Positions 1 to 64,000 of a stretch of DNA of 64,000 nucleotides are shown here, one piece after another. The DNA is from Acidobacteriota bacterium (GTDB lineage: Bacteria; Acidobacteriota; UBA6911; RPQK01; JAJDTT01). Under the pieces are notes generated by a model. The model did no database searches. It was not told the origin of the DNA and saw only the letters and a program-made list of their open reading frames with translations. Position 1 is the first letter of the stretch. Each line of letters begins with the position of its first letter. Made by a program: the position numbers and the translations under genes. The stretch lies in contig OZ253580.1 of assembly GCA_965263035.1 (NCBI GenBank), positions 2,496,001-2,560,000 on the forward strand, in the 5' to 3' direction.

Positions 1-69
1 GCCGTCGGCCAGCCGGTGCGCGTCCAGGTGCGCTTTCGAGATGTCGATGCCTACGGTATGCTGTTTCAT
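1..69 (-). CDS. IS110-family transposase/recombinase, N-terminal 23 aa (runs off window start)
   Basis: Manual translation from ATG at 69: MKQHTVGIDISKAHLDAHRLADG. The GIDxSK motif fits the IS110 RuvC-like DEDD domain start. AGGAG upstream. Not in the ORF track. Confidence 0.85.
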   Translation of the reverse strand, partial: MKQHTVGIDISKAHLDAHRLADG

Positions 70-79
70 CTTTCCGGTC

Positions 80-233
80 TCCTGTGCTTGTCATTCGGGC
101 CTTGATGCCCTTGTATCCATTCAGGACATCGGGAAAGACGGTGGCCGACCTGACTGCTTTTCGGTTCGCAAAAGTCCGCGGCGGTACGGTCCAGCCACCG
201 CCGTCCGGGTCGCTCATGAGCGACCCGGACGGG
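80..233 (-). ncRNA. Putative IS110 bridge RNA (5' hairpin, target-binding loop, donor-binding loop)
   Basis: 5' palindrome at 201-232. Stem GGCGGTGGC/GCCACCGTC encloses ACCGCCGC (178-185) and GAAAAG (157-162). Stems CCTG/CAGG and GGGC/GCCC enclose ATGGATAC (113-120) and GACAAG (87-92). Confidence 0.75.
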
Positions 234-249
234 CCTATTTAAACAGACA

Positions 250-401
250 AGCGGCGGTTTTCTTGCCGCCGATCAGGGGGGAACGGCGGTTTCCAACCGC
301 CGAACTCCTGAGTGACAGTTTGGCGTCTAAGAATGAGCGATTGGAAATCGCCTCTCCGTTCGTCTAAGAATGGGCGATTGGAAATCGCCCCTCCGTTCGT
401 C
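250..401. repeat. REP/REPIN cluster (GGAG-tagged palindromes)
   Basis: gcggcggttttcttgccgccg, gaacggcggtttccaaccgccg and two tandem g(g/a)gcgattggaaatcgcc(c/t)ctcc units. Confidence 0.85.
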
Positions 402-469
402 TTTTTGCAGCCTCTGTTCATGGCTTGCGGAGCAGGTCCCGGCGCCATATGCCACAAGGAGAACCCGAA

Positions 470-661
470 ATGAGCCCGGAACTTATTGGAATCATCGTTG
501 CCTCTATCGCGTTGGGAGGGTTGATGATCTCCCTGTTTGCCCGGCTGCGATCCGACATCAGCCGGCTCCAGGATGGATTCGCTCAGATCCGGCAACCCGT
601 GGCACACATTGAGGGCCTCCTGAAAGGCCTGCGTGACTCCATTGCCGCACGGACAGATTGA
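470..661 (+). CDS. Small N-terminal TM + coiled-coil protein (63 aa)
   Basis: AAGGAGA RBS, then MSPELIGIIVASIALGGLMISLF (TM) and a heptad-like tail ...VAHIEGLL. Similar ORFs at 21081 and 30740. Confidence 0.7.
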   Translation: MSPELIGIIVASIALGGLMISLFARLRSDISRLQDGFAQIRQPVAHIEGLLKGLRDSIAARTD

Positions 662-838
662 GCGATCACGAGTAAGAGGCCACGACTTACCAGACCTGAT
701 CCTCAATAAGCGTGTCCATGGCACTCTGGAGCTGCCGGTTGTAGGTTCCGAACTCCTTATCCTCCGTCGGGGAGTTTAAGAATGGGCGATTGGAAATCGC
801 CCCTCCTATTCCTTCCTCTCCGGTAGACTTGTCTATCC

Positions 839-1789
839 ATGCGCGTCAGTGTCGTGATTCCGACCTACAACCGGTCCCGGATCCTGGGGCGGACGTTGGA
901 GGCGCTGGGCCGGCAGTCGCTGGCGAAGCGTTTCGTGGACGACTCGGGGGTCGGCGTTCCCTACGAGGTGATCGTGGTGGACGACGGGTCCTCGGACGAC
1001 ACGGCCGATCGGGTTCGGGGGATGGCGGGGGGGTATCCGGTCCCGTTGATCTACCTCCACCAGGAGAACCGCAGGCAGGGGGCGGCGCGGAACCTGGGCG
1101 TGCGGCGGGCCCGTGGGGACTGGTTGGTCTTTCTGGGGGACGACACGGTTCCCGAGGCCGATTTCCTGGTGGAGCATCTGCGGGCCCGCGGCGGCGGGGA
1201 AGAGGGAGCGGACCGGGTAGTGGCGATCGGGTACACGCCCTGGGCCCGAGAGTATTGCCCGACCCGGTTCATGAAGTACGTGGGGGAGGAGGGGTGGCAG
1301 TTCGGGTTCTCGCTGATCGAGGACAAATCGTCCGTCCCCTTCAATTTCTTCTACACCAGCAACCTCTCCATCTCCCGGGAGTTCTTCCGGGAGTCGGGTG
1401 GGTTCGACGAGGACTTCGGCGAGTACGGGTGGGAGGACATCGAACTGGGGTGGCGGCTCCACCGGATGGGGATGCGGCTGGTCTACCATCCCCGGGCGGT
1501 GGCCTACCATCACCACCCGACCTCGGTGCGGGCCTTCGTCCGCCGCCAGCGGCGGGTCGGCGCCTCGGCCTGGAACTTCTACCGGAAGCATCCCGAGATG
1601 GCGGACTTTCTCAACGTCGGCCGCCTGCCCCGTTACCGGCTCCGGGACCGGATCCGCATGGAGCTTCTGACCTGGATCTGCGCCTGGACCGAGAGGAGGC
1701 TTTGGCCAGACCTGAGTTCTTTCTATCCCGACCTCATGAGCTACCACTACAATTTGGGGTTGCTTCAAGGCCGGCGGGAGGAACGGTAG
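839..1789 (+). CDS. Glycosyltransferase family 2
   Basis: VSVVIPTYNR, VVDDGSSD, ARNLG, FLGDD, GGFDE..YGWEDIE motifs. Confidence 0.93.
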   Translation: MRVSVVIPTYNRSRILGRTLEALGRQSLAKRFVDDSGVGVPYEVIVVDDGSSDDTADRVRGMAGGYPVPLIYLHQENRRQGAARNLGVRRARGDWLVFLGDDTVPEADFLVEHLRARGGGEEGADRVVAIGYTPWAREYCPTRFMKYVGEEGWQFGFSLIEDKSSVPFNFFYTSNLSISREFFRESGGFDEDFGEYGWEDIELGWRLHRMGMRLVYHPRAVAYHHHPTSVRAFVRRQRRVGASAWNFYRKHPEMADFLNVGRLPRYRLRDRIRMELLTWICAWTERRLWPDLSSFYPDLMSYHYNLGLLQGRREER

Positions 1790-1791
1790 AC

Positions 1792-2862
1792 ATGCCCAGC
1801 ACCCACGATCCCAGGCTGACGGTGATCATCCCCACGTGGAACCGGGCGCGGCTGCTGGAGAGATGCCTCTCGTCGCTGGCCCGGCAACGGGTGAGATGCC
1901 CCGTCCTGGTGGTGGACAACGGCTCCACCGACTCGACCCGGGAGATGCTGGAGACCCGGTTTTCCGGGGTGGAGGTGCTGGCGCTGGAGGAGAACCAGGG
2001 GTTCGCCCGGGCGGTGAATCGGGGCATCCTCCATTGCAGCTCCGATTTCGTGGCGCTCCTGAACAACGACACGGAGGTGGACCCGGGCTGGGTGGAGGCG
2101 GGACTGGCGGCGTTCGACCGGAACCCCTCCTACTGGTTCCTGGCTTCCCGAATGATGGACTACCGGCAGAGGAACCGGATCGACAGCGCCGGAGACGGCT
2201 ACGACCGGACGGGGATGCCCTTCAAGCGGGGCCGGGGCGATCCGTGCGAGCTCCACAGCCGCAGCCGGCCGGTGCTGGGGGCCAGCGCGGGGGCCGCTTT
2301 CTACCGCCGCGACCTGTTCCGGCGCATCGGCCTTTTCGACGAGAAATACTACATGTACCTGGAGGACGTGGAGCTGAGCCTGAGGGCCCAGCTCACCGGA
2401 CATCCCTGCCTCTACGTCCCGGAGGCCGTCGTCTACCATATCGAGGCCGCGTCCGATCCCTCCAGGGAGGACCTGGTAGCAGACCTCCTAGCGCCGGAAG
2501 AGGAGGAACGCCGAATCGTCCGTCCGGTGAAGACGGACGCTGGACTCGGGCCGGTCCAACCCGAGCCGGACATACCTCCGCTACCCGTCTGCTATTCGCC
2601 ATCCCGGGTCTACTGGATCACCCGGAACCGGTGGCAGTTGATGGTGAGCTATCAACTGGGCCGGAACCTGTTCCAGTTGGCCTACGGCTGGGCCCGCAGC
2701 ACGGCGTTCCATGCCGTCAAGGCAGGCTATCTGGGATCGTTCCTGCGAGGCCTCGCGGCGGGGATGGCCCGGACTCCTCACGCTCTAGTCAAACGCTTTC
2801 GAGTGCGGCGGGACCGGGTTCTCAGCGGACGGGAAATATGCCGACTGATGAACGGGTGCTAG
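1792..2862 (+). CDS. Glycosyltransferase family 2
   Basis: True start is MPSTHD within ORF 790..2862. VIIPTWN, VVDNGSTD, NQGFA, LLNND, GLFDE.Y.MYLEDVE motifs. Confidence 0.92.
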   Translation: MPSTHDPRLTVIIPTWNRARLLERCLSSLARQRVRCPVLVVDNGSTDSTREMLETRFSGVEVLALEENQGFARAVNRGILHCSSDFVALLNNDTEVDPGWVEAGLAAFDRNPSYWFLASRMMDYRQRNRIDSAGDGYDRTGMPFKRGRGDPCELHSRSRPVLGASAGAAFYRRDLFRRIGLFDEKYYMYLEDVELSLRAQLTGHPCLYVPEAVVYHIEAASDPSREDLVADLLAPEEEERRIVRPVKTDAGLGPVQPEPDIPPLPVCYSPSRVYWITRNRWQLMVSYQLGRNLFQLAYGWARSTAFHAVKAGYLGSFLRGLAAGMARTPHALVKRFRVRRDRVLSGREICRLMNGC

Positions 2863-3749
2863 CGATCGTCGTCAACTGGAACGGCCGCGAGGTCCTCCCG
2901 GAGACGTTGGACGCGCTGCGCTCGATCCTGCACCAACCCCTCGAGATAGTCGTCGTGGACAACGGATCCACCGACGGTTCCGCCTCTTTGGTACAGGAAC
3001 CGGTGGGTCTGGTGACGCTGGACGATAACCGGGGATACGCCGGTGCCCTCAACGCGGTCCTCCGGCCGGTACTGGAAGGGGATAAAGGCGCCGGCGAGGG
3101 GCCGCCCGACTACTTCCTGCTGCTGAACAACGACATCCTGGCGGAGCCGGCGACGGTTTCCCGGTTGCTGGAACGGGCCCGGGAGAAGGGACCCGGGGTC
3201 TACGGCCCCAAGGTCCTGCTCCAGAACCGTCCCGACCGGCTGGACGCCGCTTGGGGACGAATCACCTGGAGTCACGTCCTTTCCTCCTTCCGGGGCAAGG
3301 GAGCCCGGAACCGGGCGCGGTTCGACCGGGTCCGGCGGGTGCAACTGCTGCTGGGATGCGCGCTGCTGGTCCACCGGCAAGTGTTCCAGGACGTGGGCCT
3401 CTTCGACGAGCGGTTCTTCATGTATCACGAGGAGGTGGACTTCCTCTTCCGGGTGGAACGGCGGGGGTACCCGTCCTATTACTGTCCTGCGGCGCGTGTC
3501 CATCACCGCCGCGCCCACTCCACGCGGGACAAGCCGTTGCAGCGGGTGTTCTGGGTTCGGCGGAACACGGTGCTGTTCTTGCGAAAACACAAAGTCGGCG
3601 CTTGGGGGTGGGGCATTTGGGGCAAGACGCTGGTGTTGAGTCTCGTCTGGAACGTCCTGTTGTTTCGGTGGCAGCGGGTGACGGCGATTTGGCGAGGCGT
3701 CATCGCGGGGATGCGGCAAGAAAGAGGAACCGGAGGGGGGACCTCCTAG
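2838..3749 (+). CDS. Glycosyltransferase family 2
   Basis: Start MPTDERVLAIVVNWNG within ORF 1836..3749. VVDNGSTD, LLNND, GLFDERFFMYHEEVD motifs. Confidence 0.92.
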   Translation: MPTDERVLAIVVNWNGREVLPETLDALRSILHQPLEIVVVDNGSTDGSASLVQEPVGLVTLDDNRGYAGALNAVLRPVLEGDKGAGEGPPDYFLLLNNDILAEPATVSRLLERAREKGPGVYGPKVLLQNRPDRLDAAWGRITWSHVLSSFRGKGARNRARFDRVRRVQLLLGCALLVHRQVFQDVGLFDERFFMYHEEVDFLFRVERRGYPSYYCPAARVHHRRAHSTRDKPLQRVFWVRRNTVLFLRKHKVGAWGWGIWGKTLVLSLVWNVLLFRWQRVTAIWRGVIAGMRQERGTGGGTS

Positions 3750-3867
3750 TCGCCCAGGAGGGACAACTTTCTTGTCGCCTGGTCCGTGCTGCAGAAGAAG
3801 AAGAGGAGGGGGGACTAATCGTCCCCCCTAACCCCCCCTAATCGGCGGCAAGAAAGCCGCCGCTCCC

Positions 3868-3909
3868 AAAAAAGAAAAAAGGGGCAACCGCGTGTGCGGT
3901 TGCCCCTTT
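3868..3909 (-). terminator. Rho-independent terminator of the large surface-protein gene
   Basis: 14-bp stem aaaggggcaaccgc-gtgt-gcggttgccccttt, followed by a T-run on the minus strand. Confidence 0.85.
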
Positions 3910-3933
3910 CGGGTTTGGCTCCGCTGAGGACCG

Positions 3934-6900
3934 TTACTGGACCGGGACCACCGGGAGGGTGGTGAAGATCCGGTTGTTGAAATCCATCTCCAGGGCTACG
4001 CCGGTGAACATGGACCCCGCCGGCGCGGTGCAGTGGACCGAGCCTTCGAAGTCGTCCGTGTTGGCACTCGGGAAGAGCTCGTTGATGAACTCGGAGTTCT
4101 GACCGTTGCCAGGCAGCTCGATCGGGTTCTCGCCCATCGGGTTGCCGCCCTTCATCAACCTGCAGGTCACCGTCGTCATTTCCGCCATAAGGTTGCGGAT
4201 CGCGGCGCCGGTGTTGATGCCGTCCGCCATGCGGCGGGCCGGGAAGATGGCGGCGTTGACGGCTTCGCTGGCTCCCACTCCGGCGACCCCGATGTTGGGG
4301 ATGTCGAAGCGGAGGACTCCGCCGATGGGTCCGTCGGAGACGACTCGCACCGAGCCGATCATGCCGTCGCCCATACCACTGGTGGAGATCGTCATTTCAC
4401 CCATGGGCGGGATCCCGTCCATGACCATCAAGGCCCCGTCGCTGTCGACCTCGACTCCGTCCATCATCGCGTCCACAACCATCGAGGCATCGATCATGTT
4501 GCCCATCTGGTCATAGAAGTAGATGGCCGGTGAGACAGCCGAGCTGGCCACGTTGACGAAGACCAGGTCGGAACTGGTTGCCGTTCCTCCGAAATCGCCG
4601 TTGGCGAAGTGCGCAAAGTTCAGCATCGACTCACCACTATCGGAGCCAGTGTTCAGCGGCACCACCGGGAGGGTCGTGAAGATCCCGTTGGGGGCATCCA
4701 ATTCCAGTGCAACTCCGGCGAACATCCCGCCGTCGGCGGCCGTGCAGCGCACTGATCCCACGAAGTCGGTGGTATTGGAACCCGGGAACATCTCGTGGAT
4801 GAACTCGGAGCTATGGCCGTCTCCAGCCAGCCTGACCATCTTGGTATCCATCACATCGCCGCCCTGCATCAGCATGCAGGTCACCGTCATAGGCTCGGAG
4901 CTGAGATTGCGGATCGCCGCGCCGGTGTTGACTCCACCCGCCATGCGGCGAGCCGGGAAGATGGCGTCGTTGACGGGCTCGCTGGCACCCACGCCGGCCA
5001 CACCGACGAAGGGGATGTCGAAGCGCAGCACGCCGCCCAAGCGGCCGCTGCCGAATACTCTCACCGAGCCGATCACCAGGGCACCTTCGCCGTTGGTCGA
5101 AATTGTCATTTCGCCTCTGCCTGCGATCCCCATGGGAACAGCCAACGAACCGTCGCCGGCCATCTCCAGGCCACCCATCAGATCCACCACCGAATCGGCG
5201 GGAATCATCTCGCCCATCTGGTTGTAGAAGTAGATGGCCGGGGTCACCGTGGAAGTCTCCACGTTCACCAACACGATGTCGGAGGTGATGGTCACCCCAG
5301 TCGATTGGCCGTTGGCAAAGTGGGCGAAGTCGATGCCCTCCATGGGCGTCGCCTCAACCGAGGCGGAGGCGCCAGTACCGATGGCGTTCACCGCTCTCAC
5401 CTCGATTTCATGGCCGATCCCGTTGGTCAGGCCCGTCATGGTGTAGCTGGTGGCACTCGCGCCGCCGGCCACGGCCATCCAGTTGCTCCACTGTCCACCG
5501 TTCATCCGATAGCGCACCTGGTAGCCGGTAATCGCGGACCCGCCATTATCGGCCGGCATCCCCCACATTACCGTGATGGTCTCGCTTTCGACTCTCGCCG
5601 TCAGGCCGGTCGGGGCGCTCGGATCTCGACCAGGCGTCGCGGTGGCTGCGGCCTCCAGACCTTCACTGATGCTGTTCACAGCTCGGACCTGGAATCCATA
5701 TTCCGTGCCGTTGGTAAGGCCGGTGACCGTGAGGCTCGTGGCATTGGGGCCGCCACTGACCGTCGCCCAGGCGCCGTAGGATTCACCGACCGCGCCGTAG
5801 CGGTATTCGTACCGGAGAATCTGCGAGCCGCCGTCATCCGGAGCACCCCAGCTCAGAGCGACTTGCTCATCACCGCCGGTGGCCGTCAGATTCGCCGGCG
5901 CACCCGGAGCGGATTCCGCCAACGTGGCGCTGGCCGTGGTCCCCTCGCCTCCGCCGACGGCGTTCACTGCCCGCACCTCGAAGGTGTAGGAGGTCCCGTT
6001 TTCCAGACCGGTCACCGTGTAACTGGTGGCGCTGGCCCCGCCGGGAATGGTCGTCCATGCAGTGAAACCGCTACCGCTCTCCTGAGAACGGTATTCGTAG
6101 CGGGCGATGGGCGATCCACCGTCGTTCGCCGGCGTGCTCCAACTCAAAGTCACTTGCTGGTTTCCGGCAGTAGCCGTCAGCCTACCAGGCGCATCCGGGG
6201 TGCCCTCCACAGGAATGGTCACGGTCACCGGCGCGGGCTCTACACCCGCGTAGTCCGCGCCGCTCACCGAATGCGTCAGTGTGACCGATTGTACTTCCTC
6301 GCTGCCGGCCTCTTTATCCACCTTCACCGTCACGGTCTGTTCCGAATTCCAGTTCGCCGTCGTGAAGGTCAACGGCGAACCGCTCACCGTCACATCGTCT
6401 CTCGGGCTATTGACCCTGATCGTTACGGCATCCGTTGGCTGGGTATTCAGCCGGAGGCGGTAGGTTCCCGTCCCGCCCGCCCCGATGGTGAGCGATGTCG
6501 GAGCGACTGTCACACCAATCGTGTCGTTATCGCTGAGCGTCACCAGCACGGGCGAAATCGTCAGGGACTGCACCCCGTCCGTATTCGAGTCTATATCTTC
6601 GTATTCGTCGGCGCCGCTCACCTTGTGGGTCAGCGTCACTGGCACGTCTTGGACCGCGTCATCGTCCTCCGACACACTCACCGTCACCGATTGCTCACGG
6701 TTCCAGTTGGTGGTCGAGAACGACACCCGCGACCTGCTCACACTCACGTCGCCGGATGCGCCGGAAATGTCCACATACACCGACGCTGTCGGCGCCTTGG
6801 TCAGCACCATCGAGTAGGAATCATTACCGCCTTCAGTGATCGACAAAGAGGTCGGGTTCACGGCAACATCTGGATTCTCGGCACTCAGGACCTCCACCAT

Positions 6901-9692
6901 GACGGTCTCGTTTTGGCCGGCACCGTAGTCCTGACCCGAGCTGGACACAGAGTTCGTCACATTTGCCGACCCCGATGCGCTGGAAGTCGCATTCACCCTG
7001 ACGGTCCGGGCCGTGAACCAATTGCTGGGGGTGAAGGTCAGCGAACTGGGGCTCACGGTGGTACCTGTGGGCCCGCCGCTAATCGTCACTGTCACATCGT
7101 CGTCCGGTTTCGTATTGAGCACCAAGGTATACGTCCGGCTCGTACCCTGTGGGATCTCCATTTTCGCCGGCTTCACCGTCAGACCCGCCGTGTCGTTATC
7201 GTCAATGGTTACCATCACCCCGCTTGCCGGTACATTGTCATAGCCGCCGCCATTCAGTGCGTGCATTAGGGTTACAGACCCGTCCGTTCCGTTCTCATCC
7301 TCTGCCGCGCGCACCGTCACGTCCTGCGGAATGTTCCAGTTGCGTTGAGTAAAGGTCAGCGTGGTCGGACTGACCACCAGAGACTCGTCTCTTGCGGCAG
7401 CCAAGCCACCCAAGCTCACCGTTACCGAACCCGTGGGCTCGGTCGTCAGCACGACGGTGTAGGACCTCGCTGCCGATCCCTCCATGACCGTCAGTCGGCT
7501 GGGAGTTACGATCACCCTCTTGGGGTCGTTGTCGGTGATTGTGACCGTCACCGTGCCCCCGGTCACGCCGTTGTAGCCACCGCCGCTTGCAGCGTGGTCC
7601 AGTATTACCGCCTCGTCCGGTTCTCCGTCGGCGTCTTGGCCAGCCTTTACCTCCACCGACTGCGGTTCATTCCAGTTGCTGGTGGTGAAAACCAGACGGG
7701 ATGGCTTCACGGTCACATCGCCGGTCGCGCCGCGCACCATGACCGTCACGGTCCCCGTCGGTTGTGCTTCGAGGCTGACCATGTATTCGCCAGTCTTACC
7801 CTCGGTAAGCGGTAAAGAATCGGGAGTTGCGAGGATACCTCGGTTTTCGTCCTCCCGGATCGTGACCGTGACGCTGTCCACTCTCTGGCGGTCGTAGTCG
7901 CCGCCGCGCACCGTGTGGCTCAACGTCACAGGGCTGTCCGGCTCCCCGTCCGGATCTGGGGCGGCACTGACCACCACTGGCTTTTCCTGGTTCCAATCGG
8001 TGGCAGTGAATCTCAACTGTGACGGGCTCACGGTGACGTCGCCCGACGCGCCACTGATCGTCACCGTCACATTGCCATCACGATCGCCAACAGGCTGGGA
8101 CTTCAGCGAGATAGTGTAGGTTGCGTCTGCGCCTTCCTCGACTTCAAGCGACGTCGAGGAAACATTGACGCCCCGCGGATCGTTATCGCTGACCGTCACC
8201 CGCAACATGCCGTTGGCCAGGATCAATCCGGTATCCGTGGTTTGCCTATGCGTCAACATCGCGGTTTCCGAGACGGCATCATTGTCCTCGTCCACGGACA
8301 CCGTCACTGGCTGCGCGTCGTTCCAGTCATCCGTCGTAAAGGCCAAAGTTTCTGGTTTGACTGTCACGTCCGCATTCGAGGAGGCCATCGCCACCGTCAG
8401 AGGATCCGTTGGATCACCAGCCAGTCTCACGGTGTACGTCCTGGTCGCGCCCTCGTTGATGCTCAACGAACTTGGACTGAGCCTGACACCAGTCGGGGCA
8501 CTTGAGACAGAAACGTTGACTGACTGAATAGTCACACCGTCGTAGGCCTGGTCCCTGCTGCTGGACGAATCGTCCACTGTATGGGTCACATCTACAGACC
8601 CCGACGCATCCGATTGCGTACGAACCGTCACCGTCCGCGGGTCGTCCCAGTTGCTCGTCGAGAAACTCAGGCGGGTCGGGCTCACCGTCACGCCTTCAAG
8701 ATCCGTATCTTCGGCCACTGTAATGGCCACCGTGCGGGTCGGCCGAGTATCGAGCATTACCGTGTATGTGGCGTTTGCGCCCGCCGCAATACTCAGCAAC
8801 CTGGTACTCACGGAAACTCCCCAGGTGTCGTTGTCGGTGACCGTCACCGACACTGTGCCAGGTGTGGGGCTCACAGCCACTCCGGTGTAGTCGCCACCTC
8901 GGACCGTGTGCGTCAGGATCGCTTCGTCGGTCTCCGCGTCGAAATCCTCGCCCGCAAACACGGTCACCGGCTGCTCCATCTCGTAGTTTTCCGCGGTGAA
9001 GAACAACCGGGACGGACTCACCGTGATCTCGCCTGAAGCGCCACCGATGTCCACGGTCACCGTTCCCGTTGGTTCCGTCCCCAGCACCACCATGTAGGAA
9101 CCAGTCTCCTCGGCTTCCCTGAAGGTCAAGGAAGTCTCACTCAAGGTTACGCTTCGGGTGTCATCATCCTTGACCGTCACCCTCACTGACACGTTGCTTA
9201 CGGCCACGGCATCATCATCGTCGCCATGGTCGCCGTGTGCGTGAGCGTCATTGTCTCCGAGACTGCGTCAGCATCCTCCTCCGTACTCACTGTCACCGTC
9301 CGCGAGTCGTCCCAGTTGCCATCGTCTTGATCTGGCGCCGAGTCTGCCGTGAAGGTGAATACGAGCGTCCCGTCCGTTGTATCAGCACCTGGGGAATCGG
9401 AGTCCACCGTAACGTCCGCGGCGGCGGTAGGCGCTCCCACCACCGTAATTTTCACATCCTCGGACGGTTCTGTGTTCAACTCAATCGTGTAGTTGCCATT
9501 TTCGCCTTCGTCGATTTCCAGCGTCCTGGGATCCACGGTCACGGCCAGGCTGCCCTGGGCGAAGGCCAGTTGCGGCGCCGCCAGAAACATCACGGCCAAG
9601 AGGGGGAGAAATCCCCTGCCCAGGTGGTAGAAGTAACGTTTCCTGGAACCGTCACAGAACGATATGGATTGACCAGCATCACGTCTCAGCAT
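3934..9692 (-). CDS. Giant secreted surface protein (~1919 aa): signal peptide, 10 Calx-beta/cadherin-like Ig repeats, 3 fibronectin type III domains, 2 tandem C-terminal beta-sandwich domains; 1-nt frameshift near 9225
   Basis: ORFs 9198..9776 and 3934..9207 join if one base is added at ACC ATG G(G)C GAC. GGGAGG RBS before ATG 9692. Repeats of V.VSP.SL...EG...YTV.L...LTFT..NW and Fn3 motif L.W..P..DGGS.I..Y.YR. Confidence 0.85.
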
Positions 9693-9887
9693 GGGTTTCC
9701 TCCCAATTCGGCGAACTGGCTGCGAATTCTGGAAATAGCACAGCAGATGCTCTTGGCACAATTCGGGCAGCTTCACTGATCAAAAATAGAACAACGCCTC
9801 TGACACGACACTCTCCAGTCGATAAGCTGCGTGTGCCTGAGAGTTTTCCGCACATTATAAATACAGTCTTGCAGACCTTACCTCCAA

Positions 9888-11363
9888 CTACGGGATTCCG
9901 ATTCGAGCGACCAGTACATCTCCCAAGATGACTCGCGGTTCCATGGGCGACCGGCGGATCTTGCGCCGGTTGTAGACCACGGCGACCTCGTTCTCGCCGG
10001 AGCGGACCAATCGGGGGTATAGATGCTCGAAACCCTTTTTTGGCGCACTAATTTTCATCAACTCCGAGAAGCCGGACTCCAACTCCCCGCTCCAGGCCAG
10101 ATAAATCTCGGGCGATGCTCCGATCGCTCCTTTGGAATAGGCGACCAGGCATCCCCCTCGCCAAGGTAGAAGGTCGAATCCGTAATAGAACCTGCCGGGT
10201 CCATGGTCCCCCGCCAGAGAGTCTCTCTCCCCTTCCGCGGACCTCCATCCCTTTGCGGCCGAAAAAAGACGATAGGAGAGTCGGCGATGGGTCTGGCCCC
10301 AATCTTCTCGTGACTCGAACCAGCCGGCGAGGAGCCCGTCGTTGACGGGTTGGAGGGAGGACCGGACCGACAACGCCCTCCGGTCGAAAATAACCTGATC
10401 CTCGTTCCAGGTGGCGCCGCCGTCCGGCGAATGGTCGAAGTAGAGTGTCGTCCGATCGCCCTTCACGACGTGCCAAGCGACGTAAATCGAATCTTCACTC
10501 ACCGCCAACCTGGGCCCCTGACAGCTCATGGAAGGATCGTCGTTGACACGGACGGGTACGGACCAGGAGAAATCTCCTTTGGATCTGCTGAAGACGACCG
10601 CTCGCCGTCCGGCCGTCCGGTCAATCCAAACCAGGCATGCCCCGCCGCCCGGTCCAACGGCCACCTGGGGTGATGCCGTTCCCCCTCGCTTCCGGGCCTC
10701 CGGGAAATTGACGTCCACCGGGCGCCATTCCTCTCCGCCGTCGTTGCTCTGAAACAGATGGATGCGTTCCCGTTCTTCGGGGTAGCCATTGGAAACGGCC
10801 AGATTCAAGTTGCCCCGTCCGTCGCCCATCAACTGGGGGCGCCGGGCCAGGACCGTCCCCACCGCGAATTGGCGCGGCGGCGTCCAGGAAGTTCCTCCAT
10901 CCTCCGATCGCCGATATCCGACCCGGAGCTCGCTTCTCTGCTTTCTCTGCTTCCTGCGTTCATTTCCGACCCAAGAGAAGTGAATCACGCCAGATCGGCC
11001 GTGGACCCACACCGCCGGGGATCGCTCGAGGGCGGGACTCTCCGCAATGGCAGCGGGTGAACCCCAGCGATCCTCCGAGCGAACGTAGCGGGAAACGTAG
11101 ACATCCGTATCCTTGTTTGGATTCGCATCGCGAACGGCGGTAAATCCGAGAAACAGGTCTCCGCCTGGAACAGCTTTCAACTGATTGTAGGAAAAGACGG
11201 TCTCGACGAATGCCTGGATTCCCGGCGGGTTGACCTGGAGCCGCGACAACTGCCGCCACTCGGCCGGGGCCGCACCCATACTCTGCACAGGCGCCGCAAC
11301 GACAGCCAAGAGAACAGCGGCACCGGAAAATATCCCTCCCAACTGTCCGTTCAGCGTAAACAA
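9888..11363 (-). CDS. Secreted Asp-box (BNR) beta-propeller / sialidase-family protein
   Basis: Asp boxes SEDGGTSW, SNDGGEEW, SPDGGATW. Likely TTG start at 11363 after AGGAG; the longer ORF start runs through a REP. Confidence 0.7.
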   Translation of the reverse strand: MFTLNGQLGGIFSGAAVLLAVVAAPVQSMGAAPAEWRQLSRLQVNPPGIQAFVETVFSYNQLKAVPGGDLFLGFTAVRDANPNKDTDVYVSRYVRSEDRWGSPAAIAESPALERSPAVWVHGRSGVIHFSWVGNERRKQRKQRSELRVGYRRSEDGGTSWTPPRQFAVGTVLARRPQLMGDGRGNLNLAVSNGYPEERERIHLFQSNDGGEEWRPVDVNFPEARKRGGTASPQVAVGPGGGACLVWIDRTAGRRAVVFSRSKGDFSWSVPVRVNDDPSMSCQGPRLAVSEDSIYVAWHVVKGDRTTLYFDHSPDGGATWNEDQVIFDRRALSVRSSLQPVNDGLLAGWFESREDWGQTHRRLSYRLFSAAKGWRSAEGERDSLAGDHGPGRFYYGFDLLPWRGGCLVAYSKGAIGASPEIYLAWSGELESGFSELMKISAPKKGFEHLYPRLVRSGENEVAVVYNRRKIRRSPMEPRVILGDVLVARIGIP

Positions 11364-11501
11364 TTCACAGAACTCCTGATTGAAGGTTGAAAACGACCGC
11401 CCTGCCGGCGACGACGTTTCCCATGCTCCGCTCGGAGTTCGGCGGTTGGAAACCGCCGCTCCCAGCCGATGATCTGTCTCCGGGCTGCGGCCATTCAGGA
11501 T

Positions 11502-11527
11502 AGATGCCACACTTTGGGAAGGGTTGC
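11502..11527 (-). promoter_or_regulatory. Putative ECF-sigma promoter
   Basis: GCAACCCT-N12-GCATCT upstream of the Asp-box gene; same motif and spacing elsewhere in the window. Confidence 0.5.
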
Positions 11528-11560
11528 AATTCGACAGGAGTGGGGGACGCTGGATTGGAC

Positions 11561-11599
11561 CAAAAGAGAAAGGGGGGAGCCCGGCATGGGCTCCCCCCT
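11561..11599 (-). terminator. Rho-independent terminator
   Basis: aggggggagccc-ggcat-gggctcccccct, followed by TTCTCTTTT on the minus strand. Confidence 0.8.
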
Positions 11600-11666
11600 G
11601 GTTTGTCTCGAACCGCCGGTCTCACCTCGTTCAGGGAGAGACGATCCTTGCTAGATGCAACTCAAC

Positions 11667-13349
11667 CTAGTTGTCGGTGTCATCCGGAGACGGAGGCGAC
11701 TTCAGCGTCCAGGAGGCCGCGAAACTCGACGTCGGGTTGACGAACTTCAAAATGGCCCGTCCCGTGGTGACGAATGTCCGGCTTGAGTCTGCCTCCTCCA
11801 CGATCAGCGTGCCGCCCGTGTAGGTCCGATCGTCCACAGAGGGAATGCCATCCGGTTGCTCGAAGGCTTCAAGATTCCCGGGATCTCCGTCTCCATAACT
11901 CTCTTCGCACTCCAAGCTGCCGCGCGCGAATTTTATCCACCCCGGCGAGCCGTTCATCATGGGTTCCATGCCGCCGTCATCCAGACCCGTAAAGTCGCCA
12001 TAGCCTGCGGTCGCCTCGGGAACGAGGCTCGTCAGATTGCTCAGCTTCCAAGGCCCTTCCATCGGGGTTCCATCACAATCGCTGGCATTGGTCATGACAT
12101 TGATGCCGTTGACGATGATCTTGGTGCTCACCATATCCTCGTCGGGATCTTCAGTGCCACCGCCGACAATACCGGAATCGGCTTCGCTAGACATCATCTC
12201 CAATTGGTTACCCATGGCGTCCATGAGCGTGACATCGATCGCCGTCATGGCGGGAATCAAACTGTACTCGCCTGGTCCCCCCATCTCATCCGCCACGGAC
12301 AGAAACTGCACGATCTGTGTGGATTCACCACTTACACCGCTAAGAGATGGCAACACCATGGCCCCGCTGGCCGCCATGATGGTTCTGTAGGTGCGATCGC
12401 CAGTTTCGATCAGGCCATCGCCAGCCTCATTGTCGGTGCCTACTTGATAGCCAGTTGGAGCAGCGACCGCCTCTCCCGTTAGATTCACCCCCATACCAGC
12501 GGCGTCCTTTTCGGCCAAGTAGGCCGCCATCGGGTCACCGTCCAGAACCTGGTAGTCCACGTTGACCATCTCAACGTTGTCCCTGTTGTTGACCACAGGC
12601 CGGACTACCGGCGTGCCGCCCCAGGACAAGGTCTGGTCGGGTCCGCCCACGTCGGTGCCAGACAGAGCCTCGGTGAAATGACCGGTCAGGTGGTTGAATG
12701 AGATGACCTCAGCTTCGCTGACGCCCCAATCCGCGACGTTGGCGGAAGTTACGTCTTCATCGCTACACGCCTCGATTTCACCGTCTTCGTCGGGATTGAT
12801 GAGCATGAGGTTGTTGTCGGCGTTGTCGCCGTCTTCCGTAGCGGAGCCCGCAGAAGTCTTAAGGACACCGCAAGCGTCGATGTTGCTCATCCCATGCATA
12901 TCCTCAGCCAGGGACTCCGGGAAAAGGGCGTTCGCCGTCTCGCCGGTGTTGGGGTTGTCGTCAACCATCACCTGTGCAGCGACCGCGGTGACGGCAATCA
13001 CAAAATGGCCGTTACCCATTTTCCCGCTTCCCATGATTTCGTCACCTGTGTTCATCATGGTTCCCGGAATCATGTGGTCAAACGGGTCGACCAGAACGCT
13101 GGATGCGCCGGGGACCACTCTCAGGTAATAGAGAGCCAACTCCATATCGTTGTTGTAGTACTGAATCAACAACGTGACCGCGTTACCATCAGGTTGCGCG
13201 TTCACAACAGAGATGTAGTTCGTATGGGCCATGCTGCTCTGAAAGATCAACTGCGAGCCCTTGTCGGCGGCGAAGGCCGGATCCGCGACCATAGTGACCG
13301 CGAGAATCGGGATCGCGCCCAGAACCAATAGTTTCAACCATCCCTTCAT
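11667..13349 (-). CDS. Secreted acidic hypothetical protein (560 aa), possible surface-layer component
   Basis: Signal peptide MKGWLKLLVLG...AFA, GAAGGAGG RBS, own terminator, D/E/G/M-rich composition. Confidence 0.85.
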   Translation of the reverse strand: MKGWLKLLVLGAIPILAVTMVADPAFAADKGSQLIFQSSMAHTNYISVVNAQPDGNAVTLLIQYYNNDMELALYYLRVVPGASSVLVDPFDHMIPGTMMNTGDEIMGSGKMGNGHFVIAVTAVAAQVMVDDNPNTGETANALFPESLAEDMHGMSNIDACGVLKTSAGSATEDGDNADNNLMLINPDEDGEIEACSDEDVTSANVADWGVSEAEVISFNHLTGHFTEALSGTDVGGPDQTLSWGGTPVVRPVVNNRDNVEMVNVDYQVLDGDPMAAYLAEKDAAGMGVNLTGEAVAAPTGYQVGTDNEAGDGLIETGDRTYRTIMAASGAMVLPSLSGVSGESTQIVQFLSVADEMGGPGEYSLIPAMTAIDVTLMDAMGNQLEMMSSEADSGIVGGGTEDPDEDMVSTKIIVNGINVMTNASDCDGTPMEGPWKLSNLTSLVPEATAGYGDFTGLDDGGMEPMMNGSPGWIKFARGSLECEESYGDGDPGNLEAFEQPDGIPSVDDRTYTGGTLIVEEADSSRTFVTTGRAILKFVNPTSSFAASWTLKSPPSPDDTDN

Positions 13350-13525
13350 TGGAAAGTCCTCCTTCGAATAAGTTTACAAATCCCCTGAAAACAGAAAATA
13401 CCCGGAGCGGAGAATGTCCCGAGACTCCAACTCCGGGAAGGACGGAACCAAACTGCTGGTTCCCTCTTGACACACAAAACAAATTACGCTCACCAAACCC
13501 TCTCTCCGACAGTGCCGATTAGGAA

Positions 13526-13551
13526 AGATGCCGACCTCTTCGAAAAGTTGC
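13526..13551 (-). promoter_or_regulatory. Putative ECF-sigma promoter (copy 1 of tandem pair)
   Basis: GCAACTTT-N12-GCATCT. Confidence 0.6.
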
Positions 13552-13665
13552 GCTTTACTCCCGAGCGGCATGGTGATGGTTTGAAACGTTTCCTCAACTT
13601 CTCCACGAGTACAATCCCAACGAAAGGCGCCGGACAGGCACCTTTCCGACAGTGACGATTTGAAA

Positions 13666-13691
13666 AGATGCTGTCCCCTTCGAAAAGTTGC
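13666..13691 (-). promoter_or_regulatory. Putative ECF-sigma promoter (copy 2 of tandem pair)
   Basis: GCAACTTT-N12-GCATCT, within a ~50-bp imperfect direct repeat 140 bp from copy 1. Confidence 0.6.
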
Positions 13692-13780
13692 GTCCCGGGC
13701 GTGTGAAGAAAGGCCTTGGGGGCCCTCCGCCACACCGTCACGTATTAGTGACGGCGGAATTTGAGGCAATCCCGGGGCAA

Positions 13781-14249
13781 TGTCAAGAGGAGGAATGAAA
13801 GTTGTTTCGTTAGTACGTGATCTGTCCAGTCCCTTCAAGGCGAGGCCAGGATGAGCCTTTTCCCCACCGAGAGGAGGCGGGTATGGAGCCGTATCCGCCG
13901 CGCGCCGCGGAGCGGGCGATGAAGGTGCAGGAAGTCGTCCTTCGAGCGATGAGTGGACAGTTCAACGGGATCCAGGCGGCCGAGATCATTGGCATGAGTC
14001 CCCCGCAGCATGCGGCGGCGGCGCTATGAGGAGTACGGCTACGACGGACTATACGATCGACGGCGGAAGCGCCCCTCGCCGAAGCGAGTCCCCGTGGCCA
14101 CGGTCGAGAAGTTGCTGCGGCTGAACCGGGAGAAGCATCGGGACTTCAAAGTGACGCATTTGGCGGAGAAGCTGCATTCGGAGGAAGGGATCGAACTGAG
14201 TCGCAATTGGACGATCTCCCACTTTCTAGCGGGTGGTGTCTATTATTAG
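13781..14249 (+). mobile_element. Truncated, frameshifted ISNCY/IS481-like (IS1202-type) transposase remnant with probable left end
   Basis: TGTCAAG end at 13781. From 13883, MEPYP..AMKVQEVVLRAM..QAAEIIG, then shifted to RRYEEYGYDGLYDRRR.PSPKRVP..HLAEKL. HTH region only; no DDE core. Confidence 0.75.
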
Positions 14250-14284
14250 TGACCGCCCGAATGCGGGGTGAAGGGGCAAGACGA

Positions 14285-14506
14285 ATGGAGACAGTCACGG
14301 AAGAAACCAAAGAGGCGATCCCCAGCGTCGACTTCGAGCAGATGGCGAGCACCCCCCAACCCAGCCTGGTCCGGGAGCTGTGGGACTTCCTGCGCTACAA
14401 CAAGAAGTGGTGGCTCACGCCCATTATTCTGGTCCTGCTGCTGGCGGGCTTGCTGGTTCTGCTGAGTCAATCGGCCGCGGCGCCCTTTGTCTACACGCTC
14501 TTTTAG
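14285..14506 (+). CDS. DUF5989 / SxtK-like small membrane protein
   Basis: ELWDFLRYNKKWWLTPIILVLLL...AAAPFVYTLF signature. Confidence 0.85.
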   Translation: METVTEETKEAIPSVDFEQMASTPQPSLVRELWDFLRYNKKWWLTPIILVLLLAGLLVLLSQSAAAPFVYTLF

Positions 14507-14673
14507 GCCGGACCGTTGCGGATTCTGCCGGGAATTCCCCCACCGGCTTCGGTCCCGCATAGTCCCGGCAGAAAAGGGGGGCGTGTGGGAGCGAGGGGTT
14601 GCAACTCTCGATGTCGGGGACGGGGATGTCGGGGACGGGGATGAAGAGGGGGGGGACAAGAAAGTCCCCCCTC

Positions 14674-15798
14674 CTATCCGGACTCGAGGATTCGCCGAAC
14701 CGTCTCGGCCAGGCGGCGGGCTATCAGTTCATTGCCCCGATCCCCCGGGTGAACATTGTCCAGGAAGACATCCTCCTTCACCTCATCGAAAACCGGGGTC
14801 AGGTCGAGGAACGAAAAACCCTCCTCGCGCAGGCTCCCCATCCGGTCTCGAATCTCTTGCGACGCGTGTTGGAAGTAGGCTTGACTCTGCCGGTTCAGAC
14901 GAGCCGATTCGCGGGGACTCAACTCTTTTCCGGTGGTGTAGAGCGAGGGTTGAAGGACAAAGAGATAGCGAGAGTCCCTCATGCGCAGGGCCACCGTGGC
15001 CAGTTGAACATTCTTCGCCAGGCGTGCAGCCACCACGGGAGGGTCCACGGGTCGATCTCCGGTCTTCTGCACGTCGACGAGGCCCCCGCGGCCCAAGAGA
15101 CGAAGTGCGGAATCGTTCAGCGACCAGAAAAAATGATCGTGGTAGGTCCTGAACCACATCACATCTCGTCCCATCTGTCCCCAGTGCACGTCGTTGAGAC
15201 CGGAGAAAGAGATCACCAGGTCCGGCTGCCATTCGGAGAGACGGTTTTCGATGAGGATTCTCTCGTGGGTGGAAGCCCAGGCGGGATTGGCCAGGGTATG
15301 GACCCGAAACCGTGGCTCCACCACACCGCGGTTGAGTTCCGCCTCGAGATACCCCCCGATGGTCCGATCTTGGGAAGGGGCTCCCGACCCGAAGGCCACA
15401 GAGCCTCCCGTGATGAAGATGCGCGCTACACCGGCTTGCTTCCGGGCAGGCAGCTCCCGGGTGGACCGAAACTGGCGGCGATTGATGGTGGCGTTGCCAC
15501 TGGTTCCCGGCCGGGGACCGGTCCCCACGAAGGGAGTGGGGACGTTCGGGACGGCCCAGGTGAAGCCCTCCATTGCCTCCAGGGCAGCCTCCGGTTCGTG
15601 GTAGGCCCGGGCCAGGTCCGGCCATTCTCCCGGGGGTATGAAACCACCCATGAGCTCCCTCCGCCAAGCCTCGCTCGCGGATCCCCGCAGGGATCGGAGT
15701 TCCAGGTAGGATCCGATCAGGATTCCTGTTCCCAGCAGGACTGCCGTCAAGAGGGTCGCAGCCAGCGCCAGCACCAATTTTATTCGGGAATCGTTCAC
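14674..15798 (-). CDS. SGNH/GDSL hydrolase family protein, N-terminal membrane anchor
   Basis: ITGGSVAFG, SGLND, DNVHP motifs. Confidence 0.85.
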   Translation of the reverse strand: MNDSRIKLVLALAATLLTAVLLGTGILIGSYLELRSLRGSASEAWRRELMGGFIPPGEWPDLARAYHEPEAALEAMEGFTWAVPNVPTPFVGTGPRPGTSGNATINRRQFRSTRELPARKQAGVARIFITGGSVAFGSGAPSQDRTIGGYLEAELNRGVVEPRFRVHTLANPAWASTHERILIENRLSEWQPDLVISFSGLNDVHWGQMGRDVMWFRTYHDHFFWSLNDSALRLLGRGGLVDVQKTGDRPVDPPVVAARLAKNVQLATVALRMRDSRYLFVLQPSLYTTGKELSPRESARLNRQSQAYFQHASQEIRDRMGSLREEGFSFLDLTPVFDEVKEDVFLDNVHPGDRGNELIARRLAETVRRILESG

Positions 15799-16364
15799 AG
15801 AGCGGAATTATGCAGCGAACCTGAGGCCGGTCACAAGGAGGGCGGGTTCGGTCGTGGACCAGTGCCAGGACCTGCGGGAGTCTACCAATGGCAAGCTTTT
15901 CAGTCCGGGGAGATCCTCACACTTCTCAGGAAGGACTTGTCCCCGCTGGTCAGCTCCAGCTGCATCTCGTTGCGCCTCTTGATCGAGGCCTTGGAGATTC
16001 TGCTCCGGTCCGGAAAAGCATGGGCCGTGTCCGCCAGCACGCCGAATTCCCATCCGCCGAACTCCGGTGGAGCCGGAGGAGGAGCAGGAAGGGAGGGACA
16101 AGACTGTCCCCCCTCCCAGCGTGAACGCGCCACGCTTCGCTATGGCAGGAAAGGTTCCCTGATATCCGGTCGCGCGGACGGCGTATATCTGCCGTCTTGC
16201 AGCTCCACAGCAAATCGTACCGATTAAGTCGGCCGAGACTTTCGGGTGAGGTCTGTGTCGACGACGCGTACAACCCCGCAAATTGCATGATCCACTGGGA
16301 ATAAATATTCGACCTTCCGTTTGAGGGTGGATTGCTCTGAAAAAGTTTAGGTGCACACGCCTCC

Positions 16365-16986
16365 ATGAAGAAATTATGGGTTCCATTGTTCGTTGTGCTG
16401 CTGTTGCCTGCCTCGTATTCGGTGCAGAGATCTGCCGAGCGGCTGGAGAACGCTCAACGCCCGCACGAGGATTCGATCCAGAGCCAGACTGAGGAGCCGG
16501 CAGAGACGATCCTCTACTTCCCCGACGACGTGGACGGGGGCGGATGGTCCGTGCAGTTGGCGCTCAGCAACGTCGAGGCAGACACGGGCGCCGAGGTCGT
16601 GGTTGAAGTCTACGACGCGGACAGCGGGCCGATCCTGGATCTGTTCGATTCCGAATCGGCGTTCGAGACCCCGTCGCTGGGCAGCCGGGTCCTGAGGAAC
16701 GCGGGCGCGGGGGGCAATCCGGCGCGGCTGGATCAAGTTCGAGTCCGATCCGGCGCCGGTCAGTGGGCTGTTGACCTGCCGGCAGGCTGAGACGGGAGTC
16801 GAGGTCAGCGTGAAACCGGTGGAGTTGGGAAGCCAGTTCGCCCTGTTCGTGGAGTAATCTTCGGTGGTCGGCGCCGGAGTGGCCATCTTCAAGCCGGACT
16901 CTTCCCCGAACTTCGAGCTCCGTATCCGCGACGAGGACGGGAACGACCCGTTGAACGGGGTGTTCATCCCCCGGGGAGAATTCCAC
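16365..16986 (+). pseudogene. Decayed secreted protein (paralog of the 18769 N-terminus), cut by a group II intron remnant
   Basis: MKKLWVPLFVVLLLPASYSVQ..LYFPDDVDGGGWSVQLALSN. Frameshift near 16710, in-frame TAA at 16855, ends at the intron fragment. Confidence 0.7.
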
Positions 16987-16987
16987 T

Positions 16988-17305
16988 GTCTCTCTCTTGT
17001 CCACATGCCACCGCCACTAACCCGGCGGAACCGGCCGGTGCTCACGTTGCTCGCGTCCCGACCGCTGGCAGCCATCGTGCGTTTCTCAGGCGGGTCGGCT
17101 TCCGCATTACCCGTTTCGAGGCCTGATCAGCATTCACATGTTGCAGCATGCGGACTCGCTGAGTCGCCCAAGGCGACCCTTTGACATCGGAGTGCTTCAG
17201 TCCATATCGTTGCCTCCATGAACCGCTCCGACTGCTACCGGCTGGAGCGACAGTTGCCGGGTGGGATTCGCACCCACTGAGAAACAGCGCCTTTGCACGG
17301 CGCAC
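16988..17305 (-). mobile_element. Group II intron 5' fragment (domain I), no RT ORF
   Basis: Starts GTGCGCCGTGCAAAGGCG..GGGTGCGAATCCCACCCGGCAACTGTCGCTCCAGCCGGTAGC. EBS1-like TGAGAA (17083-17088) is 5/6 complementary to the 5' exon end ATCTCA. Confidence 0.75.
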
Positions 17306-17337
17306 TGAGATATCCCGGCTAGATAGGCCGTAGTAGG

Positions 17338-17754
17338 ATGACACCCGTAGCAGTGAAGGGCCTGAAGCGAGTCCTGGTCGGCATCGCTAGCGCCGGAACC
17401 ATTTTCTGGGCCGCGATTCCCAGCCCCGATTCGACGGAGGACCGGCAGAAAGAATGTTTTCGACAGCGGATTGCTCGCCTTTCGTATACCTCTGTTGAGC
17501 CGGACATGACGACGATTGAAGTCAGGCCGCCGGAATGGGTCGATATCACATTCAAGGGCGAGACGGCCCGCATTCTCTACCTCAACAAAGAGAGCGCCCA
17601 CCGCGCCGCCTCCGTCGGGCTTCGCATGTGGCGCGACTGTGCCTATCTGACGCGCTATAAGCCGATCATTCGTGGCATGAAGCTCTACAACGATCGCGGT
17701 GACATACTCACCAGCTTTTACACTGGCTCGCAGGGCCAGCTCAACAGCCGGTGA
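17338..17754 (+). CDS. Hypothetical protein (138 aa) with N-terminal hydrophobic segment
   Basis: Protein-like composition, TAGG before ATG; no recognised motif. Confidence 0.55.
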   Translation: MTPVAVKGLKRVLVGIASAGTIFWAAIPSPDSTEDRQKECFRQRIARLSYTSVEPDMTTIEVRPPEWVDITFKGETARILYLNKESAHRAASVGLRMWRDCAYLTRYKPIIRGMKLYNDRGDILTSFYTGSQGQLNSR

Positions 17755-18094
17755 CCCTCCTACGGAAGAAAGACCCCTCACACAGCTGAACGGCGTCCGG
17801 TGGGGTGTGGAATGTGAGTTCCCGGAACGGCTGCAAGAAAGCCGTCGCCGCCTTTACCGTCGACGACAATGCGGCCGAGGTTCTCATTCATGCCGTCACA
17901 TATGCCGGGGCCGATTGGGTGGCACGGATGCCTGGAAGGCAAGATGACGAGTGAGAGAAGGGGGGCGGGGCGTCTTTTGGGGATTAAGAGTCCGGCGGTT
18001 GGAAACCGCCGCTCCACTCCGGAGTCGGCGGTTGGAAACCGCCGCTCCGCTACGGTCGCCAATTTGTGTGATTTGAGGTGTAGAGAACAACACA

Positions 18095-18295
18095 ATGGCA
18101 ACGAACTTTGGAATAGATCCTGATCTGCTCGACCAGGCCTTGGCGATCAGCGGAGAGAAGACCAAGAAGGCCACCGTCAACCGCGCGTTGCGGGAGTTCA
18201 TCGCGCGGCGGGGCCGGAAACGGTTGGTCGATCTGTTCGGAAGACTGGATTGGGATGGCGATTACGACTACAAGATCGAGCGCTCCCGCCGGTGA
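18095..18295 (+). CDS. vapB: VapB-family antitoxin
   Basis: MATNFGIDPDLLDQALAISGEKTKKATVNRALREFI..LFGRLDWD pattern; GTGA overlap with a PIN-toxin start. Confidence 0.85.
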   Translation: MATNFGIDPDLLDQALAISGEKTKKATVNRALREFIARRGRKRLVDLFGRLDWDGDYDYKIERSRR

Positions 18296-18357
18296 ACCGG
18301 TTCGTGGATACCGGTGTCTGGTCTCTGGCACTCAGACGGGATTCGCCGCCGGAGCGT
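18292..18357 (+). pseudogene. VapC (PIN) toxin N-terminal remnant
   Basis: GTG-start MNRFVDTGVWSLALRRDSPP, then replaced by a REP-variant doublet. Confidence 0.65.
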
Positions 18358-18459
18358 TCCGAGGGGCGGCGTGGGAGCGGGGGTTTGCAACCCCCGATTT
18401 CGGGTCGGTGTTGAAGAGGGGGACAAGGATGTCCCCCCTCCTGGTGTTGAAGAGATGGT

Positions 18460-18507
18460 TTTGCTATGGATAGAAAAAATGGCGCCATTTTTTCTATCCA
18501 TAGCAAA
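18460..18507. repeat. Perfect 48-bp AT-rich palindrome
   Basis: tttgctatggatagaaaaaatggc|gccattttttctatccatagcaaa. Confidence 0.95.
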
Positions 18508-18768
18508 TAATTCCCATTTCCGCATCGATCGAGCCAAGATCATTCGCCGATTCGCGCAGGAACGGGAGCGTAAGGAACAAGGGGTCGGCTGATCGGAAAA
18601 TCCCCGCTGCTGCTTTCTTGCGATCTTGGATCTCTCCTTTTGTTCCTTGTGTGTTTTGTCTGGACGATGGGTGAACTCCCGTAAATCGAATGATCGGCCA
18701 ACCCAAAGTTCTCCTCATGGCTTCGGGGGCGTTGGTTCCCGCGTGAACGATTGGATGCCTTGATTGCC

Positions 18769-20719
18769 ATGAAGAGAATATGGGTACCGTTTCTCGTTCT
18801 ATTGCTCTTGCCCGCCTCGTATTCGGTGCAGAGACTCGCCGGGCGGCCGGAGACTACTCACCCCACACACGAGGACTCGATCCGGAGTCAGACTCAGGAG
18901 CCGGGGGAGACAATTCTGTACTTCCCCGACTATGTGGACGGGGGCGATCCCGGCGGAATTGGGGTCGCTCGCCGCCCTGACTCTCCTGAATCTTGGCAAC
19001 AATGGTCTGAACGGCTCGATTCCGCCCGCATTGGGCGGACTCGCCAACCTGGAGAGCTTGTGGCTCGAAGGCAACGCCCTGGCGGGCTCCGTCCCACCGG
19101 AACTGGGCGGACTGACCAACCTCAAGGACCTGCGGCTCCAGGACAATGAGCTGAAGGGCACGCTCCCACCGGAATTCGGCGGGTTGGAGAATCTGACCAG
19201 CGTGGTGTTGGCGAGGAACGGCGGGATGGCCGGGGCATTGCCCGCCCGCCTGACGGATCTTGGCCGCTTGGAGCAATTTCTGGCCGCCGACACCAACCTG
19301 TGCGCGCCTTCGGACGCCGGTTTCTGGACTGGCTTTCCGGCGTCCCGAAACGCCGGGTCGGCAGCTGCGGCGCCGAATCGCCTCCGGCGGCGTACCTGAC
19401 TCAGGCCGTGCAGTCGCGAGACCATCCGGTCCCGCTGGTGGCGGGCGACGAAGCCCTGCTCCGAGTGTTCGTGGAGTCCAGCCGAGAGAGCGGGGCGAAT
19501 TTCCCTCCGGTGCGCGCCACCTTCTATCGGAATGGGGCGAGGACGCACGTGGTGGACATTCCAGGGAAGCCGGTCCCGATACCACGGGAGATCAGGGAGG
19601 GTGATCTGAACGCCTCGGCAAACACGCAGATTCCCGGCCGGGTGGTGCAACCGGGGCTGGAGATGGTGATCGACGTCGACCCGGAGGGAACGCTGGGTCC
19701 CGATCCGGGCGTGATGAAGCGAATCCCGGAGAGCGGACGATTGGCGGTGGACGTCCGGACGATGCCTGTGTTCGAACTGACCATGATTCCGTTTCTTTGG
19801 ACTCCGAGTCCGGATTCGTCGATCGTGGAAGTGATCACGAGCATGGCCCAGGATCCCGGGGGCCACCCTCTGCTCAGCGAGACACGCGATCTGCTGCCCA
19901 TCAACGAGCTCGACGTCAAGGCCCATGCACCCGTGAGGAGCTCGACCAATAATGCCTTCGCGCTGCTCGGTCAGACCGAAATGATCCGTGTCATGGAAGG
20001 CGCCGGTGGCCACTTCATGGGCATGATGGAAGGGCAGGTCGCCGGTGGTGTCAACGGAGTGGCCAGGCTCCCCGGCTGGGCCACTTTCTCGAGGGTCAGA
20101 CCGTTAACCATGGCGCACGAGCTTGGCCACAATTTGAACCTGTACCATGCGCCGTGCGGCAATCCTGGATTCGTGGAGCCGTCATTTCCCGGGAACCACG
20201 GTCGAATCGGCGCCTGGGGATACGACTTCAGAGAGCCGGGCCGGCTGTTGCCGCCGGTTTGGCCCGATCTGATGTCCTACTGCCGCAGCCGGCCCCGATG
20301 GATGGGCGAGTATAACTTCACCAACGCGCTCCGTTACCGATTGCACACTGCCGGGGGCGGTGAGGTGTCTTCCCTGGTTGCGGTCCCGGCGAAGAGTCTG
20401 CTGCTGTGGGGCGGAGTCGGGTCCGATGGGACTCCGTTTCTGGAACCGGCGTTTGTCGTGGATGCGCCGGCGACGCTGCCGCGTTCCGGCGGTGAGTTCG
20501 AGATCACTGGGCGGGATGTTGATGGGGAGGAGTTGTTCTGGTTTAGCTTTGCGATGCCGGAGGTGGGCGACGGGGACGGGGGAGATCCGGGGGATTTTGC
20601 GGGGTCGGGGGGCCGGGACCGGGAGCGGGGATGACGCGGTGTCGGCGTTGGCGTTGGAGCCGGAGTTGGAGGTGTTGACGAGCCGTGGGATTCCGGGTCC
20701 GGAGGAGTGGAGTCGATAG
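18769..20719 (+). pseudogene. Secreted LRR (plant-like) + M66-like zinc metalloprotease, with two apparent internal deletions and a frameshift
   Basis: Signal peptide MKRIWVPFLVLLLLPASYS. LRRs G.IP.ELG.L..L..L.L..N.L (ORF 18932), HELGHNLNLYH motif (ORF 19300), C-terminus GEIRGILR..EVLTSRGIP..EEWSR (ORF 20360), each in a different frame from its neighbour. Confidence 0.8.
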
Positions 20720-20732
20720 GGAGGGCACATTT

Positions 20733-21056
20733 GGGAGGGGCGATTTTCTTGTCGCCCATTCCTGACTGGCGATTTGTGTATCCCGGAGGTCGGAGCTCGG
20801 AGGTCGGCGGCACGAAAGCTGCGGCTCCCGCTCGGGCGGCAAGAAAACCGCCCGTCCCATTCGGCGACAAGAAAGTCGCCGCTCCCAATCGGCGGCAAGG
20901 AAGACGTTGCTCCCATCCGGCGATAAGAAAGTCGTTGCTCCCATTCGGCGGCACGAAAGCTGCGGCTCCTGCTCGGGCGGCAAGAAAGCCGCCGCTCCCA
21001 TTCGACGATAAGGAAGTCGTCGCTCCCATTCGGCGGCAGGAAAGTCGCCGCTCCCG
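20733..21056. repeat. REP array: one inverted copy plus nine tandem ~28-bp units
   Basis: cggcg(g/a)caagaaag(c/t)cgccgctccc units repeated head-to-tail. Confidence 0.9.
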
Positions 21057-21080
21057 GGTCGCTATTTGGGGGGGGCGAGA

Positions 21081-21467
21081 TCAGGCGGCGGTGCCGCGTC
21101 CGTTGCGGACGAAGAATTCCCGGAGCACGTCGAGCGTACCCTCGAGGCGAGCCATGCGTTCTTCGAGCCGGCCCATGCGGTTGCGGAGATCCCCGAGCCC
21201 GGTATCCATGTGGTTGCGGAGATCCCCGAGCCCGGTATCCATGTGGCTGCGGAGATTCCCGAACCCGGTATCCATGCGGTCGCGCAGATTCCCGTTCTCG
21301 GTATCCATGTGGGCGCGCAAATTCCCGTTCTCGGTATCCACGTGGACTCGGAGATCCGAGATGTCGCCGCGCAGCTCCTTGATGTCCTGGCGCGTGACGC
21401 GGTGCAGGTAGAGCATGAGGCCAACGATGACGGCAGGGGAAATCCACTGGAAGAGTTCAGGTGACAT
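21081..21467 (-). CDS. Small TM + coiled-coil protein with five 11-aa (33-bp) repeats
   Basis: MSPELF..TM..(LRxHMDTxxGx)x5..MARLEG; CAGGAGA RBS. Confidence 0.8.
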   Translation of the reverse strand: MSPELFQWISPAVIVGLMLYLHRVTRQDIKELRGDISDLRVHVDTENGNLRAHMDTENGNLRDRMDTGFGNLRSHMDTGLGDLRNHMDTGLGDLRNRMGRLEERMARLEGTLDVLREFFVRNGRGTAA

Positions 21468-21551
21468 TCGTTTCTCCTGGAGAGAGCATTCGATTTACTC
21501 CGACTCCCGGCGGGGAACCTCGTCTGAACGGTAGAGACCGGACACTCTTGT

Positions 21552-21734
21552 TTACGAAGAAGTTCGCTGGCGGGAACGTTCGAGCTTGTCGTCGTAGTCG
21601 TCCCAATCCAGTCTTCCGAACAGATCGACCAACCGTTTCCGGCCCCGCCGCGCGATGAATTCGCGCAACGCGCGGTTGACGGTGGCCATGGCCTTATCGA
21701 GAAGGTCCGAAATTGCCCCCACGTCTGCTGCCAT
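21552..21734 (-). pseudogene. Degenerate second vapB copy, inverted relative to 18095
   Basis: ATVNRALREFIARRGRKRLVDLFGRLDWD identical to the first copy; internal deletion; shared CAACACAATGGCA start context. Confidence 0.75.
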
Positions 21735-21901
21735 TGTGTTGAACTCCACTCATTCTATAACGAAGGAGTGGAGTTAGGAATGAAGGGAAAAGAAGGCGGA
21801 GGATGGGGAGTTGGGGGGCTGGAATTGACCGTAGGCGCCCCGGTTGATGGTTAATTGGGAGTTCGGCGGTTGGAATCCGCCGCTCCTGCTAGGATTTCCC
21901 A

Positions 21902-22849
21902 ATGCCGAGGTCCCCTTCCGTCAGCGTCATCATTCCCTGCTATCGGCACGCTGCGGTTCTGCCTCGACTGTTGGAGGCTTTGGAGGTTCAGGAGACTCCT
22001 CTGGATTTCGAGGTCCTGGTGGTGGAGTCGGGGGGAGATGAGGCGGCCAGGTTGGTCGGCGAGCGGTTTCCCGAGGTCGGGGTACTTTCTCATGGCCACC
22101 GATTGTTTCCCGGGGCGGCCCGGAACCGGGGGGCGGAGGCGGCGCGGGGCAATTACTTGGCCTTCGTCGATGCGGATGCAGTCCCTGAGCGGCGGTGGCT
22201 GGAGACGCTCCACGGCCGGCTGGCTTCTTCAGATCGGATCATCATGGTTTCGGGGACGGTGGCGCTGCCGGCGGGGGCGGGCGCGGCGGCTCAGGTGCTC
22301 CACTGGATCGAGTTCTCCTCGTTCCTGCCCGGGCTGGCGTCCGGATATCGGGACGCCCTCTCCAGTTGCAATCTCCTGGTCCGGAAGGAGGAGTTCATGG
22401 AGTGCGGGGGTTTCGACGAGAGCCTGGAGATGGCCGAGGACCTGATGCTCTGCCGGAGGATCACCCGGCGGGTGGGAACACTACTATATATAGGGGCGTC
22501 TACCGGAGTCTGTCACTCAAACGATGTGACCTGGGAAAAGGCTTGGGGCCATCTGCGCCGTCTGGGCTACTGGAGCGGCCGGTTCCGAACTCTGGAGGAG
22601 GTCCCCGGGTCGTGGTTGCGCCATCTCCCGCTTCTCAGCCTGGCGCTTCCCCTGTGGCGGCTCCCCCGGATCATTGGGCGTGTATTTCGCAGTAGTACCA
22701 AGGAGGGGCTGAGGTGCCTGATCCGGCTCCCGTGGCTGGTTTGGGGCCTGTCGACCTGGGCGCTGGGTTTCCGTCACGGGCTGAAGGCGGGGAAAGAGGA
22801 TAGGAGCGGCGACTTTCCCAGTGGGCGGCAAGAAAGCCGCCCCTCCTAG
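21902..22849 (+). CDS. Glycosyltransferase family 2
   Basis: VSVIIPCY, AARNRG, FVDAD, GGFDE..AED motifs. Confidence 0.9.
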   Translation: MPRSPSVSVIIPCYRHAAVLPRLLEALEVQETPLDFEVLVVESGGDEAARLVGERFPEVGVLSHGHRLFPGAARNRGAEAARGNYLAFVDADAVPERRWLETLHGRLASSDRIIMVSGTVALPAGAGAAAQVLHWIEFSSFLPGLASGYRDALSSCNLLVRKEEFMECGGFDESLEMAEDLMLCRRITRRVGTLLYIGASTGVCHSNDVTWEKAWGHLRRLGYWSGRFRTLEEVPGSWLRHLPLLSLALPLWRLPRIIGRVFRSSTKEGLRCLIRLPWLVWGLSTWALGFRHGLKAGKEDRSGDFPSGRQESRPS

Positions 22850-23700
22850 CGGCAGGCTTCCGGCTCTGACTTGACGTAGTAGCTCTTGTAGTTCGACGCC
22901 TTGGGATCCATACACCCGGCCAGTTTCAGCAGCTCGACCTTGCGGAACTCCACGGGGTGGCTCTCGCTCTGGAGCGAAATGTAACCGCTCTCAAGCAGCT
23001 CGCCGTCCCGCTTGAACGCCGGATCATGCCCCTCCACGGCGGCGCCGCCGACCTGCGGCATTTCGTATTCCAGCACGACCTCTCCTTCGGCGATGTGCCG
23101 GACCACGGAACTGCCCAGCACCATCACCTCCGCCCGGACCCACTGGTCCCCATGATAGGTCTTCGACTTGGAGTCCGTGCAGTGGTCTGTCACGAGCCTT
23201 CCGTTGAACACCACATGGGTCCCGGGTGTGCACAGGTTCATGGTGGTGCGCTCCCGTTCGCCGTCGCCGCCGAGGAGTTGGACTTCGATGCAGATGGGAA
23301 AGGTCTGATCGCGGCGCATGCTTTCGGGGGGCTGTGAATGCAGCATGATGCCGCTGTTGCGGAAGGCCCAGCTCGGACCGCCCTGGATCTGATCTCCAAT
23401 GAATCGATATTCCACCACGAGTCTGTAATGCGAGAAGGGACGCTCGTAGAAGATGTGGCCGAACCGCGCGTCGAACGGGCCTTCATACGCCTCGTAGCCG
23501 ACTTGCATGACTCCGTTCCGGACACGGAACGTATTCCCGAAGTTCTCTCCCGTCTCGTGGCCGCGAATCTTGGGAATCCAGCCGTCGAGGTTCTTGCCGT
23601 TGAACAGTTGGATCCAGTCCTCCTCGGCGTGCGGTTGTCCGTTGGCGCTCAGGGACGCCAGGAGGAGGAAGAGGAAAGAGATGTAGAGTCGCCGGGGCAT
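22846..23700 (-). CDS. DUF1080 (3-keto-disaccharide hydrolase-like) secreted protein
   Basis: Signal peptide, WIQLFNGKNLDGW, NSGIM, GYISLQSESHPVEFRKV. Confidence 0.9.
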   Translation of the reverse strand: MPRRLYISFLFLLLASLSANGQPHAEEDWIQLFNGKNLDGWIPKIRGHETGENFGNTFRVRNGVMQVGYEAYEGPFDARFGHIFYERPFSHYRLVVEYRFIGDQIQGGPSWAFRNSGIMLHSQPPESMRRDQTFPICIEVQLLGGDGERERTTMNLCTPGTHVVFNGRLVTDHCTDSKSKTYHGDQWVRAEVMVLGSSVVRHIAEGEVVLEYEMPQVGGAAVEGHDPAFKRDGELLESGYISLQSESHPVEFRKVELLKLAGCMDPKASNYKSYYVKSEPEACR

Positions 23701-23976
23701 TGGAGTGGAAAGTATAGCTGGCGGGCGATCCCTTCGTGGGGAGGTCGATGTGGGGAACGCGGGAGTCGGGGCAAGAGGGGGAGCGAGGAGGTTCCCCACG
23801 CGCCGCTGGGTGAGTTTACAATGCGAGCGACGTCCAGTTGTCCATTCTTCCGATCCTCCCATGCTGCCCCGGAGTTCGGCGGCTGGAAACCGCCGCTCCT
23901 GCACCGACGGTTGTTGCGTACAGGTGAAGTCGATCCGAGACGTGAGCGGTGACCTGTTCTTGCGCTACTCGGCGAT

Positions 23977-23995
23977 TGTAGTCACATTGACTACA
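23977..23995 (+). promoter_or_regulatory. Probable antitoxin operator palindrome
   Basis: TGTAGTCA-cat-TGACTACA directly abutting the Phd ATG. Confidence 0.65.
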
Positions 23996-24252
23996 TGGGT
24001 GAACCACTCGTCGTTGGGGCCCGGGAGTTCAAGACGCGGTTGGGGACTTATCTCCGGCGCGTTCGCGAAGGGCGCATTCTGACCATCACCGACCGCGGCC
24101 GGCCGGTGGCGGAGGTGATGCCGATCGAGTCCGCCGGCCGCTCTGTGGACGCACATCTGGCTCGTTTACGGAGGCAGGGCGTGGTGAGCGGCCAAGCGAA
24201 TCCGTTGGCGCCGATCGCCAAGCCGAGCATGGGAAGAGGCCGGGAGCGATAG
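23995..24252 (+). CDS. Phd/YefM-family antitoxin (orphan)
   Basis: VGAREFKTRLGTYLRRVREG..ITDRGRPVAEV; no toxin downstream. Confidence 0.85.
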   Translation: MGEPLVVGAREFKTRLGTYLRRVREGRILTITDRGRPVAEVMPIESAGRSVDAHLARLRRQGVVSGQANPLAPIAKPSMGRGRER

Positions 24253-24347
24253 AAATGGAGCGGCGGTTTCCGGCCGCCGAACTCCGGACGGGGCATGGGG
24301 GAATGGGCGGAAGAGAAGAATGGGCGACTGGAGAGTCTCCCCTCCTG

Positions 24348-24508
24348 GGAGCCTGCGCGGCAGAAATTGATCTACTGCGAAAGCGGTAGAATCGGTCCGT
24401 ATTTCCCCGATTTCTCGGCGAATAGAACAACTATGCACCTCCAAATCGAGAAAATCTGGCCTCGATTCCCCGATTTCTCGCAACGATCATTTCTACCGCG
24501 CAGACTCC
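24348..24508 (+). mobile_element. 161-bp MITE, copy 1
   Basis: TIRs GGAGCCTGCGCGGCAGAAATTGATC / GATCATTTCTACCGCGCAGACTCC; TG on both flanks. Confidence 0.9.
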
Positions 24509-24553
24509 TGGCCCCCGGGAGAAGGCGCTACACGATATCTCGAAGGTCAGATT

Positions 24554-24820
24554 TCATTCCGGTCGCCGCCGGTATTCATCCCGGCGGTGGGCGACGCGGA
24601 CGACCAGCACGACGAGTACATCTTCGCGCACTTCGTAAACCACGCGGTAATCGCCCACGCGAAGCCGACGGAGGCCCCGCATATCGCCCTTGAGCGCATA
24701 ACAGAGGAATGGATTCTCTGCCAGGCGGTCGATAGCTGCGACAATCCGCGTTCGGTCCGGCTTGACGACTCGCTTCAGTTCCTTGGCCGCGGCGGCCTTA
24801 ATCCGTATCGAGAAGATCAC
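24554..24820 (-). CDS. relE: RelE/ParE-family toxin
   Basis: ALKGDMRGLRRLRVGDYRVVYEV...VVRVAHRRDEY. Confidence 0.9.
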   Translation of the reverse strand: MIFSIRIKAAAAKELKRVVKPDRTRIVAAIDRLAENPFLCYALKGDMRGLRRLRVGDYRVVYEVREDVLVVLVVRVAHRRDEYRRRPE

Positions 24821-25052
24821 GCCTGACCTGGTCCCAATCCAGCACCGGATCGCTCGGGTCCCGGAGCCGGTCGACGGCTACGGAGAGATCGTCGAAGTCT
24901 TCAAGGTAACGCTCGACCGCCCGGCGGACGATCTCCGCCCGGCTGCACCTGAGACGGCGTGCAGTTGCATCCAGTGCGCTGACGACCGCATTCGGCAGGC
25001 GCGCGGTAATTTGGGTCTTGGCCTCTGCGATGTCAATTGATTGCATTTGCAT
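24798..25052 (-). CDS. Ribbon-helix-helix antitoxin of the RelE toxin
   Basis: ITARLP...LDATARRL..SRAEIVRRAVERYLEDFDD..LDWDQVRRDL; overlaps the toxin start. Confidence 0.85.
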   Translation of the reverse strand: MQMQSIDIAEAKTQITARLPNAVVSALDATARRLRCSRAEIVRRAVERYLEDFDDLSVAVDRLRDPSDPVLDWDQVRRDLLDTD

Positions 25053-25227
25053 CACATTACTTGTGAACGATGCCGAGTCCAATTCCATTATCGACGCAGG
25101 AACCGGTGCAGGAATTGTCATCGATAACGGATTTGTCCTGAAGTAACACTATTGATAACGGTATGGCGTAGGGGGAAAACGAGGGAGGGAGAGAAGAATG
25201 GGCGATTGGGAATCGCCTCTCCTGGCG

Positions 25228-26112
25228 TCACTCCTCTTCCGGCTTGAATTCTGGCTCTACGGCAGGGGGGAGGCTGGGGAGGGGAGGCGGTGAAGCCGGG
25301 CTGGGAAGGACGGGCTTTACGGTTTCGCCGCGCCTGAGTTGGTCGAGCTTTTTCTGGTTGAGGCCCAGCAGGGCCCTGGCGCCGGGACTCACGTAGTTGT
25401 AGAGGACGGGGACGGTGAAGAGTTCCTCCTTGGATTCATCTCCGCCTCCCCGCTTCAGGATGACGCGGAACTCGCTCGTCAAGGATTTCTTGGATTCGTT
25501 CCCGATGTAACGGAAGACCAAGCGGAGGTCCTGGCCCGCGGCGACGGAGTCGCCGCTCTCCAGCAGCTCGAAACGGGTCTTGTCGTAGTCGAAACGGGAA
25601 ACGTGGACGGTTTCGGAGAGGCCGTTCCGGATCCGGACCGCACCTCGCTGGCTTCGGTCCAGAAAGTGGATCTTGACTTGCTTGGGAAGCACGTGCAGGG
25701 CACCGGGTTTCGGCCCGCGCGGTCTCGGCGCGGTGCCGCCGGCAAGGGCCCTTTTGAGCTGCTCCGGATTCGGGGCGCGAATCCGAACCCGCCATCCGTC
25801 CTGTTGGCGGACCCAGACCTCGCGTAAGGGCACGGGATAGTAGACCCCCGCCGGAAACAGCATCTGCTCCGCCTTCACCGTTACCAGCGCTTCGTCCCGG
25901 GATCGGGGCTCGATCTTGTCCAACTCCCAGGAGCGAAAGGGATTGGTGCGGCGGTTGAGGAACAGATTCTGACCCTCCCGAATCACGTATCGGAGGGCTC
26001 CCGCCTTGTCCCCCTTCTGAAGCAGGTCCCAATAGGTTTGGACCGCTTTCTCCAACTCCGGGTCCACGGCGGGGCCCGAGAAGAGGCTCAGATAGAGGGG
26101 AAGCCAAATCAT
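25228..26112 (-). CDS. Hypothetical exported protein (NTF2-like N-terminal part, Pro-rich tail)
   Basis: CAGGAG RBS before ATG 26112; protein-like sequence. Confidence 0.7.
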   Translation of the reverse strand: MIWLPLYLSLFSGPAVDPELEKAVQTYWDLLQKGDKAGALRYVIREGQNLFLNRRTNPFRSWELDKIEPRSRDEALVTVKAEQMLFPAGVYYPVPLREVWVRQQDGWRVRIRAPNPEQLKRALAGGTAPRPRGPKPGALHVLPKQVKIHFLDRSQRGAVRIRNGLSETVHVSRFDYDKTRFELLESGDSVAAGQDLRLVFRYIGNESKKSLTSEFRVILKRGGGDESKEELFTVPVLYNYVSPGARALLGLNQKKLDQLRRGETVKPVLPSPASPPPLPSLPPAVEPEFKPEEE

Positions 26113-26390
26113 GTCAAGGGTCTCCTGAGAAGATCCGAACCCAAAATGGCCGCTCTGGAGAGCGGCCAAGGTGAGAAAAAATCGTATCGAACGATCAGAA
26201 GAATAGAAAAGGTCGGGGGCTGCACCGTGACTCCGGCGCAACCCCCGACTTCAGCTTCCGTTGCTCCCGTCCCGGAATTGCCCGATTCGGATGATCCGGT
26301 CCGGGAGCGGGAGTCCCTGCCGAAAATTTCTCATGCAGGGAACGTCACCGTCACCATTCGACGATGGCGGTGTTCAGGTCTGAAGTATCC

Positions 26391-26972
26391 CTATTCCATC
26401 ATCATGTCCATCATCATGGGCTTGATCCCTGCGCCCTGATGAGAGACGGGCGGCGTCATGTCGCCGTGCTGATTCAAAAACGCACCGATGATGGTCCGGG
26501 TTCCAGCAACGCCGTCGAAGTTGGCCACGACCCAGCCGTACCCCACAAACGGGGTTTCACCAACAATCTCGCTCAACAGCACAGTATAGGTCATTCCCGG
26601 ACCGAGCGTGCCATCCTCCATCAGACCGCGTTCGGCCGGCGACTCCATCGAGGTCGTATGCATCATCATGGTGCCGTCCCGGTTGTAGAGGTAGATCTCC
26701 AGGGTGCCCATCATGTCGGAGCCCTCATAGGCCCCTCCCCCGACATTGATGCCGGCGGGAGCCATGAGGACGTTGCTCACCGAAATGGCGGTGTCGAAGG
26801 CATACATCGGATCTTCATTGGGGATGCTGACCAGGTAGCTGGCGAAGACGGCAGATTGCTCTGACGTGTGCCCCGCCGCCATGAAGGAAACTGAGGTGCC
26901 GGCCATTGCCGTTCCACCAAAGGCAACGGTCACCAGGACTGCCGAAAAAAGCATCGTTCTCGATTTGTTCAT
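26391..26972 (-). CDS. Secreted Met-rich single beta-sandwich protein
   Basis: Signal peptide ..TAMA, FDTAISVSN, GYGWVVANF; ends MMMDMMME; GAGGAG RBS. Confidence 0.85.
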   Translation of the reverse strand: MNKSRTMLFSAVLVTVAFGGTAMAGTSVSFMAAGHTSEQSAVFASYLVSIPNEDPMYAFDTAISVSNVLMAPAGINVGGGAYEGSDMMGTLEIYLYNRDGTMMMHTTSMESPAERGLMEDGTLGPGMTYTVLLSEIVGETPFVGYGWVVANFDGVAGTRTIIGAFLNQHGDMTPPVSHQGAGIKPMMMDMMME

Positions 26973-27084
26973 GCCCTTATACTCCTCTACGAAATGACGT
27001 TGGAAACAAATACCCAGACCGCAACGAAATGCAGCCGTTCGAACACAAAAACTCCGTTACTCTATTCACGGAACTGACTCTCCA

Positions 27085-27110
27085 AGATGCCGGAGCCTTT
27101 CAAAAGTCGC
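27085..27110 (-). promoter_or_regulatory. Putative ECF-sigma promoter
   Basis: GCGACTTT-N12-GCATCT. Confidence 0.6.
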
Positions 27111-27126
27111 AATTTTCGTAACCGGA

Positions 27127-28728
27127 TCACCACCAAATCACCATCTGGCGAGAGTTAAGCCTAAAGTAGTCTCCCACGATAATCAAGCCGGCATATTCCG
27201 GCGCCGGAAATGAAGCGTAGAGGACGTGGCCTTGCTCCGTCGTCTCGAATACTCCAAAGCTGACGATGTCCTCGTAGACCAACACTTCCCGGCCGTCCTC
27301 TCCGTCCGAGTTCTCCATTTCCAGAGTGTGGAGGGAGTGTCCGGGAAAATATAACCGTCGTGGCCGGCCGTCGTGAAAGAGGGTGGAATAATATATGGCC
27401 TGGGTCATGTCCCGATCCAGGATGTAGAGGCGCTTGTCGTGAGGCCTGATGTTGGAGGTCATGACGATCCCGGGCGTGAAGGTCATGGCCAGTTCCTTGA
27501 AGGGGACCAGTTGGCCGCCGTCTCGAGTGTAGATGGTCAGGCCGGGTCCCACGTCGGTCACCATGACGATCTCCACCTCTCCGTCGTCGCTGAAATCGAA
27601 GAGGGCCAGATTCAGGACCTGCCGCCGCAGAAGGTAGCCTTGGGCCTGGAGCTCGAACTGGCCGGAGCCGTCCCCTATCTCGGTCTCCAGCAGGGCCCCC
27701 AGGGGACCGTTCATGGCTTGGACCAGGTCCAGGTGGCCGTCTTGGTTGAGATCGACCACCACGACCATCTCGTCCTCATCGAAGACCCGGTACCCTTCCG
27801 GATTGGGTCCGATGGTGAAGGTGCGATCGTTTTCCAGGAAAAACTGATTCCGGGCGTCTCGGCGGCCCCGATAGACGCGCCGGGCACTCCCTCCCGCGCC
27901 GTAGTCGCCGACCACGACGAAGTCGAACCTGGGATCCGGGGCGATGAGGCCGCCTCCGGGACGGAACGGCGGCGGACGGGGAGCCGGGGGACCGGGGTCA
28001 GGCCCGCCGGGTGGAGCCGGCGGCGGCGTGGGAGGCGGATTCGGCATCTCCGGCGGGGGGGTTGTGCCGGTGGACGGATCGCCGGTGTCGCCGCCCCCGT
28101 CAGAGGGGTCGTCACCGACCACGTCATTGGGATCCGCCCGGTCCAGGAAGGCCCTCCGGAAGGGATTGCGCGCGTTCATATAGGGGTTGCCCCGGGAGAG
28201 GCCGGTGCCGAACTGGCTCCAGGCCGCCTGGTAGTCGCGCTCGAACTGCCGGAGTTCGGCCGCCCTGGCCATCATGTCGGCCGTGGAACGGGCACCTTCG
28301 GAGGTGACCAGTTCGCCCCCTGGACCCGGTTCCGCCGCGTCTCCCGGTCCGGTGCCGGAGATAGCGTCTCTCGCGGGGTTGCCGCCCGGAGTCCTTCTCG
28401 ACTGGCTGGTCCGGCGGCTCGCGGGCGGCGAGCGCCGGCTGGACGAGGAGGAACGGGAGGTTTGAAACGTCCCCGCACCGCGGCTTCGAGAGGAGGTCCC
28501 GTAAGAGCGGGGAAAAGGAAACGAATTCGGCGTCACCCCATCCGATCGGGCCCATCCGGCGGTTCCCCGAGAGGAACCCGGATCCGGCCGGTAGTGGGAT
28601 TCATCGCCCGACCCCGGGATGAACTGCCAGATCAGCGCCGAGAGCAACGACGCGGCCACCAGGGAGGCAAAGAAGCCGAAGCTCCCCAACTTTCTGCCGT
28701 ACCCGCCTTTCCGGCCATTTCGACTCAC
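27127..28728 (-). CDS. Membrane-anchored protein with Ser/Pro-rich linker and FG-GAP/VCBS-like repeats
   Basis: N-terminal TM; DLNQDGHLDLV, GDGSGQF, DFSDDGEVEIV. Confidence 0.75.
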   Translation of the reverse strand: MSRNGRKGGYGRKLGSFGFFASLVAASLLSALIWQFIPGSGDESHYRPDPGSSRGTAGWARSDGVTPNSFPFPRSYGTSSRSRGAGTFQTSRSSSSSRRSPPASRRTSQSRRTPGGNPARDAISGTGPGDAAEPGPGGELVTSEGARSTADMMARAAELRQFERDYQAAWSQFGTGLSRGNPYMNARNPFRRAFLDRADPNDVVGDDPSDGGGDTGDPSTGTTPPPEMPNPPPTPPPAPPGGPDPGPPAPRPPPFRPGGGLIAPDPRFDFVVVGDYGAGGSARRVYRGRRDARNQFFLENDRTFTIGPNPEGYRVFDEDEMVVVVDLNQDGHLDLVQAMNGPLGALLETEIGDGSGQFELQAQGYLLRRQVLNLALFDFSDDGEVEIVMVTDVGPGLTIYTRDGGQLVPFKELAMTFTPGIVMTSNIRPHDKRLYILDRDMTQAIYYSTLFHDGRPRRLYFPGHSLHTLEMENSDGEDGREVLVYEDIVSFGVFETTEQGHVLYASFPAPEYAGLIIVGDYFRLNSRQMVIWW

Positions 28729-28929
28729 TGCAGGATTAAACTCCGATTCGATTCACCGGGCCACCGACGGGCGTTCGAGCCGAGTCGCGAGACGGCTGCT
28801 GGGAACGAAGCCGCTCGCACTCGCGCCTGATCGTAACTGCTCATGTTACCAGGAAGATACGGAACGAGGAAACGGCGGCTGGAACCCGCCGCTCCGGTTC
28901 GGCGACCGGAAATCGCTGCTCCTTCGGTT

Positions 28930-28955
28930 GCGACTTTTTCCTTCCAGGATCATCT
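28930..28955 (+). promoter_or_regulatory. Putative autoregulatory ECF promoter
   Basis: GCGACTTT-N12-TCATCT, ~90 nt upstream of the ECF sigma gene. Confidence 0.6.
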
Positions 28956-29047
28956 CCTAAATTGATTGGGAGAGAGGAGGGCTGGTAGCTTTGGCATGGT
29001 CGGAGAGGCGGTTTGGGGCGGCCTGAATTCCGTTTTAGTCCGTACGT

Positions 29048-29638
29048 ATGCCAGGTGAAATCAGTCCGGATGAGTTGGCGGCGATCGTCAAGCGAGCCCA
29101 AGAGGGTTCCGCCGCTGACTTTTATGCGCTCTACGAGTTGTTCGTCAAGCGCATATACAATTTTATCTTAAGGCTGATCGGCTCCAAGGAAGATGCCGAA
29201 GACCTCACACAGGAAACCTTCCTCAAGGTTCACCGGGAACTCAAGAGGCTCCGCAACCGGAAACAGTTTCGCTACTGGCTCTATCGTATCGCCAGGAACG
29301 AGGTCTACCAGAAGCTTCGCCGCACTAAGAAGGTCAGCGAGATCTCTCTGGAGGGAGAGGACGGTCCGCTGGACTGGCTTCTGGCCGATGAAGGCATGGA
29401 GTTGCATCCGGAGCGGGCGTTTCTTTCTCATGAGCTCAATCAGGTCATTCTCAGTGCCTTGCAGTCGCTCACGCCCAAATATCGCGACGTGTTCGTGCTG
29501 GCCGTCTTCCAGAAGATGAAGTACGAAGAAATTTCCAGGATCGTGGGCCGGTCGCTCCTCTCGGTGAAGACCGACATCTACCGAGCCAGGTTGGTGGTGA
29601 AGGACCACGTGAAGACCTACATGGGGAGGAAGCAATGA
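29048..29638 (+). CDS. ECF RNA polymerase sigma factor
   Basis: DAEDLTQETFLKV, WLYRIARN, region 4 YEEISRIVG..VKTDIYRAR. Confidence 0.95.
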   Translation: MPGEISPDELAAIVKRAQEGSAADFYALYELFVKRIYNFILRLIGSKEDAEDLTQETFLKVHRELKRLRNRKQFRYWLYRIARNEVYQKLRRTKKVSEISLEGEDGPLDWLLADEGMELHPERAFLSHELNQVILSALQSLTPKYRDVFVLAVFQKMKYEEISRIVGRSLLSVKTDIYRARLVVKDHVKTYMGRKQ

Positions 29639-30135
29639 GCCGCTCCTGCCGAGGTTTTCTGCTTTCGATTTCGGCGCTGGCCGACGACAACCTGGATGCG
29701 GCATCGGCGCCGGCGGTGAGAGCACACTTGGCCGAATGCCCCGACTGCGCTCGCGTCTACCAAGAGCAGCGAGAGTTGTCGGACTGGCTCAGGGCGGGGT
29801 CGCCGGATCTGGAGCCGGCTCCCGAGATCTGGACTCGGATCGAGTCGAGGTTGGAGCTTCCCCGGCGTTCGCTTTGGCAGCAGTTGGGATCGGGATTGGC
29901 GGCGGTGCTCCGTTTTCCCGAGCTTCGGTACGTGGCGGCCAGCCTGCTCCTGCTGGCAATTCTCTCCGGCGGGTTCATGGGACGGGTCCAGGAGGCGCAG
30001 CCGGTGCCTCGAGTCTACGCCAAGGCGGAGAACCCCTTCCTGGTGGCATTGAAACAGGAGACCTTCCCTTCTTCCCTCGCCCGGCGGGCTGCGGAGGGGG
30101 AGAATCCTTTTGAAATGATCAGAGGTGAGCGATGA
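29635..30135 (+). CDS. Zinc-finger (zf-HC2) anti-sigma factor
   Basis: HLAECPDC, TM segment, ATGA coupling. Confidence 0.9.
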   Translation: MSRSCRGFLLSISALADDNLDAASAPAVRAHLAECPDCARVYQEQRELSDWLRAGSPDLEPAPEIWTRIESRLELPRRSLWQQLGSGLAAVLRFPELRYVAASLLLLAILSGGFMGRVQEAQPVPRVYAKAENPFLVALKQETFPSSLARRAAEGENPFEMIRGER

Positions 30136-30578
30136 GGACTCCGGTCCGGTTTGCCGTATTTCTGGTGGTCGTTTGGTGGGCGCTGGTTTGGGGAGCGTTC
30201 GCGGCGGAGACGGACGCGGCGGAAAACGCCAAACTGGCGGCGGCCGCGACTCATTACGAGGTCGTCCAGCTCAAGATCGAGTCGGGCGAGTTCGACGCGG
30301 TCCTGCCCGAGATCCAGAAGATCCTGGACTTGGACTTCGGTGCGGCGAATGAAGGGGTCCTGACGCTTTCCGTGCTGAACCTGGGCGAGCAGTTGCTGAA
30401 TGCGGATCAGCATGAGCTGGCCCGGCAGGCGGTGGACGCGAGCTTGAAGGCCGTCGACCAGCCGCACAACCAGTTCATGCTGCTCATGTTCAAGGCCCGG
30501 GTCTTCAGAGACGAGGGTGAGACCGACGCCGCCCTCGAAACCTACCGCTCCGCCCAGCAACTGGTCCAGCAGTTCTAG
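30132..30578 (+). CDS. Secreted TPR-like protein
   Basis: Signal peptide ..AFA; helical TPR-like KARVFRDEGETDAALETY; ATGA coupling. Confidence 0.75.
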   Translation: MRTPVRFAVFLVVVWWALVWGAFAAETDAAENAKLAAAATHYEVVQLKIESGEFDAVLPEIQKILDLDFGAANEGVLTLSVLNLGEQLLNADQHELARQAVDASLKAVDQPHNQFMLLMFKARVFRDEGETDAALETYRSAQQLVQQF

Positions 30579-30738
30579 GAGCCTGCGCCGCAGAAATTGA
30601 GCTACTGCGAAAGCGGTAGAATCGGTCCATATTTCCCCGATTTCTCGGCGAATAGAACAACTATGCACCTCCAAATCGAGAAAATCCGGCCTCGATTCCC
30701 CACTTTCTCGCTACGATCATTTCTACCGCGCAGACTCC
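30578..30738 (+). mobile_element. 161-bp MITE, copy 2
   Basis: Same TIRs, TA flanks; lies between the upstream TAG and the downstream ATG. Confidence 0.9.
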
Positions 30739-30739
30739 T

Positions 30740-30931
30740 ATGACCGCTGAACTGATCGTAACCATCGCTGTTGCGACAATTCTGTTCATCGTACAAATCG
30801 GACTGTGGCGCACGTTTCGATCCGAGATGGGTGAGTTGAGAGGAGAGGTCAAAGATCTGCGGTACCACGTTGCCCGCATTGAGAACGTATTGTTCGATGA
30901 CGCCGGTCCCGGCCCCAATCCTCGTGATTGA
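30740..30931 (+). CDS. Small TM + coiled-coil protein (63 aa)
   Basis: MTAELIVTIAVATILF..LRGEVKDLRYHVARIE; same architecture as 470..661. Confidence 0.65.
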   Translation: MTAELIVTIAVATILFIVQIGLWRTFRSEMGELRGEVKDLRYHVARIENVLFDDAGPGPNPRD

Positions 30932-31222
30932 GAGGGGACACGAATAAGACGGAACCAAGATTCACCGATTCCTGATGGCTAAGTCTTTGCCGCGACAGTC
31001 ATCAAATCGGACTTTCACCAAGACCCTGTGCGAGCCCGTGAGAAGCCCCGGGATCGATAGTCAGTAGGACTCACTTTTCAGGAGTACAAGCAGCCTTGGT
31101 TCGGAAGCGGCGAGCATTCCCTCCCGCGTACCCAGTTGCTTGGGAAATCTTGACCACCCGGTTGAAAAAGACTCAAGGTCAGCGGCCACCGAGTCCCAAC
31201 GAAGTGACCCCCTACATTCATA

Positions 31223-31262
31223 GGAGCCTGCGCCGCAGAAATTGATCCACCGCGCAGACTCC
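31223..31262 (+). mobile_element. 40-bp internally deleted MITE derivative
   Basis: ta-GGAGCCTGCGCCGCAGAAATTGATCCACCGCGCAGACTCC-ta. Confidence 0.85.
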
Positions 31263-31317
31263 TAGATACGACTTCCCCGTCTAAATTGATCCAAGACACT
31301 ATACGACAGGCAGATAC

Positions 31318-31453
31318 GCTGAGTCGCCAATGGCGTCGGAGTGCTTCAATCCAATCCGTTGCCTCCTTGAACCGCTCAGACTGCTTCCGACTGGAGCGGC
31401 AGTTGGCGGGTAAGTTTCGCAACCGCTGGGTGACAGTGCCTTTCCTCAGTTCG
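31318..31453 (-). mobile_element. Second, more decayed group II intron 5' remnant
   Basis: Aligns to 17158-17305 (gagtcgcc..tcggagtgcttca..cgttgcctcc.tgaaccgctc.gactgct.cc..ctggagcg.cagttg); followed by tgagaaa exon. Confidence 0.65.
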
Positions 31454-31554
31454 TGAGAAATTCCAGCCCAGCTTGGCCTGCTGACGCGTTCCCGGTCTCG
31501 GTAGCCCGCGGGACTTCCATCACGACCTGCAGCAATTCCTCCACTCAACTTCTA

Positions 31555-34131
31555 CTATTCCCCATGGGGCCTTGGCCAGATCTGAAAATGCCAATTCGCC
31601 GGGTCGCCGGGCTTGGGATAGTTGGACTCGGACACCCTTCCGTCCTGGGAGAGGATGAAGACCCGGATCTGCGAGTCTCCGGGCTCGGCGAAATCGCTCA
31701 GGGAGAATTCGAACAGGTAGCCGCTGTTGTCGATCTCCGAGCTGCCGTACGTCTTGACGACGTCGCTCCGGTATCGTCCGGTGCGCCCCGCGTACAGGAA
31801 TTCTCCGTCCCGAAACAACACGATGGCTCGAGGCAGGACGAGGTTCTCCACGTCGGCGCCCCAGCCGCCGATGAAGATCCGGCTCCGGTCCGGACTCAGA
31901 CGAGAGACGACCCATCCGGCGACCCCGCGGTCGCCGATGGGGACCTTCCTTCCCTCCGGCGTTACCAGAAGGGATTCCCCTCCGGCCGCATCCAGCCGGT
32001 AAGTCGCGGGAGCGGGGATTTCCACGGGCAAAAGGGCGACGGACGATCCGGTGCTGCTCGTTTCGTAGATTCGGATTCGGTTGCTTCCGTCCCGGAAGGA
32101 GGTCTCCGGAACCAGGGCCGAGAAGACGGTGTCTCCGTCCAGGTGGGAGGTTCGGGTCACGGCCCGGACGGTGCCGTTGACGCCGATGGCCAGGGTCCGA
32201 CCGATCCGGGAGTCCTGATTTTCGAGTACCCTTCCCGAGATTCGGGACAACAGGAAGGAGGATTCGAGATCGACCTGCTCGAAGAGGTGGCCGCCGTCGA
32301 TCTCCACCGTCAGGTCCGATTTGCCTCGGACCCAGGCGTCCGTCCGCTCCCCCACCAGTTCGGCGTGGGGTCCGATGCGATAGAGTTTCTGCTCCGAAAG
32401 CTCCCCGTCCGTGGCTCCGAAGAGTTCCAGCTTCCGGTCCAGACTCTTCCAGCGGGCCTCCAGGCGGGGATCGAAGGAGAACCGGACCCCATCGTCGTTG
32501 TAGACGATCTTCTCAGGCCGCTCCGGCGCCGCTGCGGTCAGGGCCGACTGCCCTTCCAGCGGCCAGTCCGTCTCGATGCCCAGCATCTCCACCAGGGTGG
32601 GAAGGATGTCCATGCTCTCCACGTTGCGGTCGCTGAGGACTCCTTCCTTCTGCCCCGGCGCCTTGATGATCAGCGGGACGGAAATGATGTCCATGTAGTT
32701 GGTGCCGGTCACTCGACGGCGCGAGTCGCCGGGGCGAAAGCTGGCTCCGTGGTCGGCGGTCAGCACCAGGAGTGTGGAGTCGTAGAGACCCTCCTTACGG
32801 AGTCTCCGAACCAGTCCTCCGACCAGACAATCCAGAAACATCACCTGCAGGAGATGGCGCTGGTAGGACTGGGCCACCAGCCAGGGGTCCTCCAGCCATT
32901 GGTTCACGTCCAGACCCTGGCTGTTGGGCCCCACCACTCCGGCCACGCCCGGCCGCTCCGAGAGGGTGTACAACTTGCCCGAGGGAAGATATTTCCAACT
33001 GGCGTGGGGAAGCATGGTGTGCAGGAAATAGAGGGCCGGGGATCCGTTGCCGCGAATGGAGTCGACGAAGTCCCGAAAACGGTCGGGCCGTCGGGACCAG
33101 TCGACGCGGAAGTCCCTCCAGGCGCGGCGAATCTGACCCGGAGCGCCGGGGTTCAGGAATTGGTTCCAGGTCTGGGTCACCGGCGGAAGCCATCGCGACG
33201 CCCAGGCCGGCGGGAGCAGGAGGTGGAGATAGGCGACGGACAGGTCCTCGGCCAGCAGCCGGACGCGGGGGCCGAAGGGTGCGGGGGTTCTCCGAGGATT
33301 CAGCCCGGTGACGTGCTCCCGAATCCTCAAGTCGTGGGAACCGGAGAGGAGGGAGAAGAGGTTCCTGGGGTACTCGCGAAACAGGGGGAGGGGAAAAGGG
33401 CGCTGCCGGGGGAGGGTGCCCGACAAGATCACGGGAATCGACAACAGGGTGCTCTCGTTGTTGGTGGTCGCGTTTCGGAACCAGTAGGCGTTCGCCGTCA
33501 GCTCAGCCAGGTTGGGGAAGAGATTCGAGTCGATCTCCCGGCGGCCATTGAGCAGGGAGACGAGCGGGAACTCGTCGAAGATCACCATGACGACGGGCGA
33601 CTTGGCGCCGGTCTGAATCGTCACCTCGGAAGCCGGGCCGGGAAGGATCAGCTTCCGGATCTCCGAATCCACGAGGAAGAGGAGGGGAAACAGGATCACT
33701 GCCGGGATCAGGTAGGAGAGATAAGTCCGGATCACCGAAAACCGGCAGTACGCAAACAGGAAACCGGCCCCGGAAAGCAGCGACAGGGCCAATGCGGCCT
33801 CTGCGGGAGCCGGCAGTTTCCGGAGTCCCTGGAGTGCGAGCCCGGCGGTCAGGAGGCCCAGCAGACCCAAGTAGATCCCGGCGCCCAACTGCGGATGGAC
33901 TCTGGCCAGCCCCCTGACCACCAACGCCGCCGCTCCCGGCAACAGGAGGGACAGCGCCAGGGTCAGCAGGAGAATGTCCACCCCTTCGCTCTGGTGGGCG
34001 GGGAGGAACTCGGGGTGGCGAGTCAGGAGGTCGTAGATGGGCTGTGCCGCAGTGAAGGCCGACAGGACCAGAAGGTGGATGATCCGGATTTGGATCCCGG
34101 CGGCTGGTTTGCTTCGACTCCGGTCGTTCAT
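31555..34131 (-). CDS. Multi-TM sulfatase-like hydrolase/transferase (alkaline phosphatase superfamily)
   Basis: About five N-terminal TMs; VVMVIFDE, FLHTMLPH, VLTADHG, VPLIIK, MDILPT. Confidence 0.88.
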   Translation of the reverse strand: MNDRSRSKPAAGIQIRIIHLLVLSAFTAAQPIYDLLTRHPEFLPAHQSEGVDILLLTLALSLLLPGAAALVVRGLARVHPQLGAGIYLGLLGLLTAGLALQGLRKLPAPAEAALALSLLSGAGFLFAYCRFSVIRTYLSYLIPAVILFPLLFLVDSEIRKLILPGPASEVTIQTGAKSPVVMVIFDEFPLVSLLNGRREIDSNLFPNLAELTANAYWFRNATTNNESTLLSIPVILSGTLPRQRPFPLPLFREYPRNLFSLLSGSHDLRIREHVTGLNPRRTPAPFGPRVRLLAEDLSVAYLHLLLPPAWASRWLPPVTQTWNQFLNPGAPGQIRRAWRDFRVDWSRRPDRFRDFVDSIRGNGSPALYFLHTMLPHASWKYLPSGKLYTLSERPGVAGVVGPNSQGLDVNQWLEDPWLVAQSYQRHLLQVMFLDCLVGGLVRRLRKEGLYDSTLLVLTADHGASFRPGDSRRRVTGTNYMDIISVPLIIKAPGQKEGVLSDRNVESMDILPTLVEMLGIETDWPLEGQSALTAAAPERPEKIVYNDDGVRFSFDPRLEARWKSLDRKLELFGATDGELSEQKLYRIGPHAELVGERTDAWVRGKSDLTVEIDGGHLFEQVDLESSFLLSRISGRVLENQDSRIGRTLAIGVNGTVRAVTRTSHLDGDTVFSALVPETSFRDGSNRIRIYETSSTGSSVALLPVEIPAPATYRLDAAGGESLLVTPEGRKVPIGDRGVAGWVVSRLSPDRSRIFIGGWGADVENLVLPRAIVLFRDGEFLYAGRTGRYRSDVVKTYGSSEIDNSGYLFEFSLSDFAEPGDSQIRVFILSQDGRVSESNYPKPGDPANWHFQIWPRPHGE

Positions 34132-34447
34132 CTGAAGCGGCGCTCAGCGGGGTTCCTTTGGGGAACTCCTCACAGCGACGACATTCCAACAGAAGGGGAA
34201 GAACACGGGCAGAAAGAAGAAAGAGAGCTGTCGTAGGGCGCACTTCTTTAGAGTAAGGGTCAATTTTCGCTCTACGACGTCACATGCTCCGAGCTCGACC
34301 AGGAAACCGGAAAGATGTCCCAACACTTCCACTCTCAATCCTCGTTCCTCATCAGACCCGTACTGTGGTCACTGCCATCCGGCAATGGCGATCGTGGAAC
34401 GATCCCAGCTCTCGTCGGCATCCTTACAAAAGATGGGTCAATGAGCC

Positions 34448-34829
34448 TTAAACTTGGGGTTTCGGGGACCGTCTTTTCGCTGTCTGGTCAGTATGCTCCA
34501 TGGAACGGGCGGGTTTGGCTGCGGAGCCGAGACGAATTCCAAAGACCGAAATGATCCGCTGCCAGAGGATTTTCCCCAATACGGCGGCTCCTGCGATCCC
34601 TCCTAGCAAGAGTTGAAGAAAAAGACTTCCCGATCCGGGGTCCAGGTAGGCTTGGAGCCTGCGCCGCAGAAATTGAGCTACTGCGAAAGCGGTAGAATCG
34701 GTCCATATTTCCCCGATTTCTCGGCGAATAGAACAACTATGCACCTCCATATCGAGAAAATCCGGCCTCGATTCCCCACTTTCTCGCTACGATCATTTCT
34801 ACCGCGCAGACTCCTAGAGGTATCCACAT
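34448..34829 (-). pseudogene. Small YLDPGSGS-motif membrane protein interrupted by a MITE
   Basis: Removing 34654..34814 plus 2 nt restores MWIPLAYLDPGSGSLFLQLLLGGIAGAAV... Confidence 0.8.
34654..34814 (+). mobile_element. 161-bp MITE, copy 3
   Basis: Same TIRs; reconstructed target is CTAG. Confidence 0.9.
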
Positions 34830-35028
34830 TCTGATCTTGCCGCGAGAAAAAAACCTCCCGATGTTTTCCGAAAAATACCAGTTTGAGCGATATTAACACA
34901 GTTTTTTGGGGCTGAATGGAAGCCGGAAAGATACGCCGAGTTGGTGACGGCGAGACGAAATGGAACCGCTCCAGAACAGGATGTTCGGGGCGAATCAGGG
35001 TCGAGCAGTTCGGTCTTTGCGATATTGA

Positions 35029-36486
35029 TTAATCATACTCTCCGAATGTGTTCTGTCTGAAAACCACCAAACGCTTCGACCCGCCCTTCTTCAAACTGCC
35101 CAAAAGGAGCCAGAGCACCAAATACAGATAACGGGGAAAGAAGAGGAGCGCCTTCAGTATCTTTCTAAGAATCCGTCGCGGAAGATAGTCCGTCGACAAA
35201 GACGGCGTTCTCAAAAGATTGAGCAGGCCACGTGGGGTCCGTCTCAGATACCAACAGCCCCGATGCTCGTTGAAGACCAGGCGAGCCCGAGCCGGGAGCA
35301 GAAGAAACATCAGCTTGTGGAGCCGGAATATGGGGCGGCCCGAAAAGATCGCCGCCAAGACATCTACTCTCATCCTGGCCAGTTTCAATATCGTCCGCAG
35401 GTTGGCCAGGGTCTGTCCGGATTCATAGGTGACTACTTCCGAGACTTCCGGCCAGGACTCATAGAGCGTCTTTTTCGTCTTCGGACCGAACACTCGAATC
35501 CGGCCGGGACCTACTATCTTCCGATCCTGGAGTCGTCCCAGAACCTCCGTGGCGTATGAGTCCGCCTCGGTGGGTAGGAACAGAATCGTCGACTCCCCCC
35601 TAGAGAAACGCAAGGAGGGAGTCCGCCACAGATTGAGCAGTCCCTGCGGAGTCCGCCACAGATACCAACAGTCCCCATGCTCGTTGAAGACCAAGCGAGA
35701 TCGAGCCGGGAGCAGAAGAAACATCAGCTTGTGGAGCCGGGAAACGGGCCGACCGGAAAAGATCGCCGCTATGACATCCACTCTCATCCTGGCCAACCTC
35801 AATATCGTCCGCAGGTTGGCCAGGGTCTGTCCGGATTCATAGGTCACTACTTCCGAGACTTCCGGCCGGGACTCATAGAGTGTCTCTTTCGTTATTGAGC
35901 AGAACACTCGAACTCGGCCGGGACCCACGATCTTCCGGTCCTGGAGTCGTCCCAGAACCTCCAGAGAAGCAGAGTCCGCCTCGGTGGGCAGATACAGGAT
36001 CGTTGACTCCTTTCCGGGAAGATCTTCCTCGTAGCGGCTTCTTCGTAGAATTGCCTGGAGGTTCGCAAATCTCAAATGGTAGGGCTTCATTCGCCCATCG
36101 AAGATCAACCGGCGCCGGACGGGAAGCAGGAAAAAGAGAAGTTTCTGTTTTCTGAAGATAGGGCGACGGTTGAGGATCGCACAAATCAGATCCGGACTGA
36201 ATTCGGAAATTCGCCGCCAGAGATCCAGGAACCGGTAGTTCCCCCGCCGCGGAAATGCCATAAGCTCGACATCCGGCAGATCCTCGAAGGACTCGTAATC
36301 CTCCTGACGGCACACCAAGGCCAACTTGCACCCCGGATACAAGCCGGAATTCCTCAGTTTCTCCACGGCAGCACGTACAAGAAGCGGATGCTCGGTCTGA
36401 AGTACCAAGCACCGCGTGACGGCCCCCGTGGAATCGACTCGGCGCACTGCTCGCCGGGGGTGCACGCTCGGGGGATGGTCAGCCAT
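35029..36486 (-). CDS. Hypothetical protein of three Rossmann-like repeats (glycosyltransferase-9-like N-domain?) with C-terminal TM
   Basis: Three L.TE...L..L..F...D..AI...RP.FR..KL.F.LLP...RL.F units; the last two are a 414-bp tandem duplication. Confidence 0.75.
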   Translation of the reverse strand: MADHPPSVHPRRAVRRVDSTGAVTRCLVLQTEHPLLVRAAVEKLRNSGLYPGCKLALVCRQEDYESFEDLPDVELMAFPRRGNYRFLDLWRRISEFSPDLICAILNRRPIFRKQKLLFFLLPVRRRLIFDGRMKPYHLRFANLQAILRRSRYEEDLPGKESTILYLPTEADSASLEVLGRLQDRKIVGPGRVRVFCSITKETLYESRPEVSEVVTYESGQTLANLRTILRLARMRVDVIAAIFSGRPVSRLHKLMFLLLPARSRLVFNEHGDCWYLWRTPQGLLNLWRTPSLRFSRGESTILFLPTEADSYATEVLGRLQDRKIVGPGRIRVFGPKTKKTLYESWPEVSEVVTYESGQTLANLRTILKLARMRVDVLAAIFSGRPIFRLHKLMFLLLPARARLVFNEHRGCWYLRRTPRGLLNLLRTPSLSTDYLPRRILRKILKALLFFPRYLYLVLWLLLGSLKKGGSKRLVVFRQNTFGEYD

Positions 36487-36681
36487 GGTTCAAAAAAGTA
36501 GGCAATCCTGCAATCTATTGTGCTGAAACATCACGTCATCAACATTGATGTAGAGATGAGTGGACACGCGAACTGCCGGGAACCTCGTCAAACCAGGTTT
36601 CCGCGCCGGCAGAGACGACGAATAATGGACGTCGCCCGGCGGGGCGAAAAAGCAGACACTACTGGCGCTGTCCGGACCGTA

Positions 36682-36842
36682 GGAGCCTGCGCGGCAGAAA
36701 TTGATCTACTGCGAAAGCGGTAGATTCGGTCCATATTTCCCCGATTTCTCGGCGAATAGAACAACTATGCACCTCCAAATCGAGAAAATCTGGCCTCGAT
36801 TCCCCACTTTCTCGCTACGATCATTCCTACCGCGCAGACTCC
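36682..36842 (+). mobile_element. 161-bp MITE, copy 4
   Basis: Same TIRs, TA flanks. Confidence 0.9.
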
Positions 36843-37164
36843 TAGTCCCAAGAACGACACGTAAAGGGCACCAGTACATATGGTGTTGGGCGACAATACT
36901 CGCAGTGGAAGGATTGAATAAGTCTTCGCTCTGCAGGCTGGTTATTTTCTCATCCTACATTTGAGAATGCGAAAGAACGGGTCGCGGAGAGCGTACCAGA
37001 CAGAAGTCGAGGCTTCACGCTTGCGGGTCGAGTCGGGACAATCCTCCCCGAACCCATTCGTTGCCACAGTCTTCGCAGACGAGGGCGAACCCCCGATCGC
37101 CCGTTCTCTTCTTGCCCTTCGCTAGCTTCGGAGTTCGGGGGCTGGAGAGCCCCCACTCTCAGCC

Positions 37165-38133
37165 TTACTCGCCCGATTTTCCGTATTTATTGAAGTGATC
37201 GTCCATCTGTGAGCGGGTGAGATGTCCCTTGTAGATCAGGATCCGGTAGAGAAAAAGGGTCGATTCGCCGGGGGCCAGGGAGAAGTTCAGGGGCGGGGCG
37301 CCTTTTTCGAAGTCAGCCCGGCCGAAGGGGTTGGCGGCGAACAGGCCGTAGGCGCGGGCGTGCCAGTAGGTAGGATACCGGACGCTACGGGGATGGTTCA
37401 TGATGGCCAGGGTCAGATCCTCGCCCTCGACCGATCCCCGTAAAGCCACCCACGGAGATCGTTTGCCCCAAACGTTCTCCGCCAGCTCGAGACCTTCGGC
37501 GTTCAGGTAGCGGCCGGTCCGGTCCTCCCGTAGATCGGAGGCGACGCGGATGGCCATCATCCCCTCCTCGATATCGCCGAACGTGACCTTCTGCTCCTGG
37601 GCTGTCAGGGTGATCTTCAGGTCGAGGGTTCGCCAGTCCGCGCCGGCCCGGATGATCATCCGAGAGGTTTGCTTGAGCAGGACCTTGCCCGTGGGGGCGA
37701 TCCAGTCGGAGGCCGTTCCCAAGAAGCCCTTGTCCCCGGCCTCCATTCGGGTGAATCCGGTGTGCCGGATCCTTCCGCTTCCCGGGTTGTCCCCGCGAGG
37801 AGGAAACTTGGACCAGAAGTCCACGCCGTTGACGTTGCGGTAGGTGAAGAAGACGCCTTCGTGTTGCCAATGGTCGGTCTGTTCTCCGGGGATGCCGACC
37901 TCCATGGGGAATCCCCGGGTGACCCGGTGAGCCCCAGGGCTGAGCAGGGGATGGAAGATGGGTTTGTGCAGGCCGATGCCGTAGTGGTAGGAAGCGAAGA
38001 GTGCCTCCCCGGCGTAGATGTCCACCCGCGCCGCGTCGGTCTTGACGATGCGGATCCGGTGGGGAGATTCGGCTGAGGCGGCGGACGGAACGAGCCAGAC
38101 GAGCAGCAACGCGGCAGACGCGAAGCGCCTCAT
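37165..38133 (-). CDS. PmoA-like / DUF6807 secreted protein
   Basis: KPIFHPL, DHWQHEG, VNGVDFW, HPRSVRYPTYWHARAYGLFAANPFG. Confidence 0.85.
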   Translation of the reverse strand: MRRFASAALLLVWLVPSAASAESPHRIRIVKTDAARVDIYAGEALFASYHYGIGLHKPIFHPLLSPGAHRVTRGFPMEVGIPGEQTDHWQHEGVFFTYRNVNGVDFWSKFPPRGDNPGSGRIRHTGFTRMEAGDKGFLGTASDWIAPTGKVLLKQTSRMIIRAGADWRTLDLKITLTAQEQKVTFGDIEEGMMAIRVASDLREDRTGRYLNAEGLELAENVWGKRSPWVALRGSVEGEDLTLAIMNHPRSVRYPTYWHARAYGLFAANPFGRADFEKGAPPLNFSLAPGESTLFLYRILIYKGHLTRSQMDDHFNKYGKSGE

Positions 38134-38135
38134 TT

Positions 38136-40928
38136 CTAGCGCCCCTCTTCGTCTCTGCGCTCCTGGATCAAGTCCCTTCGTTCCTGGTCCTTTCGGTTGA
38201 TGGTGTGGTAGGCGTTGCGGAGCGCCCGCTTGAAGTCCATGGTGACCTCCACGGCCGTGGGCAGCCCGTGAATGACGTGGGGGGTGATGAAGACGACGAG
38301 CTCGGAACGGCGTTTGATCTTGGTGGTCCGCCCGAAGAGGGCCCCCACCACGGGGATGTCTCCCAGCACCGGGATCCGGCTGCGGCTGATGTCGTTGATG
38401 TCGCTGATGATGCCGGCGATGGCCACCGTCTCGCCGTCCCGGACGATCAGGGAGGTCTCCACGTAGTTCTGGCTGATGGTGGGGGTGAGAGAGGAGCCGG
38501 CGGCCTGGCTGACCTCGATGGCCAGGTCCATGGTCACGATGCCGCTGGCGCTGGTGCGGGGCATGATCAGAAGCGACGTGCCGGTGGGACGATAGTTGAT
38601 GCTGTTGGCGAAGGCGCTGGCGACTCCTGAAGTGATGGGGTCGCCGTAGGAGGCGGTGGTGACCGGGACCTCGGCACCCACGTTGATTCGAGCTTGCATC
38701 CCGTCCACCGCCAATAGCGTCGGAGCCTCCAGGATCTCCACGTTGGTCAGTGATCGCAGGGCGGTGATGGCCCCTTCCAACTCCCGTTGTGCTCCGATGA
38801 AGGCCTTGGTCACCACGGACAGTGCGCCGCCACCGCTGCCTTCAGAGGCGCCGCTGATGCTGCCGGTGGTGGGATGTCCAGTGCTGTCGGCCTGCCGGCC
38901 CCGGAGGAATGCGGCCACTCCGAAGCTGAGGTCGTCCCGCAGCTCCACCGAGTAGATCCTGGCCTCCATGAACACCTGACGCGGCAGCTTGTCCAGTTGA
39001 CGGATGGTATCCAGCAGAAAACGGTAGTCCGCCTCCGTGGACTGGATGATCAGGGAGTTGCTGAAATCGTTGACGACGATGCGGATATCTCCCGCACTCA
39101 CCACGCGGATGCCGGACGGACGGCTGAGGGAACGCCCGAACAGGGAGGGCCCCATGCCCCTGCCGCCCCTGCCGCCCCCGCCGCCGTAACCGCCGCCACC
39201 GTAGCCGCCGCCGCCACCATAGCCACCGTAACCGCCGCCACCGTAGCCGCCGCCGCCACCATAGCCGCCGTAACCGCCGCCACCGTAGCCGCCGCCGCCA
39301 CCATAGCCGCCGTAACCGCCGCCACCGTAGCCGCCGCCACCATAGCCGCCGTAGCCGCCGCCGTAGCCGCCGTAGCCCCGCTGCTGGCGGAGGAAGCCGG
39401 GGTCCTGGGTCGGGGTTCGCTGCATCTGGTCGCCGGCCTGCGGGTCCCTGGGATCGGTCCCGCCCGTGGGCAGGCCCATCCCCTGGTAGTAGAGCTGGCC
39501 CAGGACGTCCGCGATGTAGGCGGCGGTGTTGTTCTCGACCTCGTAGACGTAGGTCTTGAGATTGGTGTTGGTGGAAGGCGTGTCCAGCTTGGCGACCCAG
39601 GTCTTGACCTCCTGCAGGACCGAAGGCGCGTGCGTCACCACCAGGATGCTGTTGAGCCGCTCGATGGCGACGATGCGCACACCGCCTCCCTTTTCATTGG
39701 GAGAGAAGACCGCGCTCAGGTCTGCGGCCACGTCCACGGCGTGGTTGTGCCGGACGGTGATCAGGTCGACGGTGTTGATGGAGAAATACTCGGTGTCCAG
39801 CAGCCGGATCAGGTTCAGGGCCTGCTGGATGTTCCGGCGGTAATCGGTGATCAGGAGAATGTTGACCGAGACCAGGTTGACCACGGTGGCTCCCTCGGAG
39901 ACGAAGGGCTTCACGATCTCGATCATGTCTTCGGAGGGGAGGTAGTGGAGGGGGATGACATAGGTGATGATGCCCTCTTCGTCCTCCAGCCGGAGGGCCT
40001 CCTCCGACTCCCCCGGCGTCAGGACCGTGGGACCGGGAGTGGACTCGGAAGCCGCCGACGGCTCCTCTGCGGGAGCCTCTCCCTCTTGGGAAGGCCGGGC
40101 CGCGGCCGGCGTCACCGTCTCTCCGGGGAGAGCCACTCCTCGAGCCGGAGCAGCTCTCCCCGGAGACACCGCCGTCACGGCTCCTTCCGAGGGATCGGAT
40201 TCGGGAGATTCCTGCCCGGGAGGTGCGGTCTCGGGTTCCTCCTCCCGGGCGTCCTGTTTCTCCGGGAGTGGAGTGGGGACGGCCCGACTCGCGCCGGAGG
40301 AAGGCGGCCGGGCCAGAATCTTGTGCGGCACACGGGGACTCTTGCCGATGGGCAGGACCACGTAGATCCCCTCCTGCTTGACGATGGCCTGACCGGCCAG
40401 CTTGAGGACCTGCTCCAGGATCCGGAAGAGGGTCTTCTTGGGGATGTCGTCCATGGTGAACAGGCTGACCGATCCGGAGACGGCGGGATCGATGACGTAG
40501 GAGTACCCCAGCTCGGTCATGACGGCGTTCACCACCCGATCGATGGGCATGTCGGTGAAGGCCAGCTTGACTCCTCCGTTTCCCTTGCCGGAGCGCACTG
40601 AGCCGCCGTTCGGAGCCCTCGTAGCGCTCTGGATCTCCTCGCCGGCGGACCCTGACGCCGAGGAAGTCCCGGAGCCGGCCTGGGCGCCCTGAGCCTGTTT
40701 CCGGTAAAGCTCCTGAAGAGCCTGCCGACGCTTCTCGAGCTGGTCCCGTGACTTGGAGGCGGTGCCGAACACCGGGGGAGGACCCCCAGCGCCGTCGTCC
40801 ACAATCAACGGTTCCTGACCCGTCTGGCGGGTGGTCCCGGAACGCTGGGCGAAGCCCACGCGCTGAGCAGACCAGGTCAGCTCGGACCCGCCGAATAGAA
40901 TCAATACGATTGCAATCCACCAACGCAT
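38136..40928 (-). CDS. gspD: Type II secretion system secretin
   Basis: N0 YVIDPAVSGSV, RLNSILV, QVFMEARIYSV, ARINVGAEVPV, RIPVLGDIPVVGALFG, ELVVFITPH. Confidence 0.93.
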   Translation of the reverse strand: MRWWIAIVLILFGGSELTWSAQRVGFAQRSGTTRQTGQEPLIVDDGAGGPPPVFGTASKSRDQLEKRRQALQELYRKQAQGAQAGSGTSSASGSAGEEIQSATRAPNGGSVRSGKGNGGVKLAFTDMPIDRVVNAVMTELGYSYVIDPAVSGSVSLFTMDDIPKKTLFRILEQVLKLAGQAIVKQEGIYVVLPIGKSPRVPHKILARPPSSGASRAVPTPLPEKQDAREEEPETAPPGQESPESDPSEGAVTAVSPGRAAPARGVALPGETVTPAAARPSQEGEAPAEEPSAASESTPGPTVLTPGESEEALRLEDEEGIITYVIPLHYLPSEDMIEIVKPFVSEGATVVNLVSVNILLITDYRRNIQQALNLIRLLDTEYFSINTVDLITVRHNHAVDVAADLSAVFSPNEKGGGVRIVAIERLNSILVVTHAPSVLQEVKTWVAKLDTPSTNTNLKTYVYEVENNTAAYIADVLGQLYYQGMGLPTGGTDPRDPQAGDQMQRTPTQDPGFLRQQRGYGGYGGGYGGYGGGGYGGGGYGGYGGGGGYGGGGYGGYGGGGGYGGGGYGGYGGGGGYGGGGYGGGGGRGGRGMGPSLFGRSLSRPSGIRVVSAGDIRIVVNDFSNSLIIQSTEADYRFLLDTIRQLDKLPRQVFMEARIYSVELRDDLSFGVAAFLRGRQADSTGHPTTGSISGASEGSGGGALSVVTKAFIGAQRELEGAITALRSLTNVEILEAPTLLAVDGMQARINVGAEVPVTTASYGDPITSGVASAFANSINYRPTGTSLLIMPRTSASGIVTMDLAIEVSQAAGSSLTPTISQNYVETSLIVRDGETVAIAGIISDINDISRSRIPVLGDIPVVGALFGRTTKIKRRSELVVFITPHVIHGLPTAVEVTMDFKRALRNAYHTINRKDQERRDLIQERRDEEGR
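39165..39378 (-). repeat. Gly/Tyr low-complexity repeat (42-bp unit about x3 plus partial units) within gspD
   Basis: Encodes (YGGGGYGGYGGGGG)n followed by RGGRG. Confidence 0.9.
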
Positions 40929-41071
40929 TATTTAAACCTCTTGCGAGAAATCATAAGTCGCGAATTCATTTCGAAAATCGAGTCTTTAGGAGTTCGGCGA
41001 TTGGAAATCGCCGTTCCTGTTCGGCGGCTGGAAACCGCCGCTCCTTGGCGATTGGAAATCGCCGTTCCTCC

Positions 41072-41872
41072 TCATCTCCGCGTCGTGGCGCCGCCGCCAC
41101 CGTAGACCGGTCTTCTGGTGGCGCCGGTGCGGCCGGCGGCGGTGCCCTGGCGGCCCGTGAGGTTCGTGCGGCCCCGGGACGCGGCTCCGCCGGTCCGGAT
41201 TCGTTGCTGGCCGGCGGTGGGACTCACGGCCGCACGCGCCGCCTCCTCGGCGGGCGGGACCGATGCGGCCACCGTCTCCACCGCGGCCCGGGTGGAACCG
41301 ACGGTCACGATGTTGACCGCGCCGGAACCGGCCTGCTTGGACGCCGACTTCTTGGGCTGCTTGCCCTTCTTGGAGTCCATGATGTCGATCAGCTCGGTGT
41401 GATGGTTCCATACCAGGGTGACCGTGGTCAGGGTGATCTCACCCACCCGGTACCCCTGAACCATGTCGCCCAGCGTCACCGTCCGGGACTCGCCCTGATT
41501 TTTCTTCCCCGCGAAAACAGTCAGGAACGCCCTCTGCTCTCCCCGGATCGTGGACACGCCATGCAGAGTCGGCTTGATGGGCAACGGCGGCGGTTTCTGG
41601 GCGGCGACAGGCGTTCCGGTTTCCACCGGGTCCGGTCGGCGTTCCGGTTTAAAAAGATTCCTCTCGTGGATCTCCAGATAGTGGTTGAAAGACCGCGCCA
41701 TCTCCTGTCTGAAGGACGCCTCCTCGGGCGGTGCGGGACTCCGGTTGATCCGCTGGTAGACCTCCTGCCGCGTGGACTCCTGGAAATGGTGCCAATTCGA
41801 GATCAGACGCTGGCCCAGAAGGCCGACGCCCGCCACCAGCAACAGATTGAGCAACAGGATTCCTTGCCTCAT
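41072..41872 (-). CDS. gspC: T2SS GspC-like protein
   Basis: TM, RNLFKPERR, LHGV, LGDMVQGYRVGEI HR-like domain; lies directly before gspD. Confidence 0.65.
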   Translation of the reverse strand: MRQGILLLNLLLVAGVGLLGQRLISNWHHFQESTRQEVYQRINRSPAPPEEASFRQEMARSFNHYLEIHERNLFKPERRPDPVETGTPVAAQKPPPLPIKPTLHGVSTIRGEQRAFLTVFAGKKNQGESRTVTLGDMVQGYRVGEITLTTVTLVWNHHTELIDIMDSKKGKQPKKSASKQAGSGAVNIVTVGSTRAAVETVAASVPPAEEAARAAVSPTAGQQRIRTGGAASRGRTNLTGRQGTAAGRTGATRRPVYGGGGATTRR

Positions 41873-42459
41873 GTTCCACTCCTGGTAGAGATGCCCGACT
41901 CGGGAGAAAGTTGAATCAGGCCGGAAACGTGCATGCTGGGATTGAGGCGTCGCTTGCCTTTGACCCTTCCGACCCGGAGCTCCAGGTTTTCGATCTTGAG
42001 GAACTTGGGATAGGAGGAAACGGCGTGGACGAACTCCAATACCTGCCGCAGATCGGCCCGAAGGTTCACTCTCAGGGTGATCTTGGCGTATCGATCGCCC
42101 AGGACCCGCTCCTGGACCCGGCTGCTCCGGGAGATGGTGATGCCCAGGCGGGACGCCAGATCCCGCACCGCCAGCTCCACCTTGGTGGTGGCGTCGCTGG
42201 AATTCTCGGCCTCGATGAAGCGGCTATCGTACTGCTGGACCAGCCGCTCGATCTCCTCGCTCCGCGACCGGTAGTAGTCCCGCTGAGAGAGGAGTTGCTT
42301 CGAACGCTGCAGCAACTTGGCCTTGGTCTCCAATTCGACCGGGATCGAGGCCCGGGCCTCATTGAAGGGCTCCACCGCAAAGAAGTAGACCAGCACGACG
42401 GCTGCCGTCAGACCTCCTCCCTGCAGGATGCGCCGTTCTCTGAGTGTCAGCTTCCTCAT
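41869..42459 (-). CDS. gspM: T2SS GspM/PilO-like protein
   Basis: KLTLRERRIL TM start, coiled coil, operon order. Confidence 0.8.
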   Translation of the reverse strand: MRKLTLRERRILQGGGLTAAVVLVYFFAVEPFNEARASIPVELETKAKLLQRSKQLLSQRDYYRSRSEEIERLVQQYDSRFIEAENSSDATTKVELAVRDLASRLGITISRSSRVQERVLGDRYAKITLRVNLRADLRQVLEFVHAVSSYPKFLKIENLELRVGRVKGKRRLNPSMHVSGLIQLSPESGISTRSGT

Positions 42460-42468
42460 GGTTCCCTT

Positions 42469-43869
42469 TCACTTGGACGTGGCGTCGAAGGTGAACTTCT
42501 CCCGGTTCCCCATCCCTCGGGCAGGCGCGATGTTCCGGGGCTCGACGGTGTCGAGCGACTCGGAGGTGGTGAGGTTGGACAGGAGCGCCGACGCCGAGGC
42601 CGCGTAGCCCACGATGGAGACCTGTTCCCCTCGAATCGACAGCTGATCCAGGAACGCGTCGTCCGGGGTCTTCTCCGTCATCTCCCGCAGGATGCCCAGG
42701 ACCTTCTGCCGGCCCTGCATCAGCTCCTGCAGCTCCGCCAGACGGGCTTCGGCCTGACGGGTCCGTTCCCGCAGGACCATGACCTCCTGGACCCTGGGCT
42801 GCAGAGCGTCGAGCTCCACCTGGATCTGGTGGGTCAGATCGGACTGCTGGAAATAAGCCCTGCCCAGCAGGGCCACGGCCATCACGGCCACCAGTCCCGC
42901 CAGCAGAGCCGTCGGCGCGATGCTGGACCGTTCCAGGACCAGCCGCTTCTCCTCGGGAATCAGGTTGTACCGGGCGGGCCCCGACCGGGTCAGACCCGAA
43001 ATGGCCAACCCGGCGGCGGGCAGGAATGGCTCCACCGCCTCTGCCCGGAGGTTCTGAGGGGTCAGCTGAAGATGCGTGCGGAGCAGTTCGCAATCCTCGA
43101 AGCGGGCCCGGAACTCGCCCAGGAGGGAGCCGGCAAGAGCGCCGCTCAGGTAGAGCTTGCGAAGCTCGCCCCCCACCGGACCGGCCTGGGACAGAAAGGC
43201 GTCCACATGGTGCAGGATCGAGGCCAGCGTCAGCGCCTCGTCTTCCCGCAGCCCCACCTTCTGGGAGAAGTACTTGCTGGAGCCGGAGATCAGCACCATC
43301 TCGATGGAACCGGGGTTCAGAGCCAGGGCCAGGCAAGGCTGCTCTGCGGGGAGTCCGTCGGCGTGAGCGAGCAGAACCTGGTGATAGGCGATGCTGGACA
43401 GACGGATGGCCACCGGATACAGGTCGGCGGGTTGGAGGATCTCCAGATACCGGTCCAGCGTGGCCCGCGGCAGCATGGTGATCTGGATCAGCAGCTTGCC
43501 ATTGGCTTCGTCCTTCTCCAGCACCTGATATTCGAAGTAGGATCCGTTCTCCTCGGTGGGTTCCAGGCGCTCCACCTGGAACTGGACCATCTGATCCAGG
43601 TTCTCTTCCACCTCCAGCGGCAGCTCCAGCCACCGGACCACCGCCTCGTCCCGGGGAATTCCCAGGACGACCCGGTCCTTGAGCGCCCCGTAGGACCGGA
43701 CCGACTGGCGAATACGGTCCCGGAGCTGCGCCGGCGGCAGATTCCGGAAATCCTCGATGACGGCGTGGTCCTGGAGCTCGAACTGGCGGAATCCTTTTTG
43801 GACCACGGCCAGGACCAGGTCGGACCCGCGGACTTCGACGCCGAGAGCCGTTCCGAAGCTAAATCGCAT
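42469..43869 (-). CDS. gspL: T2SS GspL (PilM/PilN-like fusion)
   Basis: ALGVEV actin-like start, YNLIP, TM, PilN-like IVGYAASASALL. Confidence 0.8.
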   Translation of the reverse strand: MRFSFGTALGVEVRGSDLVLAVVQKGFRQFELQDHAVIEDFRNLPPAQLRDRIRQSVRSYGALKDRVVLGIPRDEAVVRWLELPLEVEENLDQMVQFQVERLEPTEENGSYFEYQVLEKDEANGKLLIQITMLPRATLDRYLEILQPADLYPVAIRLSSIAYHQVLLAHADGLPAEQPCLALALNPGSIEMVLISGSSKYFSQKVGLREDEALTLASILHHVDAFLSQAGPVGGELRKLYLSGALAGSLLGEFRARFEDCELLRTHLQLTPQNLRAEAVEPFLPAAGLAISGLTRSGPARYNLIPEEKRLVLERSSIAPTALLAGLVAVMAVALLGRAYFQQSDLTHQIQVELDALQPRVQEVMVLRERTRQAEARLAELQELMQGRQKVLGILREMTEKTPDDAFLDQLSIRGEQVSIVGYAASASALLSNLTTSESLDTVEPRNIAPARGMGNREKFTFDATSK

Positions 43870-43897
43870 GGTTCAAAGTCACCTCGTGGGAGGGGGG

Positions 43898-44095
43898 GTG
43901 GAGTGGGGACATTCTTGTCCCCCATTCCCAATTCGCCCACTCCGCGGTGTGGCCGTTGGTGTTCGGGCCGTTGTTGCACCGGAGGTCGGCGGCAAGAAAG
44001 CCGCCGCTCCCAGTCGGCGACAAGAAAGTCGCCGCTCCCATTCGGCGGCAGGAAAGCCGCCGCTCCCAGTCGGCGACAAGAAAGTCGCCGCTCCT
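43898..44095. repeat. REP array between gspK and gspL
   Basis: One inverted variant plus four tandem cggcg.caagaaag.cgccgctcc units. Confidence 0.88.
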
Positions 44096-45098
44096 ACAGT
44101 TCCGTGTTCGCTTCATTCCAATACAGGACAGCATACTGCTTGATTCCGACTCCGATCTGGATCACGGCGTTGATGCGGCCGATCACCTCCGACCCGGACA
44201 GCCGTCCGGTGCTGATCAGGTTGTAGACGTTGGATCGCATGGTTGAAAGATACGAGGCCGTGTCCGTGGGCAGGCCGGGGATCTGGGTCAATGCGGTGTT
44301 CACGTCGCCCAGGGGGAACTGGCGGCGCATTTCGTCGATGACCAGCGCCGTCTCGTAGGTCAGGCCCGGGATGGCGGCCAGGACCGGGACCGGCGCCGAG
44401 TTGACGTTGATCCGGTTCACGCTGCTGAAGACGGTGAGGTACTTTCCCAGCCCGAAGTACTCGACCCGCTCGCCGTCGGGCGTGAGCCCCTTCTGGCCGT
44501 AGTAGATCTCGGGCGTCACCCCCCGCACCAGAAGCAGCTCTTCGGGGACGTCGAAGGGGCCGTTCTTGGCATAGTAGGGCTGCGGGAGCGAGAGGTAGTA
44601 GTCGCTCTCGGCCCCGTTGGGCCGAAAGAACTCGTCGGGGTCCCTCCAGTCTTCGATGGAATCGGTAAGCATGTCGGCGTCGCCGGGCTCCATTCCCACC
44701 GTGATCAGAAGGTTGTAGATCAGGTGGGAGGGGGCCGTGTTCAGGTTGATCTTCCCGGTCTCGTCCACCACCTCCACGTCGGCGAAATCGGCTCCCAACT
44801 GAAGGGTAAGGGCGCCGGTCATGACTTCAGGGACCGATCCCGGCCCCAGGTCCATGCGCTGCTGGCTCTTGGCGAAGGCCATCTGGGATTCGATGATCCG
44901 GTAGACGGCGTAGTCGATTCCGGCCCGCGCCAGGTAGTGCGCCTTTTTTTGCTCCACCAGGTTGCGGGTGGCGTCGATTTCGGTGCGGATGGCCGCGCCG
45001 AAGCTCAGCGCCAGCAGTCCCAGCGCCAGCATCACCCAGAGGACGAGGATGAGGACCGCGCCCCGATCGCCGTCACCAGTGCTCGTTCGGTTCCTCAT
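44094..45098 (-). CDS. gspK: T2SS minor pseudopilin GspK
   Basis: RG|AVLILVLW, DETGKINLN, EELLLVRG, INVNSAP. Confidence 0.92.
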   Translation of the reverse strand: MRNRTSTGDGDRGAVLILVLWVMLALGLLALSFGAAIRTEIDATRNLVEQKKAHYLARAGIDYAVYRIIESQMAFAKSQQRMDLGPGSVPEVMTGALTLQLGADFADVEVVDETGKINLNTAPSHLIYNLLITVGMEPGDADMLTDSIEDWRDPDEFFRPNGAESDYYLSLPQPYYAKNGPFDVPEELLLVRGVTPEIYYGQKGLTPDGERVEYFGLGKYLTVFSSVNRINVNSAPVPVLAAIPGLTYETALVIDEMRRQFPLGDVNTALTQIPGLPTDTASYLSTMRSNVYNLISTGRLSGSEVIGRINAVIQIGVGIKQYAVLYWNEANTEL

Positions 45099-45808
45099 TT
45101 ACGATCCGCCGCCGTTCCGAATACCCGGCTCGACCTACTCCGCCGTCCGATGAAGCTGGCGTTGACGGAGGCGAAGACCTCCCCTCTGTCATGAACGATG
45201 CGGATGGCCCGGGGCACGGACTGCATTTCCTCTCCCAGCCATTCGGAGAACCAGGCGAACGCCTGCTGCCGGGGGTCGTACCCGTAGTACTGGAACTCCA
45301 GCGCGGTGATGTCCCGGATCAGGGGCAGCGGCTTTCCGTCCGGGATCCGGACCATGGCGTTGAAGCTGTCCAGGCCCACGAACTGGATCTCCATGGAGCC
45401 CATGTACGGGTCTCCATACTCGTCCTCGGCCAGACCGTAGCGGACCACCGTCAGTCCGGGCGTCTGATGCATGATGAGCGGCGCCACGGTGATGAAGGTG
45501 ACCGAATCGGGGGTGCCGAAGAAGAGGGGCGTCTGGAAGCGGGTGGGAGCCTCCACCGGGCCCAACCCGGTCCGGTCCGGCGGGGCCACCGGGCGCAAGG
45601 GGAAGAGGGATGCCACTTGGCGTTTGACCTGATCCCCGAGGATTCTCGCGGCCGCCTCTTCCTCCAGCCGGGTCTGGCTCTTCTGATAGCTGTTGAGGGC
45701 CAGGCGAAAGGAGGAGAAGACGATGCCGGCCACCAGTCCCAGGATGGTGAGGGCGACCACCAGTTCGATCAGGGTGAAGCCGGAGTCTCGTCTCACGTTG
45801 TCGGCCAT
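45095..45808 (-). CDS. gspJ: T2SS minor pseudopilin GspJ-like (possible upstream GTG start at 45934)
   Basis: G|FTLIELVVAL prepilin motif; operon order. Confidence 0.8.
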   Translation of the reverse strand: MADNVRRDSGFTLIELVVALTILGLVAGIVFSSFRLALNSYQKSQTRLEEEAAARILGDQVKRQVASLFPLRPVAPPDRTGLGPVEAPTRFQTPLFFGTPDSVTFITVAPLIMHQTPGLTVVRYGLAEDEYGDPYMGSMEIQFVGLDSFNAMVRIPDGKPLPLIRDITALEFQYYGYDPRQQAFAWFSEWLGEEMQSVPRAIRIVHDRGEVFASVNASFIGRRSRSSRVFGTAADRK

Positions 45809-45920
45809 TTGAAGCACCTTGGTTCGGTGGTTATGGGAGGTCGGCGGCAAGAAAACCGCCGTTCCCAATCGGCGGCAAGAAAGCCGCCGCTCCCAGTTGG
45901 CGGCATGAAAGCCGTCGCTC

Positions 45921-46538
45921 CTATCTTCCGCCACCGCGCAGGATCCTTTCCATCTCGCTCTGAGACCCTCCCCGGTTCGCCGGGGCGGCGTAGGGATCGG
46001 GGACCAGCTTGAGGCACCGGACGGTGTAGAATTTGCCGCGGCTGTCGTTCCTGTAGCGCACCCGGACCTCCACCAGAAGCAGGTTCACCGGCGGGACGGC
46101 GATCTGCAGGGAGAGGCCCTGCCGGGGGGGCTCCCAGAAATCCACCGTGGCCGTGTAGTCGAACTCGTCGTCCAGATTCCCTTCCAGTTGGATTGGGCCC
46201 ACCAGATCCTCGTCGCTGAGAATCCGGTTCATGACGTTCTCGGCGTGTCCCATGGCCCGATGGGCCAAGTCGATCCTCCTGACGTTCTTCAGACCTCCCG
46301 AGAAGATCTGCATGGTGACGGCGACGCCGAGTCCCAGGATGGAAACCGCGACCAGGACCTCGAGGAGGGTGAATCCCGTGGAGCGGCGGCTTGGAGCGGC
46401 GGTTTCCAACCGCCGAGCTCCGGGTGCGGCATCGAGGCGTGGGCGATTGGAAATCGCCCTTCCGAGAAGCATGGGCGATTGGAAATCGCCCCTCCTGATT
46501 GGGCGATTGGAAATCGCCCCTCCTGGTTCTTCCTTCAC
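45921..46538 (-). CDS. gspI: T2SS minor pseudopilin GspI-like with REP-derived leader
   Basis: G|FTLLEVLVAV; GTGA coupling with the gspH stop. Confidence 0.8.
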   Translation of the reverse strand: MKEEPGGAISNRPIRRGDFQSPMLLGRAISNRPRLDAAPGARRLETAAPSRRSTGFTLLEVLVAVSILGLGVAVTMQIFSGGLKNVRRIDLAHRAMGHAENVMNRILSDEDLVGPIQLEGNLDDEFDYTATVDFWEPPRQGLSLQIAVPPVNLLLVEVRVRYRNDSRGKFYTVRCLKLVPDPYAAPANRGGSQSEMERILRGGGR

Positions 46539-47023
46539 CTCGGTCTCCCTTGGGATTCGAGGATCGGCGACACCTTGGCCAGGCCGGTGACGGCGTCGGC
46601 CCTGACGTAGAGGAGCTTTTCCTGCCGGTTGAGCATTCCGATGGCGCCGCCGGAGCTGCGGCCGTTGGAATAGAAGTTGACCCTCCAGGGAAGCGGTGTG
46701 TTGTCCACGGTCTGAGGCACGATTCCGTCCGGCAGATCCACGCTGCCGATCTGCTCGCCGAACTCGTTGGCCAGGACGTAGTAGCCGGCGCCCGTGTCGT
46801 CACGGGTCACGATGATGCGGCGGACGGCGTGGCGTCCGATGGCCTCGAAGCGGGCCCGCTTCATGTGCGTCGCCAGATCCCGGCAGGCGGCCTCCAGCTC
46901 CAGGCCCTGCAGCCCGGAGGTGAACGACGGCAGGATCAACATCGTGGCCATGCCCATGATGACCAGGAGGACCATGAGCTCGATCAGGGTGAAACCGGAG
47001 TCTCGTCTCACGTTGTCGGCCAT
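46535..47023 (-). CDS. gspH: T2SS minor pseudopilin GspH/FimT-like (possible upstream GTG start at 47191)
   Basis: G|FTLIELMVLL, ARFEAI, FYSNGRSSGG, DAVTG. Confidence 0.85.
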   Translation of the reverse strand: MADNVRRDSGFTLIELMVLLVIMGMATMLILPSFTSGLQGLELEAACRDLATHMKRARFEAIGRHAVRRIIVTRDDTGAGYYVLANEFGEQIGSVDLPDGIVPQTVDNTPLPWRVNFYSNGRSSGGAIGMLNRQEKLLYVRADAVTGLAKVSPILESQGRPR

Positions 47024-47184
47024 TTGAAGCACCTTGGTTCGGTCGTTATTGGGGAGGTCGGCGGTTGGAAACCGCCGCTCCTGGTTGTTCGATTTGACTT
47101 GGGTCATGTTGCTATTGAGGGGGAGGTCGGCGGCAAGAAAGCCGTCTCTCCCAATCGGCGGCAAGAAAGCCGCCGCTCCCGCTC

Positions 47185-47640
47185 CTACCACGAAGTCACG
47201 TCGGCGCTGTCGGTTTCGCCTCCTTCCACGCCGTCGGCCCCCAAGCTCCAGAGATCGTAGTCGCCGTACTGCCCCGGGGAGCGGTACTGGTACTCACGGC
47301 TCCAGGGGTCGTTGGGCAGGGTCCGCTTGTCCAGATAGGGACCGCTCCAGTTGTGGAGCCCGGCGTTCTCCAGCAGGCTGGTGAGTCCTTCGGCCGTGGT
47401 GGGGTAGCGGCCCACGTCGAAACGAAAGAGCCCCAGGGCCCCTTCGAACTGGTCGATCTGGAGCTTGGCGATCTCGCTCTTTCCCCGGCTCAGGCGATCC
47501 ATCACCTTGGGACCCACCACCGTGGCCAGAAGTCCCAGGATCACCAGCACCACGATGAGCTCGATCAGCGAGAATCCCCGGTCCCGCTTCCCGTCCTCCG
47601 CTCCCACGGCCTTCACGGTCTTGTCGACTGTCCCACTCAC
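47185..47640 (-). CDS. gspG: T2SS major pseudopilin
   Basis: G|FSLIELIVVLVILGLLA, GRYPTTAEGL, WSGPYL, DPW..EYQY.SPG, SLGADG. Confidence 0.95.
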   Translation of the reverse strand: MSGTVDKTVKAVGAEDGKRDRGFSLIELIVVLVILGLLATVVGPKVMDRLSRGKSEIAKLQIDQFEGALGLFRFDVGRYPTTAEGLTSLLENAGLHNWSGPYLDKRTLPNDPWSREYQYRSPGQYGDYDLWSLGADGVEGGETDSADVTSW

Positions 47641-47664
47641 GAGAACCTCCCTTTCGAAAAGTGC

Positions 47665-48894
47665 CTACAACGGCACGTCGTTGATGCTGAATATGGAATA
47701 GAGCATGGAGACCACCATGGTGCCGATGAGCAGGCCCATGACCAGGATGAGCAAGGGCTCGAACAGGGCCACGAACCGCTTGAGCGCCGTCCTCATGTCG
47801 CGGTCGTAGGCCTCGGCGATCTGGAGCAGCATGTCGTCCAGGCGGCCCGTCTCCTCGCCGACGGCCAGCAGGTGCAGGGCGAAGGGGGGAAAGATGTCCG
47901 CGTCGCGGATGGGCTTGGTCAGTCCCTCTCCCTTCTTGATGCCCGACTTGATGGACTCCATGGTGGAGGCGATGGCCTGGTTCCCAATCACCTCCTTGAC
48001 GATGTTCATGGCCTGGATCAGGGGCACGGTGCTGTGCAGCAGAGTGCCCAGGGTCCGGCTGAAACGGCTGACCTCCATCTTGCGGAAGATGGACCCCAGG
48101 AGCGGCAGCTTCAGCATCCGGGCATCCCAGTTGAGCCTTCCCTTCTCGGTCCGGAGGTAGCGCTTGAAGAGCTGCACGCTCCCGATCCCCACCAGCAGGA
48201 TCAGCCACCAATACCCGGTCAGGACGTCGCCGGCGGCCAGCATGATCTTCATGGGCAGGGGAATGGGGGCGCCGGCGTTCTCGAAAATGTCCGCGAACTT
48301 GGGGATGACGAAGCCGATCATGACGATGATGGAGGCTCCTCCCACCAGCGCCAGGACCAGAGGGTAGATGAGGGACGAGACGAAGTAGTTGCGCAGCTCT
48401 TCGGAGCGCTCCAGGTACTCCTGCAGGCGCTCCAGGATCTTGTCCAGGGCGCCGCCGATCTCACCCGCCCGAACCATGTTCACGTAGATCTTGGGGAAGA
48501 TGTGAGGGTGCGTGGCCATGCCCTCGGAAAGGGACTTGCCCGCCTTGATCTCCCGCAGCAGTTCCTTGACCACGTCGCGCAGATGGCGGTTCTCGGTCAA
48601 GTCGCCCAGCACGCTCAGGCTCCGGTCCAGGGGCAGACCCGCCTTCACCAGAGTGGAGAGCTCCTGGGTGAAGACCAGGAGGTCGGCCTGGGCGACTCGA
48701 TTGCGGCGCCAGGGGAGCTTGATCTCGCGGCCCAGCAGGCCGCCGGACTCGGTGGTGCCGGCGGAGGAGATGGTGACCGGAAACTGGCCCTGATCCCGGA
48801 GGCGCGAGGTGACGCCGCGGGCATCCGCCGCCTCCAACGTGCCCTCCACGACACGTCCGTCGGCCGTGACTGCTTTGTACTGGAAGAAAGCCAA
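47665..48894 (-). CDS. gspF: T2SS inner-membrane platform protein
   Basis: ELSTLVKAGLPL, MVRAGEIGG, GEETGRLD, FEPLLI. Confidence 0.95.
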   Translation of the reverse strand: MAFFQYKAVTADGRVVEGTLEAADARGVTSRLRDQGQFPVTISSAGTTESGGLLGREIKLPWRRNRVAQADLLVFTQELSTLVKAGLPLDRSLSVLGDLTENRHLRDVVKELLREIKAGKSLSEGMATHPHIFPKIYVNMVRAGEIGGALDKILERLQEYLERSEELRNYFVSSLIYPLVLALVGGASIIVMIGFVIPKFADIFENAGAPIPLPMKIMLAAGDVLTGYWWLILLVGIGSVQLFKRYLRTEKGRLNWDARMLKLPLLGSIFRKMEVSRFSRTLGTLLHSTVPLIQAMNIVKEVIGNQAIASTMESIKSGIKKGEGLTKPIRDADIFPPFALHLLAVGEETGRLDDMLLQIAEAYDRDMRTALKRFVALFEPLLILVMGLLIGTMVVSMLYSIFSINDVPL

Positions 48895-48941
48895 TTCTCA
48901 AGTCCTACGGAGCAAATTCCCAATCCCACGGAGGATAGAAG

Positions 48942-48967
48942 AGGGCGCCCACGAGGGGCGCCCCTAC
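48942..48967 (-). repeat. Single GTAG-type REP (different family) overlapping the gspE stop
   Basis: GTAGGGGCGCCCCTCGTGGGCGCCCT. Confidence 0.6.
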
Positions 48968-50673
48968 TGATCCTGGGTCACCCTCAACACCTCTGCAATC
49001 GAGGTCAGTCCGGACTTGACCTTGTCGAAGCCGTCATGGCGCAGTGCCACCATCCCGCCTTCGAGGGCCGCCTTTCGCAACTGGGTGGAGTCGGCGTTGG
49101 TGATGGTGAGGCGCCGGATCGGCTCGCGCATCTGCATCAGCTCGAAGATCCCGATCCGGCCCTGATATCCGGTGTGGTCGCACTCCTTGCAACCCATTCC
49201 CTGAAAGGCCGCGACCCCGGACTGCAGAGGAAAGCCGATCTCCCTCAGGAATCCCGGCTCCAAAAACTGCTCCTGCCGGCAGTGGCGGCAGACGACCCGG
49301 ACCAGCCGCTGGGCCAGCACGCCCAGTACCGAGGAGGACAGCAGGTAGTCCTGGGCCCCCATGTCCACCAGCCGGGCGATGGCGCTGGGAGCGTCGTTGG
49401 TGTGCAGGGTGCTGAAGACCAGGTGACCGGTCAGGGCGGCGCGGATGGCGATCTCCGCCGTCTCCAGATCCCGGATCTCGCCCACCATGATGACGTCCGG
49501 GTCCTGGCGGACGATGGAACGGAGCCCGGCGGCGAAGGTCAGCCCGATCTGGGGATTGACGTGGATCTGGTTGATGCCGTTGATCTGATACTCCACCGGG
49601 TCCTCGATGGTGATGATCTTCTTGTCGGGGAGATTGATCTTGCTGAGGGCGCCGTAAAGGGTGGTGGTCTTGCCGCTGCCGGTAGGGCCCGTCACCAGGA
49701 TGATGCCGTGGGGCCGCAGGATCAGTTTCTGGAACGCCTCGTAGGTGTCCCGAGCGAATCCCAGCTTCTCCAGGTCGTAGATCTGGGTGTTGCTCTTGTC
49801 CAGGATCCGCATGACCACGCTCTCTCCGTACATGGTCGGCAACGTGGACACGCGGAGGTCCACGTCCTTCCCCAGGACCCTCATCTTGATCCGGCCGTCC
49901 TGGGGGATCCGGCGCTCGGCGATGTTGAGCTTGGACATGATCTTGATTCGGGAGATGGTGGCGGCCTTCAGCCGCTTGGGGGGAGACTCGACATCGTAGA
50001 GGACGCCGTCGATGCGGTAGCGGACCTTGAGCTCCCGTTCGAAGGGCTCGATGTGGATGTCGGAGGCCCGGGATTCGACGGCCCGGGACAGGATCAGGTT
50101 GACCAGGCGGATGACGGGAGCTTCGGAAGCCAGGTCCTTGAGATGCTCCACGTCGTCGCTGTCCTCCAGGCCCTCCACGTCGGTGTCGATCCCCTCCACG
50201 ATGCGCCCCAGACTCGACGCCTGGTTCCCGTAGAAGCGCTCGATCAGATCCAGGATCTCGCTCTCCGGGGCCAGGACCACCGTGACCCGGTCGTAGCGGG
50301 TGTAGAGGCGGATGGCATCCAGGGTGGAGCGGTCCAGCGGGTCCACCATGGCGATGGTCAACTCTCCGCCGTCGGCGCCGATGGGGACGAACTTGCACTC
50401 CCGCATGAACTGGACCGAGAAGGTGTTCTCCACCACCGGGACCGTGGGGAAATTCTCGGCCACGACGTAGGGGATCTCCAGATACTCGCTCAGATGCCGG
50501 ACCAGGTCGGCCTCCGAGAGAGCCCCCATGTCGATGAGCAACTTTCCGAACTTCTCCGGGGACTGCCTCTGGAGATTGTGGGCCGTGCTCAGTTCCTCGG
50601 AAGAGATGATCCCCCGCTCGACCAGCACCTCTCCGAAAAGGGCCTTTTCCTTCAACTCAGCCAGTTTGACCAT
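48964..50673 (-). CDS. gspE: T2SS ATPase
   Basis: ASDIHIEP, GPTGSGKTTT, TIEDPVEY, RQDPD, TGHLVFSTLHTN, CxxC pairs. Confidence 0.96.
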   Translation of the reverse strand: MVKLAELKEKALFGEVLVERGIISSEELSTAHNLQRQSPEKFGKLLIDMGALSEADLVRHLSEYLEIPYVVAENFPTVPVVENTFSVQFMRECKFVPIGADGGELTIAMVDPLDRSTLDAIRLYTRYDRVTVVLAPESEILDLIERFYGNQASSLGRIVEGIDTDVEGLEDSDDVEHLKDLASEAPVIRLVNLILSRAVESRASDIHIEPFERELKVRYRIDGVLYDVESPPKRLKAATISRIKIMSKLNIAERRIPQDGRIKMRVLGKDVDLRVSTLPTMYGESVVMRILDKSNTQIYDLEKLGFARDTYEAFQKLILRPHGIILVTGPTGSGKTTTLYGALSKINLPDKKIITIEDPVEYQINGINQIHVNPQIGLTFAAGLRSIVRQDPDVIMVGEIRDLETAEIAIRAALTGHLVFSTLHTNDAPSAIARLVDMGAQDYLLSSSVLGVLAQRLVRVVCRHCRQEQFLEPGFLREIGFPLQSGVAAFQGMGCKECDHTGYQGRIGIFELMQMREPIRRLTITNADSTQLRKAALEGGMVALRHDGFDKVKSGLTSIAEVLRVTQDQ

Positions 50674-50687
50674 GGGAAATCTCGAAA

Positions 50688-51236
50688 TCAGTACTCCATG
50701 ACGTCGACCCGGTCCCTGAAGTTCTCGGCGGAGATCTTCTTGATGGCCACCAGATCGACGTCGTCCTTGGAGGTGGTCAGGATCAGGGTCTTACGGCTCT
50801 TCCTGGCGTCGAGCTCGTTCCGGTCGTCGACGTAGGCGGCGATGGAGATGCGGTCGTGGCCCCCCAGTTGCTTGATGCTGTCGCCATACTCGATCAGGGC
50901 GTCGATGAGGGTCGTCCGGATCACGCGCATGTGCTCCTCGGCGGTGCGCCTCGAGGTCGGCCTCGGATCCCGCACCTCGCCGAACGGAGTCCGAATGGTC
51001 CTGCGATTCACGTTGATCTGGAAGGAGAAGAGCATCCCGTAGCCCTGCAGATAGGCTCCCCGGGGCTCACTCGTGATGGCGAACGGATCGGAGAAGTTCT
51101 GCTTGAGCACCTCGTGGACGATGCGTTCGAAGATCTCGGTGTCCTGTTTCAACCGCTCCAGGTTGAGATGCTGCTGGGCGAGTCCGTTCACGCTGGACAA
51201 CCAGCCCGCAAGCACGACCAGTCCAATGTACCACAT
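50688..51236 (-). CDS. Exported hypothetical protein in the ECF-T2SS operon
   Basis: Signal peptide MWYIGLVVLAGW..; GAGGGGG upstream; GAYLQGYGMLF. Confidence 0.75.
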   Translation of the reverse strand: MWYIGLVVLAGWLSSVNGLAQQHLNLERLKQDTEIFERIVHEVLKQNFSDPFAITSEPRGAYLQGYGMLFSFQINVNRRTIRTPFGEVRDPRPTSRRTAEEHMRVIRTTLIDALIEYGDSIKQLGGHDRISIAAYVDDRNELDARKSRKTLILTTSKDDVDLVAIKKISAENFRDRVDVMEY

Positions 51237-51394
51237 CACCTTCAACCCCCCTCTTGGCGACTCGCGGCCGATTCCGGGGAGTCGGCCGGTCGTCGCAGAT
51301 TCCAAGTTCCAGGCACCAAACAGGTGGTTCGTCCCATTTTCAAACGAAGTGTCCGAATTCGGACACTTCGTCCCATTTTCGGACACTTGGCCCA

Positions 51395-51955
51395 TCAGCG
51401 CGTGATCAGGGCGCGCACGGCCCGATAGTCCTCCTGAGCATCTCTTTGCTGCAAGTCCAGGACCTGCAGATCCTGATGGATCTGGCCCATGTCCCGCTCC
51501 AGGTCGTCGCGCACCTGGAGCAGAGCCTGTCCGATGAGGCGCCGCTCCTCCTCCTGCCGCGCGACCGCCACGTCGTTGATCATCGTCTCCAATTCCTGGC
51601 GCGTCACCTCCAAGGTGGCCCGTTCCACCCAGCCCAGATCCCGGGCGATGACCGTCATCCCCAGAAGAATCAGGATGCAGGCCGCCGCCTTGTAGACGAC
51701 TTTCCAGGCCGGAATCCGGTCGATCCCGCGGAGGAAACCGAGGACCTTGGCGCCGGAACCGGCGCGGGCCTCGGGAACCGCCTGGTCCAGCTCCCACTGG
51801 CCCAACAGGGAACGAGTCTCCACCAACTCCAGGTATTCGGCCTTGCAATCGGGGCAACTCTCCAAGTGGCGGAAAAACTCCAGGCAGCGATCGGGGCTCA
51901 GCTCCTCTCCGTAGAGGACGTCCATCATCCGCTCGTGCATGGCCGTGCAGCTCAT
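51395..51955 (-). CDS. zf-HC2 anti-sigma factor
   Basis: HLESCPDC, TM, coiled coil; ATGA coupling. Confidence 0.88.
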   Translation of the reverse strand: MSCTAMHERMMDVLYGEELSPDRCLEFFRHLESCPDCKAEYLELVETRSLLGQWELDQAVPEARAGSGAKVLGFLRGIDRIPAWKVVYKAAACILILLGMTVIARDLGWVERATLEVTRQELETMINDVAVARQEEERRLIGQALLQVRDDLERDMGQIHQDLQVLDLQQRDAQEDYRAVRALITR

Positions 51956-52500
51956 AGTCTCTTCTCCATCAATCTTCTCAACGTCTTCAATCCCAGATAC
52001 ATGCGCGATTTCACCGTGGAAAGGGGCAGATCCAGAACCTGAGCGATCTCGCGGAACTTCAGGCCCTGATATTCCTTCATCAAGATGACCGTCCTCTGCT
52101 TCTCGGGCAGCTTCAACAGGGCCTCCCGAAGCAGCCGGACCGTCTCCTTGGTGGCCAGAGCCTGCTCGGGCGTCGGCTGGTCGGCCTTGGTCAGCGGCGC
52201 CTCGACCGACTCCAGCAGCGGCACCGTGTCCCAGCGGCGGCGGCGAAAACGCATCCGGCACTCGTTGAGGGCGATCTTGTAGAGCCAGGAGGAGAAGCGC
52301 CTGGGATCGGTCAGGCGGCCCAGGTTCTTGTACGCCTTAACAAAGGTCTCCTGGGTCAGATCGCGGGCTTCCTCCCGATTGCCGACGTAGCGGTAGATGA
52401 AGCCGTAGATCCTCCGCTCCCACCGGGTCACCAGCTCGCCGAAGCAGCCGCCGTCTCCGGCCAACGCCAACTGGAGTAGATTCTCGTCGCTGAAACTCAT
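51952..52500 (-). CDS. ECF RNA polymerase sigma factor
   Basis: EARDLTQETFVKAY, FSSWLYKIALN, FREIAQVL..PLSTVKSR. Confidence 0.95.
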   Translation of the reverse strand: MSFSDENLLQLALAGDGGCFGELVTRWERRIYGFIYRYVGNREEARDLTQETFVKAYKNLGRLTDPRRFSSWLYKIALNECRMRFRRRRWDTVPLLESVEAPLTKADQPTPEQALATKETVRLLREALLKLPEKQRTVILMKEYQGLKFREIAQVLDLPLSTVKSRMYLGLKTLRRLMEKRL

Positions 52501-52519
52501 CCTCGTTCCTGTTTGATGA

Positions 52520-52546
52520 GGATGCGCCATTTCGTTCGAAAGTCTA
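52520..52546 (-). promoter_or_regulatory. Putative ECF promoter variant for the sigma/T2SS operon
   Basis: TAGACTTT-N13-GCATCC, 20 nt before ATG. Confidence 0.45.
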
Positions 52547-52618
52547 AAGAAAAAACGTTTTCGGTCTGAATTCCCGAGGGCCGGTCAACGTCATTATCGC
52601 AGAAAGACTTTTCTTTGA

Positions 52619-52871
52619 TCGAGGCGCCGACCAAGCTCCGGCTCCAAGGCCGGAGCCAGGTTTCGACCGCGGCAACTGGCTGCCAGTTTACCAGTTACGC
52701 CCGAGTCTGACGGATCGGCCGCGTCTCTCGGCGCGGGTTTGGCCTCGAAGTTGCTTAGTGACGTACCCCCGAGACTCCGGCTACGGACTGGATCGGGTGG
52801 GGCCGCCGGTAATACCTGTGCTTCGCAGAAACAGGGTGGGAACCCGGCGGCCCCATCCGTCCTTACGGGGG
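52619..52871. ncRNA. Unclassified highly structured intergenic element
   Basis: Nested stems 52619-25/52742-48, 52635-42/52649-56, 52766-71/52866-71, 52794-809/52844-59; no family recognised. Confidence 0.35.
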
Positions 52872-52991
52872 ACCGCCGGAGGATTCGCGACCGAGAACGC
52901 ACCTCCCGAACTCTGACCTGATTTTCCGAATGGAACGGGAATGAAATAGTGGCGAGGAACCCGCCACTATCCGGCACTATCCGGCACTAGG

Positions 52992-53152
52992 GGAGTCTGC
53001 GCGGTAGAAATGATCGTAGCGAGAAAGTGGGGAATCGAGGCCGGATTTTCTCGATTTGGAGGTGCATAGTTGTTCTATTCGCCGAGAAATCGGGGAAATA
53101 TGGACCGATTCTACCGCTTTCGCAGTAGCTCAATTTCTGCCGCGCAGGCTCC
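52992..53152 (-). mobile_element. 161-bp MITE, copy 5 (inverted)
   Basis: Same TIRs; its first G is the last base of the M23 gene TAG stop. Confidence 0.9.
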
Positions 53153-54033
53153 TAGTAACGGAAGAAGCGGACGGGATTCAGGGGACGGCTGCCGAGCTGA
53201 ATTTCGTAGTGGAGATGAGGGCCGGTGGTGCGGCCCGTGGAACCGACGTATCCGACGATGTCTCCACGTTGGACCTTCTGCCCCACCTTGACGTTGACCT
53301 CGGCCAGATGGCCATAGCGGGTGACGATGCCGAAACGGTGGCGGAGGCTGACCAACCGGCCGTACCCATGGTGCCAGCCGGCGCGGGTCACTTCCCCATC
53401 GCTGGTGGCCACGACCTTGGCGCCGCGAGGGGCCGAAATGTCGACGCCGGGATGGAATTCCCTGTTTCCGGTGAAGGGGTCGCTCCGGTAGCCGTATCCG
53501 CCCGACGGATACCCCCGCACCGGCATCACGGTGGGCAGGGCGGACTGAAGGATGCTGCGAGTCGTGTAGTAATCCTGAAACCGGCGCAACTCACTCTCCA
53601 AAGTCATCCGCCGACCGTCCAGGGTCCGGAAACGCTTCAGGAGGTCTCCATGATCCAGGGTCAGGAGTGGGCGAGCCACCTGGCCGGGGCCGCCGGCGCC
53701 GCCCATGCCGTCGTCATCGTTCTCGGAGAGGAACTTGAGCCGGGTGGCGGTCACTTCCAGCGAGGAGATCTGGTCGGTCAACTTGCCGGAGACGGCCCTC
53801 AGACCCGCATTTTCCTGCCGCATGCGGGCGACCTCCGTCTCGAGCTGGACCACGTGGACGGTTCGTTCCGCCATCCACCAGTAATGGAGCATGGAGAACA
53901 GGAAGGAGAGAAACAGGACACCGCCGAGCAGACCGACAACGGACGTCAGGACCACGGGCAGGGAATACTTCCTGGCGCCCTCGCTCCCGGAACGAGCGAT
54001 AATCAGGGTATAGGTTTCACCAGCTTTGAACAC
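53152..54033 (-). CDS. M23 family peptidase (TM, coiled coil, LytM domain)
   Basis: FHPGVDI, TRYGHL, STGRTTGPHLHYEI; start uncertain (GTG 54033 or ATG 54096). Confidence 0.92.
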   Translation of the reverse strand: MFKAGETYTLIIARSGSEGARKYSLPVVLTSVVGLLGGVLFLSFLFSMLHYWWMAERTVHVVQLETEVARMRQENAGLRAVSGKLTDQISSLEVTATRLKFLSENDDDGMGGAGGPGQVARPLLTLDHGDLLKRFRTLDGRRMTLESELRRFQDYYTTRSILQSALPTVMPVRGYPSGGYGYRSDPFTGNREFHPGVDISAPRGAKVVATSDGEVTRAGWHHGYGRLVSLRHRFGIVTRYGHLAEVNVKVGQKVQRGDIVGYVGSTGRTTGPHLHYEIQLGSRPLNPVRFFRY

Positions 54034-54237
54034 TGTTGCCTGCTTTGAGAGATGGGGACGAGTCCGACCGCGGTTTCCCGTCCGGAGGCGCCCCATCAGC
54101 CATCAGGCGCCGGTCAGGACATCGAGAGTCGGATTCTAGTTTGGACTCTTCCGGAAAGTCAATGCCGGAGAGAAAAGAGGAAAGAGAAAAGATCCCCCAC
54201 CGGCCCGGTCCGGCGGACACCCGGTAGAAAAAGGGTA

Positions 54238-54327
54238 GGAGCGCCGGTTTCCAACCACCGAACTCCGCTGGAGCATGGACGAATGGGCGACTGGAAGTCG
54301 CCCCTCCTTGTTTCTTAGAAGAGGAAA
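54238..54327 (+). repeat. REPIN-like doublet, near-identical to 63915-64000 (inverted)
   Basis: Shared spacer and flank ..gaactccg.tggagcatgga.gaatgggcgactggaagtcgcccctccttgtttcttagaagag. Confidence 0.85.
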
Positions 54328-54527
54328 GAGTTGGCGTTGGGCCGCCGGGTGTGATGAACCGAGGCCATGCGATGCTTGGGACATCGTGAGCCGGTAGAGA
54401 GATGACGTGTTGCGGCTCCCGGGGGGCCGAAGATATCTTCCCACAAGAGTCACATATCTCGAACGGCGCCGTTCGACCACCCGATTCACCTGACATCTCT
54501 TCACTCTTTCCTCCTTTCCTCCGTCTA

Positions 54528-57500
54528 CTACTGACTCCTGATTTCATTACTGGCGTACCTGCCGAGTTCGCCGTCGATTCGGATCTCGGCGGCCAGCCGG
54601 AACTCTCCAGGCGCCGACGGCGTGTAGGCGCAGAGTTGGCCGGTGGATTGGGTTCCTTCCACGTCCGCCCACTCGGCGTCCGAGGACGCACGGGTCTGCC
54701 ATCCGGAATTGACGACGGCGTAGTGGGCGCCATCGATGACGGCGTCCTCCAATCCGATGCAACCTGACGTCGAAATGGGTCCGAACGTCACCTGGCCGGG
54801 CGATACCGAGAGCAACTCCAGCCGCGTGTAGGAGCCGTCTTCCAATCCGACCTCGTCGGCGCCGACCCGCTCGAAGACCACGATGCCTTCGTCGGCCGTG
54901 TCGACGTACGCGTGCCTGCCGTCGGGACTGGTCGCGAGACTCCGAGTCTCGCCGAATTCGGGCACCGGGTTGTTGAAGCGGTCCGGCTGCCGAATCGACA
55001 CGTAGTCGGTCAGCGCGACTTCACCGGATTGGACTCCATCGGGTCCCCCTTCGCCGTTCTCGGCTTCATCGGTTCCGGGCCGCCACTCGACGTCGTAGGC
55101 CAGATCCGTACAGAAGACGTCCACCGCAGGAGTTCCATGCCGCGCGCCGGCAAGCCCGCACCGATTCCTCGACAGGAAAGGGGAAAAGCCTGGGAACTGG
55201 TTGAAGCCAGGGACAATTTGAGGTCCCGACAGAGTCAGGCGCAGGGTTCCCAACGGACTCGGATCGGTGGGATCCGCTTCCAGGTCGAACACCGTCGTGG
55301 TCTGGCCATCGTCGTGGAAGACGAACAGATGCCGGTCGTCGCCGGTGATGGCCAGCGCTTCCAAGCCGAAGAGCGGATTCATACCCTTGGTTGCGTCCGT
55401 GAGCATCCCCGTTTCGGCGTCGCGTTCGTAGACGTGCAACGAACGGAACGTCCCCGCGTAGACGTGACTCCCACCATTGGAGATCAGGGCCCGTGTGAGT
55501 CCCGGGACCTCCAGGGTCTGGACATGCGGCAGTTCGCCCGGGGTATCCAAGGCCAGGACCTGCAACCGGTCGGCGCCGGGAAGGACCGCGTTGAGGAACG
55601 AGCCTTCGCCGTCCAGGAACAGGTCGCCGAATACTCCGGTGCTGCACTCGGCAGCGGCCGGCGGACCTCCGGTGACCGGAATCGTTCCCTCGTCCTCCAG
55701 TTTCCGTTGGGTCTCATCGAGGGGTGCGAAACTGCGCCAGGTCCCGCAGCGATGGGCGTAGAGCCGGTCTCGATGCGGATCCCAGATCAGAGAACTGTCT
55801 TCCAGGCCGTCGTCTTCCAATTGTTGGACAGAAGCCAGGCCCCCGGTCTTGGAGTTGCGTTCGAAGACTTGCAGCCCCAGCTTCGACGCCGCGTACAGAG
55901 CCGTGCCGCGGTCGTTGAAGACCAGGTTGGTGGGCCCTCGGAGCCGTACCGAGGCGCCGTTGGCGTCCCGGCCGCCGTCGGCCAGGCGTCCGGCGTATTT
56001 TAGCCAGACCGGAGGATCGGTCTCCTCCCAGTTCAGGGTGAAGTCGCCGCCCGGATGGGCGCCGCGGGCTCCCAATCGAATCGTGTAGCGGCTTCCCGCC
56101 TCGCCGCGGAAGACGATCTCGACGGCGTCGGAAATGATGCTCTCCGGCTGGTGGCTGCTCCTCACGAACTCAATCGATCCGGACCCGTCGGTACGGTCCT
56201 CGTAGACGGAAAGCACCCAGGGACTGTAGGGGTCGTCCAGCCAGAAGCGAACCCAACCGTCCGCGGGCGCTTCGTAGGTCCACCAGAGGGACGAGTGTCC
56301 CAACATTGACGTCCGTTCCCCCCGTTCGGTGGAGGCAAAACGATTCGATTCGGAGACGGAGCCGGCCGCTTCCTCCAGCACCGTCGCGCTCGCCAGATTG
56401 TCGTTGCCTGGGGTCGGTCCCCAAATCATCGTGGCGTACGCGGTGCGCAGCGCATAGGCCAAAAGACTTCGCGCCGGAAAACCGGCCGCGATCCAGTATC
56501 GCTGTCCGCCCGTGGCCTGGAACACGAAATCGGACGGCACGACGTTGGGCGGTGTCTGCGCCACCAGTTCCAGGTCTTCGATGGAGGTACCGGCGAATAC
56601 GGTCACCCGCAAATAGGAATAAGTGAAGGAGTCCTGGAGCCGCCAGGTGTAGCGGCCGTCCTCCGGAGCTTCCCAGACCCACCACCGGGTCCGGACCCCG
56701 GTTTCGGCAGGCTCGCCCGGCTCCACCGTTGCCATGCCGTCGATGCCAATGAAGAATTGGGACGAGGGGACACTCTCGAGCGGGATCGCCCCGATACGCT
56801 GATCGTTGTCGAGGACGGCTACTCTCACCAATGCATCCCAACTCAACTCGTAGGAACCACTGGGCGCTTGGGCGCTGGGAGCGGCGACCGCGATACGATA
56901 TTCGTTCCCGGCGGCCGCCGGGAACCAAGCCTCCGAACGGGGCAGTTGGGAGACCAGTCGAAGGGCCGGAATGCCGTCTCCCTCGAATACGAACACGCGC
57001 TTTGTGGGGTCACTGGAGAAACGCCACCAGCCGTCGTCCGGGGCCGTCCACCGGTACCAAGTCGTGCCCGCGTCTACTAAGAACCACTCGCCCGGTTCCA
57101 GGGTGGCGCCCTGACTGGTGCCTCCCACGGCGCCACTGGCACCCTTCAGCACGGCGGCCCGGTCGAGGTCGTCGTTGACCGGGCGGTCCCCCTGGGACCA
57201 ACGAAGATCGAGCGCGGTCCCCCGGCTCCTGTGGCTCACCCGGACCCGGTAGGTTTCCCCCTCCCCGGCGAAAAAGATCGCTCCCCACAGATCCGATGCG
57301 ACTCGCTCCAGCGCCGCGATGGCGTCACCGCTGAAAACGTCGACGCGGTCGTCGCGCCCGTCCCCGAGCTCGCCCGGCGGGTGGATATTGAAACGGACTG
57401 CACCGTCTGCCGGCGCCGTCCACCGATACCAGACCGAACCGGCGGGCCGCCCCTGACGGGCAGTGAAAAACGGTTCTCCCGGCTCCGGTGTCGCCAGCAG

Positions 57501-60350
57501 CAGATCCACCGTATGAACTCCATGCTCGCCTTCGATGACGGCCGCTGTCGCGAAGTCGTCATTGGCGGGGCGTTCGATCATTCCCGAGCCGCCGCTTCCG
57601 CCGGAGGCGACTTCCACCGAGACGGACGCCCCCTTGGCATTCCAGGCGCTCGCCGTGAAGTAAAGACGGACCGGATCCGCTTCCCCGCCGGACGAAATGA
57701 CGAACCGGACTTCCTGGGTCTCGCCGGCGGCAATCTCGCCGAGCGGGATCGACGAACCCAGCGGGATCGGAGAACCTGCAGGAATCGGCGGCAGCGGAGG
57801 AACCGAAGGCGCCGGCTCGTCCGATACCCGGGGAGGGACCGCCGATGCGAGTTCATCCGACAGATCGACCCAGATCCCGTCCTCGCGAGACACCGCCATG
57901 GAGCGGATCCGGATCTGCTCGCACCCGGAGGCCTCCCCCGTGTCCCGGCAGTCCAGGTGCAGCCGGCTCCCGGCCGCCACGTACTGGTCCGCCGTCACCG
58001 TCAGGTTCAGCTCCTGCTCCCCCTCCCCCGCCAGAATGGTTCGGTCGGTGTCGATCATCAGGCTCGGGGTGGATGCGCCCCGGATCACCGTCCACGCCAG
58101 CCCCGCCCGGGGAGGCGCGGTGTAGACCCGCCGCGCCACGATCTTCGCCCGGTACCTGCCCGGCTGCGGATTCCTCAGGATGATCCATTCCACGTTGTCC
58201 ACCCGGGACACGGAAGAATGCTCTCCGCACGCTCCCTCGCCGCAATCTCCGTCCCGGTCCAGCCACAGGTCCAGATCGTTCAAGACCGTGCTGGCAATGG
58301 TGTCCGCCGGGGGTTCGTCCCAGGTCATCACCAGGTCGAGACGGCTGGCGCCCTCGGGCACCTCGATGTCCTGGAAGGTGAACTCTCCCTCCTGCAGCTC
58401 GGCAACCGCACCGCCGCCGATCCAGCCGTCCGCCCCGTCCCGGTTCAGGATGCCGGTGCGCGCCGACGCCTTGCCCAGCCCGTACTGCGCCTGCAGCGGC
58501 CCCGGCCCGCCGGTGTTGGTCGAGGGGAAGGCCTCGGGAGCGTCCAGCCACGGGTCCGGCCGGATCGCACCCGCCATCAGTCTCGCACGCGCCAACGCCG
58601 GATGTTCCCGGTGCTCCGGGGCCGCATCCAGCAGCAGGGCGGCTACCCCTGCCGTCGTGGGTGAGGCCATGCTGGTTCCGCTGATCGCCCGATACTCGCC
58701 ACGGCTCCCGCCACCGAGGGTCGAGTGGACGCGGACACCGGTGGCAACGACCTGAGGCGCCAGGCGTCCGTCCGCCGTGGGTCCGTGGCTGCTGAACGGA
58801 GCGATGTCGCCGCTGTCCAGGGCAGCTCCCACGGAGAGGGAGCTCTTGGCGGCTCCGAAGTCGGAAAAGCCATCGATCGATTCGTTCGACTGCGCAACGA
58901 CGTAGAGCTGGCGGTGGCCCCAGACGATGGAGTCGAGCTTGCGTTCGCTGATTCCCCGGCCCTCGAACGTCCTGGAGGAAGCGCCGAGGCTCATGTTGAC
59001 GATCAGGGGCTTGAGGGGTACGGATGCCTGGCCCGGTTCGGCGCACTCCGTCGCCTCGGCCAGGAAGTCCATCCCCCCCAAGATCCCGTCCAGTCCCCCG
59101 AATCCAAAACTATTGAGCACCCTCGCAAAACGGATGTGCCGCACCGACGGCGCCATGCCGGCGAAACGGGGCTGGACGGCACCGTTCCCGACCATGGTCC
59201 CGGTGACGTGGGTCCCGTGAGCGCCGGAATCGATCCACAGATCCTCGGCTTCTTCCGCGGGAGACGAGAACAAGGTGATCCAGGCGAGGTTGGCGCCGCA
59301 GATGCTCTCCCGGTTCGACGAGATGTCCAGGTGATTGATGTTGAGCCCCGAGTCCATGACGCCGATGGGAACCGAAGCGCCGCCCATGCCCGAGAAGATC
59401 CCGGGGGAGCCGCCGTAAGCACGCAACGCGTCCGCGCCCATGGCCGGAACGGACGTGTCGTGAGCCGCTTTGACAATGCTCACCGGCTCCACGGCCAGCA
59501 CGTAGTCCGCCGCGGCGATGGCTTCCACTTGACCGTAGGCTACGTTGGCCGCATACGCCCGCAGGTCCGGATCGAACCGGCCCACCACGGCGCCCAGGTC
59601 CTCCAACGCTCGCCGCCACCGGCCGTCGGGATCGTCCGCCATCAGGGTGATGAACACCGGCGTCTGTTCCTGAGAGGGGGCGTCCAACAGCTCGCGCGCA
59701 AACGCCTCCGGAAATTTCCGCTCCGGAGGTACGGCGCCCAGCCCATCGACTTCCGGCAGGGAAACGATCTCCTGCAGCAAGGTCGGATCACCGGGCAGTT
59801 GGGCTCGTACCAGGTTGCCTGAGGAACCGTGGGCTGTTGCTCCCAAGTCGGAGAGCGGCCCCGCTACATCCTCCGGCTTCGCATCGCCGGCCAGCCGGAT
59901 CCAGCCGAAGGACCAGTCCCGTCCCGCGTCGGCCGCCTGGGCGGCGAGCGCTTCGATGGACGTGGCCGGGTCCAGCCAGTCCGGACCGGGACGCGACGGT
60001 TCGTCTTCGATGTCGACCTCGCCGGCGATTCGCGCGCGGGGCATCTCCCCGTGGTAGGAGACGAAGGAATATCCGTCGGGCGGCGAGGGAGGCGTTTCCT
60101 CCACGGAACGGTCGAGGAGGGGCGGCGTTTCGGCAGTTCGGGGCGGGGCCTGGATCTGCGGTTCCCGGACGATCCCCCGGCTTTCGGCTTCGATTCGGGC
60201 GATGGCGGCGCGGGTCGCCATGGCCTCCCCGGCCAGGGCCGGCTTCTGCTCTTCGCCGGGCGCCATGTAGTAGGCGATCAGCCCCGACAAGCCCGCCGCA
60301 ACGGCCAACGGCGCCAGGACTCGGATGGTTCTCTTATTTGCTGTCCGCAT
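54528..60350 (-). CDS. Large S8 subtilisin-like serine protease with four repeated beta-domains and a C-terminal beta-propeller
   Basis: VMDSG, HGTHVTG, GTSMASP triad; NDLDL domain; four ND..A.A..L repeats; SPDGRHAYV propeller blades. Confidence 0.92.
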   Translation of the reverse strand: MRTANKRTIRVLAPLAVAAGLSGLIAYYMAPGEEQKPALAGEAMATRAAIARIEAESRGIVREPQIQAPPRTAETPPLLDRSVEETPPSPPDGYSFVSYHGEMPRARIAGEVDIEDEPSRPGPDWLDPATSIEALAAQAADAGRDWSFGWIRLAGDAKPEDVAGPLSDLGATAHGSSGNLVRAQLPGDPTLLQEIVSLPEVDGLGAVPPERKFPEAFARELLDAPSQEQTPVFITLMADDPDGRWRRALEDLGAVVGRFDPDLRAYAANVAYGQVEAIAAADYVLAVEPVSIVKAAHDTSVPAMGADALRAYGGSPGIFSGMGGASVPIGVMDSGLNINHLDISSNRESICGANLAWITLFSSPAEEAEDLWIDSGAHGTHVTGTMVGNGAVQPRFAGMAPSVRHIRFARVLNSFGFGGLDGILGGMDFLAEATECAEPGQASVPLKPLIVNMSLGASSRTFEGRGISERKLDSIVWGHRQLYVVAQSNESIDGFSDFGAAKSSLSVGAALDSGDIAPFSSHGPTADGRLAPQVVATGVRVHSTLGGGSRGEYRAISGTSMASPTTAGVAALLLDAAPEHREHPALARARLMAGAIRPDPWLDAPEAFPSTNTGGPGPLQAQYGLGKASARTGILNRDGADGWIGGGAVAELQEGEFTFQDIEVPEGASRLDLVMTWDEPPADTIASTVLNDLDLWLDRDGDCGEGACGEHSSVSRVDNVEWIILRNPQPGRYRAKIVARRVYTAPPRAGLAWTVIRGASTPSLMIDTDRTILAGEGEQELNLTVTADQYVAAGSRLHLDCRDTGEASGCEQIRIRSMAVSREDGIWVDLSDELASAVPPRVSDEPAPSVPPLPPIPAGSPIPLGSSIPLGEIAAGETQEVRFVISSGGEADPVRLYFTASAWNAKGASVSVEVASGGSGGSGMIERPANDDFATAAVIEGEHGVHTVDLLLATPEPGEPFFTARQGRPAGSVWYRWTAPADGAVRFNIHPPGELGDGRDDRVDVFSGDAIAALERVASDLWGAIFFAGEGETYRVRVSHRSRGTALDLRWSQGDRPVNDDLDRAAVLKGASGAVGGTSQGATLEPGEWFLVDAGTTWYRWTAPDDGWWRFSSDPTKRVFVFEGDGIPALRLVSQLPRSEAWFPAAAGNEYRIAVAAPSAQAPSGSYELSWDALVRVAVLDNDQRIGAIPLESVPSSQFFIGIDGMATVEPGEPAETGVRTRWWVWEAPEDGRYTWRLQDSFTYSYLRVTVFAGTSIEDLELVAQTPPNVVPSDFVFQATGGQRYWIAAGFPARSLLAYALRTAYATMIWGPTPGNDNLASATVLEEAAGSVSESNRFASTERGERTSMLGHSSLWWTYEAPADGWVRFWLDDPYSPWVLSVYEDRTDGSGSIEFVRSSHQPESIISDAVEIVFRGEAGSRYTIRLGARGAHPGGDFTLNWEETDPPVWLKYAGRLADGGRDANGASVRLRGPTNLVFNDRGTALYAASKLGLQVFERNSKTGGLASVQQLEDDGLEDSSLIWDPHRDRLYAHRCGTWRSFAPLDETQRKLEDEGTIPVTGGPPAAAECSTGVFGDLFLDGEGSFLNAVLPGADRLQVLALDTPGELPHVQTLEVPGLTRALISNGGSHVYAGTFRSLHVYERDAETGMLTDATKGMNPLFGLEALAITGDDRHLFVFHDDGQTTTVFDLEADPTDPSPLGTLRLTLSGPQIVPGFNQFPGFSPFLSRNRCGLAGARHGTPAVDVFCTDLAYDVEWRPGTDEAENGEGGPDGVQSGEVALTDYVSIRQPDRFNNPVPEFGETRSLATSPDGRHAYVDTADEGIVVFERVGADEVGLEDGSYTRLELLSVSPGQVTFGPISTSGCIGLEDAVIDGAHYAVVNSGWQTRASSDAEWADVEGTQSTGQLCAYTPSAPGEFRLAAEIRIDGELGRYASNEIRSQ

Positions 60351-60392
60351 AATCCACCTGCTTCTCTGACCCGAATTTCCTACCCGGGGCCT

Positions 60393-61814
60393 TCAATTCG
60401 ACGAAATGGAGACCTTGGAAATCGTCCAGTCCCCGTCCTCATCCCTGCTTGCAATGAGGGTGACCCGATACTCGTTGAGAGTCGCGTCTTCGATGTTGTG
60501 GCTCTGAACGTGACAGAGAATGATCTGTTCCATCCGCAGACAGGCCGTGCCGCTGGCGGCCACGGTAAACGTGCCGACGGTTTCGTCTCCGGCATCTCTC
60601 AGGTCGCATTTGCCTCCCGGTGGAATGACGCTCCCGGCGGCGCAGGCCTGGCTTGCCGGTTCGGTGACCGTGAGGGTTACCGAGTCCGTCGCCGTCTGTC
60701 CGTCCGCGCCTCGTACCGTGATGCGGTACGTCGTGGTGTCGGTGGGTGACACGGTCCGCGATCCCGACATCGGGACGGCGCCGATTCCTGGGGTGATCTC
60801 CGCGCTCTCGGCATCGGTCGAAGTCCAACTCAAGGTCGCTTTCTGGCCCCGTTCGATGGAGGTGGGGGATACCGTGATCCTCGCCGCCGGGCGCGTCGTA
60901 GGCTCACCGCCGGGGAAATGAATCCGGGTCGTGATGGGTACGCTGGTCACCGGGATCGAGCTGAAGAGATGCCCCGATTGAAGGAGCGCCATCGGATGGA
61001 CATCGAAGATCTCCTCCGGCTCATCGTCCTCATTCACCCGGCGAAGATGGAGGGTGCCATAGAAACGTGGCCCGACTTCGGGGAAGAGCTCGTGAACATA
61101 CTGCGCCATATGCTGGCCTGGTCCGAGTTCCAGAGTCCGGGTGGAACTATGGTCTGCCTCGGAGTCGAGGAGATACGCCTTCAGACGAGCCGTGCCGCCC
61201 GAACTGTTGGCCAACGCCAGCGCCGTTCTGGTGCGGGCCCCGTCGTCCTTGACCACCGGCAGGGAAAAAGCCGGAGTCGCCGCACTGGGCTCGACGCCGA
61301 CGATGGCGCTGACCTGCCGGGTATCGGGATCCATGAGACTGTAGACGGCTCCCCCTCCGATCCGCTTGCCGGAGGGAACCGACACGCTCGCCCAACCCAC
61401 CGTAATACTTCCGGACCCGCCGGTCTCCAGAAAGACCGATTGAGAGGCGGGGACGGTGACCGAGAATGAATCGCCCGACCCGACCAGTTCGTCCGTTCCC
61501 AATCTGTAGAGATCGACGACCATGCCCAAGCCGTCGGAACGCCGGAATCGGAGGGTCGCCATGAGTTCGTCCTCTTCGGCATTGGTGAGGAATATGGCGG
61601 TGGTGATTCCGATGCCTTCGCCGACGCCGTCCGCCACTTGCGGGAAAACGATTTCGTCGCCGGCGCCCGTGACGAACTGCTCTTGTCCCGCGAGCTCCTT
61701 GAGCGTGGCGAATTTCTGTTGCTGTGGCTCGGACGGCTCACCCTCGGCCAGGGTGAGCGCAAACCCCAGTGACAAGACCCACGGCATTGCCGCCACGGTC
61801 GTTTTTCGTGTCAT
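60393..61814 (-). CDS. Secreted protein with beta-sandwich domain pair and Ig/PKD-like domain
   Basis: GGAGG RBS, signal peptide, VFPQVADG..TTAIFLTN, SIERGQKATLSWTS. Confidence 0.85.
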   Translation of the reverse strand: MTRKTTVAAMPWVLSLGFALTLAEGEPSEPQQQKFATLKELAGQEQFVTGAGDEIVFPQVADGVGEGIGITTAIFLTNAEEDELMATLRFRRSDGLGMVVDLYRLGTDELVGSGDSFSVTVPASQSVFLETGGSGSITVGWASVSVPSGKRIGGGAVYSLMDPDTRQVSAIVGVEPSAATPAFSLPVVKDDGARTRTALALANSSGGTARLKAYLLDSEADHSSTRTLELGPGQHMAQYVHELFPEVGPRFYGTLHLRRVNEDDEPEEIFDVHPMALLQSGHLFSSIPVTSVPITTRIHFPGGEPTTRPAARITVSPTSIERGQKATLSWTSTDAESAEITPGIGAVPMSGSRTVSPTDTTTYRITVRGADGQTATDSVTLTVTEPASQACAAGSVIPPGGKCDLRDAGDETVGTFTVAASGTACLRMEQIILCHVQSHNIEDATLNEYRVTLIASRDEDGDWTISKVSISSN

Positions 61815-62067
61815 GTTTTTTCCTCCACCGGCGTTAGGTGTTGTATAGGGTAACAACTGAGGCGTGGTTGGTGAGGACCAGGGGGTGGATTAGAGGGTGG
61901 AACAGGCGCGATGTTTGGTCGCCGCGCCTGTTGCCTGCCACGAGGGTTTGTCAATCGTATCGCCAGGCGACTTTTGCCACGAGGCGCGGACTGCGACGCT
62001 GGAATATGTTGTGCGTCGTTGAAACGGAGGTTGCCGTCACGGGACGCCCGTTCGGGAGGCGATACGG

Positions 62068-62420
62068 ATGAACGCCTCGTTCGACACCCTCGCGGCCGCC
62101 CGCGAGACTGGAATCCGCGGCTTCGACGACAGGCAAGTGGCAGTCTTGTTGAAGGTCATGCGCAGTAGTGGAGAGTCCGCCGTTACGAAATCCGATCTCG
62201 CCCTCGTGAAATCGGAGTTCACCCGCATGGATGCATCGTTGCGGCGAGAGATCACCGCAACCAGAACTGAACTCCGGTCCCCGGTTGCCGAGTTGCGCGC
62301 GGAAATTGCATCCTCTGCGGCCGAGTTGCGTGGAGAAATCGCTACGGCCAAGGCGGAGCTCCGAGCGGGCATGAATGCCATGGCCAACAAGCTGCTCCTC
62401 TCTCAGTTACCCGTTGCCGG
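62068..62420 (+). pseudogene. DUF1640/CCDC90-like coiled-coil protein, C-terminal anchor cut by a REP array
   Basis: FDTLAAAR, VTKSDL, AELRxEI repeats; GGGAGG RBS; ORF continues through REPs to 62610. Confidence 0.65.
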
Positions 62421-62423
62421 GCG

Positions 62424-62570
62424 GGAGCGGCAGTTTTCTTGCCGCCGACCTGGAGCGGCGGTTTTCTTGCCGCCGACCTCCGGGGTGGACACAAGGCAAG
62501 TCGAGGAATGGAAGACAAGAATGGGCGACAAGAAAGTCGCCCCTCCCAGCGGGCGGCAAGAAAGTCGCCT
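62424..62570. repeat. REP cluster
   Basis: ggagcggc..ttttcttgccgccg x2 and inverted gggcg.caagaaagtcgcc x2. Confidence 0.85.
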
Positions 62571-62739
62571 GTACCCTTCTCGAGTAACCTTTAGGGGACT
62601 TCACCCATAGTGGGTGAAGAGGGCCAACCGGCCGGGAGCTACCGTAAAGTCGCAGCGCTCTCAGAGCACCTGGAGGGGACTCGTGCCCCGGCCGGTAGCC
62701 GCGATGGAGAACCTGTGGGAAGTCAGTGTCCCCTCCCAA

Positions 62740-63855
62740 TCAGCAGCAGACTTCGCGGATCATCCGGCCGTAGATCTCCACCGCTTCTTCGAGTTGCTCA
62801 ATGGAGATCCACTCTCCCACCGTGTGGGCCTGGGCGATGTTTCCGGGGCCCAGGACCACCAACTCTTCGACCTGGTCCTTGATCCAGATGGAGTCGGTTC
62901 CGTAGGGGACGGTCTCAGGTTTCCGTCCGCCGCTGGCCCGGGAAGCCAACTGCACGAGATCGGCGTCGGGAGAAACGTAGAAGGGACCCTTGAACGCCGT
63001 CTCCACCTCCAGGCCATGGGCTCTGGCCCTGCCGGCGACGATCTCCATCAGTTCCCGGCTCGCGTCACCGGGCATGGGCCGGAAGCCGATCTGGCAGGTG
63101 CTTCTGGCCGCGCTCACGTTGGGGCGGGTGCCGCCGTCGTCGAAGACCATGTTGAAACCGTTGGTGGGCGGATCGAAGTCCGTGTTCCGGTAGCGGGGAT
63201 CCCGTTTCACCTCCTTGGCCAGTTCGGCCATCTCGGCCAGGAAAGGAGCGATCAGAAAATTGGCCGAGGTGCCGAGGTCGGTGCTGGTATGGGCGGCTCT
63301 GCCGCAGGCCGTGGCCATGACCAGGACGCCTCCCTTGTGGGCGTAGACGGGCCGCAACTCGGTGGGCTCGGCCACAACGGCGTAGCTGGGCCGGGTTTCC
63401 TTGAAGAACCGGGATTCCCGGACCACCTGCTTGGCCCCGCCTCCGCCCACTTCCTCGTCGGCGGTGGCCATGACCAGCACCGGCTTCTTCAGAGTCCCGG
63501 CGGCCACGGCGGCAGCAGCCATGGTGGCCGCCAGAGGTCCCTTCATGTCGCAGGACCCCCGTCCGGAAACCTTGCCGTCTCCCACCACCGGGTCGTACGG
63601 GTCCCAGTCCTCCTCCTGTCCCGGCACCGTGTCGGTGTGGGAGAAGAAGGCGAGCCCTCCCGTTCCCGATCCCTTCCGGCCGACGATGCTGACCTTGGTC
63701 TCCCCGTTTTCGTCCACGTAATCCAGGCGTTCGGTCTCGAAGCCGTGCTCGCGAAACCGCTCCTCGACCAGGTCGGAGACCAGAGAGTTGCTCCAGCGGC
63801 TGACGGATTTGATGGCGACGAGATCCCGGGTCAGGGAAACTGGGTCGAGGTTCAT
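62740..63855 (-). CDS. M20 peptidase / acetylornithine deacetylase (ArgE/DapE family)
   Basis: SHTDTVP, GRGSCDMKG, ADEEVG, AEPT, GRAAH, GPG..AQAHT..E. Confidence 0.92.
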   Translation of the reverse strand: MNLDPVSLTRDLVAIKSVSRWSNSLVSDLVEERFREHGFETERLDYVDENGETKVSIVGRKGSGTGGLAFFSHTDTVPGQEEDWDPYDPVVGDGKVSGRGSCDMKGPLAATMAAAAVAAGTLKKPVLVMATADEEVGGGGAKQVVRESRFFKETRPSYAVVAEPTELRPVYAHKGGVLVMATACGRAAHTSTDLGTSANFLIAPFLAEMAELAKEVKRDPRYRNTDFDPPTNGFNMVFDDGGTRPNVSAARSTCQIGFRPMPGDASRELMEIVAGRARAHGLEVETAFKGPFYVSPDADLVQLASRASGGRKPETVPYGTDSIWIKDQVEELVVLGPGNIAQAHTVGEWISIEQLEEAVEIYGRMIREVCC

Positions 63856-63914
63856 GCGAAGTTCTCCTGATCGATAGCCCGGCACCAGAGTCCGCTCGGC
63901 GCCTCCTCTTTCCT

Positions 63915-64000
63915 TTTTTCTCTTCTAAGAAACAAGGAGGGGCGACTTCCAGTCGCCCATTCCTCCATGCTCCACCGGAGTTCGGCGGTTGGAAACCGCC
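63915..64000 (-). repeat. REPIN-like doublet (runs off window end)
   Basis: Inverted near-copy of 54238-54327. Confidence 0.85.

Follow-up and report, generated by a model that had tools for sequence, protein, structure and literature searches.

The IS621 element of E. coli, as described in two reports, encodes a two-domain recombinase with DEDD and Ser-Gly residues and, 5' of the gene, an RNA in which a target-binding loop precedes a donor-binding loop (PMC11208160, PMC11208158). Its core is CT. In this RNA the left guides correspond to the top strand, the right guides are the reverse complement of the core and right arm, and each right guide is followed by a handshake dinucleotide. Each end of the element carries part of the promoter, and the targets are REPs (PMC11208160, PMC11208158). 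Natural covariation between guides and targets across IS110 elements has already been published (PMC11208160). In Pseudomonas putida, the IS110-family elements ISPpu9 and ISPpu10 lie in REP or stem-loop-bearing intergenic repeats, and for ISPpu10 a stem-loop 5' of the paired target has been reported as an additional specificity determinant (PMC12288879; 10.64898/2026.03.19.712850).

The locus considered here shares all of the listed features of IS621. It lies at the start of a 64,000-nucleotide stretch of an Acidobacteriota genome (hereafter, the window). On the minus strand, window positions 251 to 1 and the 1,228 bases ahead of the window together make up a complete 1,479-bp IS110-family element of the IS621/ISCro4 type (IS110 group). 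Taken as a whole, the locus is very probably best explained by such a complete insertion sequence with an IS621-like guide-directed mechanism, of which transcription, circles and activity are predicted parts. Our literature search found no paper describing this element. Its features, in window coordinates, are as follows.

1-69, minus strand: first 23 codons of the recombinase (315 aa); the gene continues to genome position 2495122.
77-127, minus strand: donor-binding loop domain of the predicted RNA; closing stem GTCCTG (127-122) with CAGGAGAC (84-77), inner stem 110-107 with 100-97.
85-92, minus strand: right donor guide GACAAG (92-87) and handshake CA (86-85); reverse complement of the left-end CT-TGTC.
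113-120, minus strand: left donor guide ATGGATA-C (ATGGATAC), identical to the right end of the element, ATGGATA-CT.
139-200, minus strand: target-binding loop domain; closing stem 200-188 with 150-139.
154-162, minus strand: right target guide in the register of the family, GAAAAGCAG, which would pair with CT-GCTTTTC.
177-185, minus strand: left target guide ACCGCCG-C(G), equal to the flank ACCGCCG and the C of the core.
201-232, minus strand: 5' leader hairpin with a perfect stem of 14 bp.
237-242, minus strand: TTAAAT, the -10 half of a putative split promoter, complete only once the right end (TTGCAA) joins the left end.
250-251, minus strand: left copy of the CT core; the right copy is outside the window, at genome positions 2494773-2494774.
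252-270, minus strand: REP hairpin GGCGGCAAGAAAACCGCCG, whose last 7 nt (258-252, ACCGCCG) are the left target.

The gene starts with an ATG at 69-67 (minus strand), and its N-terminus, MKQHTVGIDISK, had been recognized as IS110-type in a first-pass annotation of the window. The complete protein supports this assignment: it contains PF01548 (DEDD_Tnp_IS110; 1.4e-21, residues 6-146) and PF02371 (Transposase_20; 1.8e-18, residues 189-272), and it scores 197.6 bits with NCBIfam NF033542, "IS110 family RNA-guided transposase", against a cut-off of 140. Its PDB matches are ISCro4 (2e-34) and IS621 (4e-31). The former (ISCro4 transposase, PDB 9t56; E 2.3e-34 over residues 3-299) is the best match with a solved structure, a likeness that concerns the protein alone; with respect to IS621, the protein differs in being a distant relative (phmmer E 4e-31). 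The catalytic residues D9, E52, D94, D97, and S233-G234 nevertheless align with D11, E60, D102, D105, and S241-G242 of IS621; the chain numbering is the native numbering plus 2.

Both ends of the element can be delimited. On the left, TGTC (249-246, minus strand) directly follows the CT core at 251-250, so that the junction ACCGCCG-CT-TGTC reads from 258 to 246, as first annotated. On the right, the element ends at genome position 2494773 (window position -1228) and reads ...TTGCAAC-ATGGATA-CT; the predicted donor sequence ATGGATA-CT-TGTC is thus borne out, as is the expectation of a -35-like motif (TTGCAA) just inside this end and of the REP tail beyond it. Both the donor and the target, ACCGCCG-CT-CC, differ from those of IS621. 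In the 12/12 full-length copies of the element, joining of the two ends is predicted to create TTGCAA-17-TTAAAT, while the integrated state has CAAGAA at the -35 position. At the right end, the junction of this copy is spanned by an assembled contig from a DNA run (L001 89-501), with no differences. Assembled contigs from RNA libraries span the leader and the gene, although such contigs are no demonstration of transcription. A joint between right end and left end is not listed among the assembled contigs of public runs; contigs cannot show RNA ends or rare circles, and this is no evidence against circles. Two kinds of contig joint were discarded: "skips 2044-2048", with sides of only 22-24 letters located in REPs, and "1972 to 472", which fits other copies with a REP beside the right end.

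Between the left end and the gene lies a predicted bridge RNA leader, about 165 nt long, with two guide loops that are each enclosed by a stem. Its minimum free energy fold beats 200/200 shuffles (z = -4.7). In a consensus fold of 14 leaders, the two loops noticed at first pass are again closed by their stems, the donor loop has its inner stem, and 7/25 pairs show compensatory changes: two in the target-loop closing stem (AU to GC, CG to UA), three outer and two inner in the donor-loop stems. For the target loop, no inner stem emerged from this consensus, and an Rfam scan of window positions 1-1000, with E up to 10, gave only chance-level matches (best E 0.69 to 9.7). The pairing rules and handshake guides applied here were adopted from the IS621 reports, as they describe them (PMC11208160, PMC11208158). 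By these rules, ACCGCCGC at 185-178 (minus strand), within the left target guide, equals the seven flanking bases plus the core C, and both donor guides lie where the first-pass annotation had placed them (GACAAG at 92-87 and ATGGATAC at 120-113). In both left guides the second core position is G or A instead of U, and their match to the core is therefore limited to the C of CT, which is another difference from IS621. The handshake UC (153-152) directly follows the right target guide. In the donor loop, the handshake C fits target position 7, which is G; in relatives from Alphaproteobacteria, the donor handshake is A where their own target position 7 is T.

The Shine-Dalgarno sequence AGGAG (83-79) sits in the 3' strand of the donor-loop closing stem, and the fold could thus also regulate translation. 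This would suit an account in which the leader is merely a structured 5' UTR whose matches to the ends and flank are coincidental. However, three independent matches of 6-8 nt fall in the predicted loops, and guide alleles covary with flanks within and across genomes; we give the 5' UTR account virtually no credence.

By homology with IS621, the element would be excised as a circle in which the right end, joined to the left end, forms a sigma-70 promoter (TTGCAA-17-TTAAAT). This junction promoter would drive transcription of the leader as a bridge RNA. The donor loop of the RNA would then pair with the joined ends, ATGGATA-CT-TGTC, and the target loop with ACCGCCG-CT, where a REP hairpin has its 3' foot; strand exchange at the CT core would be carried out by the DEDD/Ser recombinase. 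The scheme presumes transcription, the formation of circles, and activity.

Here, likewise, a hairpin is part of the site, the target forming its 3' foot; the host phylum and the sequences differ from those of ISPpu9 and ISPpu10. A second REP hairpin is found at 301-285. The first hairpin, with its CT-CC, recurs in the 6.2-Mb genome more often than by chance: ACCGCCGCTCC is present in 91 places, where base composition predicts about 12. After a GGCGG...GAAA hairpin, ACCGCCGCT-CC is present at 11452, 18005, 18038, 23889, 41034, 47071, and 63995 on the plus strand and at 62462, 46403, and 24267 on the minus strand; the recurrences listed at first pass were correct to within one base. The same annotation had the element truncating a REP. 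In fact, the hairpin (270-252) is whole, and the element lies between it and its CT-CC tail.

The right target guide requires another reading. Both right guides had been described as ending in AG-CA, and these letters are indeed present in both loops: GAAAAG-CA at 162-155 in the target loop mirrors GACAAG-CA at 92-85 in the donor loop (minus strand). The first-pass proposal was a target ACCGCCG-CT-TTTC read by a right guide GAAAAG (162-157), such that REP use would need mismatch tolerance on the right side. However, the register in the target loop is not that of the relatives. In 14 aligned leaders the core-pairing AG that closes the guide, followed by U, is invariant (A46 G47 T48) and lies 3 nt further 3', which means that the right guide of this copy ends in GCAG. 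In the family register, the GAAAAGGAG allele of another copy, c5, matches its own flank, CT-CCTCTTC, at 6/7 positions past the core. The real right flank of the copy in the window is CT-CTCG (CTCGAGT) rather than CT-TTTC, and ACCGCCG-CT-TTTC (ACCGCCGCTTTTC) has 0 occurrences in the genome. Moreover, the CA after the first-annotated AG would not pair with donor position 7 (A), whereas the U after the family-register AG would. The GAAAAG register, which we hold to be very improbable, was rejected on the basis of the 14-leader alignment, the c5 flank match, and the 0 genomic occurrences of its target.

This genome contains 13 copies of the element, of which c0 is the copy in the window. The left target guide equals the left flank at 7/7 positions in 12 of them and at 6/7 in c8. 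Two left-guide alleles are distinguished: (i) ACCGCCG, whose 10/10 copies are at (A/G)CCGCCG-CT sites, at REPs, with nine exact flanks; and (ii) ACCGACG, whose 3/3 copies (c1-c3) are at ACCGACG-CT. The left target proposed at first pass, ACCGCCG-CT, thus holds for the other copies, or is replaced by ACCGACG-CT where the guide has changed accordingly. With this, the three points on which that annotation had staked its reading, namely the protein family, the donor sequence at the right end and the sites of other copies, all came out in its favor.

The ACCGACG target belongs to an IS1182-family element, 36 bp inward from the left end, and has no REP hairpin, which sets c1-c3 apart from ISPpu9 and ISPpu10. 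Two IS1182 left ends that are empty (genome positions 1954209 and 4173843) have only one CT, in ACCGACG-CT-CCC, and of the sister IS1182 copies with ACCGAAG, 4/4 are without the element. Certain elements of the IS1111 group, within the wider IS110 superfamily, likewise insert at a fixed site within the end of another mobile element; here, in contrast, a guide that targets REPs has been switched by an allele of a single base. In those elements, the guide RNA lies 3' of the gene.

Guides and flanks were also compared in a wider set of 70 elements, 66 of which were parsed; the other four, Alphaproteobacteria loci L019, L041, L044, and L045, have no parsable target loop. Many of the 66 are copies within a few genomes, so that the following counts are not independent events. 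Where the left flank is known (n=61), the left guide matches it at 7/7 positions in 44 elements, 6/7 in eight, and five or fewer in nine; this count leaves out L086, whose two CTTGTCT motifs make the automatic end call ambiguous. Where the right flank is known (n=57), the contiguous pairs from the core number four in 36 elements, five in seven, three in five, two in seven, and zero in two; the right arm has at least two contiguous pairs in 55/57. Several relatives pair up to five positions past the core in the right target guide, which is four-base in IS621 as described (PMC11208160). Seven left-guide alleles match their own flanks at 6.3/7 positions and those of one another at 2.7/7. For the relatives L060, L061, and L067 (genomes G001/G003), the left end was not found within 400 nt upstream; they contribute right flanks only and are outside the guide-flank table. 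The same donor-guide motifs recur in relatives from Acidobacteriota and Alphaproteobacteria assemblies, with matching element ends that were read at the Acidobacteriota loci and found by motif search at the Alphaproteobacteria loci. The first-pass proposal of a bridge recombinase with a new specificity is therefore sound as to the element type and overstated as to the novelty.

Within this genome, c0 is the discordant case. Its GCAG right-guide allele, common to c0 and to the frameshifted copies c6 and c12, matches its own right flank, CTCGAGT, at 0/7 positions; its own RNA, as it is now, would consequently not predict its own site. Such a right-arm mismatch would be accounted for if the two flanks of c0 stemmed from two different insertions joined by inter-copy recombination, through inversion or deletion. 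Rearrangements at this element do occur, as indicated by the 13 homologous copies and, elsewhere in the genome, by a left-end stub on its own and a structure with a right end only. However, a sister genome (G007) has a syntenic empty locus that reads REP-CT-CCCG-AGTTCGATGG, where the occupied locus in this genome (G000) reads REP-CT[IS]CT-CTCG-AGTTTGATGG. Both flanks are collinear between the two genomes (80-88% identity), and in G007 the REP foot keeps its register with respect to AGTT(C/T)GATGGACACG, with a single CT at the position of the element. This empty site shows a simple insertion at REP-CT-C(C/T)CG, on the strength of which the rearranged-flank account, in our estimate extremely improbable, was rejected.

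A simple insertion may have been one-sided, the left arm and core sufficing with the present GCAG guide while the right arm stayed idle. The left guide of c0 matches at 7/7 positions and the right at 0/7, and c6, the only further full copy that carries GCAG, is likewise mismatched at the first right-arm position. In addition, a 2026 preprint describes the core plus one matching arm as enough for IS621 recombination in vitro and attributes many off-target insertions to one-arm matches (10.64898/2026.08.31.748434). In its in vivo re-analysis, however, left-target-only events are presented as inseparable from full target matches (10.64898/2026.08.31.748434). Two features of the locus also speak against a one-sided insertion. 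First, c0 is a sequence mosaic with a backbone like that of c1-c3 and a target-loop 3' half like that of c6/c12; exactly this half differs in origin, which fits a replacement of the guide after insertion. Second, the site CT-C(C/T)CG fits the common GGGAG guide. A one-sided insertion of c0 is accordingly possible and rather unlikely. Our first choice, towards which we lean slightly, is that c0 was inserted via a right guide of the GGAG or GGGAG type, either its own, later replaced by inter-copy recombination, or that of a sister RNA acting in trans.

More generally, the guide alleles may partition the insertion sites within one genome, with c0 as either a left-arm-only ("half-match") insertion or the product of an inter-copy guide swap by recombination; we regard the chances of this reading as about even. 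Three right-guide alleles would then serve differing REP tails (CT-CCCAT, CT-CCTTT, and the GCAG variant), and a one-base change in the left guide, from ACCGCCG to ACCGACG, would have led a sub-lineage away from REPs and to a fixed site in an IS1182-family left end.

Bridge recombinases are under development as programmable genome-insertion tools, and the present locus supplies one more recombinase/RNA pair, from a phylum that has been little sampled, with guides that can be read directly from the sequence. Natural guide retargeting is, on sequence grounds, visible here inside one genome, in an otherwise ordinary IS110-family element. The 13 copies amount to a natural experiment on a small scale, in which the two target classes, REP and the end of another insertion sequence, go with left guides that differ by one base. 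The right-guide match varies in length from zero to five positions past the core, and one intact copy occupies a site that its own right guide mismatches, which bears on the right-arm length needed in vivo and on whether the RNAs of sister copies act in trans. For the host, this is an ordinary insertion sequence family that uses REPs as safe landing sites. If the guide alleles do partition the sites, the genome would naturally document the evolution of bridge-RNA specificity and the strictness of each arm in vivo.

The copy at the window start (c0) lies on the minus strand, with the following features inside the window.

258-246, minus strand: left junction ACCGCCG-CT-TGTC
242-237, minus strand: -10-like TTAAAT
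232-201, minus strand: perfect 5' leader hairpin
185-178, minus strand: ACCGCCGC, in the loop of the first enclosing stem
120-113, minus strand: ATGGATAC, in the loop of the second enclosing stem
92-87, minus strand: GACAAG, also in the loop of the second enclosing stem
69-67, minus strand: recombinase start ATG, opening MKQHTVGIDISK..., the reading frame leaving the window

Read onward into the source genome, the recombinase gene has 315 codons and is succeeded by a 350-nt non-coding tail, then by ...CACTTGCAAC-ATGGATA-CT and CTCGAGTTTGATGG. An ATGGATA-CT right end with a -35-like box just inside had been forecast by the first-pass annotation, and this is what the genome contains. Between its junctions the element measures 1,479 bp, with CT at each end and without terminal inverted repeats. 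The recombinase carries PF01548 (DEDD_Tnp_IS110) and PF02371 (Transposase_20) domains and passes the NCBIfam model NF033542 "IS110 family RNA-guided transposase" (197.6 bits, cut-off 140); its only relatives of solved structure are ISCro4 (E 2e-34) and IS621 (E 4e-31). Residues D9, E52, D94, D97, and S233-G234 align with D11, E60, D102, D105, and S241-G242 of IS621, in which mutation of any of the five catalytic residues is reported to abolish recombination and the conserved G242 is described as stabilizing the S241 loop (PMC11208158). A public-run DNA contig confirms the right junction, and RNA-library contigs cover the leader and gene, although coverage by assembled contigs is no proof of transcription. 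No circle junction is listed among the assembled public-run contigs; this absence is no evidence against circles. We infer that c0 would be transcribed, form circles, and be active.

The leader RNA, from TTAAAT to the ATG, folds into three parts, and its fold is better than that of 200 out of 200 shuffled sequences (z = -4.7); Rfam holds no family that matches it. In an alignment of 14 non-identical leaders (four alleles from the source genome, eight from other Acidobacteriota assemblies, and two from Alphaproteobacteria assemblies), the two closing stems are conserved, as is the donor-loop inner stem, and 7 of 25 pairs carry compensatory changes. According to Durrant et al. (PMC11208160), left guides pair with the bottom strand and hence read as the top strand, right guides pair with the top strand and hence read as its reverse complement, and all guides include the core. 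Read in this way, the left donor guide of c0 (ATGGATA-C) is the right end of the element, its right donor guide (GACAAG) complements the CT-TGTC of the left end, and the left target guide (ACCGCCG-C) is the flank. Joining of the ends is predicted to create TTGCAA-17 nt-TTAAAT in all 12 full-length copies, while the integrated element has CAAGAA at the -35 position; the promoter therefore appears to be split, as is described for IS621 (PMC11208158). The Shine-Dalgarno AGGAG of the recombinase gene (window 77-84, minus strand) lies within the 3' strand of the donor-loop closing stem, so folding of the bridge RNA could mask recombinase translation from the same transcript.

The flanks and leaders of the copies are the strongest evidence. 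A BLAST search of the source genome with the element returned 12 full-length copies and a further copy cut short at position 1166, together with a solo left end of 27 nt and a structure made of right ends only. The left guide ACCGCCGC is present in 10 copies, all at (A/G)CCGCCG-CT (nine flanks exact, c8 at 6/7), and ACCGACGC in c1-c3, all at ACCGACG-CT and all exact. The right guides form four alleles, most of which agree with their own flanks; three are listed here.

Right target guides, predicted right targets, and flanks found
GTATGGGAG: predicts CT-CCCATAC; flanks CCCATTC, CCCATTT, CCCAATC, CCCGTTC, CCTGTTC, CCTCTCC
GAAAAGGAG: predicts CCTTTTC; flank CCTCTTC
GTTTGGGAG: predicts CCCAAAC; flanks CCCTAAA (twice), CCCTAGA

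A 1-nt insertion common to c6 (genome 4766667-4765112) and c12 (genome 5836385-5835261) frameshifts the recombinase after codon 5, and the two copies occupy different sites, which suggests mobilization in trans or gene conversion. The reading frame of c3 (genome 654685-653129) stops at 274 aa. Nine of the 12 full copies (c3-c11, e.g., genome 653129-654685), c0 not among them, carry, in the non-coding part of the right end (element ~1241-1242), a palindromic insertion of 76 bp, whose 3' arm, CCCG(A/G)CG-CT-CCCC, resembles the element's own target motif. At genome 4205113-4205524, two inverted right ends are joined at this palindrome.

The REP (repeated host hairpin) unit reads GGCGG-N3-GAAA-N-CCGCCG-CT-CC, and ACCGCCGCTCC occurs 91 times in the source genome, against about 12 occurrences expected from base composition. 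Ten such sites fall in the window, and the positions first reported for the motif are accurate to within one base. The REP at the left junction had been read as truncated by c0; its hairpin (270-252) is in fact intact, and the element adjoins its 3' foot, parting it from its CT-CC tail. Copies c1-c3 are found within another repeated element, 36 bp in from its left end. This host element is bounded by the terminal repeat CTAGGAGGCTGTCCGAGAA, has at least eight further copies, and encodes a transposase of 506 aa that scores 396 bits against the IS1182-family model NF033551 (cut-off 270).

Genome 3693744-3695499 (L087:144-1899, outside the window): IS1182-family element, ~1.76 kb

A right-end-only IS110 remnant lies at the same fixed site. 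Paralogous empty sites are provided by two IS1182 left ends that lack the IS110 element: both have ACCGACG-CT-CCC, with CT present once. In four further IS1182 copies, all unoccupied, the sequence is ACCGAAG-CT-CCTT. Thus, a left-guide allele that differs by one base accompanies a shift of target, away from REPs and to a fixed position within another insertion sequence.

The right arm of c0 is a different case. Its target guide had been taken as GAAAAG (162-157), predicting CT-TTTC; the alignment places the invariant closing AG-U three bases further 3', so that the guide is GAAAAGCAG, which predicts CT-GCTTTTC. The actual flank, CT-CTCGAGT, matches at none of seven positions, and TTTC follows ACCGCCG-CT nowhere in the source genome. 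Rearrangement of the flank was considered as the cause of this mismatch and rejected: in the sister genome (G007) both c0 flanks are collinear at 80-88% identity, and its junction, REP-CT-CCCG-AGTTCGATGGACACG, holds a single CT where the source genome reads REP-CT[element]CT-CTCG-AGTTTGATGGACACG. The right flank is thus original, and c0 arose by simple insertion into a REP with a CT-C(C/T)CG tail. Such a site agrees with the common GGGAG guide (G-C pairs or one G-T wobble) and not with GCAG, the allele common to c0 and the frameshifted c6 and c12; in c6, too, the first position of the right arm disagrees with the flank. Moreover, c0 is a mosaic: it resembles c1-c3 in its backbone and first leader sites and c6/c12 in the 3' half of the target loop. 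These observations favor insertion directed by a GGAG or GGGAG-type guide, either its own, later replaced by inter-copy recombination, or a sister RNA acting in trans, which would be possible because all copies have common donor ends. Alternatively, c0 may have inserted by a left-arm match only, as a 2026 preprint reports for IS621 in vitro (10.64898/2026.08.31.748434).

Beyond the source genome, the element is present in five of eight other genomes of the genus and in one of another family (seven of 41 searched, source included). Left-guide alleles there also match their own flanks: GTCGCCG (3/4 flanks exact), ATGGTCG, and GTGTATG, as well as, in Alphaproteobacteria assemblies with a protein of only 38-44% identity, TTCGTGT and ATTGTGT. 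Of 70 elements scanned, 66 were parsed; these are copies in a handful of genomes, in which independent events are allele switches and not rows. The left flank (usable in 61) matches at 7/7 positions in 44, 6/7 in eight, and five or fewer in nine, and the seven left-guide alleles match their own modal flank at 6.3/7 positions versus 2.7/7 for the flanks of other alleles. Contiguous right-arm pairs after the core (57 usable flanks) number four in 36 elements, five in seven, three in five, two in seven, and zero in two. Relatives at L060, L061, and L067 (genomes G003 and G001) have the same two loops and right end, with a different sequence and TTGACA upstream of the 5' hairpin; no CT-TGTC left end was found within 400 nt upstream, and these relatives may have a longer left end or one that has been replaced.

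In the account of Hiraizumi et al., two "handshake" nucleotides lie immediately 3' of each right guide and, once strands have been exchanged, base-pair with the other DNA at position 7 (and 6) (PMC11208158). The base following AG of the right target guide is U in 14/14 leaders, donor position 7 being A; after the right donor guide it is C where target position 7 is G (Acidobacteriota) and A where it is T (Alphaproteobacteria). This fits the model but counts as a single evolutionary change.

In the window, 13804-13922 (minus as aligned; stretch 13804-14010) is 72% identical over 122 aligned bases to the right-end non-coding region of the element (1315-1433), and a short stop-truncated N-terminal fragment, MEPYPPRAAERAMKVQEVVLRAMSGQ..., begins at 13883 on the plus strand. 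This stretch may have been left by the end of another mobile element, and part of the IS110 tail may derive from an element of that kind. The element is flanked by two divergent paralogous small genes (window 425-661, plus strand; genome 2494324-2494578, minus strand), each of ~80 aa, hydrophobic over a stretch at the N-terminus and sharing an ...EGLLKGLR... motif. Sister genomes contain multiple members of this family, partly in tandem, and at this locus G007 is missing the copy on the window side.

Like IS621, the element combines the same architecture, catalytic residues, guide logic, core, split promoter, and REP use, and by every defining feature that sequence can test it belongs to the IS110-group bridge-RNA elements that IS621 typifies. 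The initial observation and its interpretation hold, save for the TTTC right target and the degree of novelty. It was already published that guides and targets agree naturally among IS110 orthologues, some of which have longer right guides (PMC11208160), and that the IS110-family ISPpu9 and ISPpu10 target REPs (PMC12288879, 10.64898/2026.03.19.712850). New here are the element itself, from a poorly sampled phylum (the orthologue catalogue of PMC11208160 aside), a set of guide alleles visible inside one genome, an intact copy with a right guide at odds with its own site, and a one-base switch to the end of an IS1182 element.
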